A stretch of 48,554 bases of DNA from an uncultured Lachnospiraceae bacterium (GTDB lineage: Bacteria > Bacillota > Clostridia > Lachnospirales > Lachnospiraceae): the NCBI GenBank assembly GCA_902773095.1, contig CACYDA010000170.1, positions 1 through 48,554 on the forward strand, read 5' to 3'. Every line of letters begins with the position of its first letter. Position 1 is the first letter of the stretch. Shown in pieces: positions 1 to 48,554 of this stretch. Under the pieces are notes generated by a model. The model did not search any database, was not told the origin of the DNA, and saw only the letters and a list, made by a program, of their open reading frames with translations. The translations under genes and the position numbers were made by a program.

Positions 1-1400
1 AGTTTTATTTCAACATTATATTCATTTTCCAGTCTGTATTTTAAAACATCAAACTGCAACACACCGACTACACCTACAATAATCTCTTCCATTCCTGTAT
101 TAAACTCCTGGAAAATCTGAATGGCACCTTCCTGGGCAATCTGATTGATTCCTTTTACAAACTGTTTTCTTTTCATGGTATCCATCTGTCGGACTCTTGC
201 AAAATGCTCCGGTGCAAATGTTGGTATCCCCTCAAACTCAAACTTATCATTCGATTCACATAGAGTATCTCCGATGGAAAAGATTCCCGGATCAAATACA
301 CCTATAATATCTCCCGCATAGGCTTCCTCTACAATGTGTCTCTCCTGAGCCATCATCTGCTGTGGCTGGGAAAGTTTTACTTTTCTTCCACCCTGTACAT
401 GATTTACTTCCATACCGGCATCAAATTTTCCTGATGTAATTCTCATAAAAGCAATTCTGTCACGATGTGCCTTATTCATATTCGCTTGAATCTTAAATAC
501 AAATGCGGAAAAATCAGGTCTGAAAGGATCAACCTCACCCATATTGGACTTTCTTGGAAGTGGAGAAGTAGTCATTGTCAGAAAATGCTGCAAAAAGTTT
601 TCCACACCGAAATTGGTTAATGCTGATCCAAAAAATACCGGTGTCAGATTTCCTGCTCTGACCTCGTCTAAATCGAATTCCTGGCTTGCCCCATCTAAAA
701 GCTCCAGTTCCTCACTTAGTTTCTCATACAAATCAAGACCCATATGTTCGATTAATTCGTCATGATTCTTCTCATCAAAATCGATTCTGCTTGTCTCTAC
801 CTGTTTCTGACCATTCATTGCAGCCTTGAAGGTCGTGACACAATTGATTTTTCTCTCATATACCCCTTTAAAACTTTTTCCCGAACCGATTGGCCAGTTG
901 ATCGGGCAAGTACTGATACCGAGAACATTTTCAATATCATCCAGCAAATCAAACGGATCATTTGCTTCCCGATCCATCTTATTGATAAAAGTAAAGATTG
1001 GTATATGCCTTAACACACATACCTTAAACAGTTTAATTGTCTGCTTTTCCACACCCTTTGACGCATCGATGACCATTACTGCCGAATCCGCAGCCATCAG
1101 AGTTCTGTACGTATCTTCCGAGAAATCTTCATGTCCCGGTGTATCAAGAATATTGATACAGTATCCATCATAATTAAACTGCATAACAGAAGATGTAACC
1201 GAAATACCTCTCTCTTTTTCAATCTCCATCCAGTCAGAAACTGCATGCTTTGCTGTTTTCTTTCCTTTTACAGATCCGGCAAGATTGATTGCTTTTCCGT
1301 ATAACAAAAATTTTTCTGTAAGCGTAGTCTTACCGGCATCCGGATGCGATATAATCGCAAAAGTCCTTCTTTTCTTAATCTCTGCATTGATATCAGACAT
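1..1400 (-). CDS. prfC: Peptide chain release factor 3 (3' end runs off the window)
   Basis: Not in the ORF track. Read manually from ATG at 1400 (SD AGGAG): MSDINAEIKKRRTFAIISHPDAGKTTLTEKFLLYG...SDWMEIEKERGISVTSS...DTPGHEDFSEDTYR, the RF3 GTPase signature. Confidence 0.96.
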   Translation of the reverse strand, partial: MSDINAEIKKRRTFAIISHPDAGKTTLTEKFLLYGKAINLAGSVKGKKTAKHAVSDWMEIEKERGISVTSSVMQFNYDGYCINILDTPGHEDFSEDTYRTLMAADSAVMVIDASKGVEKQTIKLFKVCVLRHIPIFTFINKMDREANDPFDLLDDIENVLGISTCPINWPIGSGKSFKGVYERKINCVTTFKAAMNGQKQVETSRIDFDEKNHDELIEHMGLDLYEKLSEELELLDGASQEFDLDEVRAGNLTPVFFGSALTNFGVENFLQHFLTMTTSPLPRKSNMGEVDPFRPDFSAFVFKIQANMNKAHRDRIAFMRITSGKFDAGMEVNHVQGGRKVKLSQPQQMMAQERHIVEEAYAGDIIGVFDPGIFSIGDTLCESNDKFEFEGIPTFAPEHFARVRQMDTMKRKQFVKGINQIAQEGAIQIFQEFNTGMEEIIVGVVGVLQFDVLKYRLENEYNVEIK

Positions 1401-1524
1401 GAAATTCTCTCCTTCTCAATTGTTTTCTTCATAGATTATATTGTTATATTACAGGTGTAAAGATGCACCGTTATCATTCACTGATGCGCTACCTGTACAC
1501 TAGCTCTATCACTCAAACTAGTAT

Positions 1525-1553
1525 ATAGTATCATAATTTAGGATTTATGGCAA
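1525..1553 (-). promoter_or_regulatory. Putative sigma-A promoter for prfC
   Basis: TTGCCA-N17-TACTAT with TGn extension on the minus strand. Confidence 0.5.
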
Positions 1554-1610
1554 TTTTTTTGTTATTCTAAATTTTTTCTAAACTTTTTTCAATTAATTTC
1601 GTATATTTTA

Positions 1611-1639
1611 TTGACACATCGTCAAAATATTGGCATAAT
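1611..1639 (+). promoter_or_regulatory. Putative sigma-A promoter for degV
   Basis: TTGACA (1611-1616), 17-nt spacer, TGn-CATAAT (1634-1639). Confidence 0.65.
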
Positions 1640-1804
1640 GTAGTTATGAAAACTATTTTGTACCGTGCGCTGACTGGTACATATTCATTTAAGAAATAAA
1701 ATAGTTTATTTTTTTAGGTTTAATATGGTACAAATAGCGTATTTTTGTATCACATATAGATTAGATTATTAATTTGCTTATTCAGCGCAGAAAGAGGACT
1801 ATTT

Positions 1805-2671
1805 ATGAACAACTATATTATTACCAGTGATGCTACATGTGATCTTCCTGATGAATATATATCAGAACATAATATTGATATCATTCCTATTTATTATACA
1901 TTGGACAATGAGACAATTTATGGCGATGAAATCAAACTTCCACCGCAGGAGTTTTACAATAAGATGAGAGAGGGAATGATGCCTACTACGATGGCAATCA
2001 ACCCGGAAACTGCTACTAAACACTTAAGAAAGCATTTAGAGGATGGTTTCGATGTTCTTCACATTTCCTTCTCTTCCAGTCTTTCTAGCAGCTGTGACAC
2101 ATCTATGTTGGTTGCCAATGAATTAGCAGAAGAGTTTCCAGATCGAAAGATCATTGTTGTCGATTCAAAATCTGCTACATTAGGTCAGGGACTTTTGGTC
2201 TGCAAAGCTATAGAGAACCAGAAAAAAGGGATGAGTTTTGAAGATAATGCAAAATGGCTTGAAGAGCATGTGCCTCATGTATGCCAGCAGCTTACAGTTG
2301 ATGATCTAAATCATTTATATAGAGGAGGCAGATTATCAAGAACTTCTGCTATTGTAGGTACCATTATCAGTGTAAAACCTATTATCCATATTGATAATGA
2401 TGGTAAATTAGCTTCTGTCAACAGTGTGCGTGGTCGTAAAAAATCTTTAAATACTCTTATTGACAATATGACAGAAAATATCAAAGGGTTTGACAATGAT
2501 ACCGTTTTCATCTCACATGGTGACTGCTATGAAGATGCGAAGTATGTAGCTGATCAGATTAAGGAGCGTTTTGGAATCGAAAATGCAATGATCAACTTTG
2601 CCAGTCCTGTTATTGGTTCCCATACAGGTCCGGGATTTCTCTTTGTCAGCTATTTAGCAAAAGAACGATAA
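1805..2671 (+). CDS. DegV family fatty-acid-binding protein (FakB-like)
   Basis: ITSDATCDL N-terminus, SSSLSS, DS..AT.GQGL, L.RGGRLS, KPII, ISHG and IGSHTGPG motifs; 288 aa. Confidence 0.93.
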   Translation: MNNYIITSDATCDLPDEYISEHNIDIIPIYYTLDNETIYGDEIKLPPQEFYNKMREGMMPTTMAINPETATKHLRKHLEDGFDVLHISFSSSLSSSCDTSMLVANELAEEFPDRKIIVVDSKSATLGQGLLVCKAIENQKKGMSFEDNAKWLEEHVPHVCQQLTVDDLNHLYRGGRLSRTSAIVGTIISVKPIIHIDNDGKLASVNSVRGRKKSLNTLIDNMTENIKGFDNDTVFISHGDCYEDAKYVADQIKERFGIENAMINFASPVIGSHTGPGFLFVSYLAKER

Positions 2672-2733
2672 TCGTCTCAGTGCCGGCAGCATTAATGAAA
2701 ATGTTTTTTCTTCTATTTTTTAACAATATTCTA

Positions 2734-2772
2734 AAAAGAGAATTTGCCAAATCTATTGGCAAATTCTCTTTT
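2734..2772 (+). terminator. Intrinsic terminator after degV
   Basis: AAAAGAGAATTTGCCAA / TTGGCAAATTCTCTTTT perfect inverted repeat followed by T-rich sequence. Confidence 0.85.
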
Positions 2773-2852
2773 GTTTTATATAATGAAATATATCTATTTC
2801 GTTTTAAAAATAATATCAATAGGTAATATCAACAATGAAAGGAAGATGCAAA

Positions 2853-4310
2853 ATGCCAAATCAAAAAAAAGTTTCCGATGATGCTTTTCATGACATAAAA
2901 GATCTGTTTTTAAATCTGGTCTATAAACTCTCATCCAAAACAGATTATTCTGATGTTTCTATTCTTGTTGAAAAGTCGTTTGGAAAGAATTATCGAGTAT
3001 CCAAATCCGGTACAATTATCAAAGATAATGCTTTTGCAACAAACGGAGCAGTGATAAGACTTCTGTCACCGAAGGGACTGTATGAATATTCTTTTAATGA
3101 TTTTTCAAAGGAATTCATAGAATCGATTCCCCAAAAGATTCATGACAAGATTCTTCATATTTCTAATCCATCAAAGAATCAATCTCATCCCTATAAAAAC
3201 TATTTTCATAATGTGGACTGCAGAAATGACAATACCATTTGTTTTAACAAATCCACCTCATATTATGTAAATCCTGAAAATTTGTCTACTGAAAAAATTA
3301 CACAAATTCTCACCGGAATACACCAAAATGCCATGAACTATGATGATAAAATCATCGACTGTGTATGCATTTATCAGTATCTGACAATTCACAAATTGTA
3401 TCTGTCAAGTACAAAAGATTTACAGCAGAATATCATGTGGTCCAGTGGTGTGATTCAGCCACTTGCTTCGGATGGTGAAAAAACCTATCATTATTATCAG
3501 TCATTTTCAAAACTTGGCGGTGCAGAATTATTAGATGAGATGCAGTCTGATCTCTCAGAGTCATGCAAAAATGCAATCGATTTATTAGGCAGTACCCCTC
3601 CTCCGTCAGGCACTTATGATGTAATCTGTATGCCTGATGTCACAGGACTCATTGCACATGAAGCATTTGGTCACGGTGTTGAAATGGATATGTTCGTGAA
3701 AGACCGCGCACTTGCTAAGAATTATATCGGCACCCAGATTGCCTCTCCACTAGTTACAATGCATGACAATGCCTCCACCTGTCATCAGACAGCGACATAT
3801 TTCTTTGATGATGAAGGCACAATTTCTAATGATACTGTGATTATCGACAAAGGAATTTTAAAATGTGGTATCAACGACTTACTCAGTGCTGAGATTTTAT
3901 CTGTCTCTCCAACCGGCAATGGGCGACGTGAATCTTATGAGCGAAAAGCTTACACCAGAATGACAAATACTTATTTTGAAGCAGGTGAAAGCAAATTGGA
4001 AGATATGATTGCTTCCATTGATTATGGTATCCTGCTTGAAAATGGTTCGAGTGGAATGGAAGATCCAAAAAACTGGGGAATTCAATGTATGGTAAATATC
4101 GGGCGTGAAATAAAAGACGGTAAACTGACAGGCAAAATTTTTTCACCCATCTGTCTCTCAGGCTATGTTCCTGATTTACTGAAATCGATTTCTATGGTGT
4201 CAACTGAACTGAAACTTAGCGGAAGCGGTTATTGCGGAAAAGGATACAAAGAATGGGTGAAAGTCTCTGATGGCGGTGCCGCAATCAAAGCAAAAGTTTC
4301 TATTTCATAA
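2853..4310 (+). CDS. tldD: TldD family metalloprotease (catalytic subunit)
   Basis: HEAFGHGVEMD zinc motif, DDEG, TGNGRRESY...RMTNT, C-terminal CGK..V.DGG. Start moved to ATG 2853 (SD AAGGAAG); the ORF-track start is 2835. Confidence 0.88.
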   Translation: MPNQKKVSDDAFHDIKDLFLNLVYKLSSKTDYSDVSILVEKSFGKNYRVSKSGTIIKDNAFATNGAVIRLLSPKGLYEYSFNDFSKEFIESIPQKIHDKILHISNPSKNQSHPYKNYFHNVDCRNDNTICFNKSTSYYVNPENLSTEKITQILTGIHQNAMNYDDKIIDCVCIYQYLTIHKLYLSSTKDLQQNIMWSSGVIQPLASDGEKTYHYYQSFSKLGGAELLDEMQSDLSESCKNAIDLLGSTPPPSGTYDVICMPDVTGLIAHEAFGHGVEMDMFVKDRALAKNYIGTQIASPLVTMHDNASTCHQTATYFFDDEGTISNDTVIIDKGILKCGINDLLSAEILSVSPTGNGRRESYERKAYTRMTNTYFEAGESKLEDMIASIDYGILLENGSSGMEDPKNWGIQCMVNIGREIKDGKLTGKIFSPICLSGYVPDLLKSISMVSTELKLSGSGYCGKGYKEWVKVSDGGAAIKAKVSIS

Positions 4311-4341
4311 TGATTATTAGTCAAATTGGAGGTAGATTACT

Positions 4342-5715
4342 ATGAACACTACAAATAATCCCACAGGTCAATTACTGATGGACAGAGTTTTAAAATGCAT
4401 ATCCGATAATGATATTCAGAATTATGCTTTATACAATACAACTACAGAGACAGAAGAAAAGTTTTTTATCAAACAGGAATGTACATTTGACAGAAACAAA
4501 CAAACCACGAAATGTGAAGTAACCATTTACCGTGATTTTGAGATTGATGAAAAAAAATACCGTGGCAGTTCCTCCTTTGTTGCTGACTTAAGCATGAGTG
4601 AAAAAGAACTTGATCATAAAATAAAAGATGCCTGCTCTTCTTCTTTGTATGTAAAGAATCCATACTATCCCCTGCCTGCCGGCAACAGAATGGAAACGGA
4701 TTCTGATGGCGACAAATCTTCTAAGCACGATATGGTAACTTGCGCTGATGATCACTCTTCAGGAAACACTGCCGTGTCTGAAGACAATTGTTATACTGCA
4801 GGTAATCTTGCGGAATTTGTATTCCAAAATGATGTGACTGAAGATGTATTTATTAATTCCTTAGAAATTTTTGTAACGAAACAATCCGTCCACATTATTA
4901 ATTCAAATGGAATCAATGTTTCCTACAATACGATTACCTATTCAGGCGAATTTGTTGTTCAGGCAAAACTTGCGAATGATGTAGAATTATACCATGATTT
5001 CAAATACTCTTCTCTTGATGATGATGATATTCCTTCTTCATTATCAAAACTTGTAAGTGACCACTTAAATGCTGTGAAAGACCGGGCAAATGCCATACCA
5101 ATTACAAAATTGCAATCTGATTCGGAACCATTTTTTGTCAATAGAGTGATTTTAGAAGGCGATTCCGTTTATGAATTGTTTCGCTATTATCTTTACAGAA
5201 CAGATGCTTCCATGGTTTATCCCGGATATTCACATTATAAGATTGGAGATTCCTGTGCTTGCAGCAATGCACAACCAATTACAATCACTTTGAATCCCAA
5301 AGTACCATACTCTCCGGAAGGAATCAGGCTCTTAAACCTTCCACTGATTTCGGAGAATACGATCCGGTATTTGACAGGAGATGCCCGCTTTTCCTTTTAC
5401 CTTGGCATACCGGCATCCGGCACTTACGAATCCTACCAAATGGAATGTGGAAGTACATCGATTGATGAGATGGAAAAAGAACCTTATCTGAAAATTGTCA
5501 GTTTTTCTGATTTTCAAATGGATGAGTTTACCGGTGGGTTCGGTGGAGAATACAGACTCGCCTACTATTTTGATGGAACAAAAACCATTCCTGTCACTAA
5601 TGGTTCCATCAGCGGAAATATTCTGGATGTGATAGAGAATATGATATTTTCAAGTGAAAAACAGACTTCCTATTATTTTGATGGACCACTTGCTATTTCT
5701 TATCAGAAAATATAG
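4342..5715 (+). CDS. PmbA/TldE family partner subunit
   Basis: Follows tldD with SD GGAGG; lacks HExxxH; C-terminal G.FGGE.RL...PV..GSISGN typical of PmbA_TldD. Confidence 0.78.
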   Translation: MNTTNNPTGQLLMDRVLKCISDNDIQNYALYNTTTETEEKFFIKQECTFDRNKQTTKCEVTIYRDFEIDEKKYRGSSSFVADLSMSEKELDHKIKDACSSSLYVKNPYYPLPAGNRMETDSDGDKSSKHDMVTCADDHSSGNTAVSEDNCYTAGNLAEFVFQNDVTEDVFINSLEIFVTKQSVHIINSNGINVSYNTITYSGEFVVQAKLANDVELYHDFKYSSLDDDDIPSSLSKLVSDHLNAVKDRANAIPITKLQSDSEPFFVNRVILEGDSVYELFRYYLYRTDASMVYPGYSHYKIGDSCACSNAQPITITLNPKVPYSPEGIRLLNLPLISENTIRYLTGDARFSFYLGIPASGTYESYQMECGSTSIDEMEKEPYLKIVSFSDFQMDEFTGGFGGEYRLAYYFDGTKTIPVTNGSISGNILDVIENMIFSSEKQTSYYFDGPLAISYQKI

Positions 5716-5719
5716 CATT

Positions 5720-5735
5720 TGCATGGCGTGTGCAT
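5720..5735 (-). repeat. Short 5'-end remnant of the terminator-associated repeat
   Basis: ATGCACACGCCATGCA directly after the glgP terminator T-tract; matches ATGTACACGCCCTGCA of the 25059-25153 copy at 14 of 16 positions. Confidence 0.5.
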
Positions 5736-5736
5736 G

Positions 5737-5775
5737 AAAAAAGAAGCCATATCATAATCGATATGGCTTCTTTTT
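5737..5775. terminator. Bidirectional intrinsic terminator between pmbA and glgP
   Basis: AAAAAGAAGCCATATC / GATATGGCTTCTTTTT between convergent genes. Confidence 0.88.
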
Positions 5776-5815
5776 GTTAACTTAATATTGATAATCTATT
5801 CAAATTGAAATCTAA

Positions 5816-8173
5816 TTAAGCTTTCCAAATCTCTTTTGCGTAATCAAGGATTGTTCTGTCTGAAGAGAATTTACCTGCGTTTGCTGTATTCATAAAGCAC
5901 TTCTTAGCAAATGCCTCAGCATCAGAGTAATCTTTGTTCACTCTCAATTTTGTATCAACATATGATGGGAAGTCTTCTAATAAGAAGTACTGATCTGCTT
6001 TCTCCCATGGTTTACTTTCAAATAATGACTTGTACAACTCTTTGAATAATCCTGTACCATCATCACTTAAAGTACCATTAATCAATGTATCAACAACTCT
6101 CTTGATTCTTGGGTTTGACTCATAAATCTTCTTTGGATTATATGAATCTTTGAGTTTCTCAAGTTCTTCTACTGTTGCGCCAAAGATATAGTTGTTCTCT
6201 TCGCCAGCTTCCTCAACAATTTCGATATTAGCACCATCGAGTGTACCAAGTGTAACAGCACCGTTTAACATGAATTTCATGTTACTTGTTCCTGATGCTT
6301 CTTTACCAGCTGTTGAAATCTGCTCTGAAACATCTGCAGCCGGAATAATCTTTTCAGCGTAAGATACACAGTAGTTAGAAACGAATACAACCTGTAACTT
6401 ATCATTCACTTCAGGATCATTAGCAATCATCTTAGAAATTTCATTGATAAACTTAATAATACCCTTTGCTCTGGCATATCCAGGAGCTGCTTTTGCGCCA
6501 AAGATAAATACTGTTGGATTGAAGTCTTTGATACTGCCATCTTTTAATCCATAATAGATATCAAGAATTGAGAACGCATTCAATAACTGACGTTTGTACT
6601 CATGTAATCTCTTAACCTGGATATCAAAGATAAAGTCAGGATTCACATCGATTCCTTCTTTTTCTTTGATATAAGCAGCAAGCTGTGCTTTCTTCACTTT
6701 CTTAATAGCGGCATATTCTTTGATTACTTTCTTCTTATCCTTGAACTCCTCTAATTTCTTGAGCTCGTCTAAATTCGTAATCCATCCATCGCCAATCTTA
6801 TCTGTAATGAAGCTTGCAAGTTCCTGATTGGCAAGTGCAAGCCATCTTCTCTGAGTAATACCATTTGTCTTATTGTTGAAACGCTCTGGATAAATCGCAT
6901 TCCACTCTTTTAGTTCTACATCTTTTAAGAGATCTGTATGGATCTGTGCAACACCATTTGTTGAATGACTTGCAAAGATTGCCATTCTTGCCATATGGAT
7001 AATGAACCACTCTTTGTTGTCATCATAAGGATTATCGATAATCTGATACTTATGAAGCTCATCCTCTTTCACACCAAGCTTCTTCACTTCTTTTAATAAT
7101 GCATCATTAACCTTAATCACATATTTGAAAACATCAGGAAGAACTGACTTGAAGAGTTTAACACTCCATTTTTCAAGAGCTTCTGCCAATATTGTATGAT
7201 TAGTATAAGCAAATACCTTTTTACAGATTTCTAATGCATCATCAAATGCCATTCCTTCATTTTCTACCAAGAGACGGCACAATTCAGGAATTGAAACAAC
7301 CGGATGTGTATCATTTAACTGGATTGCATACTCTTTTGATAATTTTGAGAAATCATCTCCATGTTTTTCTTTATATTTCTTTAATACATCCTGCAAAGAT
7401 GCACTTGAGAAGAAATACTGCTGTTTTAATCTTAATTTCTTACCGGCATCTGTAGAATCATTCGGATACAATACACTTGTAATAGCTTCTGCTTCATTCT
7501 TTTCTTTTACAGACTTTTCATATTTCTGCTCATTGAATAAGTCAAAGTTAAACTCTTCAATCGGCTCTGCCTGCCACAATCTGAGTGTATTAATCTTCTT
7601 TGCGCCATATCCGATCACCGGTGTATCATATGGTACTGCCCAGACTGACTGTCCTTTGAAGTCGATTTTTACTTTATCTTCTTCTCTTCTTACTGACCAT
7701 GGATCACCAAATTTTGTCCAGTTATCTGCTGTTTCCTTCTGGAAACCATTTTCAAAATACTGTTTAAAAATACCATAACGATATCTGATACCATAACCAT
7801 TCACAGTAACGTTCTGAGTTGCAGCTGAATCAAGGAAACATGCAGCAAGACGACCTAAACCTCCATTACCAAGGGCATTGTCTTCAATATCCTCAAATAC
7901 TTTGATATCAATACCGTTGTCAGAAAAGAGCTGTGATAACTCGTCCATCAATCCAAGGTTTAAAAGATTGTCATATACCAGTCTTCCTACAAGGAACTCA
8001 GCAGAAAGATAACATACCTTTTTCTTCTTTGTGTCCCATGACCATTTTTTAGCAATACTCTTCATGGCTGCCTTTGATACCGCATTATAAAGTTCTACTG
8101 TTGTAGCATCCTTTAATGTCTTGTTGTAATCAAGGTCTAAAATAGTCACAATGTTCTTTGTAAATGTACTCAT
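5816..8173 (-). CDS. glgP: Glycogen/starch/maltodextrin phosphorylase
   Basis: LGNGGLGRLAACFLDS, YGIRY.YG.F.Q, QLNDTHP, KRLHEYKRQ, EASGTSNMKFMLNGA (PLP lysine). Confidence 0.96.
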   Translation of the reverse strand: MSTFTKNIVTILDLDYNKTLKDATTVELYNAVSKAAMKSIAKKWSWDTKKKKVCYLSAEFLVGRLVYDNLLNLGLMDELSQLFSDNGIDIKVFEDIEDNALGNGGLGRLAACFLDSAATQNVTVNGYGIRYRYGIFKQYFENGFQKETADNWTKFGDPWSVRREEDKVKIDFKGQSVWAVPYDTPVIGYGAKKINTLRLWQAEPIEEFNFDLFNEQKYEKSVKEKNEAEAITSVLYPNDSTDAGKKLRLKQQYFFSSASLQDVLKKYKEKHGDDFSKLSKEYAIQLNDTHPVVSIPELCRLLVENEGMAFDDALEICKKVFAYTNHTILAEALEKWSVKLFKSVLPDVFKYVIKVNDALLKEVKKLGVKEDELHKYQIIDNPYDDNKEWFIIHMARMAIFASHSTNGVAQIHTDLLKDVELKEWNAIYPERFNNKTNGITQRRWLALANQELASFITDKIGDGWITNLDELKKLEEFKDKKKVIKEYAAIKKVKKAQLAAYIKEKEGIDVNPDFIFDIQVKRLHEYKRQLLNAFSILDIYYGLKDGSIKDFNPTVFIFGAKAAPGYARAKGIIKFINEISKMIANDPEVNDKLQVVFVSNYCVSYAEKIIPAADVSEQISTAGKEASGTSNMKFMLNGAVTLGTLDGANIEIVEEAGEENNYIFGATVEELEKLKDSYNPKKIYESNPRIKRVVDTLINGTLSDDGTGLFKELYKSLFESKPWEKADQYFLLEDFPSYVDTKLRVNKDYSDAEAFAKKCFMNTANAGKFSSDRTILDYAKEIWKA

Positions 8174-8234
8174 TACTCTTTTTTTCTCCTATTCTATTTA
8201 TTTATATTTTCCATCATAATAGATGATTAAATAA

Positions 8235-9743
8235 TTATCTCGCATAAAACTCTGCAAGTCGTTTTAACTCTTTTGCTTTCTTTTTCGTAAGCGCTCCCTT
8301 TGTCAGTCTCCACTTCCAGTTATCACCAACTGTTGATGGTGTATTCATTCTTGATTCATTACCAATTTCAAGAATATCCTGTATCTGGAAAATTGCGATT
8401 GCAGAAACACTTGCATAAGCTGCTCTTAAAACTGCTGCGGGAATATCATTCTTATTATCCACACCGAGATATTCATAAGCATATTTTAATTCTGATGCTT
8501 TCTTAGCATTAAAGAAACCTGCAACTGTCTCATTATCATGAGTTCCACCGTATACGAGTGAATTAGGTTTATAATTATGAGGTAAGTGAGAATTATCAGG
8601 AGAACCATCAAATGCAAATTCAATGATATTCATTCCCGGATAACCTGTCTTTGCAAGCAATTCTCTTACAGCCGGACTGACAACTCCTAAATCTTCTGCA
8701 ATGATCTTTGTATCTCCGATGGCACTATCAATGGCATCTGTGAGTTTCTTGCCAGGACCTTCTCTCCATACACCTTCTTTTGCATTATTGCAGTCTGCCT
8801 TAATCGAATAATAATTCACAACACCGATAAAGTGATCAATTCTTATGTAATCATATAATTTTGAATTGCTGGCCATTCTCTGTTTCCACCATTCAAATCC
8901 CTGTCTTTCCATCTCCGGCCAATTGTATAACGGATTTCCCCAAAGCTGACCGTCCTCAGAAAATGCATCCGGTGGAACACCTGCAACGTTAACCTGTTTA
9001 AAATCTTCATCCAATTCAAATAATTCCTTATGTGCCCAGACATCGGCACTGTCCATCGCAACATAGATTGGAATATCTCCAATCATTTCTACGCCCTGCT
9101 CATTAGCATATTTTCTAAGATTATTCCATTGCTCAAAAAACTTATACTGACAGAATTTCCAAAAAGCAATATCACCTGAAAATTCATTACGATATCTGTC
9201 AATCGCTTCAGGCTGTCTGGCCTTAATATCATAATCCCATGTTGCCCATTCGTTATTATCAAAATGGAACTTTACAGCCATATATAAACTGTAATCATCA
9301 AGCCAGTATGAGTTTTCCTGCTCAAACTGTCTGTATGCATCCTCATTCGCATAATTGCTATTTTCGAATGCCATTCTTAAGATCTCAAATCTTGAATTGT
9401 ACACTGTCGCATAATCAACATACTCGGCATTGTCACCCCACGGAAATTTCTTAATCTGTGATTTCGTGATCAGACCCTCTTCAACGAGATAATCTAAATC
9501 AATAAAATACGGATTACCGGCAAAAGCCGAAAACGACTGGTATGGACTGTCACCATAACTAGTCGGACCTACCGGAAGAACCTGCCAATACTTCTGACCT
9601 GCTTCAACCAAATAATCGACAAACTTATACGCTTCCTTGCCTAGAGTACCAATTCCATACGGTGATGGTAAACTGCTTATCGGTAATAAAAGCCCGGCTC
9701 CACGCTTTAATGTGTTGTCTTTCTTTTCATTCATGTCAGCCAT
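8235..9743 (-). CDS. malQ: 4-alpha-glucanotransferase (amylomaltase, GH77)
   Basis: GLLLPISSLP, WQVLP, SPYQSFSAFAGNP, GDIPIYV, GVPPDAFS..GQLWGNP, RIDHF, AEDLG, THDN. Confidence 0.96.
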   Translation of the reverse strand: MADMNEKKDNTLKRGAGLLLPISSLPSPYGIGTLGKEAYKFVDYLVEAGQKYWQVLPVGPTSYGDSPYQSFSAFAGNPYFIDLDYLVEEGLITKSQIKKFPWGDNAEYVDYATVYNSRFEILRMAFENSNYANEDAYRQFEQENSYWLDDYSLYMAVKFHFDNNEWATWDYDIKARQPEAIDRYRNEFSGDIAFWKFCQYKFFEQWNNLRKYANEQGVEMIGDIPIYVAMDSADVWAHKELFELDEDFKQVNVAGVPPDAFSEDGQLWGNPLYNWPEMERQGFEWWKQRMASNSKLYDYIRIDHFIGVVNYYSIKADCNNAKEGVWREGPGKKLTDAIDSAIGDTKIIAEDLGVVSPAVRELLAKTGYPGMNIIEFAFDGSPDNSHLPHNYKPNSLVYGGTHDNETVAGFFNAKKASELKYAYEYLGVDNKNDIPAAVLRAAYASVSAIAIFQIQDILEIGNESRMNTPSTVGDNWKWRLTKGALTKKKAKELKRLAEFYAR

Positions 9744-9790
9744 TTCTTCACCTCTTTATATAGTTTATATAAAATTCGAAATACAAATTT

Positions 9791-9819
9791 ATTTTATCAT
9801 TTACGCATATATGCGTCAA
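9791..9819 (-). promoter_or_regulatory. Sigma-A promoter of malQ-glgP with an overlapping palindrome
   Basis: TTGACG-N17-TAAAAT with TGn; perfect 14-bp palindrome ACGCATATATGCGT (9803-9816) covers the spacer and part of the -35. Confidence 0.6.
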
Positions 9820-9915
9820 GATATTATTTGCTTTTCATGCATGTTTTTTGCATATTTTCGCATTTTTTTCCCGATTATATTTCGAATTTTTATTCAAAAA
9901 TAATCCCATGTTTTA

Positions 9916-10410
9916 TTACGAACCTATTTTTCCATTTGCCAATTTTTCTGACAGATATGGTGTAGTGAGTTCTCTTGAAAAAATATACATATTTTCATCA
10001 GATTCTCCCTTCTTACATTCCAGACTCTGCAGAATATGAACTGTTTTTGCATTAATGATTTTCATCAAATCGGTATCTTCTTTGTAATCATGTACAACCA
10101 TATACGGTCTTGGATGGAAATTATATGTGTAATGATTATCCAGTGTCAACCAGATAAAACCGCCGATAATAATATCTTCAAGCATATTATTGGCACAAGG
10201 ATCCAGATCTTTTGGGTCAAACATATCAAAGGACATTCTGATATGCTTTGCCAGTTTTGAATAATTCGGGTCATGGTTAAATCTCATTGCGCCAATCAGT
10301 TGTCTTGTCGATCTGTTATAGATGTTAAGGTAAATCGTCGGCACATTATGATTATCCTTTCTGTCAATCTCCTGCACTGTAAAAAACACATTTCCTAAAT
10401 GTTGTAACAT
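9916..10410 (-). CDS. Hypothetical protein (164 aa)
   Basis: Strong SD AGGAGG; 17 bp downstream of the GlmU-like gene; no family recognised. Confidence 0.7.
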   Translation of the reverse strand: MLQHLGNVFFTVQEIDRKDNHNVPTIYLNIYNRSTRQLIGAMRFNHDPNYSKLAKHIRMSFDMFDPKDLDPCANNMLEDIIIGGFIWLTLDNHYTYNFHPRPYMVVHDYKEDTDLMKIINAKTVHILQSLECKKGESDENMYIFSRELTTPYLSEKLANGKIGS

Positions 10411-10427
10411 TAAAACTACCTCCTTTT

Positions 10428-11135
10428 TTATTGTTTTTCTACAATTTCTAAAGCATTTTTATAAATAGAATTTTCAGGCACGTATCCTCTTACCATAGAA
10501 AGAGGATACACATTGGAATTCTTTCCGATTACGGTTCCGGGATTCAGAACACTGTTGCATCCGATCTCAACATTGCTGCCAAGAATTGCCCCCAGTTTTT
10601 TAAGCCCTGTCTCAATTTTTTCACCATTTACTTTAACGGACACAAGCGATTTATCTGATTTCAGATTGGATGTGATCGAGCCGGCACCCATATGAGATTT
10701 GTAGGATAAAATGGAATTACCTACATAATTGTAATGTGGTGTCTGGACATGATTAAACAGAATACTGCTTTTAATCTCTGTCGAATTTCCAACCACAGTA
10801 TTTTTACCAATTACAGCAGAACCTCTGATAAAGGCACAATGTCTGATTTCGGCATTTTCATCCACAATTAACGGTCCGTTTAATAGAGCTGTCGGTGCCA
10901 CCTTTGCAGATTTTGCAACCCATATATTCTCTCCCCTGTACTCAAAAACTTCTTCTGAAAGTGTTTTCCCAAGAGCAATAATCTTCTCATCAAGTGTTTC
11001 AAACACTTCCCATGGATAACTAAGTCCCTCAAAAAAAACTTTCGCAATTGTCTCATCTAACTGTAATAAAGATGAAATCTTCAATTCACTCATTTCTTGA
11101 TTCAATCCTTCCATATTCATCTTCCATTCTTCCAT
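10428..11135 (-). CDS. GlmU-like hexapeptide-repeat acetyltransferase (no N-terminal uridyltransferase domain)
   Basis: IRHCAFIRGS..IG...VVGNSTEIK, HYNYVG.S, GAGSITSN, GCNSVLNPG; directly downstream of glmS. True start may be 11120 or 11093. Confidence 0.8.
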   Translation of the reverse strand: MEEWKMNMEGLNQEMSELKISSLLQLDETIAKVFFEGLSYPWEVFETLDEKIIALGKTLSEEVFEYRGENIWVAKSAKVAPTALLNGPLIVDENAEIRHCAFIRGSAVIGKNTVVGNSTEIKSSILFNHVQTPHYNYVGNSILSYKSHMGAGSITSNLKSDKSLVSVKVNGEKIETGLKKLGAILGSNVEIGCNSVLNPGTVIGKNSNVYPLSMVRGYVPENSIYKNALEIVEKQ

Positions 11136-11172
11136 ATTTTTATGATATCACTTATGACCCCAACATCACATT

Positions 11173-12993
11173 TTATTCGACTGTAACAGACTTTGCAAGA
11201 TTTCTTGGCTGGTCTACATCGCATCCTTTGAGAACTGCCGTATAATATGCGATATACTGCATAGGAATCGCTGCAAGCATTGGCATAAGCATATCTTCCA
11301 TCTTTGGAATCTGAATCAGATGATTGGCAGCATCTTTTCCAATCTCTACATCATCCGTGCAGATTACTACCACTTTTGCCCCTCTCGCTTTTACTTCTTT
11401 CACATTGCTAATCGTCTTTTCGAGCAGACTGCTCTGTGTGGCAACTGCAATCACAGGCATTTCATCTGTCACTAGTGAAATCGTTCCATGCTTTAACTCA
11501 CCTGCTGCATAAGATTCTGAATGTATGTAAGAAATCTCTTTCAGCTTCAAAGAACCTTCCATACTGAGGGCATAATCAAGACCTCTTCCTATGTACAAAA
11601 GACTTTCTGCATTGATCAGTCTTGATGCGATGAACTGGCATCTCTCTTTCAGCTCAAGAACTTCATTTAATCGTTCAGGAATATCCGATAAACTCTTCGT
11701 AAGCTCCATGCATCTTTCTTTGCTGATTGCTCCCTTCGCATAGGCAAGTTCAAATGCAAGCAGATACATGACACTTAACTGCACACTATAAGCCTTTGTG
11801 GAAGCGACAGAAATCTCCGGACCTGCATGTGTGTAGATCACAACATCTGCCTCCCTTGCAATCCTTGAGCCTTTGACATTGACAATAGCAAGTGTAGTGG
11901 CACCTCTCTCCTTTGCCAATTCAAGCGCTGCAGCTGTATCGGCTGTCTCTCCTGACTGTGATACTAAAATCACCAAATCATCTTTCTCAATCAAAGGATC
12001 TCTATATCGGAACTCAGACGCAATATCCACAGTCACTTCTACTCTTGCGAGTTTTTCTATAATATATTTTCCAACGAGTCCTGCATGCATGGCGGTTCCA
12101 CATGCTACAACAAAGATCCTTCTGTAATTCTTAAGCATCTCCATCGTCAGTCCGCTCTCTTCAAGATATGGCATTCCATCCTGTATCCTTGGAGCAATGG
12201 TAGTCTTGATCGCCGTTGGCTGCTCATTGATTTCCTTCAGCATAAAATGCTCATATCCGCCTTTTTCAGCAGCATCCGCATCCCAGTCAGCCGTCAGAAT
12301 TTCTTTTTCAATTGTTTCTTCCTCTGTATTATAAATCTTAACTTCTTTTGCTGTAATCACCGCAATCTCACCATGCTCTAACAGATAGTAATCCTTGGTA
12401 TACTTTAAGATCGGCGTCATATCAGATGCTATAAAATTCTCATTTTTTCCAAGTCCCACGATCAAAGGGCTTTCTTTTCTGACAGCAAATATCGTATTCG
12501 GAAAATCACGAAAAAGAATACCAAGCGCATAAGAACCATTCACTTTATCAATCATCTTGCCGATTGTTTTAATCGGGTTTCCATCATAATAATAATCTAA
12601 CATCTTTGCTACAGTTTCTGTGTCAGTTTCACTCTCAAAACCATATCCCTGAGAAATCAAGAAATCCTTAATCTGCTTATAATTCTCAATAATTCCATTG
12701 TGAACAATGGTCACGCGTTTATTCCCATGAGGATGTGAATTGATATCAGATGGTTCACCATGGGTTGCCCAACGTGTGTGACCTATACCGCAATGACCAT
12801 GCGGCTTCTTGCCATTTTCCATCTTTTTTTCCAAATCCACCAGTTTTCCTTTGGATTTTTCAACAGCGATTTTTCCATTCTGAAATACGGCAATTCCTGC
12901 CGAATCATATCCTCTATATTCAAGTCGTTTAAGACCGTCCACCAATATGTCAGCACACTCTTGTTCTCCGACATATCCAACGATACCACACAT
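11173..12993 (-). CDS. glmS: Glutamine--fructose-6-phosphate aminotransferase
   Basis: MCGIVG, LEYRGYDSAG, GHTRWATHG, SQSGETAD, PRNLAKSVTVE. Confidence 0.98.
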   Translation of the reverse strand: MCGIVGYVGEQECADILVDGLKRLEYRGYDSAGIAVFQNGKIAVEKSKGKLVDLEKKMENGKKPHGHCGIGHTRWATHGEPSDINSHPHGNKRVTIVHNGIIENYKQIKDFLISQGYGFESETDTETVAKMLDYYYDGNPIKTIGKMIDKVNGSYALGILFRDFPNTIFAVRKESPLIVGLGKNENFIASDMTPILKYTKDYYLLEHGEIAVITAKEVKIYNTEEETIEKEILTADWDADAAEKGGYEHFMLKEINEQPTAIKTTIAPRIQDGMPYLEESGLTMEMLKNYRRIFVVACGTAMHAGLVGKYIIEKLARVEVTVDIASEFRYRDPLIEKDDLVILVSQSGETADTAAALELAKERGATTLAIVNVKGSRIAREADVVIYTHAGPEISVASTKAYSVQLSVMYLLAFELAYAKGAISKERCMELTKSLSDIPERLNEVLELKERCQFIASRLINAESLLYIGRGLDYALSMEGSLKLKEISYIHSESYAAGELKHGTISLVTDEMPVIAVATQSSLLEKTISNVKEVKARGAKVVVICTDDVEIGKDAANHLIQIPKMEDMLMPMLAAIPMQYIAYYTAVLKGCDVDQPRNLAKSVTVE

Positions 12994-13040
12994 AACGAAA
13001 TCCTCCTTTACCTAAAGCTTCTATTCATTTTTTAGATTTA

Positions 13041-15152
13041 TTATTTTGATTTAACATAGTTTTTTGCCACTTCGTCAAATCTTCGTTTCAATTCAACATG
13101 TTTGTCAGAATTCATCACAGCAATTGTTCTTCTGCTCACGAAACCTTCAAGCTTTTCCATATATTCATCCGATGTAATTTTCCCATCTGCCACATAGGTA
13201 AGTCCTTTTTCCCAACTTGCCGTAAGTTCCGGATTCAAAAGATGCGTAATAGAAACATCCACTACTTCAAAAACAAACTCTCCATACTGGGTAGGTGTAA
13301 TAATCTGTGTTGTTTTATTAAGCGAAAGATATTTGATATGAAATAGCTTTTTCAAAATCTCAGCTCTCGTGGCACTCGTTCCTATTCCACTGCCTTTCAT
13401 CTGTGCCCGAAGCTCCTCATCTTCAATAAGCTGCCCTGCACTCTCCATTGCAAGAATAATGGAACCCGAATTATATCTTTTTGGAGGTGAAGTTTTTCCC
13501 TCTTTTATATTTAATTCACTGCATATAAGTTTATCATTTTTCTTAATCTTTTTCAATATATTTATGGATTCCTCATCCAGCATTTTATCATTTATTCCCG
13601 CTTCATTTATGCTATTTCCACTATTCGGTTTTTCATTGTCTGATGTGTTTTTTTTGAATTGATCCTGTAGCTTTTCCTGACCATCGTTTTTATTCTTTAT
13701 AAAAGAATACTTTGAAACCTTAAGATAACCGTCATCAATTTTCACCTTAAACGACGCAAAAAAAGTTTCTTCAAAGTTTTGCCCGTCACTCTTTTCTGAT
13801 CTGACAGGCATCGTCAGTTTTAATCCAAGTTTTTGGTACCTCGCAGGAGGATAAAAAATAGCAACAAATCTTCTTGCGATTACCTCATAGACTTTTATAT
13901 GAAGCGGACTCATATTTTTCAATTGATTAAATCCCTGACCGGTTGGAATAATCGCATAATGGTCTGTAATCTGTTTATCATTCACATACCTTGTCTTTGC
14001 AATCTCCTTATACGACCCATTTTCAAGAATCTCCTTGCAGAAATCTGCCACATAGTTAAAGTGTAACAGACCATTTAAGTTTTTATCAATTTCCTTTGCA
14101 ACAGCACTAGATAACACTCTTGCGTCTGTTCTCGGATATGTCACTGCCTTTTTCTCATACAGTTCCTGAACGATTTTTAAAGTTTCATCCGGACTGATCT
14201 TAAATAGCTTTGAACATTCATTTTGTAATTCTGCAAGATTGTATAAAAGCGGCGGATTCTTCTTTTCAACTTTTTTCTCCACACTTTCTACCGTCATTTC
14301 ATTTCCCGCCTGTTTCAAAAGACGGATGAGTTCTTTTGCATGTTCTTCTTTTTTAAAACCATTCTCTTTATATAAATATGGCGATTCAAAATATTTAGAC
14401 TTATTATTTACACGCCATTCTGCATCGAATCCAAAGGAATCTGAGCATTTCACTCCCGCAATTACCCTATAAAATGACGTCTCCACAAAGGAACGGATTT
14501 CCCTTTCTCTCCTGACAACCATACCCAGTACGCACGTCATCACTCTTCCGACGGATAGTACTGATTTATCATTTCTTAAATAATTTGATATATGGTTTCC
14601 ATATCTGAGTGTAAGCACTCTGGAAAAATTAATTCCCATCAAATAATCTTCCTTTGCCCTTAAGTAAGCTGCATCCGATAAATGATCATACTCTGATAAA
14701 TCTTTCGCAGTCTTAATTCCTTTTAATATTTCCTCTTCTGTCTGTGAATCAATCCATACCCTCTTTCTGTTTTTCCCCTTCACTCCTGCCATCTGTTCCA
14801 CAAGTCTGTAAATATATTCTCCCTCACGTCCTGAGTCGGTACAGACATAAATCGTATCCACATCACTTCTGTTCAGTATTTTTTTGACAATTCCAAACTG
14901 TTTTTTGACGTTATCGATTACCTCATACTTCCACTCCTTTGGCAAAAATGGCAGAGTAGAAAAACTCCATCTTTTCAATGCCGGATCATACACCTCGGGA
15001 TAACTCATTGTCACTAAGTGTCCAACGCACCATGTCACAATTCCTTTGTCATTTTCTATATATCCATCAGTCTGTTTTCCGGATATCCCCAGTGCTTTAG
15101 CAAATTCCCTTGCCACACTCGGCTTTTCCGCAATATATACTGATTTTCCCAT
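13041..15152 (-). CDS. topB: Type IA DNA topoisomerase III
   Basis: IAEKPS Toprim, TWCVGHL, TDSGREGE, SVGRVMT, TYPRTD active tyrosine, DHYAIIPT, GIGT.ATRA.I. Confidence 0.9.
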   Translation of the reverse strand: MGKSVYIAEKPSVAREFAKALGISGKQTDGYIENDKGIVTWCVGHLVTMSYPEVYDPALKRWSFSTLPFLPKEWKYEVIDNVKKQFGIVKKILNRSDVDTIYVCTDSGREGEYIYRLVEQMAGVKGKNRKRVWIDSQTEEEILKGIKTAKDLSEYDHLSDAAYLRAKEDYLMGINFSRVLTLRYGNHISNYLRNDKSVLSVGRVMTCVLGMVVRREREIRSFVETSFYRVIAGVKCSDSFGFDAEWRVNNKSKYFESPYLYKENGFKKEEHAKELIRLLKQAGNEMTVESVEKKVEKKNPPLLYNLAELQNECSKLFKISPDETLKIVQELYEKKAVTYPRTDARVLSSAVAKEIDKNLNGLLHFNYVADFCKEILENGSYKEIAKTRYVNDKQITDHYAIIPTGQGFNQLKNMSPLHIKVYEVIARRFVAIFYPPARYQKLGLKLTMPVRSEKSDGQNFEETFFASFKVKIDDGYLKVSKYSFIKNKNDGQEKLQDQFKKNTSDNEKPNSGNSINEAGINDKMLDEESINILKKIKKNDKLICSELNIKEGKTSPPKRYNSGSIILAMESAGQLIEDEELRAQMKGSGIGTSATRAEILKKLFHIKYLSLNKTTQIITPTQYGEFVFEVVDVSITHLLNPELTASWEKGLTYVADGKITSDEYMEKLEGFVSRRTIAVMNSDKHVELKRRFDEVAKNYVKSK

Positions 15153-15191
15153 ATATTCAACTCTCTTTCTAAAAAATTCTATTGATTTGCA

Positions 15192-15782
15192 TTATGCCTG
15201 TTCATCTAATGTCAGACCATATGCTTCCAAGAAATGCTCCATAAAATAATCTGCCTCTTTGCATCCAAGCTTTTTGATGGCAATCATTGTCGCTTTCTCT
15301 GCCTCTAAAAAATCCTGGTTTCCCATCTTTTTTTCCTCTACACACTTAATCAGAGCAGATAATTTATCTGCTGCTTTTACAAGAATCCTGTATTCATCTT
15401 CAATTTCATTTTCTTTTAATATCTCAGAATAGATGTCCCGCATCTTTTCCGGAAGTGAATACAGAAGTTTCCTAATGGCCGCCGCTTCCACTGCATCATA
15501 GGACTCCTTTATTTCAGGAGCAAAGTATTTGACCGGAGTCGGAAGATCCCCTGTAATAATCTCCGGAACATCATGATACATTGCATAAACAGCCACCCGG
15601 TCCGGGTTAAGATCTCCTTCAAAATATACATTATTAATCACAGCCAGGGCATGTGCGATCATCCCTGTTTCAAGACTGTGTTCTGCGATATTCTCCTGAA
15701 TCGTATTTCTCATAAGCCCCCATCTGTTAATATATTTCATACGCGACAGCATGGCAAAAAATTTGTTTTCTTTTTCACTCAT
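15192..15782 (-). CDS. yfbR: HD-domain 5'-deoxynucleotidase (YfbR-like)
   Basis: RMKYINRW.LMRN...ENIAEHS, YHD..EIITGDLPTPVKY, ADKLSA..KC.EE. Start moved to ATG 15782 (SD AAGGG). Confidence 0.9.
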   Translation of the reverse strand: MSEKENKFFAMLSRMKYINRWGLMRNTIQENIAEHSLETGMIAHALAVINNVYFEGDLNPDRVAVYAMYHDVPEIITGDLPTPVKYFAPEIKESYDAVEAAAIRKLLYSLPEKMRDIYSEILKENEIEDEYRILVKAADKLSALIKCVEEKKMGNQDFLEAEKATMIAIKKLGCKEADYFMEHFLEAYGLTLDEQA

Positions 15783-15893
15783 TATTGTTTCCCTTTCTGT
15801 TAACGATGTTCTTATTGATACCTTCAAAAACTTGTTAAATTATATCATTTTAAGGAAAAGTTATCAACCGGTTATCCAATAAAGGTTTGGAGC

Positions 15894-15953
15894 AAAATAA
15901 AATAACCTCACAGGTTGATTTTTCAATCATCACCTGTGAGATTATTTTATTTT
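15894..15953 (-). terminator. Intrinsic terminator ending the TCS-VTC gene run
   Basis: CTCACAGGT / ACCTGTGAG stem extended by A/T tracts. Confidence 0.75.
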
Positions 15954-15981
15954 CATCAATAATGTTTTGAATCTTATTCTT

Positions 15982-17799
15982 TTATTGGCCTCTGCCACCC
16001 ACTTGTCCGTGGCCTCCCATGTTGCCGTTTTCACCGCCAAAGCCCATACCGCTCACTTCACTATAGTACAAACTTGAAGTAAAATCTGCAGCAGCTGTGT
16101 TAGAACCTGCTGATATGGTATAGGAACTTCCCTGTTTTAGATCTGGAGATGAGTATACAACACATTCAAAATTCTTAGAAGTCGTAAAACTGAACCCTGA
16201 TCCATCTTCAGCCTTGATTTCAGTTCCACTGGTTCCTGAAAGTCTGACAAGCGCTGAACATTGTGTTCCATCATTAAAGTTGACTGCCATACCTGATGAA
16301 CCAATGGCCAATACAACACCACCTGTAATACTTGCTACACAGTCAGAGCTATCACCGATATCAAGTGCACCATTATCATTTCCGGTAGGACCTTCAACGA
16401 TTGTAACACCACCTGTAATATAGATAGAACCATTAGAATCCAGCCCGTCTCCTGTTGAATTGACATACAGATTTCCACCGCTGATCGTAAGAGAGGCATC
16501 TGTGGAAGCACCGCCCCAAGGACCTGCTTCATTGGAACCGGAATCGGAACCTCCTGCCGTGTTAATACCATCATCACTGGCAACTACGCTGATGTTTCCA
16601 CCACTAATCTCAACGTAGTTTGCTTCAAGTCCTTCATAAGATTTTGTAATATTCACTTCTCCATCAGCAATCTTCAAGTAAGAATTAGCAGAAATACCAT
16701 CATCACTTGTCGAAAGATTAATTGTACCGGAAGTAATATTGACATCCGCATTTCCATGAATTGCATCATCTGCACTCGATACCGAAACCTGTGCACCGGC
16801 CATTTCTATATTTCCATCACATTTGATTCCTTTCTGTGATGTTGAATCATTCTTGGAATTACCGGAACCGCCACCTGATGTGATCTCAACTGTACCACTT
16901 GCCAGTTTGATAAAACCTGTAAATACATCGGTATTTTCACCGATCACAGCAATTCCATCATATCCGGCATTAATTGTCATGTTCGCATCCTGCGAATACA
17001 AAAAGCTGTCACCTGAATCATTTGTCACCTGGATTCCATCATGTCCTGAATTGATAGTAAGAGCTCCTCCTCCAATTCTTAACGAATCCGAAGACTTAAT
17101 TCCAATGGAATCTGCATTAATGGTAATCGATGAACCTGTAATCTTCATATCATCCTTGCAGACAATACCATGAAGAGATGAGTTAATATTCATACTGCCT
17201 GTTCCATTCACTGTTATATCATCTTTTGCAAAAATAGCGCCATCTACACCTGAATCAGAGGAAGCACCGGTAAAAGTAAGATGATTTTCACCTACACTCT
17301 GTATGACAAGTTTGTCACAGGCTTCCACATCAATACATGCCAGATACGAATTTGTCATCTCGACATTGTCAAGGACAAGGTAAATATTTCCTGACTTATT
17401 ATCATCATTAATCACGATTGACACATCTTGTGATGAACCTGTTACTCTGTAAGTCCCCTTTGATGTAATTGTCACTACACTACCGGAACTTCCTCTTGAA
17501 GTATCGGAAATTGTACCCTCATTTCCGGATAACGTAATGGTTGCATTCGGTTCTTCCGATTCCACATCTTTAAAATCTCCATCTGCAAAATACTCCGATG
17601 CATCATCAGTATTCGTTTCAGTATTGCTGCTACTCTGACCTGTGGAATTACCGGAATTGTTTGTTGATGATACGTTCGAATCATTTGAAGAAGTGCTGCC
17701 ATCTGAGCTGCCACTCTTTCCACATGCACTACATCCCACCGCCATCGCAACAGTTAAAGCAATCGCTAACACTTTATTAGTTATGACTTTTTTTCTCAT
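15982..17799 (-). CDS. Cthe_2159/DUF4353-like beta-helix lipoprotein
   Basis: Signal peptide ending CSAC (lipobox-like), Ser/Thr/Asn linker, repeated I.GG.I.I.S.DDG[IL] beta-helix units, GDGLDSNG, NGALD, Gly-rich tail. Confidence 0.8.
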   Translation of the reverse strand: MRKKVITNKVLAIALTVAMAVGCSACGKSGSSDGSTSSNDSNVSSTNNSGNSTGQSSSNTETNTDDASEYFADGDFKDVESEEPNATITLSGNEGTISDTSRGSSGSVVTITSKGTYRVTGSSQDVSIVINDDNKSGNIYLVLDNVEMTNSYLACIDVEACDKLVIQSVGENHLTFTGASSDSGVDGAIFAKDDITVNGTGSMNINSSLHGIVCKDDMKITGSSITINADSIGIKSSDSLRIGGGALTINSGHDGIQVTNDSGDSFLYSQDANMTINAGYDGIAVIGENTDVFTGFIKLASGTVEITSGGGSGNSKNDSTSQKGIKCDGNIEMAGAQVSVSSADDAIHGNADVNITSGTINLSTSDDGISANSYLKIADGEVNITKSYEGLEANYVEISGGNISVVASDDGINTAGGSDSGSNEAGPWGGASTDASLTISGGNLYVNSTGDGLDSNGSIYITGGVTIVEGPTGNDNGALDIGDSSDCVASITGGVVLAIGSSGMAVNFNDGTQCSALVRLSGTSGTEIKAEDGSGFSFTTSKNFECVVYSSPDLKQGSSYTISAGSNTAAADFTSSLYYSEVSGMGFGGENGNMGGHGQVGGRGQ

Positions 17800-17857
17800 T
17801 ATTTCTGTCCTCCTATCTTCTTTCCATTATTCAAAACGCTTGGACTGTTTGCCTTTT

Positions 17858-18529
17858 TTAAAGCTGGTTTGTATCTTCCACATACGGAAGGATTGATATC
17901 TCAAGATTTCCATTTTTCGTTCTAAGCTCATCGATGAAAGCTTTCTCTTCGTTTTGCTCTTTCATCTGAATCTTGTAAGAAAGTCTGAACATAGAACCCA
18001 TACCCGTTGTCTTTACTCCTGTACTTTCATACGATTTAAGATAATGTGCAAAGATGTCATTGAATGCATCCGAATACTCTAACGATTCCGGTATTGTAAT
18101 CTTTAGCAGTTTATCCTGCGCCATTCCTTTGTGCTCAAAAATTGGAACTACGGATAATAGTGTGAAAATCACTGCCAGACAGATTAATATGATGACACCA
18201 TAACCAAGATATCCCATACCAAACGCAATTCCGGAACTCATAGCAACTAAAATAGCTGCAATCTCATCAGAACTTCCCTGTGCACTTCGAAAACGAATCA
18301 ATCCAAACGCTCCACCGATTGCAACTCCTGCTCCGATATTACCGTTGACAAATGTGATCACAGCAGCCACAACAAACGGAATAATGGCTACAACGGTAAA
18401 AAACCTTTTCTTTGAAATAATTCTAAAAGACATTAGCCATGCATAAATAAAACCCGAAACTAACGCTACCCCTGCCATGGCAAAAAACTGTGATGGCGTT
18501 ACTATTGCTGAATAAATTGAATCAAACAT
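17858..18529 (-). CDS. DUF4956 family membrane protein
   Basis: 4-5 TM segments, VNGNIGAGVAIGGAFGLIRFRS, C-terminal ACT-like domain (LKITIPESLEY...DELRTKNGNLEI). Confidence 0.85.
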   Translation of the reverse strand: MFDSIYSAIVTPSQFFAMAGVALVSGFIYAWLMSFRIISKKRFFTVVAIIPFVVAAVITFVNGNIGAGVAIGGAFGLIRFRSAQGSSDEIAAILVAMSSGIAFGMGYLGYGVIILICLAVIFTLLSVVPIFEHKGMAQDKLLKITIPESLEYSDAFNDIFAHYLKSYESTGVKTTGMGSMFRLSYKIQMKEQNEEKAFIDELRTKNGNLEISILPYVEDTNQL

Positions 18530-18559
18530 AATCTTCTTTTCCTTTCCAATATACTTTTT

Positions 18560-19264
18560 TTATGTACCCAGAAGCTGCTTTTTATATGCTGCGCCAACCT
18601 TAGAAAAACTTGTCTTATAAATTTTTCCTTCTGTTAAAATCTTTGTCAGCCAAAGCGGCATTGCTTCCTGTACCTTAACTTCCAGGATCGTATATCCCTC
18701 ATCAAGCAATGAGATCCCTTCCATGGAATATGTCAAATCCAGATGTTCCATACGGTATCTGGGATTGTGGTCAATCGTCAGTCTCAAATCTCCACCAGGT
18801 TCATAATAAGCGATTCGATCATAAATAATAATGGAAGCAGGTGACAGCTCAGGATAATAATCCCTAAAAGTGGTGATTTCTCTGTTAATCTGTCCCCCTG
18901 CACAAATATCACCTTCTCCGTCAAAAAACTTCTTCACTAACGGAATCGTTGACTGAACTCTTCTTTTATAAACGATTCCATATGCTTTTCGTTTCAGTTC
19001 CAAAAAAACCGGTGAATCTTCTGAAGCAAGTCCATAGGAACGAAGTCGAATTTTTTCTTTGAACAATGGTTTTTCAATAGAAGTCCTGATCAATTGAAAA
19101 TTCGCAGTATCATAATATATGGAAGCAATCGAAGAGAGACCATACGCATCTTCCTTCATATGTCCTTCTATACTCTTTTTGAAATACTCTGTCTGCTTAG
19201 GACTTAAAATATACTTAAGTTCGTACCTTTTCATTACAACAATTGGTCCTGTGGAAGCTCCCAT
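18560..19264 (-). CDS. VTC (polyphosphate polymerase) domain protein, CYTH/TTM fold
   Basis: KRYELKY, SIYYDT, KEKIRLRSY, FLELKRK, VYKRR, YDRIAY, LRLTID, ILEVK, SFSK. Confidence 0.88.
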   Translation of the reverse strand: MGASTGPIVVMKRYELKYILSPKQTEYFKKSIEGHMKEDAYGLSSIASIYYDTANFQLIRTSIEKPLFKEKIRLRSYGLASEDSPVFLELKRKAYGIVYKRRVQSTIPLVKKFFDGEGDICAGGQINREITTFRDYYPELSPASIIIYDRIAYYEPGGDLRLTIDHNPRYRMEHLDLTYSMEGISLLDEGYTILEVKVQEAMPLWLTKILTEGKIYKTSFSKVGAAYKKQLLGT

Positions 19265-19281
19265 AAAATCACCTCCTATCT

Positions 19282-20487
19282 TTACAAGTCAATCTGCAAA
19301 ATAAAACTTCCATTGTTTACTCTTGCACTGACTCTGCCATTGTGTGCTTTAATAATATCCTTCACATAGGATAAACCAAGTCCTACACCCTCTTTTTCTT
19401 TTGCATTTTCTAATGTTGAAAATCTGTCGAAAACCTGATCAACGCTTCCATTCAAAAGATTGGTATCATTCATTTGTCTGATGGTCACTCTGTCATTCTT
19501 TTGATCAAGAGAGAATGTGACATTGGAAATTGCAAATTTAAGTGAATTATCAATCAGTTCGTTTAATACGTTTTTGATTGCAGCTTCATCACCATTAAGG
19601 ATAATATCCGGTTCAATCTCAAATTCAATTGCGATATTTTTATCTTTAAATTTCTTCTTGTTATAATCAATTGCATAATTGAAGAGGTTGGAAAGATTGA
19701 CTTCAGATACTGTCATATTCTTTTCATTGAAAATGGATAATGATCCTAAGTTTTTCACAAGCTTCGTCATCTTTTTAACCTGCCTGTTAATCGATTTCGT
19801 ATATTCAGACGGACCGTTTTCTTTTTCTATAATTTCTGTATTGGCGTTAATGATGGTTAACGGCATTTTAAAATCATTCTCAACATTTGCTATGAATTTC
19901 TTCTGCTTTCTGTCAGCTTCTTCTAATGGTTTGAAAAGTTTTTTGCCAACCATTCTAAGCAGAATAAAACTAAGAATCAGAACAATCAGCTCACCACATG
20001 CTGAAATGATGAGGATTCTGTATGCAGAAAGCAGTTCCCGTCCCTGGTCAATTACAGTAACATATATTTTGCCATCATGTTTGTAAACCCGGTACCGGTA
20101 TGTCATCTTTGTCCATCCTGTCGACTCATTCTTAAGTTCTTTTGCCCACTTGATTGCTTCCTTCTCGCTTACCGCTGAAATCTGGTATTCAACAAGCTTT
20201 TCTTTCCCATCTTCTTTGTTAAAAGAAACTGTGAAATATCTTATGGAAGAATGCATTTCGGGTGAATCAGGTCCCATAGGCCCTCTCCGTGTGGAAGATT
20301 CCACCGTCTCTTTTGGATTATTCTTTTTCAATACACCATGTGCATCTGCGATTCTCTGGGTAATCTGATCTGCATCCTCGCTTGCCATTGTAAAATTGAT
20401 TCCATTAATGACAGCCAATAATACCGAAATCAACACAAATATCGCAATCATGGCATATAATACAAATTTTTTTCTTACTTTATTCAT
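19282..20487 (-). CDS. Membrane histidine-kinase-like protein lacking the phospho-acceptor His (pseudokinase)
   Basis: 2 TM + HisKA + HATPase_c (ELIDNSLKF, VFDRF, GVGLGLS, AHNG); H-box reads ANVENDFKMPLT versus ANVSHDLRTPLT in the neighbouring kinase. Confidence 0.85.
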   Translation of the reverse strand: MNKVRKKFVLYAMIAIFVLISVLLAVINGINFTMASEDADQITQRIADAHGVLKKNNPKETVESSTRRGPMGPDSPEMHSSIRYFTVSFNKEDGKEKLVEYQISAVSEKEAIKWAKELKNESTGWTKMTYRYRVYKHDGKIYVTVIDQGRELLSAYRILIISACGELIVLILSFILLRMVGKKLFKPLEEADRKQKKFIANVENDFKMPLTIINANTEIIEKENGPSEYTKSINRQVKKMTKLVKNLGSLSIFNEKNMTVSEVNLSNLFNYAIDYNKKKFKDKNIAIEFEIEPDIILNGDEAAIKNVLNELIDNSLKFAISNVTFSLDQKNDRVTIRQMNDTNLLNGSVDQVFDRFSTLENAKEKEGVGLGLSYVKDIIKAHNGRVSARVNNGSFILQIDL

Positions 20488-21079
20488 TTTCTGTCACCAG
20501 CCTATATCCTTCATTCATCACATACCGGATATGAAGTTTTTTATTTATTTTTTTGAATTTATTATTCAGAGAATTGATATATGTTCCTGCCTTTTTTTCG
20601 TTAAAGTTTTGTTGTTCAACCAGAGAACTTAAAATATCAATCTCTTCATTTGTCATGCGCAACTGTCCACACAGCCTGAAATCAGACACTTTTATTTCAA
20701 CATCACTAAGCTTAAGCAATTTATTTGATGCTGCCTTGTCTCTCACTTTATTCATCAATTCTGTCAACTCATATGGTAAAAAAGGAAAGCTTAAATAAGA
20801 ATTAGCGAGTGTCTCAGCCAGTAGTGTTTTTGAATTGATTTTTTCACCTGTTAATACAATTACAGGAATGTTTCCCTCATTCAGATGCTTGATAATCTCA
20901 GTGCATTTTACTCTTGGAATATTGTCATTAAGTATCACCATATCAAAATGATGATTGGCAATCATTTTGACGACCTGCGCTCCATCAAATGCTGTACTGA
21001 CCTCATGACCATCAAATTCAATAATTTTCTTAAAACACATCAGCATATCCCTATTTGCATCTGCAAGCAGAACTTCCAT
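20480..21079 (-). CDS. Degenerate OmpR-family response regulator (pseudo-receiver, shortened winged helix)
   Basis: LLADAN, DMVILNDNIP and YLSFPF in place of VVDDE, DLIILDIMMP and YVVKPF; C-terminal GYRL wing. Start moved to ATG 21079 (SD AAGGA). Confidence 0.8.
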   Translation of the reverse strand: MEVLLADANRDMLMCFKKIIEFDGHEVSTAFDGAQVVKMIANHHFDMVILNDNIPRVKCTEIIKHLNEGNIPVIVLTGEKINSKTLLAETLANSYLSFPFLPYELTELMNKVRDKAASNKLLKLSDVEIKVSDFRLCGQLRMTNEEIDILSSLVEQQNFNEKKAGTYINSLNNKFKKINKKLHIRYVMNEGYRLVTENE

Positions 21080-21118
21080 AACTTTCACATCCTTTCTACC
21101 AGACATTGCATCTTTTCT

Positions 21119-21147
21119 ACTATAACATCTAATCTTTTTACCATCAA
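21119..21147 (-). promoter_or_regulatory. Internal sigma-A promoter upstream of the pseudo-RR
   Basis: TTGATG (21147-21142), 17-nt spacer, TGn-TATAGT (21124-21119). Confidence 0.55.
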
Positions 21148-21160
21148 TCATTTTTTTATT

Positions 21161-22822
21161 TTAGAGAGGAACTTCATTTTCTTTTTTCAATTCAAACCAA
21201 AATGTACTTCCTTTTCCCACTTCACTAATGACACCATATTTGGCATTATGCATCACTAGGATGTTTTTGACAATAGATAGTCCTAATCCGGTTCCCACGA
21301 TTGCTCTTTTATGATTTTTATCGATTTTGTAATATCGTTCCCAGACACTGTCCAGTTTTTCTTTTTCAATTCCCTGTCCGTTGTCCTTCACTTCGATTCT
21401 TACACTATCATTTTGATTCAACTGGGTTACCTTAATGTATTTGTCTTCCCCTGCATAATTCACTGCATTTGCGATCAGATTGTAAATCACCTGATATATT
21501 TTAAATTCATCCGCTTCAACAATGATATTCTCATGATATTCAAAATCAATTGTATATCCATAAGGTTCCAAAAGTTTTGAGTGCCTTTCTATAATTGCCT
21601 TGATGCTTTCCGTGATATCATATTCTTTTGTTTCAAGTCTCGCTACTCCTGCCTGTATTTTCGAAATATCTAACAAGTCATTGACCAGATTTGTCAGTCG
21701 GTTTGCTTCATCTATGATTACCTGTACATTCTCGGGAGTATTCTCTCCCGGTAAATCTCTCATTACCTCTGAATAAGCAGTAATCATCGTAAGAGGGGTT
21801 CTTAAATCATGCGAGACATTTGCCAACAGTTCCTTTTGTAAAAGATCGGTCTTTGATAGTTCTTTTGCTGCGTAGTTTAATGTCTCAGATAATTCAGCAA
21901 TTTCTTTATAGTCCTTACCATCAAATTCTACTTCAAAATTTCCTTTTCCAAATTCTTTTGCAGTTGTATTGATTTTAATGATGGATTTTGATACCCTTTT
22001 TGAGATGATAAAAGCAATCATCAGTGACAGTACTACCATAATAATACTGATATATACCAGCTGGATTCTCAATGTATGCACTGTCGCATCTATTGGTGTG
22101 ATCACAGAATCAATCATAACTGCATATGTCTCACCGGCAGATACAGGAACCATTTTAATTTTGATAATACTTTCTACATTGTTTGGCATATTAGGAAGTT
22201 TTTCATACTTTTCCGATTCTTTGACTTTTTCGGGTTCCTTTTTCGTTCCGGCGCTTCCCGGATTCTCCATGCTGCCAGAGGAAGAAGCCGCATCCGTATT
22301 ATCTGTCTTTTTTGTAGGAGGCTCACCCCCCGGTTTTTCCGACTTTTTTGACGGTGGTTCTTCATTTTGATTTCCCGCTTCAGGTTGAGATGGCTGTCCG
22401 GATGACTCAGATGACTGTCCGGATGATTCAGACGGTTTCCCTCTGTGATTACTGATTTCCATCTCACCGCCTCTGTCTTCCGTCTTTTCATATATTTCTA
22501 AAAGATGCTGGGTGCTGTATTTATGAATAGAACAGTTATTGGCATTTCCTGCCGAATAAACCTTTTTTCCTTCTTCATCTGTCACTAATATGCAGATATC
22601 ATATCGTTCTGCGATCATATTAATTGCTTCCTGTGCATCAGTATTATTGATTACTTCCAACACATTTTCCATGGCATTGTCAATTTCTTTTTTCTTGATA
22701 TTCTTATAGAATTTATCAAGGTAAACCGTCTGAAAAAACCAAAGCAGACAAAGAAGAATCGCACAAAAGCTCAGCATATAGATGAAAACTTTCCACTTGA
22801 TACTAATCTTTTCATGTTTCAA
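21161..22822 (-). CDS. HAMP-domain sensor histidine kinase
   Basis: 2 TM, HAMP, NVSHDLRTPL, NLIANAVNY, DNGQGI, GTGLGLSI; low-complexity insert in the extracellular region. Confidence 0.94.
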   Translation of the reverse strand: MKHEKISIKWKVFIYMLSFCAILLCLLWFFQTVYLDKFYKNIKKKEIDNAMENVLEVINNTDAQEAINMIAERYDICILVTDEEGKKVYSAGNANNCSIHKYSTQHLLEIYEKTEDRGGEMEISNHRGKPSESSGQSSESSGQPSQPEAGNQNEEPPSKKSEKPGGEPPTKKTDNTDAASSSGSMENPGSAGTKKEPEKVKESEKYEKLPNMPNNVESIIKIKMVPVSAGETYAVMIDSVITPIDATVHTLRIQLVYISIIMVVLSLMIAFIISKRVSKSIIKINTTAKEFGKGNFEVEFDGKDYKEIAELSETLNYAAKELSKTDLLQKELLANVSHDLRTPLTMITAYSEVMRDLPGENTPENVQVIIDEANRLTNLVNDLLDISKIQAGVARLETKEYDITESIKAIIERHSKLLEPYGYTIDFEYHENIIVEADEFKIYQVIYNLIANAVNYAGEDKYIKVTQLNQNDSVRIEVKDNGQGIEKEKLDSVWERYYKIDKNHKRAIVGTGLGLSIVKNILVMHNAKYGVISEVGKGSTFWFELKKENEVPL

Positions 22823-23492
22823 AACGATATCCCACTCCTCTTAATGTTACTAAAAATTTGCGATATTCTTTCAGGCTGCTTCGCAGAAGCTTGATATGTG
22901 TATCTAACGTTCTGTCGTCACCATAATAATCATATCCCCACACATCTGTAATGAGTTTTTCTCTAGTCAGTGCAATTCCTTTGTTTCGAACCATATAGAA
23001 CAATAAATCATATTCCTTCGGCGTCATGTTGGCCTTCTCTCCATTGATTGTCACCATTCTTCCCGTAAAATCGATATGTAGTCCTTCAGCATCAAATACT
23101 TCATGTTCAGACTCTTTTCCCTGGGGCGAAGTATTTCTTCTTGCTAATACAGCTTTCACTCTCATCATCAGTTCTCTAGGGGAAAACGGCTTAACCACAT
23201 AGTCATCGATTCCTAATTCAAATCCATGTATTTTGTCATATTCTTCACCTCTGGCAGAAAGCATAATAATAGGAGTATCCTTCATCTCCCTAATCTTTCT
23301 GCAGGTTGAAAAACCATCTAATTCCGGCATCATGATATCCAGAATAATCAAATCAAACTCTTTAACCTTACATATGTCAACCGCTTCTATTCCGTTTGAA
23401 ACTTCTGTGATCTGATAACCTTCAAATTCTCCATATTTTCTGATCACCGTTCTGATCTTTGCTTCATCGTCAACTACAAGTATATGGTACAT
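22812..23492 (-). CDS. OmpR/PhoB-family response regulator
   Basis: VVDDE, ILDIMMP, MLSA, KPFS, TPKEYDLL, RTLDTHIK.LR, RGVGYRF. Start moved to ATG 23492 (SD GGAGG). Confidence 0.95.
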   Translation of the reverse strand: MYHILVVDDEAKIRTVIRKYGEFEGYQITEVSNGIEAVDICKVKEFDLIILDIMMPELDGFSTCRKIREMKDTPIIMLSARGEEYDKIHGFELGIDDYVVKPFSPRELMMRVKAVLARRNTSPQGKESEHEVFDAEGLHIDFTGRMVTINGEKANMTPKEYDLLFYMVRNKGIALTREKLITDVWGYDYYGDDRTLDTHIKLLRSSLKEYRKFLVTLRGVGYRFET

Positions 23493-23556
23493 AGGCATTC
23501 CCTCCATTTCTCATGGTGTTTGTCCTGTGATAACTGATTTAATAAATTTATCAGTT

Positions 23557-23597
23557 TTATGTGATGATTATGTGACAAACAACTTACTATTATGTGT
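23557..23597 (-). promoter_or_regulatory. OmpR/PhoB-type 11-bp-period direct repeats
   Basis: TTATGTGA at 23557 and 23568, and TTATGTGT at 23590 (offsets of 11 and 22), upstream of a possible TGn-TAAATT -10. Confidence 0.55.
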
Positions 23598-23693
23598 TTT
23601 TGTATTCATATCAACTCATTATGATTTACTGATATCCTGCAATGCTGTTTAAGTTGCTATACTGATTAATTTTTTACTATTTTGTTAATTATA

Positions 23694-23722
23694 TTGAATT
23701 TTATATATAAATATTGTACAAT
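23694..23722 (+). promoter_or_regulatory. Putative sigma-A promoter for the cheY-like operon
   Basis: TTGAAT-N17-TACAAT. Confidence 0.5.
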
Positions 23723-23771
23723 ATAACCATATTTTATCTGCAATTATAATATTGAAAGGAGTTTTAGTCAA

Positions 23772-24158
23772 ATGAATATTAATGAATTAAAGGTTCTCGT
23801 ATGCGATGATTCGCTTTTAGCCCGTAAAAGGCTGAAGGACTGCATTATTTCATTTGGTTGTACACAAGTATTCGAGGCAACTGATGGTGAAGAGGCTATT
23901 GCTCAATATAATAACAACAAACCGAATCTTGTATTTATGGATATTGTAATGCCAAAAAAAGATGGTATTGAAGCATTAAAAAGCATTCTTGAAATAGATC
24001 GTGATGCTACTGTAATTATGGCATCTTCGGTTGGTACACAATCCTATTTAAAAGATGCGATCAAAGCAGGAGCCATTGATTTTATCCAAAAACCTATTGA
24101 CAATGACCGCGTGAAAGAAATTATCAATTCTTATTGTTCAAGGGAGGAGGAAGATTAA
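23772..24158 (+). CDS. Single-domain CheY-like response regulator
   Basis: VCDDS, FMDIVMP, MASS, QKP; all catalytic residues present; SD AAGGAG. Confidence 0.92.
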   Translation: MNINELKVLVCDDSLLARKRLKDCIISFGCTQVFEATDGEEAIAQYNNNKPNLVFMDIVMPKKDGIEALKSILEIDRDATVIMASSVGTQSYLKDAIKAGAIDFIQKPIDNDRVKEIINSYCSREEED

Positions 24159-24161
24159 TAA

Positions 24162-25043
24162 ATGTTTACACAGTTTTTCGGAAATTTTTTACTTTATCAA
24201 AAATTAATTACCCCTGAACAGTTACTCGAAGCAATCCGCCAAAAGCAGGAAACAAGAATGCAGCTGGGGGTATTAGCCATTAATGCCGGCTACATGACAG
24301 CAAGTCAGGTTGAACGGATTCACGAACTTCAAAGTAAGATGGATAAACGAATCGGCGATATTGCTGTTGAACTCGGGTATATTACAGAAGAACAACTCGC
24401 AGAACTTTTAAATGCACAGCCATTGGGCTATTTATTATTGGGACAGGCAATTATTGACAAAGGATTTATGACAAATTCACAGTTTGAAGCAGCCATTCGT
24501 TCTTACAAAGAAAAGTATTCTCTTTCTGATGAAGATATTTCAAATAATGAAAATTCAAAATCGGATACTCTGATTGCTTCACTTTATGATTTTTCAAAGA
24601 CATCAAATCCTTCTTTGTATAAAGGATTTGTGACGCTTTTAATGAATAATTTTGTGAGATTTGTCGGAGATGATTTTACTCCTCTTGAACCGGAATTTGA
24701 AATTCAATCCGATTCATACAAAGCTACTTCCCAAAAAATCAATGGTGAATTTAGTGTTATGACACATATTTTTGCAAAAGAAAAAGAACTGATCCAGTTT
24801 GCCTGCAGGTATTCCGGTGAAAACATCACCGAACTGGATGAATATGCGGAAGCTTCCGGACAGGATTTTATCAATCTTCACAATGGATTGTTTACCGTAA
24901 ATGCTTCAAATAATCAGCAGATTGAACTGACATTGACTCCTCCTGCACCACTTGCAGATTTAGCATCAGAAGAGGTAAATGGACATTTAATTCTACCATT
25001 TCAGTTTCCATTTGGAATTATCAGATTTGCAATTTCTATTTAA
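24162..25043 (+). CDS. MshEN-like repeat protein with a C-terminal CheX/CheC-like domain
   Basis: Four ~29-aa repeats, e.g. RIGDIAVELGYITEEQLAELLNAQ; C-terminal DEYAEASGQDFINLHNGLF resembles the CheX (E/D)xxN helix; 3 bp after cheY. Confidence 0.65.
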   Translation: MFTQFFGNFLLYQKLITPEQLLEAIRQKQETRMQLGVLAINAGYMTASQVERIHELQSKMDKRIGDIAVELGYITEEQLAELLNAQPLGYLLLGQAIIDKGFMTNSQFEAAIRSYKEKYSLSDEDISNNENSKSDTLIASLYDFSKTSNPSLYKGFVTLLMNNFVRFVGDDFTPLEPEFEIQSDSYKATSQKINGEFSVMTHIFAKEKELIQFACRYSGENITELDEYAEASGQDFINLHNGLFTVNASNNQQIELTLTPPAPLADLASEEVNGHLILPFQFPFGIIRFAISI

Positions 25044-25058
25044 CAATTGCGTGTATAC

Positions 25059-25153
25059 AATCGAGCAGGCAGGAAACTTGTTCCCTTCCTACTCGCTGTG
25101 CCGCCCCGCATCCGACACAGTCGGAACATTCCTCATGCAGGGCGTGTACATAA
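25059..25153 (-). repeat. Dispersed structured repeat, copy 1 (possible group IIC intron-derived miniature element)
   Basis: Aligns with 41226-41318 (shared AATCGAGCAGG, TTCCCTTCCTACTCGC, CCCGCATCCGAC.CAGTCGGAAC.TTCCT.ATG, GGGCGTGT); immediately 3' of the thrC terminator. Confidence 0.85.
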
Positions 25154-25157
25154 GAAT

Positions 25158-25202
25158 ATGGCTGTCGCTTCACGAATTCTCATTCGTTAAAGCGACAGCC
25201 AT
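25158..25202. terminator. Terminator hairpin between the cheX-like gene and thrC
   Basis: ATGGCTGTCGCTT / AAGCGACAGCCAT 13-bp stem between convergent genes. Confidence 0.8.
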
Positions 25203-25228
25203 TCATTTTTTATAATATTATCAATGAG

Positions 25229-26725
25229 TTATATCCCAAGAAAACGCTTTACTACATCTGGCATCTCATCCACTTCACAAACTGTATCATGTAAGACCTC
25301 TGCATTTCTGATTTCCTCTATTGCATTTGGTACTTTCACATTGCCAAGTCTGCTCAACTCATCAACCAATTCGAAATCTTCCATTGCATCATATTTAGAG
25401 TCTATTGCATTCATCACACTTCTTGTGAACTTGAACGGACTTGCTGTTGATGCAATTACTGTTTTATTCTGATCATTTGTCTCTTCTTCGTATTTTTTGA
25501 ATACAGTAGCTGCTACTGCTGTATGTGTATCAATAATATAGCCTGTCTTATCATAAATCTCTTTGATTGTTGCAGCAGTCTCACTCTCACTTGCATAATT
25601 GCCATAAAAGTCTGCAAGCTGTGCTTTCATCTCATCTGTAATCTCATATTTGCCTGTCGAATTTAAAGAAGACATCAGCTCCGTATTCTTCTTGCTATCA
25701 CTTCCTGCAATCTTGTAAATCAATCTTTCAAGATTACTTGAAATGAGAATATCCATCGACGGAGATGTTGTGAGAATAAAATCTCTGTTCTTATCATATG
25801 TACCCGTTGTAAAGAAATCAAATAATACTTTATTCTCATTAGAAGCACAAATCAGTTTATCAATTGGAAGCCCCATATTCTTTGCATAAAAAGCTGCCAA
25901 TATATTGCCAAAGTTGCCTGTTGGTACTACTACATTAATCTTGTCTCCTGCGTTAATCTCACCATTCTGAACAAGCTTTGCATACGCATAAACATAATAT
26001 ACAACCTGTGGAACAAGTCTTCCAATATTGATTGAGTTTGCAGAAGAAAACTGGAATCCGGCTTCATCCAGCTGTTTTGCAAGCTCCTGATCACCAAAAA
26101 TCGCCTTCACTCCACTCTGTGCCTGATCAAAGTTTCCTTTGATGCCAACTACAAATGTATTATCACCTTTCTGTGTAACCATCTGTTTTTCCTGAATCGG
26201 ACTGACGCCACCCTTCGGATAAAAAACAATGATTTTTGTTCCTTCAACATCTGCAAATCCCGCAAGTGCGGCTTTTCCTGTATCTCCAGAAGTAGCTGTA
26301 AGAATGACAATCTCATTCTTTACTGCATTCTTTTTTGCCGATGTCGTGAGAAGGTGAGGAAGGATTGATAATGCCATATCCTTAAATGCAATGGTTGCAC
26401 CATGGAATAATTCCAGATAATAGGCCCCTTCTGCCTTTACAAGTGGAGCAATCTGTTCAGTGTCAAATTTATCATCATAAGCTCTGTCTATACAATTCTT
26501 TAATTCTACCTCTGTAAAATCTGTGAGAAATTCTTTCATAACAGCATATGCTGTTTCTTTGTATGACATACCTGCCAATTCGTCTATCGATACCTGCAAC
26601 TTTGGTATTGATGTAGGTACAAATAATCCTCCATCACTTGCAAGTCCTTTTAAAATAGCCTGTGAAGCTGTAACTGTCTCATCACTTCTTGTGCTTTTGT
26701 ACTGTAAACTCAAAACATTCACCAT
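25229..26725 (-). CDS. thrC: Threonine synthase
   Basis: Y.STR, GLASDGGLFVP, ELFHG.T.AFKD.AL (PLP lysine), ATSGDTG, ANSINIGRL, VPTGNFGN, SPSMDI. Confidence 0.96.
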   Translation of the reverse strand: MVNVLSLQYKSTRSDETVTASQAILKGLASDGGLFVPTSIPKLQVSIDELAGMSYKETAYAVMKEFLTDFTEVELKNCIDRAYDDKFDTEQIAPLVKAEGAYYLELFHGATIAFKDMALSILPHLLTTSAKKNAVKNEIVILTATSGDTGKAALAGFADVEGTKIIVFYPKGGVSPIQEKQMVTQKGDNTFVVGIKGNFDQAQSGVKAIFGDQELAKQLDEAGFQFSSANSINIGRLVPQVVYYVYAYAKLVQNGEINAGDKINVVVPTGNFGNILAAFYAKNMGLPIDKLICASNENKVLFDFFTTGTYDKNRDFILTTSPSMDILISSNLERLIYKIAGSDSKKNTELMSSLNSTGKYEITDEMKAQLADFYGNYASESETAATIKEIYDKTGYIIDTHTAVAATVFKKYEEETNDQNKTVIASTASPFKFTRSVMNAIDSKYDAMEDFELVDELSRLGNVKVPNAIEEIRNAEVLHDTVCEVDEMPDVVKRFLGI

Positions 26726-26772
26726 GCCTTTCCTATTTTTCCAATCAATTCTGTGTCAAACGATACTTCGTG

Positions 26773-26801
26773 ATTATAGCACATGACATTTCAATTAACA
26801 A
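26773..26801 (-). promoter_or_regulatory. Putative sigma-A promoter for thrC
   Basis: TTGTTA-N17-TATAAT with TGn. Confidence 0.5.
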
Positions 26802-26820
26802 GCAAAATCAAATCTTTTTA

Positions 26821-27918
26821 TTATCTGTAAAAATAATGTGCTCCATGAACAAATAAAAATGTCAATGATCTGTTAAACCAGCTGTTTGGCGATGTCTTCA
26901 TTGCAAAATACAATGCTCCCTGTGAATAATCCTCTCCACTTAATGCCCTGTCAACACAGCTAATCGTATTATAAGAAGGGTTTACACTATAGATCATTCC
27001 ATTTTTTACCGGTTCAAACTGGTAAACTGAACCGCTTTTTTGGAAAATGACATCATAAACGCTATTCGGGAAACTGCCACTATATACTCTGTTAAAAATA
27101 ACATTCGCCACTAAAATCTTACCCACTTCATCCTGATTTCCTGCTTCTGCTTCTACAATTTGTCTGAGCCAGTAATATTCTTCATCTGAAATGGTAATTG
27201 ATGAAGCACTTGTATACACCGGATACGGCTCAACAGAATCCTCCGTAATTGTAATATACTCGAAAAGAGGTTCCGACTCTGTCTGAGGTTCTGTCGGTGC
27301 TTCTGTCGGTGGTTCTGTCGGTGCTTCTGTCGGTGGTTCTGTCGGCGGTTCCGTTGGTGCTTCTGTCGGCGGTTCCGTTGGTGCTTCTGTCGGTGCCTCT
27401 GTAGGCGCTTCCGTAGGTGTTTCAGCAACAGGCTGCTGTGAAGCATTGGCATTTACATTCTCTGCCATTACAATCTGATTAGCATTGTCCTCTATGGTTG
27501 CTGTATCCTTCCTATTACTGAGCACCTGATAAACTTCTACACCAAACGGTAGAAAATTATCTGTAATATTCATATATACTTTATCTGCATGGTCATTATA
27601 TACTGTATCATATAACGATGTAAAACCTTGCTTTAGTTCATCTTTTACTTCTTCATCTAAATTCAATTCAAACAAATTCTGTTCCTGCAAAATATTATCT
27701 TCAGTAGAACGATCCGGCTTTGAATAATCTGCATTTGTAGTATACAAAAAAATGCTCGCAAAAACTGTCAATGCCGCACTAAATCCTGCCAACATTACTA
27801 CATGGTTTTTCCGCACATTTTCTTTTTTAAAAAATGTGATACTCTGCTCTTTTTGATTACCGGTTCTTTTCATTTTTTCCAGACCATTTCGTAATAATAA
27901 TTTACAAGTATTAATCAT
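26821..27918 (-). CDS. Cell wall hydrolase (Hydrolase_2, SleB/CwlJ-like) with N-terminal TM segment and PTE repeats
   Basis: EAEAGNQ...VANVIFNRV...FPNSV.DVIFQ...QFEPV.NG, GALYF, GAHYFY. Start moved to ATG 27918 (SD AAGGAG). Confidence 0.85.
   Translation of the reverse strand: MINTCKLLLRNGLEKMKRTGNQKEQSITFFKKENVRKNHVVMLAGFSAALTVFASIFLYTTNADYSKPDRSTEDNILQEQNLFELNLDEEVKDELKQGFTSLYDTVYNDHADKVYMNITDNFLPFGVEVYQVLSNRKDTATIEDNANQIVMAENVNANASQQPVAETPTEAPTEAPTEAPTEPPTEAPTEPPTEPPTEAPTEPPTEAPTEPQTESEPLFEYITITEDSVEPYPVYTSASSITISDEEYYWLRQIVEAEAGNQDEVGKILVANVIFNRVYSGSFPNSVYDVIFQKSGSVYQFEPVKNGMIYSVNPSYNTISCVDRALSGEDYSQGALYFAMKTSPNSWFNRSLTFLFVHGAHYFYR
27288..27420 (-). repeat. Coding 12-bp tandem repeat (PTE[A/P]) x ~11
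   Basis: Units such as TTCTGTCGGTGC / TTCTGTCGGTGG on the plus strand. Confidence 0.9.
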
Positions 27919-28101
27919 GTTTCTCCTTTTCCTTTTCATTTTATTTCTAATAAAACCTCAACCTCATTTGTAAGGGAAATCAGATGTCTTATCTATTATA
28001 ACACATTTTTTCCAAAAGTATTAACTTTTTTTTACATTTTTTAAAAAAATATGAACTAAATTCAACAATGATATTTCAATAGTGAATATTCAACAATAAA
28101 A

Positions 28102-28194
28102 AACTGCCGCTCCATACCGGTAATTCATCAAAAACACATTGTTCATCCTTTCATAATGTGTTCTTCTAATGATTACGGTAAAGATATGGCAGTT
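28102..28194 (-). terminator. Long imperfect hairpin with T-tract downstream of leuD
   Basis: AACTGCC / GGCAGTT outer stem, inner TACCG/CGGTA and AACACATT/AATGTGTT, followed by TTTTTT on the minus strand. Confidence 0.55.
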
Positions 28195-28286
28195 ATTCTC
28201 ATTCCACTTAAACCTTAATTGTTCTATTCATGAATGCACAAAGCTTGTTTTCAGATCAATTGTACTTTCAGAATTCATGTCACAAC

Positions 28287-28772
28287 TTATTGGTTATTAA
28301 TATAATTGATCAATCCTTCTGCTTTGATGATCTTTTGCATAAATTCCGGAAATGCCTGTCCCTGATACTGTGTTCCTTTTGTCTTGTCATAAATCATTCC
28401 ACTATCAAAATCAATCTCAACCTCATCGCCTGCTTCAATCTCTTTGGCAGCCTGTGGACATTCGATAATCGGAAGTCCAATGTTAATGGCATTTCGATAG
28501 AATATTCGCGCAAATGTTTCAGCTATGACACAGCTTACACCTGAAGCCTTAATGGCAATTGGCGCATGTTCTCTGGATGAACCACATCCAAAATTCTTGT
28601 TTGCAACGATGATATCTCCTTTATTCACTTTCTTTGCAAAATCAACATCAATATCTTCCATACAATGTTTTGCAAGTTCTGCCGGATCCGGTACATTTAA
28701 ATATCTTGCCGGAATGATGACATCTGTATCTACATTATCGCCATATTTATATACTTTTCCTAATGCTTTCAT
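28287..28772 (-). CDS. leuD: 3-isopropylmalate dehydratase small subunit
   Basis: [42 protein letters not shown]. Confidence 0.93.
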
Positions 28773-28840
28773 AATTCAATCTTTAATTCCTTTCTGCTAC
28801 TATTGAATGTAATGATATAAATGAATTACAGAACTCTATT

Positions 28841-30115
28841 CTATAATCCTAATTCTTCCGGACCTGAAATCCTACCGGTGATTGCACTTGCAGCAGCCAC
28901 ATAAGGACTTGCAAGATAAACCTCTGATTCCGGATCTCCCATTCTTCCAACAAAGTTTCTGTTTGTTGTCGCTACAGCTCTCTCTCCCTTTGCAAGAATT
29001 CCCATATGTCCGCCAAGACAAGGTCCACATGTAGGTGTGCTGACAGCTGCCCCAGCCTTGATAAATGTGGTAAGAAGTCCTTCCTCTAATGCCTGAAGAT
29101 AAACTGCCTGTGTAGCCGGAATTACAATTGCTCTGACTCCCTTTGCTACTTTTCTGCCTTCCATCACTTTTGCTGCAGCACGCAAATCTGAGATTCTTCC
29201 GTTTGTACATGAACCAATGACAACCTGGTCAATCTTTACATCAGGTTCAGCATTAATCTGATCAATGGTTCTTGTATTCTCCGGTAAATGAGGATATGCA
29301 ACAGTCGGTCTTAAACTGCTTAAATCAATCGTATACTCCTCTTCATACTCCGCATCTTCATCTGCTTCATAAATCTTGAATTCTTTAGAAGAATGTTCTT
29401 TCATATATTCGATTGTCAACTCATCTACAGGGAAGATTCCATTCTTTCCTCCTGCCTCGATTGCCATATTAGTCATGGCAAATCTGTCATCCATGCCAAT
29501 ATACTGTATCCCATCACCAACAAACTCCATTGATCGATAAAGGGCACCGTCTACACCGATCATTCCAATAATATGTAAGATAATGTCTTTTCCTGTCACC
29601 CATGGTGCCGGTTTTCCTGTAAGAATAAACTTAATAGCAGAAGGCACCTTAAACCATGCCTTTCCTGTAGCCATACCTGCTGCCATATCCGTACTTCCCA
29701 CACCGGTAGAAAATGCTCCAAGAGCACCATAGGTACAAGTGTGTGAATCTGCTCCTATGACAACATCACCTGCCACTACAAGTCCTTTTTCAGGTAAGAG
29801 TGCATGTTCAATTCCCACCTCGCCAGTCTCAAAGAAATTTGTAATCTGGTTGGCACATGCAAACTCTTTTGCACATTTACAAAGTTCTGCCGACTTTATA
29901 TCCTTGTTTGGAGTAAAATGATCAAGGACAATGGCAATCTTATCCTTATCAAACACACCATCCACATTCATTTTTTTCATCTCTCCGATTGCAACCGGAG
30001 ATGTCACATCATTACCTAACACTAAATCAAGATTCGCTTCGATCAGCTGTCCTGCTGTCACACTTTCTAATCCTGCATGTGCAGCTAATATCTTCTGCGT
30101 CATAGTCATTCCCAT
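28841..30115 (-). CDS. leuC: 3-isopropylmalate dehydratase large subunit
   Basis: [25 protein letters not shown] Fe-S cysteines, TNRNF.GRMG. Start moved to ATG 30115 (SD GGAGG). Confidence 0.93.
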
Positions 30116-30161
30116 GATTTTAAGCCTCCTAAATATAAACATCTCTTTTTTATATCCATTA

Positions 30162-30190
30162 ATCATACCATTTTTTTAGATATATTGCAA
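30162..30190 (-). promoter_or_regulatory. Putative sigma-A promoter for leuCD
   Basis: TTGCAA-N17-TATGAT with TGn. Confidence 0.55.
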
Positions 30191-30216
30191 ATCGTTTTAA
30201 AATAATTGCAGCATTT

Positions 30217-32502
30217 TTAATGATATTTCACAAAATTCACTACAGAATAATCCTCAAGGCTTACCGCACTGATTCCTTTGTCTAATGTGATGATATAAAC
30301 ATAGTTTCCTATATAAACTGCCCGGTAAGAATCCTCATCATAATAATAGTTATCAAAATCATCACTATTTTGTGTACCATCGTAATCTTCTACACAGTAA
30401 TTCTGTACCATTTTAATTTCATTATTCTCTATCACAAACAACAGATAATGATTATCCCGGTTTTCGTCACAGGCACAAATTCCAAACAAAGACTTTTCAG
30501 GCGCAACCAGCATATTTTTATAATCATAATTATCATAATTGTACCAGTCTGAAAAAACATATTTTGTCATTTCATTCAGATGATTCTCATCACTGATATC
30601 ATATAATGCAAGCTTGAGTCCTTTACTGACTCCATCCATATTCGCTTCCACACCTACACCTAACAGTGTATGATCGTCCCATTTCTGAAGATAATCAGAA
30701 TAGCCTGTCATTTCAAGTTCATCTGTAATAACCGGATTGTTAATATCGCTTAAGTCTGCCACAAATAACGGATCGGTCTGTTTGAATGTCACAAAATATG
30801 CTTTATCACCCGAAAATCTGGCAGAATAGATTCTTTCACCTTCTGCTATGTCTTCTATTGTACCACAGGTATTTAAGTTTTCATCCAGAATATATAATGC
30901 ATTATACTCTTTGCTTTCATCATCCTCAATAAAAGTCCCCCATTCAGAATAACCATAATCTTCATAATAGGACCATTCATCAATGGTTGCCACAACTCTT
31001 AAATATCCATTATATTCATCTAGTGAAAACTGATCCAAAACATATCCGTTAATCACTCCTTCTGCACAAACCTCAATTGCTCCATCATGATAGCCAAATT
31101 TAAAGAGTTTTGTATTACAACTGAATTCTTCCTTTGTCCTGCCATCAGATTCCTTATACTCGTTTTCAATATAGGAAGAGGCATACGTATAAATATACTG
31201 ATTACTCATATAAATATCGGCAATATCTCCAAGTACAGCACTGCTATCAATACATTCCACTTTGTCACCACTTATATTAAATGATGCCACAATCTCGTAA
31301 CAATACTCCTCCACTTCATCAGGAACCATATAAATATGGTCACATTCCATCTCTTTTCCATCAATCCTCGGAATACAATTTTCATCTATTCTTTTGAGAT
31401 TTGTAACCATCTGCTCATAATTTGTAATATAAGTGCTTACTTGTCTGCTTGTAACAACATACAGATCATCTTTGACTAGTCTTGAGGAGGCGGCCCCCCC
31501 TTCAACCATATGGGTATCCTTTTGTTTCGGATGATGAATATCTGAAAGATCATAGGCGATGATTAGTGTTACTTCACCACCGCTGGCACAGATTGCATCA
31601 TTGTATCCATTAAATTCCATATCATCATCATACATGTATAAAACATAATTAACAATCACAATCATATTCTGCCCACTTACATAAAACTTTGGTTGATAAA
31701 GATAAGTGCCATACTCATCTGTTGGCCACTGCTTGATCTTCAGTTTTTCCTCCATATACGCATTAACATCAGCTTCAAAATCAATATCCGCAATATGTTC
31801 AATGTTTTCTTTGTCTACATCTGTAATGATCACATGCCTATTGTTTTTCATAGCATAGATATGTTTCCCATCTGTGATTACTTTGTCAGCTTCCACAACA
31901 CCTTCTACCTGGTCATTATTTTTATAATAATCATCTGATTTTCTTTCCTCTTCCGGGCTCACACCGTCCGCATTAGTCCCCTCATAAATTGACTCAGAAT
32001 TTGTCATTATGTCATCTGTTTCATACATTTCCCGGTCACCTTTTGCGGTTCCAAGCATCTTAGAACTGCCTTTTGCACTTTGAAAATAGTTTTTCATATA
32101 TGCCCCTACAATTGCATTTTTAATCTCATCTCTTCCCGATACGCTTTTGACAACATTTGTCCCCTCTCCTGCCATTAATACATTACTGTCATATTCGACT
32201 TTGTTCACACTTTGGTCGATTCTTTTTGCCCTCCCGTCAAGAACCATTTTCCCAAAATATACAGCAAACAGAAGTACCACAAGAGAAGAACACCAAATGA
32301 ATGCTTTGTTGATTCCTAAAAACCCTCCTTTTTCTTTTGAATGTAAACGATTCTCTTTTTTCATTGTATCAATTTTTCTCATCATGTTTTCAGGGCTTAA
32401 TGAGTCCGGAATCTCAATATCATCACTGATTTTGCTGATTTGACTCATGATCTCTTCATCAGAGTACTCTGTACGATCACGAAACTTATTATCTTTATTC
32501 AT
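30217..32502 (-). CDS. Single-pass membrane protein with extracellular Beta_propel domain; probable anti-sigma factor
   Basis: N.QVEGV.EAD.V.TDG, DQFSLDEY.G.LRV, GERIYSARF.GD.AYFVTFKQTDPLF, GYSDYL; short cytoplasmic N-terminus plus one TM; downstream of an ECF sigma. Start at 32502 preferred over 32544. Confidence 0.8.
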   Translation of the reverse strand: MNKDNKFRDRTEYSDEEIMSQISKISDDIEIPDSLSPENMMRKIDTMKKENRLHSKEKGGFLGINKAFIWCSSLVVLLFAVYFGKMVLDGRAKRIDQSVNKVEYDSNVLMAGEGTNVVKSVSGRDEIKNAIVGAYMKNYFQSAKGSSKMLGTAKGDREMYETDDIMTNSESIYEGTNADGVSPEEERKSDDYYKNNDQVEGVVEADKVITDGKHIYAMKNNRHVIITDVDKENIEHIADIDFEADVNAYMEEKLKIKQWPTDEYGTYLYQPKFYVSGQNMIVIVNYVLYMYDDDMEFNGYNDAICASGGEVTLIIAYDLSDIHHPKQKDTHMVEGGAASSRLVKDDLYVVTSRQVSTYITNYEQMVTNLKRIDENCIPRIDGKEMECDHIYMVPDEVEEYCYEIVASFNISGDKVECIDSSAVLGDIADIYMSNQYIYTYASSYIENEYKESDGRTKEEFSCNTKLFKFGYHDGAIEVCAEGVINGYVLDQFSLDEYNGYLRVVATIDEWSYYEDYGYSEWGTFIEDDESKEYNALYILDENLNTCGTIEDIAEGERIYSARFSGDKAYFVTFKQTDPLFVADLSDINNPVITDELEMTGYSDYLQKWDDHTLLGVGVEANMDGVSKGLKLALYDISDENHLNEMTKYVFSDWYNYDNYDYKNMLVAPEKSLFGICACDENRDNHYLLFVIENNEIKMVQNYCVEDYDGTQNSDDFDNYYYDEDSYRAVYIGNYVYIITLDKGISAVSLEDYSVVNFVKYH

Positions 32503-32579
32503 AAATGCACCCTTGCATATCCTGCAATTTTCCTTTCTTTTCAATTTTACCGATTAGCGTATCATATGAATGATCCGGT

Positions 32580-33116
32580 TTATGAACACTTTAGTTTTTT
32601 CTGCATTTTTTCAAGTGCTCTCTTCAACTTTGACCGCGCTGTTACAGGTTTCATATTTAATATTTCACCAATCTCATCACTTTTATATCCCTCTAATGAT
32701 GATAGAACAACGATTGCCTTTTCATCATATTTCAGAGAATTTAACGCATTTTCAATATCATATTTCTGTTCCAGATCAGTCTCTTTTGATTTTAAATGAA
32801 TCCCCACATTTTCATCATCAATGGATACATTTTTCGAAATATACTGTTTTCTTCTTTTTTTACATTTATTTGATAAGATTTTAAATGCCCACGCTTTAAA
32901 CAAAGTGTAATCTCTTAGTTTTTCCAGACCTATATAGATATCCATCACAGCATCACTAACCGTATCCTCTGCATCATGTTCATTGCCAAGCATATAATAA
33001 GCATACCTATACATATCTTGATAAATACATCGATAGATCTCCGAAAATGCCATATCATCACCTAAAACAGCCTGTTTCACCAAATATTCCTGTATTTCCA
33101 AATATCTCACTTCCAT
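32580..33116 (-). CDS. ECF-family RNA polymerase sigma factor
   Basis: GD..AF, DAEDTVSD, FKAW.FKI..N, EG....EIGEIL.M...TARSKL.RA. Confidence 0.92.
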   Translation of the reverse strand: MEVRYLEIQEYLVKQAVLGDDMAFSEIYRCIYQDMYRYAYYMLGNEHDAEDTVSDAVMDIYIGLEKLRDYTLFKAWAFKILSNKCKKRRKQYISKNVSIDDENVGIHLKSKETDLEQKYDIENALNSLKYDEKAIVVLSSLEGYKSDEIGEILNMKPVTARSKLKRALEKMQKKLKCS

Positions 33117-33138
33117 TCTCTTATATAGCTATATACTG

Positions 33139-33169
33139 ATAAGTGTACTATAGTTTCCGTTTTGTTGCA
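33139..33169 (-). promoter_or_regulatory. Possible ECF-type autoregulatory promoter
   Basis: TGCAAC (AAC-type -35) about 50 nt upstream of the sigma gene, just after a terminator; -10 not clearly defined. Confidence 0.35.
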
Positions 33170-33186
33170 TTATTTTTTTATTCCGT

Positions 33187-33229
33187 AAAAAAGCACCTGT
33201 TTAACAGATTGAACTGTTAAACAGGTGCT
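33187..33229 (-). terminator. Intrinsic terminator after ilvC and the 74-aa ORF
   Basis: AGCACCTGTTTAACAG / CTGTTAAACAGGTGCT 16-bp stem plus T-tract on the minus strand. Confidence 0.88.
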
Positions 33230-33254
33230 CATCAATATCACTATATTTTGCAAA

Positions 33255-33479
33255 TCAATATTTTATATAACCTTTGAATCTTCTCTTATATTCATCCGCT
33301 TTCATTGAAAGTTTTTCATAATCTCTTTCACTAATCTTGCCCTGACTTCTGTACGAGTTAATCAAATCTACATACCGAAGATACTCTTCATATGCAGTAT
33401 CTTTATAATTATTTGACAAATTCAACTTAATCTCATTTTCCTGCGCCTCAATAACCTTTTTCGTCTTTCCTAACATCAT
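33255..33479 (-). CDS. Hypothetical protein (74 aa)
   Basis: SD GAGGTG 7 nt upstream; helical charged sequence; followed by a terminator. Confidence 0.7.
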   Translation of the reverse strand: MMLGKTKKVIEAQENEIKLNLSNNYKDTAYEEYLRYVDLINSYRSQGKISERDYEKLSMKADEYKRRFKGYIKY

Positions 33480-33546
33480 ACATAATCACCTCGATTATAT
33501 CAAAGACTTGCATCATGAACTATATAAAACTTTTGCCAAATAATTC

Positions 33547-34656
<1,110 letters not shown>

Positions 34657-34677
34657 TCATAAATATATCATTAAGAT

Positions 34678-35184
34678 TTATTCAAGCTCACCTGCGAGCA
34701 TATCCAGCTTTCCTCTTGTCAGACCAGTAATACCTGTTCTCACAAGCTCAAGCACTTCAAATCCTTCCAACAGTCCTATAAACGCATCTAATTTCTGCTG
34801 GTTTCCAGTCAACTCAATCATCAGAGAGTCAGCAGACACATCTACGATTTTAGCCCTGAAGATATCGGCAACGGAAAGGATCTGCTGTCTCTGAGACGGA
34901 TCAACCGCAACTTTGCAAAGAATTAACTCTCTGCATACAGACGCCCCATCCTTTAATTCAATAATATCTTTCACTTCTACAAGTTTGGCAAGCTGCTTTT
35001 GAATCTGTTCAAGCACTTCATCTTCACCACTGACAACAATCGTCATACGTGAACTGCCCCCTTGTTTCGTTTCGCTGACAGTCAGGCTGTCAATATTATA
35101 TCCGCGTCTTGCAAAAAGACCGGCTACTCTACTCAAAACACCGGCAGTATTGTCTACCAGTATTGATAAAACCATTCTCTTCAC
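34678..35184 (-). CDS. ilvN: Acetolactate synthase small (regulatory) subunit
   Basis: LVDN..GVLSRVAGLF.RRGYNIDSL, QI.KQL.KL, REL.L.KV, ELVRTG; GTG start with SD GAGG. Confidence 0.95.
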   Translation of the reverse strand: MKRMVLSILVDNTAGVLSRVAGLFARRGYNIDSLTVSETKQGGSSRMTIVVSGEDEVLEQIQKQLAKLVEVKDIIELKDGASVCRELILCKVAVDPSQRQQILSVADIFRAKIVDVSADSLMIELTGNQQKLDAFIGLLEGFEVLELVRTGITGLTRGKLDMLAGELE

Positions 35185-35226
35185 GTCAAAACCTCATTTC
35201 TGTATAGTATAATAAAACATAGTTCA

Positions 35227-35254
35227 ATCATAGCACAATAACATATTTTGTCAA
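35227..35254 (-). promoter_or_regulatory. Putative sigma-A promoter for ilvN-ilvC
   Basis: TTGACA-N16-TATGAT with TGn. Confidence 0.55.
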
Positions 35255-35297
35255 GCATTTGTCTCTTAGGGATGTTACAAACCACGGGTACCTAAAG

Positions 35298-35540
35298 CTA
35301 TTCATCAAACACTGCTGTTACAAAAGAGGCACTCTCTGTCTGTCTTATATCTGTTACCTTTCCGACAAATGTATTTAACTTATCTCTTGCCTTAATATTA
35401 TTTGACATCGCTAGTGCCGGCGAAATGGTATAATAATACATCGCTCCCTGAAGTGTCTGCAGTTTTGATTCTTCAACTTCAATCGAATCTCCCACATGTA
35501 ACAGACCCGGACGTTCCATTTTAAATTCTATAGTTCTCAT
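35298..35540 (-). CDS. Hypothetical protein (80 aa, beta-rich)
   Basis: SD AAGGTG; plausible composition; no family recognised. Confidence 0.7.
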   Translation of the reverse strand: MRTIEFKMERPGLLHVGDSIEVEESKLQTLQGAMYYYTISPALAMSNNIKARDKLNTFVGKVTDIRQTESASFVTAVFDE

Positions 35541-35582
35541 TATATCACCTTACATTTTTACTATCTTGAATCTCTTTATTTC

Positions 35583-35629
35583 AAAAAGAATCGTCACATG
35601 AATTCATGACGAATTTATGATGACGATTC
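35583..35629 (-). terminator. Intrinsic terminator after the 67-aa ORF
   Basis: GAATCGTCA / TGACGATTC stem with T-tract on the minus strand. Confidence 0.65.
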
Positions 35630-35674
35630 AAAAAAACCATATAACAAATCCCGGCACATGCCATAAGTAATGAA

Positions 35675-35878
35675 CTATCTTACCATCCATTCGCCCAACT
35701 GTCTGATTGAGCCATCTTCCTGCTCTTCTAACTCGTCAATAATGAATATCTGATCAGGCTCTTTTGTAAAAGATGAAATCGCTTCCTTTGCTTCGCTGAT
35801 GCTTGAATACCTTGCCAAAGCACCTGTTCCGTCAGATTTTTCCTGATTATATACACCTAACTCAAAATATCTATTCAT
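35675..35878 (-). CDS. Hypothetical protein (67 aa)
   Basis: SD GGAGG; followed by a terminator. Confidence 0.7.
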   Translation of the reverse strand: MNRYFELGVYNQEKSDGTGALARYSSISEAKEAISSFTKEPDQIFIIDELEEQEDGSIRQLGEWMVR

Positions 35879-35957
35879 GTTGAAACCTCCATTAATATAG
35901 TATAAGACTATTCTACTACAAAATGTCCTAAATGTTAACTATTTTTTTTATTTTTTA

Positions 35958-36308
35958 TTAATTTATGTCCACCTGATCATCATCATTCTTCTCTTCGATC
36001 ATCTTAGTATCTTTTCTTTTATCCGTCAGTTTCATATTATCTTCAATGTATTTCGTACTATCTTCATAGTTTTCATAGAGATGATTGATATATTCTTCAA
36101 ATTCATCTACATATATTAAAATACCTTCTTCCATGATCGCATTTCTGGTAATATCATTTCCGGAAAACTTCGATGCACGCATGGCCAGCATATCAATCCT
36201 GTCTACCAGTTCTTTTTTAAGACAAATATTGATATTCTTTTCGCCATCATTTTTACCTAATAATTTTTGAAAAGATTCATATCTTTTTTCATCATAGCTG
36301 TTAAACAT
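35958..36308 (-). CDS. Hypothetical protein, possible ribbon-helix-helix DNA-binding domain
   Basis: KNINICLKKELVDRIDMLA...ITRNAIMEEGI..YV fits the RHH strand-helix-helix pattern; SD AAGGGTG. Confidence 0.55.
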   Translation of the reverse strand: MFNSYDEKRYESFQKLLGKNDGEKNINICLKKELVDRIDMLAMRASKFSGNDITRNAIMEEGILIYVDEFEEYINHLYENYEDSTKYIEDNMKLTDKRKDTKMIEEKNDDDQVDIN

Positions 36309-36342
36309 ATTGCAACACCCTTTCTTTTTTTATTATCTTTTA

Positions 36343-36379
36343 AGCATCAATATCCCTTGTCAGGATAATGATGCTTTTT
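36343..36379. terminator. Hairpin after the patatin gene (T-tract on the plus strand)
   Basis: AGCATCA.TATCC / GGATA.TGATGCT; its core is an exact copy of 36678-36704. Confidence 0.5.
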
Positions 36380-36380
36380 G

Positions 36381-37244
36381 TCATTCTGATTCAAGATTTG
36401 TCAAAAAATCTAATATATTCTGCCAATCAGCTTTTGCCTCTTTATAGCCCTGATGATATAACATTGTTAATCTGTTTTTATCATTTTCAAGCCTTCCAAT
36501 CGTAATCGGTTTTGAAGGTCTTATGACATAAACATTTCCATTTTTTTCCTGATTTTTAACATATTCGATAGTTCTGTTATATTCTATATGTCTTTTTTCA
36601 AGCGCTTTGATCAGTCCGGGGTATTCTCTGTACTTCATTCTGATTACCGGTAATGCTTCATTTTTTTTCTTTTGATAATCAATATCCCTTGTCAGGATAA
36701 TGATATTTTTTTTATGTCCGTCCCTGACAGACTTCCTGACAGGAATCGAATCTGATAATCCCCCATCCATGTATTTTTTCCCATTTATGCTTACCATCTC
36801 CGCCATCAGCGGAAGCGAACATGATGCCCTCACAATATCAATCTGCTTTTTCAAATCCGTCACTTTCACATACTGCGGCAGCCCCGTTTCACAGTCCGTG
36901 ATAACCACATAAAACTCCCCTTTATATTTTCTAAAAGTTTCATAATCAAATGGATCAAGTTCTTCTGGTATTGTATGGTAACACATTTCTGTACCAAAAA
37001 AATTACCTGTGAAAATCAAATTTCCTATCCCTGCATAATTCTTGTCCTCAAGATAATTGACATTTACCCTGTACATTCTCCCTTTCTGTTTTGCTATATA
37101 ATTCAGACCGTTCACTGCCCCTGCTGAAACTCCATAACAGGCATTAAATTCAATGCCACGATCCTGAAAAAAATCAAGTACACCGGCAGTATACAGTCCT
37201 CTCATTCCTCCACCTTCTAAAATCAATCCACAATCGTAAACCAT
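36381..37244 (-). CDS. Patatin-like phospholipase
   Basis: LEGGGMRG.YTAGVLD, GVSAG (GxSxG), DGG. Confidence 0.93.
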   Translation of the reverse strand: MVYDCGLILEGGGMRGLYTAGVLDFFQDRGIEFNACYGVSAGAVNGLNYIAKQKGRMYRVNVNYLEDKNYAGIGNLIFTGNFFGTEMCYHTIPEELDPFDYETFRKYKGEFYVVITDCETGLPQYVKVTDLKKQIDIVRASCSLPLMAEMVSINGKKYMDGGLSDSIPVRKSVRDGHKKNIIILTRDIDYQKKKNEALPVIRMKYREYPGLIKALEKRHIEYNRTIEYVKNQEKNGNVYVIRPSKPITIGRLENDKNRLTMLYHQGYKEAKADWQNILDFLTNLESE

Positions 37245-37273
37245 GTTTTCTCCTTTTCAACGATACTATAATT

Positions 37274-38365
37274 CTATGATTTAATCCTATCTCTAATTTT
37301 ATTTAACATATCCCACTCATCCATAATAATGCAATTTCTAATCGTACCATCCATCAACTTTTGTCTTGTACGATCATAGTCAACCCAGATTACTTCTTCC
37401 ACTTCTTCCTGCTGAAGCCTAAAATCTTCATCGGATAATCCACTTCCATCTAATACATAGATATTACTGTGTTCGCGGTTTGAAAATATTTTTCCATAAA
37501 AATTCGAATCACATACTGTATTATAACTCCCAATCATGACCAAATCGCTCTCTTTTGCCTCTATCCCAAGTTCTTCTTTCAGTTCCCTGAGAGCTGATTC
37601 CATATAATCTTTTCCGGCCGGTATATGTCCGGCACTTGATATATCATAACATTCGGGAAATGAGTCTTTATTCTTAGCTCTTTTTTGCAAAAGAATATCA
37701 AATCCATCTGCTTTTCTTCTATAAATCCAGACATGCGAAGTTCTATGCCATGTTCCTGTCTCATGAACAATAGTTCTTTCCCTCACTATACCCGTCGGTT
37801 CATAGTTTTCATCAATCACATCAAACAATTCCAATTCTTTTCCATCAAGAACTGCACTTTTAAGTGTTCTTCCCCTATATGTCAGTTTCAGATCAAAGAC
37901 CGGATGATTCTCTCTGATTAATCTTAAAAATATTTCATCTCCACTCCAGAAGTATAAATTTTTAAGCTCTGATTTTTTTACAAAACGTAATTCACCTTCA
38001 TCACATTCTTTCAAGTCTCCTTCAAACTGATCTGCCGTGTACAGAAACATATATTCCGTATATACTGACTTGTTTTCATTGAATTGTAATTCGTTACTGC
38101 CATTATCGTCCGGTTCTGTATTATCATCCTCACTATAATGAAATGTCACGATTCCTCTCAGCTGATAAGAGGTAATCAAAAGGCCTGTCTCTTCCTCCAC
38201 CTCTCTTCGCAGACATTCATCCGGTGATTCACCTTTTTCAAAATGACCACCCACACCAATCCACATATCCTTACTCAAATCATTTTCTTTCTTCGTTCTA
38301 TGCAGCATAAGATAACTATCATCCTGCTCTATGTAGCAAAGTGTTGTAAGCACAATCCTCATCAC
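37274..38365 (-). CDS. Tandem NUDIX hydrolase (MutT-like fused to IDI-like NUDIX)
   Basis: GGHFEKGESPDECLRREVEEETGL and SAGHIPAGKDYMESALRELKEELGI; H..G.WHR.SHVW, LLQKR. Confidence 0.88.
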   Translation of the reverse strand: MMRIVLTTLCYIEQDDSYLMLHRTKKENDLSKDMWIGVGGHFEKGESPDECLRREVEEETGLLITSYQLRGIVTFHYSEDDNTEPDDNGSNELQFNENKSVYTEYMFLYTADQFEGDLKECDEGELRFVKKSELKNLYFWSGDEIFLRLIRENHPVFDLKLTYRGRTLKSAVLDGKELELFDVIDENYEPTGIVRERTIVHETGTWHRTSHVWIYRRKADGFDILLQKRAKNKDSFPECYDISSAGHIPAGKDYMESALRELKEELGIEAKESDLVMIGSYNTVCDSNFYGKIFSNREHSNIYVLDGSGLSDEDFRLQQEEVEEVIWVDYDRTRQKLMDGTIRNCIIMDEWDMLNKIRDRIKS

Positions 38366-38970
38366 CTTTCCAATTCTTTATAAAAATGCTGATAATCTAC
38401 AGGAGAGTTCCATTCCCCACCCCACCTAAATCCATGTTTTGTAAATATGGTATAACAAATATCACCTTTTACGATTTTATGGTCAAACTCCTTTGTTCTG
38501 TCAGCATAACAAATGGCATTGACCGGAAGAACATTTCTATCTCCGAAGGCAGTTCTTACATAAGGATTATATAATGGATTGATATCGATTGCCAATCCAT
38601 ATCCATGAGTAGAAATCTGATTTGTTCCATCTACCATCCTATAATTAAATGCGGAGGTATTATTATCTGCCATTGACCGATCATCATCCGCATCATATTC
38701 ATCCACAAGTTTAATTTTTTCAATCTGATACCGATTCTCATATAATTCTTTAAAAATCTCTATAACATCCTTCGCAATGGAGGCATTGACAATTAGTTCC
38801 CCCCTGCACTCTTCCCCGTTGAAATTGATATACCCTACCACTACATGCCTCAAATCATCATATGTAATCTCATCATTTTCCTGATAGGACTTACCTGTTA
38901 TGTACTCTTTTAATTCTTCACATAATTCTTCATCATAAAAGCAGATACTGTCAGTCGTTTCATTCCTCAT
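38362..38970 (-). CDS. M15 family metallopeptidase (peptidoglycan carboxypeptidase-like)
   Basis: NNTSAFNYR, STHGYGLAIDINP..NPY, WGG.W....DYQHF; overlaps the NUDIX gene by 4 bp. Confidence 0.88.
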   Translation of the reverse strand: MRNETTDSICFYDEELCEELKEYITGKSYQENDEITYDDLRHVVVGYINFNGEECRGELIVNASIAKDVIEIFKELYENRYQIEKIKLVDEYDADDDRSMADNNTSAFNYRMVDGTNQISTHGYGLAIDINPLYNPYVRTAFGDRNVLPVNAICYADRTKEFDHKIVKGDICYTIFTKHGFRWGGEWNSPVDYQHFYKELER

Positions 38971-39175
38971 ACTACCATCCTCATTTTCATTAACATATAC
39001 ATTTTCATTTTTTACTCTTAGATCTATCTGTTTCAGACATAATAATGATATTTAGTTTAGCACTTATTCACAATTTTAACAACTATGTATTTACTATTAT
39101 ATCCAATATAACTAATTTAAAGCTTTAAAGGCCTTGCAAACAACATTCAGTAGTCATTCTCATTATACCAAAATG

Positions 39176-39211
39176 ATTAGAGTATCACATCTAACGATAT
39201 GATACTCTAAT
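39176..39211 (-). terminator. Terminator after thrS
   Basis: ATTAGAGTATCA / TGATACTCTAAT 12-bp stem followed by CATTTT. Confidence 0.7.
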
Positions 39212-39230
39212 GATCAGGGTAGTACATCAA

Positions 39231-41192
39231 TTATTTATTGTTTTCTTCAACTTCAATTTTTCTGATTTCTTTTGTTCTGATTTCTTTACAAATTGCGTCA
39301 ATAAAATCACTCAATTCTTTCTGTCCTTCATCTCCAAGGAAACGGCTTCTTACAGATACTTTGTTATCCTCTTCTTCCTTTTGTCCAACAACGAGCATAT
39401 ATGGAACTCTCTCAAGTCTTGTCTGCCTGATTTTAAATCCAATCTTTTCAGAACGGCTATCCACAGAACATCTAATTCCATTTTTCTTCAATTCTGCTTC
39501 AACCTTCTTTGCATATTCCTCATATTTTTCAGAAATAGGAAGCACTCTTACCTGTTCCGGACATAACCATGTCGGGAACAATCCTGCATATTTTTCAATC
39601 AGCCATGCCAGTGTTCTTTCATAACATCCCATAGAGGTTCTGTGGATAATGTATGGTCTTACTTTATCACCATTCTGATCAATATAATACATATCAAACT
39701 GTTCTGCAATCAATGCATCCCACTGAATTGTAATCATTGTATCTTCTTTACCATACACATTCTTAGCATTGATATCGACTTTCGGTCCGTAGAACGCTGC
39801 TTCTCCAACATCTTCCGTGAACTTCACACCAAGTTCATTTAAGATATCACGAATATGTCCTTCTGTTTCTTCCCAGACTTCCGGAGAACCAATGTATTTC
39901 TCTCTGTTGTCCGGATCCCACTTTGAAAGATGATATGTTACATCTTCTTCAACACCAAGAGTTTCAAGACAATATTTTGCCAACGCAAGACATCCCTTAA
40001 ATTCATCCACCATCTGGTCTGGTCTTACAATCAAATGTCCCTCTGAAATCGTAAACTGACGAACTCTTGTTAATCCATGCATTTCTCCGGAATCTTCATT
40101 TCTGAAAAGCGTAGATGTCTCACCATATCTGCAAGGCAAATCCCTGTAACTCTTCGGAGTTGCCTTATAAACATAATACTGGAATGGACACGTCATCGGA
40201 CGAAGTGCATATACTTCTTTATCAACTTCCTCATCGCCAAGGACGAACATTCCTTCCTTATAGTGATCCCAATGTCCTGAAATCTTATATAAGTCTGACT
40301 TTGCCATAAGAGGTGTCTTAGTTCTCATATAGCCTCTCTTTTCTTCCTCATCCTCAATCCATCTCTGAAGTGTACGAATGATAATTTCTCCCTTTGGCAT
40401 AATGAGCGGAAGTCCCTGTCCGATCACATCTACTGTTGTAAACAATTCCATTTCTCTTCCAAGTTTATTGTGGTCACGCTTCTTGATATCTTCAAGATAC
40501 GCAAGATACTCTTCAAGGTCAGCTTTCTTTGTATAGGCTGTTCCATAGATTCTTGTTAACATCTTGTTATCAGAATTTCCCCTCCAATAAGCGCCTGAGG
40601 AAGAAATCAGCTTAAATGCCTTAATCGCACCTGTTTTCATCAAATGTGGTCCTGCACAGAGGTCTGTGAAATCTCCCTGTCTGTAGAAAGAAATCACTGC
40701 ATCTTCCGGCAAATCTTTAATTAATTGTACCTTATAAGGTTCCTCTTTCTCTTCCATGAATTGAATCGCTTCTTCTCTTGGAAGCTCAAATTTTTCAAGC
40801 GAATCATTCTCTTTGATGATCTTTTTCATCTCTGCCTCGATTTTGTCAAGATCCTCCCTTGAGAATGGTTCATGTTCAAAATCATAGTAAAATCCTGTAT
40901 CGATGGACGGTCCTATGGCAAGTTTCGCTTCAGGATACAATCTCTTGACAGCCTGCGCCATCACATGAGATGTAGTATGTCTGTACGCAGCCTTACCCTT
41001 TTCATCATTAAAGGTAAGAATACTCAACTCACAGTCCTCTTCTATGACTGTTCTTAAATCTACTACCTTTCCGTTTACTTCACCGGCACATGCTGCCCTT
41101 GCAAGACCATCACTAATGTCATTTGCAATATCGATTACTGACATCGCATGATCATATTCTTTTACTGAACCATCTTTTAACGTAATTTTCAT
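39231..41192 (-). CDS. thrS: Threonine--tRNA ligase
   Basis: TGS domain, RH.TSH..AQAV, DLCAGPH, RDHNKLG, RPMTCP, GLTRVRQFT, AAFYGPK, IHR. Confidence 0.98.
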   Translation of the reverse strand: MKITLKDGSVKEYDHAMSVIDIANDISDGLARAACAGEVNGKVVDLRTVIEEDCELSILTFNDEKGKAAYRHTTSHVMAQAVKRLYPEAKLAIGPSIDTGFYYDFEHEPFSREDLDKIEAEMKKIIKENDSLEKFELPREEAIQFMEEKEEPYKVQLIKDLPEDAVISFYRQGDFTDLCAGPHLMKTGAIKAFKLISSSGAYWRGNSDNKMLTRIYGTAYTKKADLEEYLAYLEDIKKRDHNKLGREMELFTTVDVIGQGLPLIMPKGEIIIRTLQRWIEDEEEKRGYMRTKTPLMAKSDLYKISGHWDHYKEGMFVLGDEEVDKEVYALRPMTCPFQYYVYKATPKSYRDLPCRYGETSTLFRNEDSGEMHGLTRVRQFTISEGHLIVRPDQMVDEFKGCLALAKYCLETLGVEEDVTYHLSKWDPDNREKYIGSPEVWEETEGHIRDILNELGVKFTEDVGEAAFYGPKVDINAKNVYGKEDTMITIQWDALIAEQFDMYYIDQNGDKVRPYIIHRTSMGCYERTLAWLIEKYAGLFPTWLCPEQVRVLPISEKYEEYAKKVEAELKKNGIRCSVDSRSEKIGFKIRQTRLERVPYMLVVGQKEEEDNKVSVRSRFLGDEGQKELSDFIDAICKEIRTKEIRKIEVEENNK

Positions 41193-41225
41193 TTCATTTC
41201 TTTCCTTTCCTTCTAATTTCTAAAT

Positions 41226-41318
41226 AATCGAGCAGGTGGCGAACTTCTTCCCTTCCTACTCGCCACCCGCATCCGACGCAGTCGGAACTTTCCTTATGTG
41301 GTGGGCGTGTGCCCATAA
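41226..41318 (-). repeat. Dispersed structured repeat, copy 2
   Basis: Homologous to 25059-25153; lies between the T-box terminator U-tract and the thrS SD. Confidence 0.85.
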
Positions 41319-41600
41319 AAAAATCCCTCATGGCACAATTTGCCATAAGGGACGATACTACATCGCGGTTCCACCCATATTATACGAATCATCACTCATC
41401 TGCAAACAAAGTCTGTCCTGTCTCTATTTGCAAATTGAATCACTCATATCTCTCATTCAATGATAACGGAATCACCGGACCGGATTGGGGTCACTCAGAG
41501 GTAGTCTTCAGTATCACTCCGATAAGATGCTCTCAGCAAATACATCTCTCTCTTGAATCTTCTGTGATACTTACTCGTCTCGTCAACGTGTTTGCATATA
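41317..41600 (-). ncRNA. Thr T-box riboswitch (thrS leader)
   Basis: T-box UGGGUGGAACCGCG (41377-41364), antiterminator CGUCCC, terminator 41324-41352 with U-tract, Stem I AGAGA and GCUGAGA motifs, specifier ACC = Thr (41502-41500), CCGUUA motif. Confidence 0.93.
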
Positions 41601-41627
41601 TTTAAAATCGTTTTAATATTTCTTCTT

Positions 41628-41655
41628 AGTATATCACATTCATCTGTTTTGTCAA
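41628..41655 (-). promoter_or_regulatory. Sigma-A promoter for the thrS leader
   Basis: TTGACA-N16-TATACT with TGn. Confidence 0.6.
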
Positions 41656-41659
41656 GAAC

Positions 41660-42424
41660 CTAATGCAGTAGACGCACCCCAAATTCTTTCAATAAAGCGA
41701 ATCCTTCCCGCACCATATAGTTGAGGATCAATCTTCGATCAGAGTTTGCTGCTAATCCGGAAACACTTTTGAATCCCACATTTTTTGCCAGATATAAAGA
41801 TCTGAAAACATGGAAATTATTTGTCACAATAACAACATCCGCGTTGGGATCACCAATTATTTCAAATGAATACTTCATATTCTCATAAGTTGAAGTGGAA
41901 TGTTCTTCTGTTATAATCCGATCCTGTGAAATCCCCTGATCCATAAGGTAACGTTTCATGGCAGATGCTTCCGTGATCCTCTCACCCGGTCCCTGTCCTC
42001 CGGAACAGATTACCTGAATATCTTCATTTTTTGCAAGATAGTCATAGGCGGCATCCAACCTTTTCGCAAGTGATTTTGTAATTCTCTCCCCACGAACCTG
42101 TGCGCCTAGTATAATCACATAATCAACATGTCCTTTTGGTTTTGCCTGCATCTGACTGAAAATGAATCCCTCTATCGCTATAAATATGCCAACTCCTATA
42201 CATAAAAAAGAAACGACAGTAATCTTTACAGTTCTTGGCACAAAATCCAGAATGTGTTTCTTCTTATGCAGAATTGTGACAATTGCCAAAATGAAAAAAC
42301 CTGTTCCTGCCAGTCCCCAGAACCAAAGAAAAGAGGACGCAATCCCTGCATATGAAACTGCAAAAATATAATAACCTAAGCAAAATACCATTAATCCCAG
42401 AAACAATATAATCAAAGCATTCAT
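41660..42424 (-). CDS. YdcF/DUF218 (ElyC/SanA-like) membrane protein
   Basis: 3 N-terminal TM, IILGA, RLD.A, SGGQG..E..TEA, E..STSTYEN, VTNNFH.FRS, RE. Confidence 0.9.
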   Translation of the reverse strand: MNALIILFLGLMVFCLGYYIFAVSYAGIASSFLWFWGLAGTGFFILAIVTILHKKKHILDFVPRTVKITVVSFLCIGVGIFIAIEGFIFSQMQAKPKGHVDYVIILGAQVRGERITKSLAKRLDAAYDYLAKNEDIQVICSGGQGPGERITEASAMKRYLMDQGISQDRIITEEHSTSTYENMKYSFEIIGDPNADVVIVTNNFHVFRSLYLAKNVGFKSVSGLAANSDRRLILNYMVREGFALLKEFGVRLLH

Positions 42425-42483
42425 TGCAATATTTCACTCCTGTCAATTTATATTTTACCATCCATTCGTTTGACGAAACACAA

Positions 42484-44778
42484 TTACTTCAAAAATGTTT
42501 TTTCAAACTCTGTAATTTTCATCGGTTCTCCATAATAAAAACCTTGCATCAGATTAATATTTAATTCTTTCAATTTGCGAAGCTGTTCCTCATCTTCCAC
42601 ACCTTCCACACAGACCTGAACCTCAAGAGATTTTGACAATTCTGCAATCAATTTCACAAAAGTCTGTGAGTATTCATCTTCTGCAATATCACGGATAAAT
42701 GCCCTGTCAACTTTGATGATATCAAGATCCATGCTTTTGATATGATTCAGAGAAGAATACCCTGTTCCAAAATCATCCAGTGCAATTTTTACACCCATTT
42801 TTTTGATATCTTTGATAATCGTTTTCATTCTTGTCATATCATTAATTGCTAAACTTTCCGTCACTTCTAACACAAGATTTGAAGGATTTATACCGGTTTC
42901 TTTGACAGTCTTTTCAATGATTTCAACAATATCATTTGCCAGAAGCTGTATCACTGACAAGTTAACATTGATTCTTATATCCTTACCCCTGTCACTCCAT
43001 TTTTTACTGAAAAGACATGCTCTTTTCAGTACATATTCTCCTATATTGGTAATCAGACCCATATGCTCAGCCACAGGAATAAACTCCCCCGGCATCACCA
43101 TTCCAAGATTAGCACTGTTCCATCGTACCAGCGCCTCACCACCGATACATTCTTCGGTCGACATATCTACGATTGGTTGTATATAGATTTCAAATTCCCG
43201 GCATCCTTCTTCCACGGCAAGACGCATATTTTTTTCCAGATCAAGTTTTTTATAAGAGCTTTCATCTTCACCATCGCTGTAATAGCAGTATCCGTTCTTT
43301 CCGTTTTTCTTTGCATCATACATCGCAATATCTGACTTCTTGATTAATTCGGACACATTGTCACCATATTGTGGAAAAATGACAACTCCCATACTCATTG
43401 TACAATAATACTGGTTATCGCTTGTATCTACAAGATACCATGGGGTAGCAAAAACTTTTCGGATATCATCAATGATTCTCTCACTTTCACTAATGACTGC
43501 CGGTTCAATAATAATAATAAATTCATCTCCACCCACACGATAACAGCTGTTTTCAATACCATCAATTTTTTGAAGTTTTGCCGCGATCATTTTAAGCATT
43601 TTATCCCCATATTTATGGCCTAAACCATCATTGATATTTTTAAAATTATCAAGATCCATAAACAGGACAGCTCCGCTTGAATGATTCGCTTTTGCATCTT
43701 CTATGGACAATTTTAAATCCTTTTCACATTTCATTCTGTTATATAATCCGGTAAGATAATCATTATTTGCCTGAAATTCTATTCTTTGCTGGTATTTCTT
43801 TTTTTCTGTGATATCAGTATAATTACAAAGGGAAACCACTCTTCCATCCACCCATTTGATATCGATATAATGAATATCATACCATCTCTCACTCTTTGGA
43901 TCATAACATTCCTCATAATATTTTCTGTTGCCATAAATATACTTATGTTTTTTTTCATAATTGAGATAGTGTTCAAATGCAAATTTTTTACCATTACTCA
44001 TTTCATATAAAAGAGTATTATTACAAAACAGAATACGTTTATTTTTATCCTCATCTTCCTGTTTATCAATTACCATGATACCACTTGTAAGATTGTTAAG
44101 AATCTCTTTGAGTGCTTCATATGATTTTCTAAGCGACTTATTTGTGATTCTCTTGTAAATAAAACTCTGCAGAATTTTGGAAATGTCAAACAGGTAACTG
44201 ACCGTATGCGTATCCCAGTTGAACTCATATCTTGTCTCTGCCACAAATCCATAAATCTGAGGAATTCTTTCCACTGCAATTGGAACAGCTACCAAACTTT
44301 TAATCCCATACTTTTCAAGAATCTGCCTGTTTGTATTATCTCCTTCTTTAGAGTCAATAATCAGCATTGTTTTTTCATTAAGAGCATCTGACAATTCCAT
44401 CGGCATGTTTTTGATAATACTATGAATGTTATTTACGCTTGCATCACACCATTGTCCCATAATCTTTGTTTTTCCTGTTGAATTATCAATCTCTGCAACC
44501 AAAATAATACTGACACTTAAGTACTCATAAATAATCTTAATACATTCATCAATCGCTTTATACAGATTATCATGATTGTTTTCAATCGTCTGTAAAATAC
44601 GTGTGATTGTCTCTTTTCTTTTTAATTCCTTTTTCAATTCTCCCAAGTCATTTGCAAAACCCATCATCTGTTCTTCATTTCGCTGATCTGTTTTTTTCTT
44701 ATCATATCCATTTTCTTCTAGACTGTCTTTTTTCATATTATCCTCATTTCTGAGTGTTTTCACACCACCATTCTCCAC
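42484..44778 (-). CDS. GAF-PAS-GGDEF-EAL diguanylate cyclase/phosphodiesterase
   Basis: DYLTGLYNR, DLDNFK.IND..GH..GD, RVGGDEF, EALVRW, DDFGTGYSS, KVD, EGVE, QG; no RxxD I-site. Start is either 44778 (GTG) or 44736. Confidence 0.92.
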   Translation of the reverse strand: MENGGVKTLRNEDNMKKDSLEENGYDKKKTDQRNEEQMMGFANDLGELKKELKRKETITRILQTIENNHDNLYKAIDECIKIIYEYLSVSIILVAEIDNSTGKTKIMGQWCDASVNNIHSIIKNMPMELSDALNEKTMLIIDSKEGDNTNRQILEKYGIKSLVAVPIAVERIPQIYGFVAETRYEFNWDTHTVSYLFDISKILQSFIYKRITNKSLRKSYEALKEILNNLTSGIMVIDKQEDEDKNKRILFCNNTLLYEMSNGKKFAFEHYLNYEKKHKYIYGNRKYYEECYDPKSERWYDIHYIDIKWVDGRVVSLCNYTDITEKKKYQQRIEFQANNDYLTGLYNRMKCEKDLKLSIEDAKANHSSGAVLFMDLDNFKNINDGLGHKYGDKMLKMIAAKLQKIDGIENSCYRVGGDEFIIIIEPAVISESERIIDDIRKVFATPWYLVDTSDNQYYCTMSMGVVIFPQYGDNVSELIKKSDIAMYDAKKNGKNGYCYYSDGEDESSYKKLDLEKNMRLAVEEGCREFEIYIQPIVDMSTEECIGGEALVRWNSANLGMVMPGEFIPVAEHMGLITNIGEYVLKRACLFSKKWSDRGKDIRINVNLSVIQLLANDIVEIIEKTVKETGINPSNLVLEVTESLAINDMTRMKTIIKDIKKMGVKIALDDFGTGYSSLNHIKSMDLDIIKVDRAFIRDIAEDEYSQTFVKLIAELSKSLEVQVCVEGVEDEEQLRKLKELNINLMQGFYYGEPMKITEFEKTFLK

Positions 44779-44791
44779 CTGAAACTGTCTT

Positions 44792-46177
44792 TTATATTCC
44801 TAATACAACTGTTGCAATTCTGAAATATACCAAAAGAGATACCGCATCTACAATCGTTGTAATAAACGGACTGGCCATAACAGCAGGGTCAAATCCGATT
44901 TTTTTCGCCAGGATTGGTAATGTACAACCTATAATCTTTGCCATAAATACAGTTAAAACTAATGTCGCACATACAACAACCGAAACCTGAACTGTCAATC
45001 TGTCAATCACGAGTAATTTTGCAAAATTACATGCTCCAAGTGTAATCCCACATAATAGTGCAACTCTCGCTTCTTTCCAAATTACCTTTAATATATCATT
45101 AAATTCTACTTCATCAAGAGATAATGCACGAATTACCGTAACAGATGCCTGACCACCGGAATTTCCTCCTGTATCCATTAACATAGGGATATAAGCAGTC
45201 AATACAGTAAATTTTGCCAATGCTGTTTCAAATGATGTGATAATCATTCCTGTAAAAGTTGCCGATACCATCAGCAGCAATAACCATGGTATTCTTGCTG
45301 CCCATGTTTCAAATACAGTGGTCCTGAAATATGATTTTTCAGAAGGGATAATTGCTGCCATTTTTTTAATATCTTCTGTTGCTTCATCCTGCATAACATC
45401 AATCGCATCATCAAATGTAACGATTCCTACAAGTCTGTTCTCATCATCAACAACCGGAATCGCCAATAAATCGTATTTATTAAACTTATTGGCAACATCC
45501 TCTTTATCTTCATGGGTATGAACAGAAATATAATTCGTATCCATAATATCTTTGATTCGTTCGTCCTCTTCTGACAACAACAATGTTTTGATTGAAATCG
45601 CCCCATGCAGAAATCTGCTCTCATCTGTCACATAACAGGTATAAATTGTTTCTTTATCAACACCTGTTCTTCTGATTCGCTTAATTGCCTCTTCAACCGT
45701 CATATTGATTCGCAGACTCACATACTCAATTGTCATTATACTTCCTGCACTGTCGTCAGGATATTTCAAAATTTCATTGATCATGTTTCTGGTGTCCGCA
45801 TCTGTGTTTTGCAGAATTCGTTTTACAACATTTGCCGGCATCTCTTCCACAATATCAACCGCATCATCAAGATATAATTCATCTAATACTTCTTTTAACT
45901 CATTATCACTGAATCCCTGTATCAACATTGCCTGTGCTTCAGCTTCCATCTCAACAAAAACTTCAGCAGCAAGCACTTTTGGCAGCAATCGGAACAATAA
46001 TGGAATTTTATTTTCTTCAATCTCTTCAAAAAGCGAGCCGATATCCGCCGCATTCATTTCCACTAAAATATCTTTAATCCGGGCATAATCCTTTTTTTCC
46101 AGCAATTCTTCAATCGTAGCCGATAATTCTTCCATATCAATATCAGAATTGTTCAAAGTCATCTCTTTTTCTTCCAC
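44792..46177 (-). CDS. mgtE: Magnesium transporter MgtE
   Basis: MgtE N domain, CBS pair (YPDDSAGSIMT), RIPWLL, DTGGNSGGQ, DPAVMASPFITTIVD. Confidence 0.97.
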   Translation of the reverse strand: MEEKEMTLNNSDIDMEELSATIEELLEKKDYARIKDILVEMNAADIGSLFEEIEENKIPLLFRLLPKVLAAEVFVEMEAEAQAMLIQGFSDNELKEVLDELYLDDAVDIVEEMPANVVKRILQNTDADTRNMINEILKYPDDSAGSIMTIEYVSLRINMTVEEAIKRIRRTGVDKETIYTCYVTDESRFLHGAISIKTLLLSEEDERIKDIMDTNYISVHTHEDKEDVANKFNKYDLLAIPVVDDENRLVGIVTFDDAIDVMQDEATEDIKKMAAIIPSEKSYFRTTVFETWAARIPWLLLLMVSATFTGMIITSFETALAKFTVLTAYIPMLMDTGGNSGGQASVTVIRALSLDEVEFNDILKVIWKEARVALLCGITLGACNFAKLLVIDRLTVQVSVVVCATLVLTVFMAKIIGCTLPILAKKIGFDPAVMASPFITTIVDAVSLLVYFRIATVVLGI

Positions 46178-46184
46178 AATCTTA

Positions 46185-46370
46185 CTCCTTGCCTTTCATG
46201 CATATTATTTAATTTTCAATTCATCTGCATGGAAGCATACATAAGACCTCACCACCGGTACATATTTAAACATCAAATCGTTACTTTGACCCTTAAATAG
46301 ATACCGGTGGTGAAAATCCCTCGTGGTACGCTTCCGGTACCCGATCCACCGTCCATCAATGTCACTCCTT
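46185..46370 (-). promoter_or_regulatory. Structured mgtE 5' leader (candidate attenuator)
   Basis: Perfect 12-bp stem TCACCACCGGTA / TACCGGTGGTGA (46249-46260 with 46302-46313) and mutually exclusive pairings next to the mgtE SD. Confidence 0.55.
46273..46356 (-). CDS. Putative mgtE leader peptide (27 aa, MDGGSGTGSVPRGIFTTGIYLRVKVTI)
   Basis: SD AAGGAG (46370-46365) 8 nt before ATG; TGA at 46275-46273; embedded in a long hairpin. Confidence 0.45.
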   Translation of the reverse strand: MDGGSGTGSVPRGIFTTGIYLRVKVTI

Positions 46371-46577
46371 TTTCTATCTGTTTTTATCTGACAACTGCTT
46401 TTAAAATTATCATAATTTCTTTCCTTTTATTTGCTACAATATTTGTGGTATGACAAAAGAAAAGAGTACATTTATGCTTCATCAAAAAAACATAAATACA
46501 CTCTCTTATCATAACTTTTTTTGGTAGTATTGTCAATATCCTACTCAAGTTTGAATGATGTGCAAAACGTAAGCCAA

Positions 46578-46982
46578 TCAATCAACTCTGCATACATAAA
46601 TCATAGGCTGACCATATCCCTGTTCTTCTTTTATGATTACCAATCTCTTCAGGATCATAACTGAAGCCATTCCTTCATCAAAAATAATACCGAGTGCCTG
46701 ACTTGTTGCAAACCTCATTCCATCATATTCATCCTGCCAACAGATGATATATGCTTCTTTTTGAGGATCATACATATTTATGATTTCCATAATTTCATTT
46801 CTGGTGAGTTCCCTTCCCTGCCTGATCACTTTCAGTTCATCAATATACTCTGGAAAATCCCTGCACATTTTACTAATGGTATCTTTTCTCTTTCTCTCTT
46901 TTTCAAGACCACTTTTTAATTTTTTTCTTTTTCCTTTCACAACAATATTGTCCACAAATATTTTTTCATATTCACTGTTCAT
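46578..46982 (-). CDS. Hypothetical protein (134 aa)
   Basis: SD AGGAGG before ATG 46982; the ORF-track start at 47057 is probably too long. Confidence 0.7.
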   Translation of the reverse strand: MNSEYEKIFVDNIVVKGKRKKLKSGLEKERKRKDTISKMCRDFPEYIDELKVIRQGRELTRNEIMEIINMYDPQKEAYIICWQDEYDGMRFATSQALGIIFDEGMASVMILKRLVIIKEEQGYGQPMIYVCRVD

Positions 46983-47063
46983 TTTTTTATCCTCCTTTAG
47001 AAATGTCATAATAAAATGGACTATATTCTTTCTGCTATTACGCAGTACTACATACAAATTTTG

Positions 47064-48272
47064 CTAGATATCATTCAAAAATGATGCCCTTTTCACATAG
47101 CTTTTTCCATACTTTTCTCTAATCCGGTCCACAGCCTCATCCAGTTTTTCCATTTTTTCGTAGTCTGTATCATCAAACAGATTCAACTGTCTTCCATAAT
47201 CCTCTTCTAAAATCTTTGAAGTCTGTATTCCCAAAAGTCGTATCGGTGTTCCGTCCCATAATTCATCAAACAATTCACATGAAACTTCATAAATCTCTGA
47301 TGTAATATTTGTCTGCGCATCCAGCTTCTTCTGATGCGATTTCGTTTTAAAACTGTGATCTTTAATCGTGACACTAACTGATGCAATTTTAACGCCATCT
47401 TCTCTCAATCTTTCTGCCACTTTTTCAGACAGATTCAGCAAAAAAAGTTTTGCCACCTTTTCATCGGTCACATCAAAAGGAATGGTAGTACTATTGCCAT
47501 ATTCCTTATTCTGTGAAGGCTCTGACTGCACAACTGAAAAATCAATACCGTTGGCAAAGTTCCATATCGTTTCACCCTGTTTTTTCAGATGCATTTTTAA
47601 AACTGCCAAATTGGCATTTGCAAGCTGACCAATCTTGTAAATACCAAGTTCATGGAGTTTCTTTGTTGTAGCATTCCCGACAAAAAACAAATCCGACACC
47701 GGAAGTCCCCACATCTTCTCTTTCATCTCATCAGGAAATAATGTATGTACTTTATCCGGTTTTTCAAAATCAGAAGCCATCTTCGCTAACAGTTTGTTGG
47801 TTGATATGCCAACATTCACAGTAAAGCCCAGTTCACTTTTGATTCTGTCTTTGATAGTATAGGCTGCTGTAATCGGATCTCCGAACAATAATTCTGTTCC
47901 TGTCATATCCATAAACGCTTCATCAATGGAAAACTGTTCCACATCAGGCGTATACTCATGAAGTATCTTCATAAATGCCTTTGAATACTCCCGATATCTG
48001 TCATGATGAGGTTTCACCACTATAAGATTCGGACATTTTCTTAAAGCCTCAACAATACTTTCCCCCGTTCTGACATGATACTTTTTTGCCGGAATCGATT
48101 TTGCAAGTATCACCCCATGCCGCGTAGCCATATCTCCTCCGACTGCTGCCTCAATATCACGCAGATCAGACTCGCCTCTACCTATCCTTTCAAGGGATTC
48201 CCAAGACAAAAACGCTGAATTGACATCAATATGAAATATTATTCTTGAATAATCTCTTCCCTTTTCTAACAC
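47064..48272 (-). CDS. dinB: DNA polymerase IV (Y family)
   Basis: HIDVNSAFLS, SIDEAFMD, GISTNKLLAKMASD..KP, IRLLG. Confidence 0.95.
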   Translation of the reverse strand: MLEKGRDYSRIIFHIDVNSAFLSWESLERIGRGESDLRDIEAAVGGDMATRHGVILAKSIPAKKYHVRTGESIVEALRKCPNLIVVKPHHDRYREYSKAFMKILHEYTPDVEQFSIDEAFMDMTGTELLFGDPITAAYTIKDRIKSELGFTVNVGISTNKLLAKMASDFEKPDKVHTLFPDEMKEKMWGLPVSDLFFVGNATTKKLHELGIYKIGQLANANLAVLKMHLKKQGETIWNFANGIDFSVVQSEPSQNKEYGNSTTIPFDVTDEKVAKLFLLNLSEKVAERLREDGVKIASVSVTIKDHSFKTKSHQKKLDAQTNITSEIYEVSCELFDELWDGTPIRLLGIQTSKILEEDYGRQLNLFDDTDYEKMEKLDEAVDRIREKYGKSYVKRASFLNDI

Positions 48273-48342
48273 TTTTCATCACTCTATCTTATGTAAATTT
48301 TATTAATCCGAGAACAATATCATTTGTTTTTAATGTGATCAA

Positions 48343-48554
48343 CTAGTACCATGGCATATCCCACTGATACTTTTTCAAGTCAACATGCATCTCATCTACA
48401 AACTCAACCCCATCTGCCTTTAAAAGTTCTGATTGCCTGTTCCTGCCTCCAAACGCAAATGCCTCCGAGATTCTTCCCTCTCTGTTTACAACCCTGTAAC
48501 ATGGAATATGCTCCGGATCAGGATTGACATGCAGCGCATATCCCACAACTCTGG
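48343..48554 (-). CDS. MGMT/Atl family alkylated-DNA-binding protein (5' end outside the window)
   Basis: PRVVGYALH.NP....IPCYRVVN..G, Q..LL..DGV. Confidence 0.85.
   Translation of the reverse strand, partial: RVVGYALHVNPDPEHIPCYRVVNREGRISEAFAFGGRNRQSELLKADGVEFVDEMHVDLKKYQWDMPWY

What the first reader, a model, noticed from the sequence alone, without database searches (positions are those of the whole stretch)
25049..25153. ~92-nt terminator-targeting structured element with group IIC intron-like ends: candidate miniature non-autonomous retroelement
Seen (minus strand): TTATGTACACGCCCTGCATGAGGAATGTTCCGACTGTGTCGGATGCGGGGCGGCACAGCGAGTAGGAAGGGAACAAGTTTCCTGCCTGCTCGAT starts a few nt after the thrC terminator stem. 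A diverged second copy starts right after the thrS T-box terminator. Both fold alike: P1 CGCCCTGCAT/ATGCGGGGCG (copy 2 CGCCCACCACAT/ATGCGGGTGGCG, both arms changed), inner TCCGAC-N3-GTCGGA, and a 3' hairpin CGAGTAGG...CCTGCTCG-AT. Copy 1 is followed by TGTATACACGC, a near-duplicate of its own 5' end. Known (recalled, not searched): group IIC introns insert just downstream of intrinsic terminators, start roughly GUGYGCCC.GCAUG, and end in a domain VI GAGAGG...CCUACUCGAU with a bulged branch A. Here that A is a G paired to an extra U, and there is no catalytic domain V or RT ORF. Inference: a SINE/MITE-like family derived from IIC intron termini and spread in trans, or a REP-like family using the same safe-harbour niche.
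Basis: partly seen in the sequence, partly recalled or inferred. Interest (0 to 1): 0.82.

Follow-up and report, generated by a model that had tools for sequence, protein, structure and literature searches.

The report
Terminator-homing mini-transposon with intron-like tail
This 91-letter gene-less folded repeat sits right behind transcription stop signals at 32 of 36 places in this gut bacterium and recurs across Lachnospiraceae; its tail matches a jumping intron, but it is more likely copied by a rolling-circle transposase supplied from elsewhere, and the mover is unproven.

Summary
The repeat is real: 25150-25060 (minus strand), with a decayed second copy at 41315-41227. This genome holds 36 loci, 32 directly behind a terminator-like hairpin (5% of random intergenic sites). 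Relatives occur in 27 of 111 genomes of the family and show strong stem covariation. Copies enter at TTTA|T without a target duplication and stack head to tail. The last ~30 nt closely match domain VI of one short-tailed group IIC intron lineage, which inserts at the same base. Sister repeats share the folded core but carry the ends of terminator-targeting IS91-family transposons found here, which use the same TTTR|T junction; 5'-only fragments outnumber 3'-only about 19 to 1. Best explanation: a non-autonomous mini-element moved in trans by an IS91-type rolling-circle transposase (0.5). Rival: IIC intron machinery in trans (0.22). No autonomous partner with these ends was found, and no candidate helper co-occurs. 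The scan noted this family before in another genome (e1-5248145, e1-5248147) and an IS91-type mini (e1-5140003). No Rfam family or paper was found.

The parts
25060..25150 (-). Mini-element copy 1 (subtype A), 91 nt, TGTACA...CTCGAT
   Evidence: 64.2 bits, E 7e-14; ends set by tandem junctions and intron insertions
25097..25150 (-). 5' domain: P0 (first 5 nt paired, A6 bulged), P1, purine-rich 10-nt loop, P2 hairpin; the core shared with the IS91-type sister repeats
   Evidence: fold; covariation; model hits on sister repeats
25060..25095 (-). 3' hairpin P3 and tail; matches domain VI of a short-tailed IIC lineage with the branch position paired; family tail also ends like E. coli IS91 terIS
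25049..25059 (-). 5' stub of a second, likely older, tandem copy
   Evidence: same pattern at about 10 other loci of the genome
25151..25202 (-). thrC intrinsic terminator (stem 25202-25158, spacer ending in A at the insertion site); likely bidirectional
   Evidence: -31.4 kcal/mol
25229..26725 (-). thrC, threonine synthase, host gene upstream
   Evidence: TIGR00260, 246 bits
24162..25043 (+). Convergent host gene with MshE-type c-di-GMP-binding motifs; not a mobility gene
   Evidence: NF053729
41227..41315 (-). Mini-element copy 2, decayed (7-nt loss in the P1 3' arm), between the T-box terminator and the thrS start
   Evidence: (35.3 bits); no such copy at this site in 10 of 10 congener loci
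41316..41595 (-). T-box leader and its terminator, the target of copy 2
   Evidence: (RF00230 at 41345-41595)

Best explanation
It is a gene-less, hairpin-folded mobile repeat that sits just behind intrinsic terminators at a TTTA|T junction, and it is likely copied as single-stranded DNA by an IS91-family rolling-circle transposase supplied in trans. Shown: dispersal, target, exact ends, head-to-tail stacking, stem covariation, and terminator-targeting IS91-family elements with the same junction whose ends appear on sister repeats with the same core. Inferred: copying would start at the terminator-side end, which is joined to the A of the target, and stop at the 3' hairpin. Because the element starts with T it rebuilds the A|T site, so new copies enter in front of old ones. 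The tail was likely captured from a IIC intron that uses the same site and now serves as the stop hairpin, with the branch A paired off.
For: Base before the element is A in 82 of 96 copies, base after is T in 90 of 96, and the start lies 5-9 nt from the stem in 74 of 86 solo copies. P1 and P2 covary: 216 cells with two-sided change against 70.6 in shuffles, all 6 P2 pairs. The model built on this family finds sister repeats (G006 21, G008 26, G017 12 hits) that share the core but start with an N5-(A/C)(T/C)AGGAAA hairpin. An IS91-family subgroup (NF033538, 324 bits) mostly sits behind terminator-like T runs and starts with that motif; a purine precedes it in 17 of 17 flanks, and T follows the end in 7 of 8 G469 copies. 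Sister copy L367 carries the CCCCTCA hairpin and AGTG..CACT stem of that subgroup's other end. E. coli IS91 ends in TGCCTACTCG on the same strand, as several copies here do. In this genome 9 solo and about 10 tandem 5' pieces stand against 1 3'-only piece. IS91-family elements make no target duplication and move miniature derivatives in trans (passages of PMC13181058, PMC3189936).
Against: This subfamily lacks the N5-ATAGGAAA start motif of the sister repeats and of the autonomous IS91 group. The model does not hit 30 IS91-family loci, and no IS91 gene lies in any locus held outside those fetched for it. The own genome has no PF04986 match. No co-occurrence: 6 of 27 carriers against 20 of 84, and 3 of 27 against 8 of 84 for the terminator subgroup. 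The last four bases, CGAT, are not an IS91-type end (GTTC, CTCG) but are exactly the intron's end. No hybrid with the IS91 start and this tail was found. The excess of 5' pieces could also come from deletions sparing the terminator.
Confidence: 0.5

Rival explanations
1. A SINE-like passenger of group IIC introns: a helper intron's ribozyme and RT would cut the mini RNA out of read-through transcripts at A|U and at CUCGAU|U, and join it to terminator DNA in trans.
For: The tail profile scores 22-24 bits on the best ends of one short-domain-VI lineage, loop included (12-24 across that lineage), against 6-10 on other IIC ends. The A sits 7 nt from the end like the branch A, and T follows like IBS3 (passages of PMC10190682). 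That lineage inserts at the same base: L262 and L269 show terminator-A, intron, then the mini. Its ends are followed by minis in 2 of 2 cases in G418 and 5 of 6 in G419, genomes with 79 and 83 exact starts. A mini in L369 carries the intron's CTTGAT variant with a paired change.
Against: No domain V, exon-binding sites or free branch A; 5' end unlike introns; 5'-intact fragments dominate, the opposite of stalled reverse transcription. IIC ends are in 4 of 27 carriers against 20 of 84. G422, with 4 identical copies, shows no IIC end and only a non-IIC group II RT. The own genome has none. G418 and G419 were chosen because of an intron-mini junction. The minis behind the G419 introns differ from each other, so they are not a fixed 3' cargo; in G501 0 of 2 ends of this lineage are followed by a mini.
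Confidence: 0.22
2. A palindrome-type derivative moved by an IS200/IS605 or RAYT Y1 transposase (peel and paste).
For: IS200 elements here also sit behind terminators and end in GAT or ACT before T; in L327 one lies directly in front of a sister repeat. The P2 tip often reads GC-TAA(N)-GC like their hairpin tip.
Against: IS200 ends keep a CCACC.GC-TAW-GC.GGTGG hairpin that minis lack; the model hits no IS200 end among 24 loci, only the separate mini in L327. No Y1 gene near minis or in the own genome; 19 of 27 against 51 of 84, p 0.49.
Confidence: 0.1
3. An unidentified enzyme that reads terminator hairpins in lagging-strand DNA (another HUH nuclease or RT) moves it, and the IS91 and intron resemblances reflect chimeras formed in a shared niche.
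For: Four candidate helpers all fail co-occurrence. The parts are modular: the same tail sits on another 5' hairpin in G004, and the same core carries other ends.
Against: No recurrent mobile gene in 80 flanks of 2.5 kb; UG26 RT is not associated, 4 of 27 against 11 of 84. Draft genomes lose multi-copy elements, so missing co-occurrence is weak evidence.
Confidence: 0.15
4. A host-selected regulatory RNA or terminator enhancer rather than selfish DNA.
For: Covarying stems, fixed orientation, and RNA runs that hold the stretch.
Against: Positions are not kept between congeners (0 of 10 thrS loci, 0 of 11 tpiA loci); copies decay, truncate and stack; identical copies sit at unrelated genes in G422.
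Confidence: 0.03

Closest known systems
IS91 family (IS91, IS801, IS1294) and the miniature IS801 derivatives of 229-679 nt (PMC13181058, PMC3189936; passages read)
   Same: No terminal inverted repeats, no target duplication, fixed orientation, insertion 3' of a tetranucleotide with T in second place, hairpin next to the end; sister repeats carry the ends of a Lachnospiraceae IS91 subgroup; IS91 itself ends in CCTACTCG on this strand.
   Different: Only 80-92 nt; needs a terminator hairpin 5-9 nt upstream; this subfamily lacks the start motif of the local IS91 group and ends in CGAT; no autonomous copy with these ends was found.
Group IIC (class C) introns, for example the Eubacterium rectale intron (PMC10190682) and the short-domain-VI lineage found here (L239-L288, L329)
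   Same: Terminator target, same insertion base, T on the 3' side, last ~30 nt nearly the same.
   Different: No domains I-V, no RT, branch A paired, starts with T, 5' part unrelated; far smaller than ORF-less introns, which keep the ribozyme (PMC4424553).
Pneumococcal SPRITE and Bacillus bcr1 repeats (PMC3184786, passages read)
   Same: Short structured intergenic repeats of Firmicutes; SPRITE near gene ends, bcr1 with compensatory changes.
   Different: bcr1 has 5-bp direct repeats; SPRITE is itself terminator-like; sequence kinship was not tested.
Helitrons (recalled; only a search listing seen)
   Same: Rolling-circle elements said to enter between A and T, start with T and stop at a 3' hairpin.
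   Different: Eukaryotic, other end motifs, no terminator target; analogy only.

Membership tests
Non-autonomous IS91-family element | No target-site duplication and no terminal inverted repeats | tested here: met
   Junction counts, single-T tandem joints, congener G012 flanks agree with a clean insertion; no exact empty allele was seen
Non-autonomous IS91-family element | Insertion 3' of a tetranucleotide like that of the autonomous element | tested here: met
   TTTTA in 61 of 96 copies; autonomous subgroup TTTA or TTTG in 14 of 17 flanks
Non-autonomous IS91-family element | oriIS sequence of an autonomous element at the target-side end | tested here: not met
   Present in the sister repeats, absent from this subfamily; model has no hit on 30 IS91 loci
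Non-autonomous IS91-family element | terIS: hairpin next to a cleavage tetranucleotide (CTCG or GTTC) | tested here: inconclusive
   Hairpin ends in CCTACTCG as in IS91, but the element runs two bases further, to CGAT
Non-autonomous IS91-family element | Movement depends on the Y2 HUH transposase; single-strand circles | not testable with these tools
   No co-occurrence; needs an experiment
Group IIC intron | Inserted 3' of a stem-loop with short IBS1 and a T at IBS3 | tested here: met
Group IIC intron | Catalytic domain V and domains I-IV | tested here: not met
   No RF00029 in the genome; no Rfam match; length 80-92 nt
Group IIC intron | Domain VI with bulged branch A and AY end | tested here: not met
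   AY end and sequence match, but the A pairs with an added T (44 T-A and 9 T-G of 53; these columns were fixed by the search pattern)
Group IIC intron | 5' GUGYG-type end with domain I stem | tested here: not met
   Starts TGCACA or TGCGCA in 87 of 96; 5' profile has no hit on 13 introns
IS200/IS605 PATE or REP/RAYT | Conserved TnpA hairpin of the local IS200, or a RAYT gene flanked by copies | tested here: not met
Classical MITE | Terminal inverted repeats and target duplication | tested here: not met

The most novel reading that the evidence does not exclude
A bacterial SINE: an 85-90-nt RNA with no catalytic core that hijacks a group IIC intron's ribozyme and reverse transcriptase in trans, using only a domain-VI-like tail, and reaches 80 copies per genome while rebuilding the intron's own target.
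Probability: 0.2. Interest if true: 0.85.

Novelty: new variant of a known kind. Interest (0 to 1): 0.52.

Why it matters
Lachnospiraceae terminators turn out to be a shared landing site where IIC introns, IS200 elements, an IS91 subgroup and these minis insert at or next to the same base and appear to swap ends. If the IS91 reading holds, a HUH transposase reads a DNA hairpin as its target and moves a cargo under 100 nt: a simple test system for rolling-circle target choice and a possible safe-harbour insertion tool for a hard-to-engineer gut family. If the intron reading holds, it would be a SINE-like parasite of group II introns, which I did not find described. Either way the repeat should be masked in small-RNA and motif screens, since its covariation mimics a structured RNA gene.

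Tried and rejected
Rfam: nothing relevant in the window, 7 own loci or 20 other loci. BLASTN of 30 relatives gave 0 because stems covary; the structure model found 6 of 30. Empty alleles within the species: none in 8 contig sets laid on two stretches with 4 copies; four contigs bridge copy 2 with the element in place. Congeners of G422 were too distant for exact junctions; G006 against G008 gave no clean filled/empty pair. The genome's only RT is UG26 and is not linked. The integrase-associated IS91 of G422 has other ends and no terminator target; I first dismissed IS91 on this and reopened it. Fixed 3'-cargo of an intron: rejected, the minis behind introns differ. Strand test on G-T against A-C pairs in P1/P2: 34 to 20, p 0.076, undecided. 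A home-made terminator finder recovered only 13 of 36 loci, so its occupancy figures were not used. Viral contigs: 1 match, not examined. Rows left out: 2 non-Lachnospiraceae chance matches (L097, L141) and copies without a recognisable start before the counts of 96; 53 sequences went into the alignment after removing near-duplicates; the middle of outputs 35 and 119 was cut. Paper searches without a description of this repeat; PMC3733652 had none of my terms. No supplements were read; a repeat catalogue in one could have been missed.

Full report
Observation. The quoted sequence is present on the minus strand. The unit runs 25150-25060 (91 nt), 7 nt behind the stem of the thrC terminator (-31.4 kcal/mol), and folds far better than shuffles (z -4.9). 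A structure model finds it and one more copy in the window, behind the thrS T-box terminator (64.2 and 35.3 bits). Rfam has only the T-box here and nothing relevant at loose thresholds in 27 other loci.

The family in this genome. Iterated profiles give 32 hits at E 1e-3, in at least two subtypes with a common tail; the reversed genome gives 0-1 hits. Merged, there are 36 loci; 32 have a hairpin of -10 kcal/mol or better and at least 5 T in the last 10 nt upstream, against 5.3% of 1500 random intergenic positions. A same-strand gene ends within 400 nt upstream at 28 of 36. The closest copies are 93% alike, and no empty allele appeared in 8 contig sets of the species, so activity here looks old. 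Tandems are common, mostly subtype B in front of a truncated subtype A. Nine solo and about ten tandem pieces keep only the 5' end; one piece keeps only the 3' end.

The family elsewhere. A tail pattern returned 120 loci from species-representative genomes before the scan hit its limit (about 860 estimated); by their titles nearly all of the 80 listed are Lachnospiraceae or unclassified relatives. In 96 parsed copies the length is 80-92 nt, the start is TGCACA or TGCGCA in 87, the base before is A in 82 and the base after is T in 90; 74 of 86 solo copies start 5-9 nt from the last G-C pair of an upstream stem. Tandem joints always carry one T, so the unit is TGCRCA...CTCGAT at an A|T site, or the same shifted by one base. 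In 53 aligned copies P1 and P2 covary strongly: 216 cells with two-sided change against 70.6 in shuffles and at most 59 in slid controls. Relatedness inflates this test, and the tail columns were fixed by the pattern. The model hits 27 of 111 genomes, one per genus. G422 holds four identical copies at unrelated genes; G419 and G418 hold 83 and 79 exact starts. Orthologous terminators carry no such copy in 10 of 10 congener thrS loci and 11 of 11 readable tpiA loci. The closest congener's thrS flanks agree with an insertion without duplication, though not base for base.

The intron link. A IIC lineage starting GTATGACGGG has a short domain VI nearly the same as the tail, loop included (up to 22-24 bits against 6-10 for other IIC ends). 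It inserts after T-run-A (9 of 13 flanks) and before T (30 of 31). In L262 and L269 it sits exactly between the terminator and a mini, and 7 of its 8 ends in G418 and G419 are followed by minis of different kinds, against 0 of 2 in G501. The E. rectale IIC structure paper gives a stem-loop, short IBS1, T at IBS3 and the branch A seventh from the end (PMC10190682, passages); the mini matches these, but its A is paired. The 5' 58 columns give no hit on the first 450 nt of 13 introns, while shuffles reach 6.9 bits. IIC ends are not enriched in carriers: 4 of 27 against 20 of 84, none of the 8 high-copy genomes; the pattern may miss divergent ends. The own genome has no group II intron; its one RT is UG26 and is unlinked.

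The IS91 link. The model also finds sister repeats in G006, G008, G017, G432, G434, G439, G449, G464, G465, G520 and G521. They share the core, lie behind terminators and stack, but begin with an extra hairpin, N5-(A/C)(T/C)AGGAAA, and end in another GAG/AAG hairpin. Y2 transposases occur in 26 of 111 genomes. One subgroup of 380-430 aa (IS91 family) mostly lies behind terminator-like T runs; on the strand opposite the gene it starts CTTT(A/C)TAGGAAA after a purine in 17 of 17 flanks, and the G469 element ends GTTC before T in 7 of 8 copies. Its far end has a CCCCTCA hairpin and an AGTG..CACT stem, both seen in sister copy L367. So the sister repeats are very likely mini-IS91 elements with the same R|T junction as this family. 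A named E. coli IS91 record starts ATCGATAGGAA and ends TGCCTACTCG on that strand; the paper gives CTCG as its end cut, no target duplication, and starts from the target-side end (PMC13181058, introduction and passages). Miniature IS801 pieces move in vivo and its transposase acts in trans (PMC3189936, passages). Two start-like remnants lie behind hairpins in the own genome, on C88 and C53.

What stays open. This subfamily lacks the IS91 start motif; the model does not hit autonomous ends; no transposase flanks any copy; and Y2 genes are not enriched in carriers (6 of 27 against 20 of 84). Its final base matches the intron's exactly. IS200 elements share the niche but keep their own hairpin. 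Draft assemblies lose multi-copy helpers, so these negatives are weak for every rival.

Verdict. A real, old, gene-less mobile repeat of Lachnospiraceae terminators, chimeric in build: a core shared with mini-IS91 repeats and a tail shared with a IIC intron lineage. It likely works like a rolling-circle mini-transposon (0.5); formal IS91 membership fails on the start motif. Intron-driven spread keeps about 0.22. I found no description in eight paper searches; other papers seen as passages were PMC7306698, PMC4424553 and PMC3184786; the Helitron parallel is recalled. The scan had noted the family in another genome. New variant of a known kind; interest 0.52.

Noticed in passing
L001:1040-2550 (G000:C263): Stand-alone UG26 reverse transcriptase with a non-coding stretch upstream that is kept in G006 and G008 (L331, L335); a candidate template RNA. 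UG26 occurs in 15 of 111 genomes.
   Followed up: partly
L454:2540-2790 (G008:C1): A sister repeat was duplicated about 1 kb away together with its terminator and about 90 nt of upstream DNA, with a short shared sequence at the upstream joint; G006 has other DNA there. One case only.
   Followed up: partly
L522 near 880-960; L327:1180-2035: An IS91-type element sits directly behind the end hairpin of a sister repeat, and an IS200 sits directly in front of one: three systems nest at terminators.
   Followed up: partly
L055, L056 (G328:C65): A group II intron lies inside a IIC intron, and the IIC intron ends two bases inside a mini copy.
   Followed up: no
L298, L305 (G004): The same tail on an unrelated 5' hairpin, also behind a hairpin at A|T.
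   Followed up: no
L142, L197, L151, L107, L164: Copies with an extra hairpin inserted in the purine-rich loop, making a three-way junction; L116, L159, L170 and L173 lack the 5' part.
   Followed up: no
L483; L453:14980-15240: Another dispersed hairpin repeat of about 200 nt in G006 and G008; a sister mini tandem sits behind one of its hairpins.
   Followed up: no
G000:C88 near 1733 and G000:C53 near 19116 (positions as counted): Start-motif remnants of the IS91-type or sister repeat behind hairpins; on C53 the hairpin is a lone P3 followed by a T run.
   Followed up: partly
L397 (G014 thrS leader): A sister-repeat fragment occupies the same T-box terminator that holds copy 2 here, likely an independent insertion.
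   Followed up: partly
window 33547-34653: High depth in laid contigs comes from a conserved ilvC-like gene (name from the sequence, not searched), not from a repeat.
   Followed up: yes
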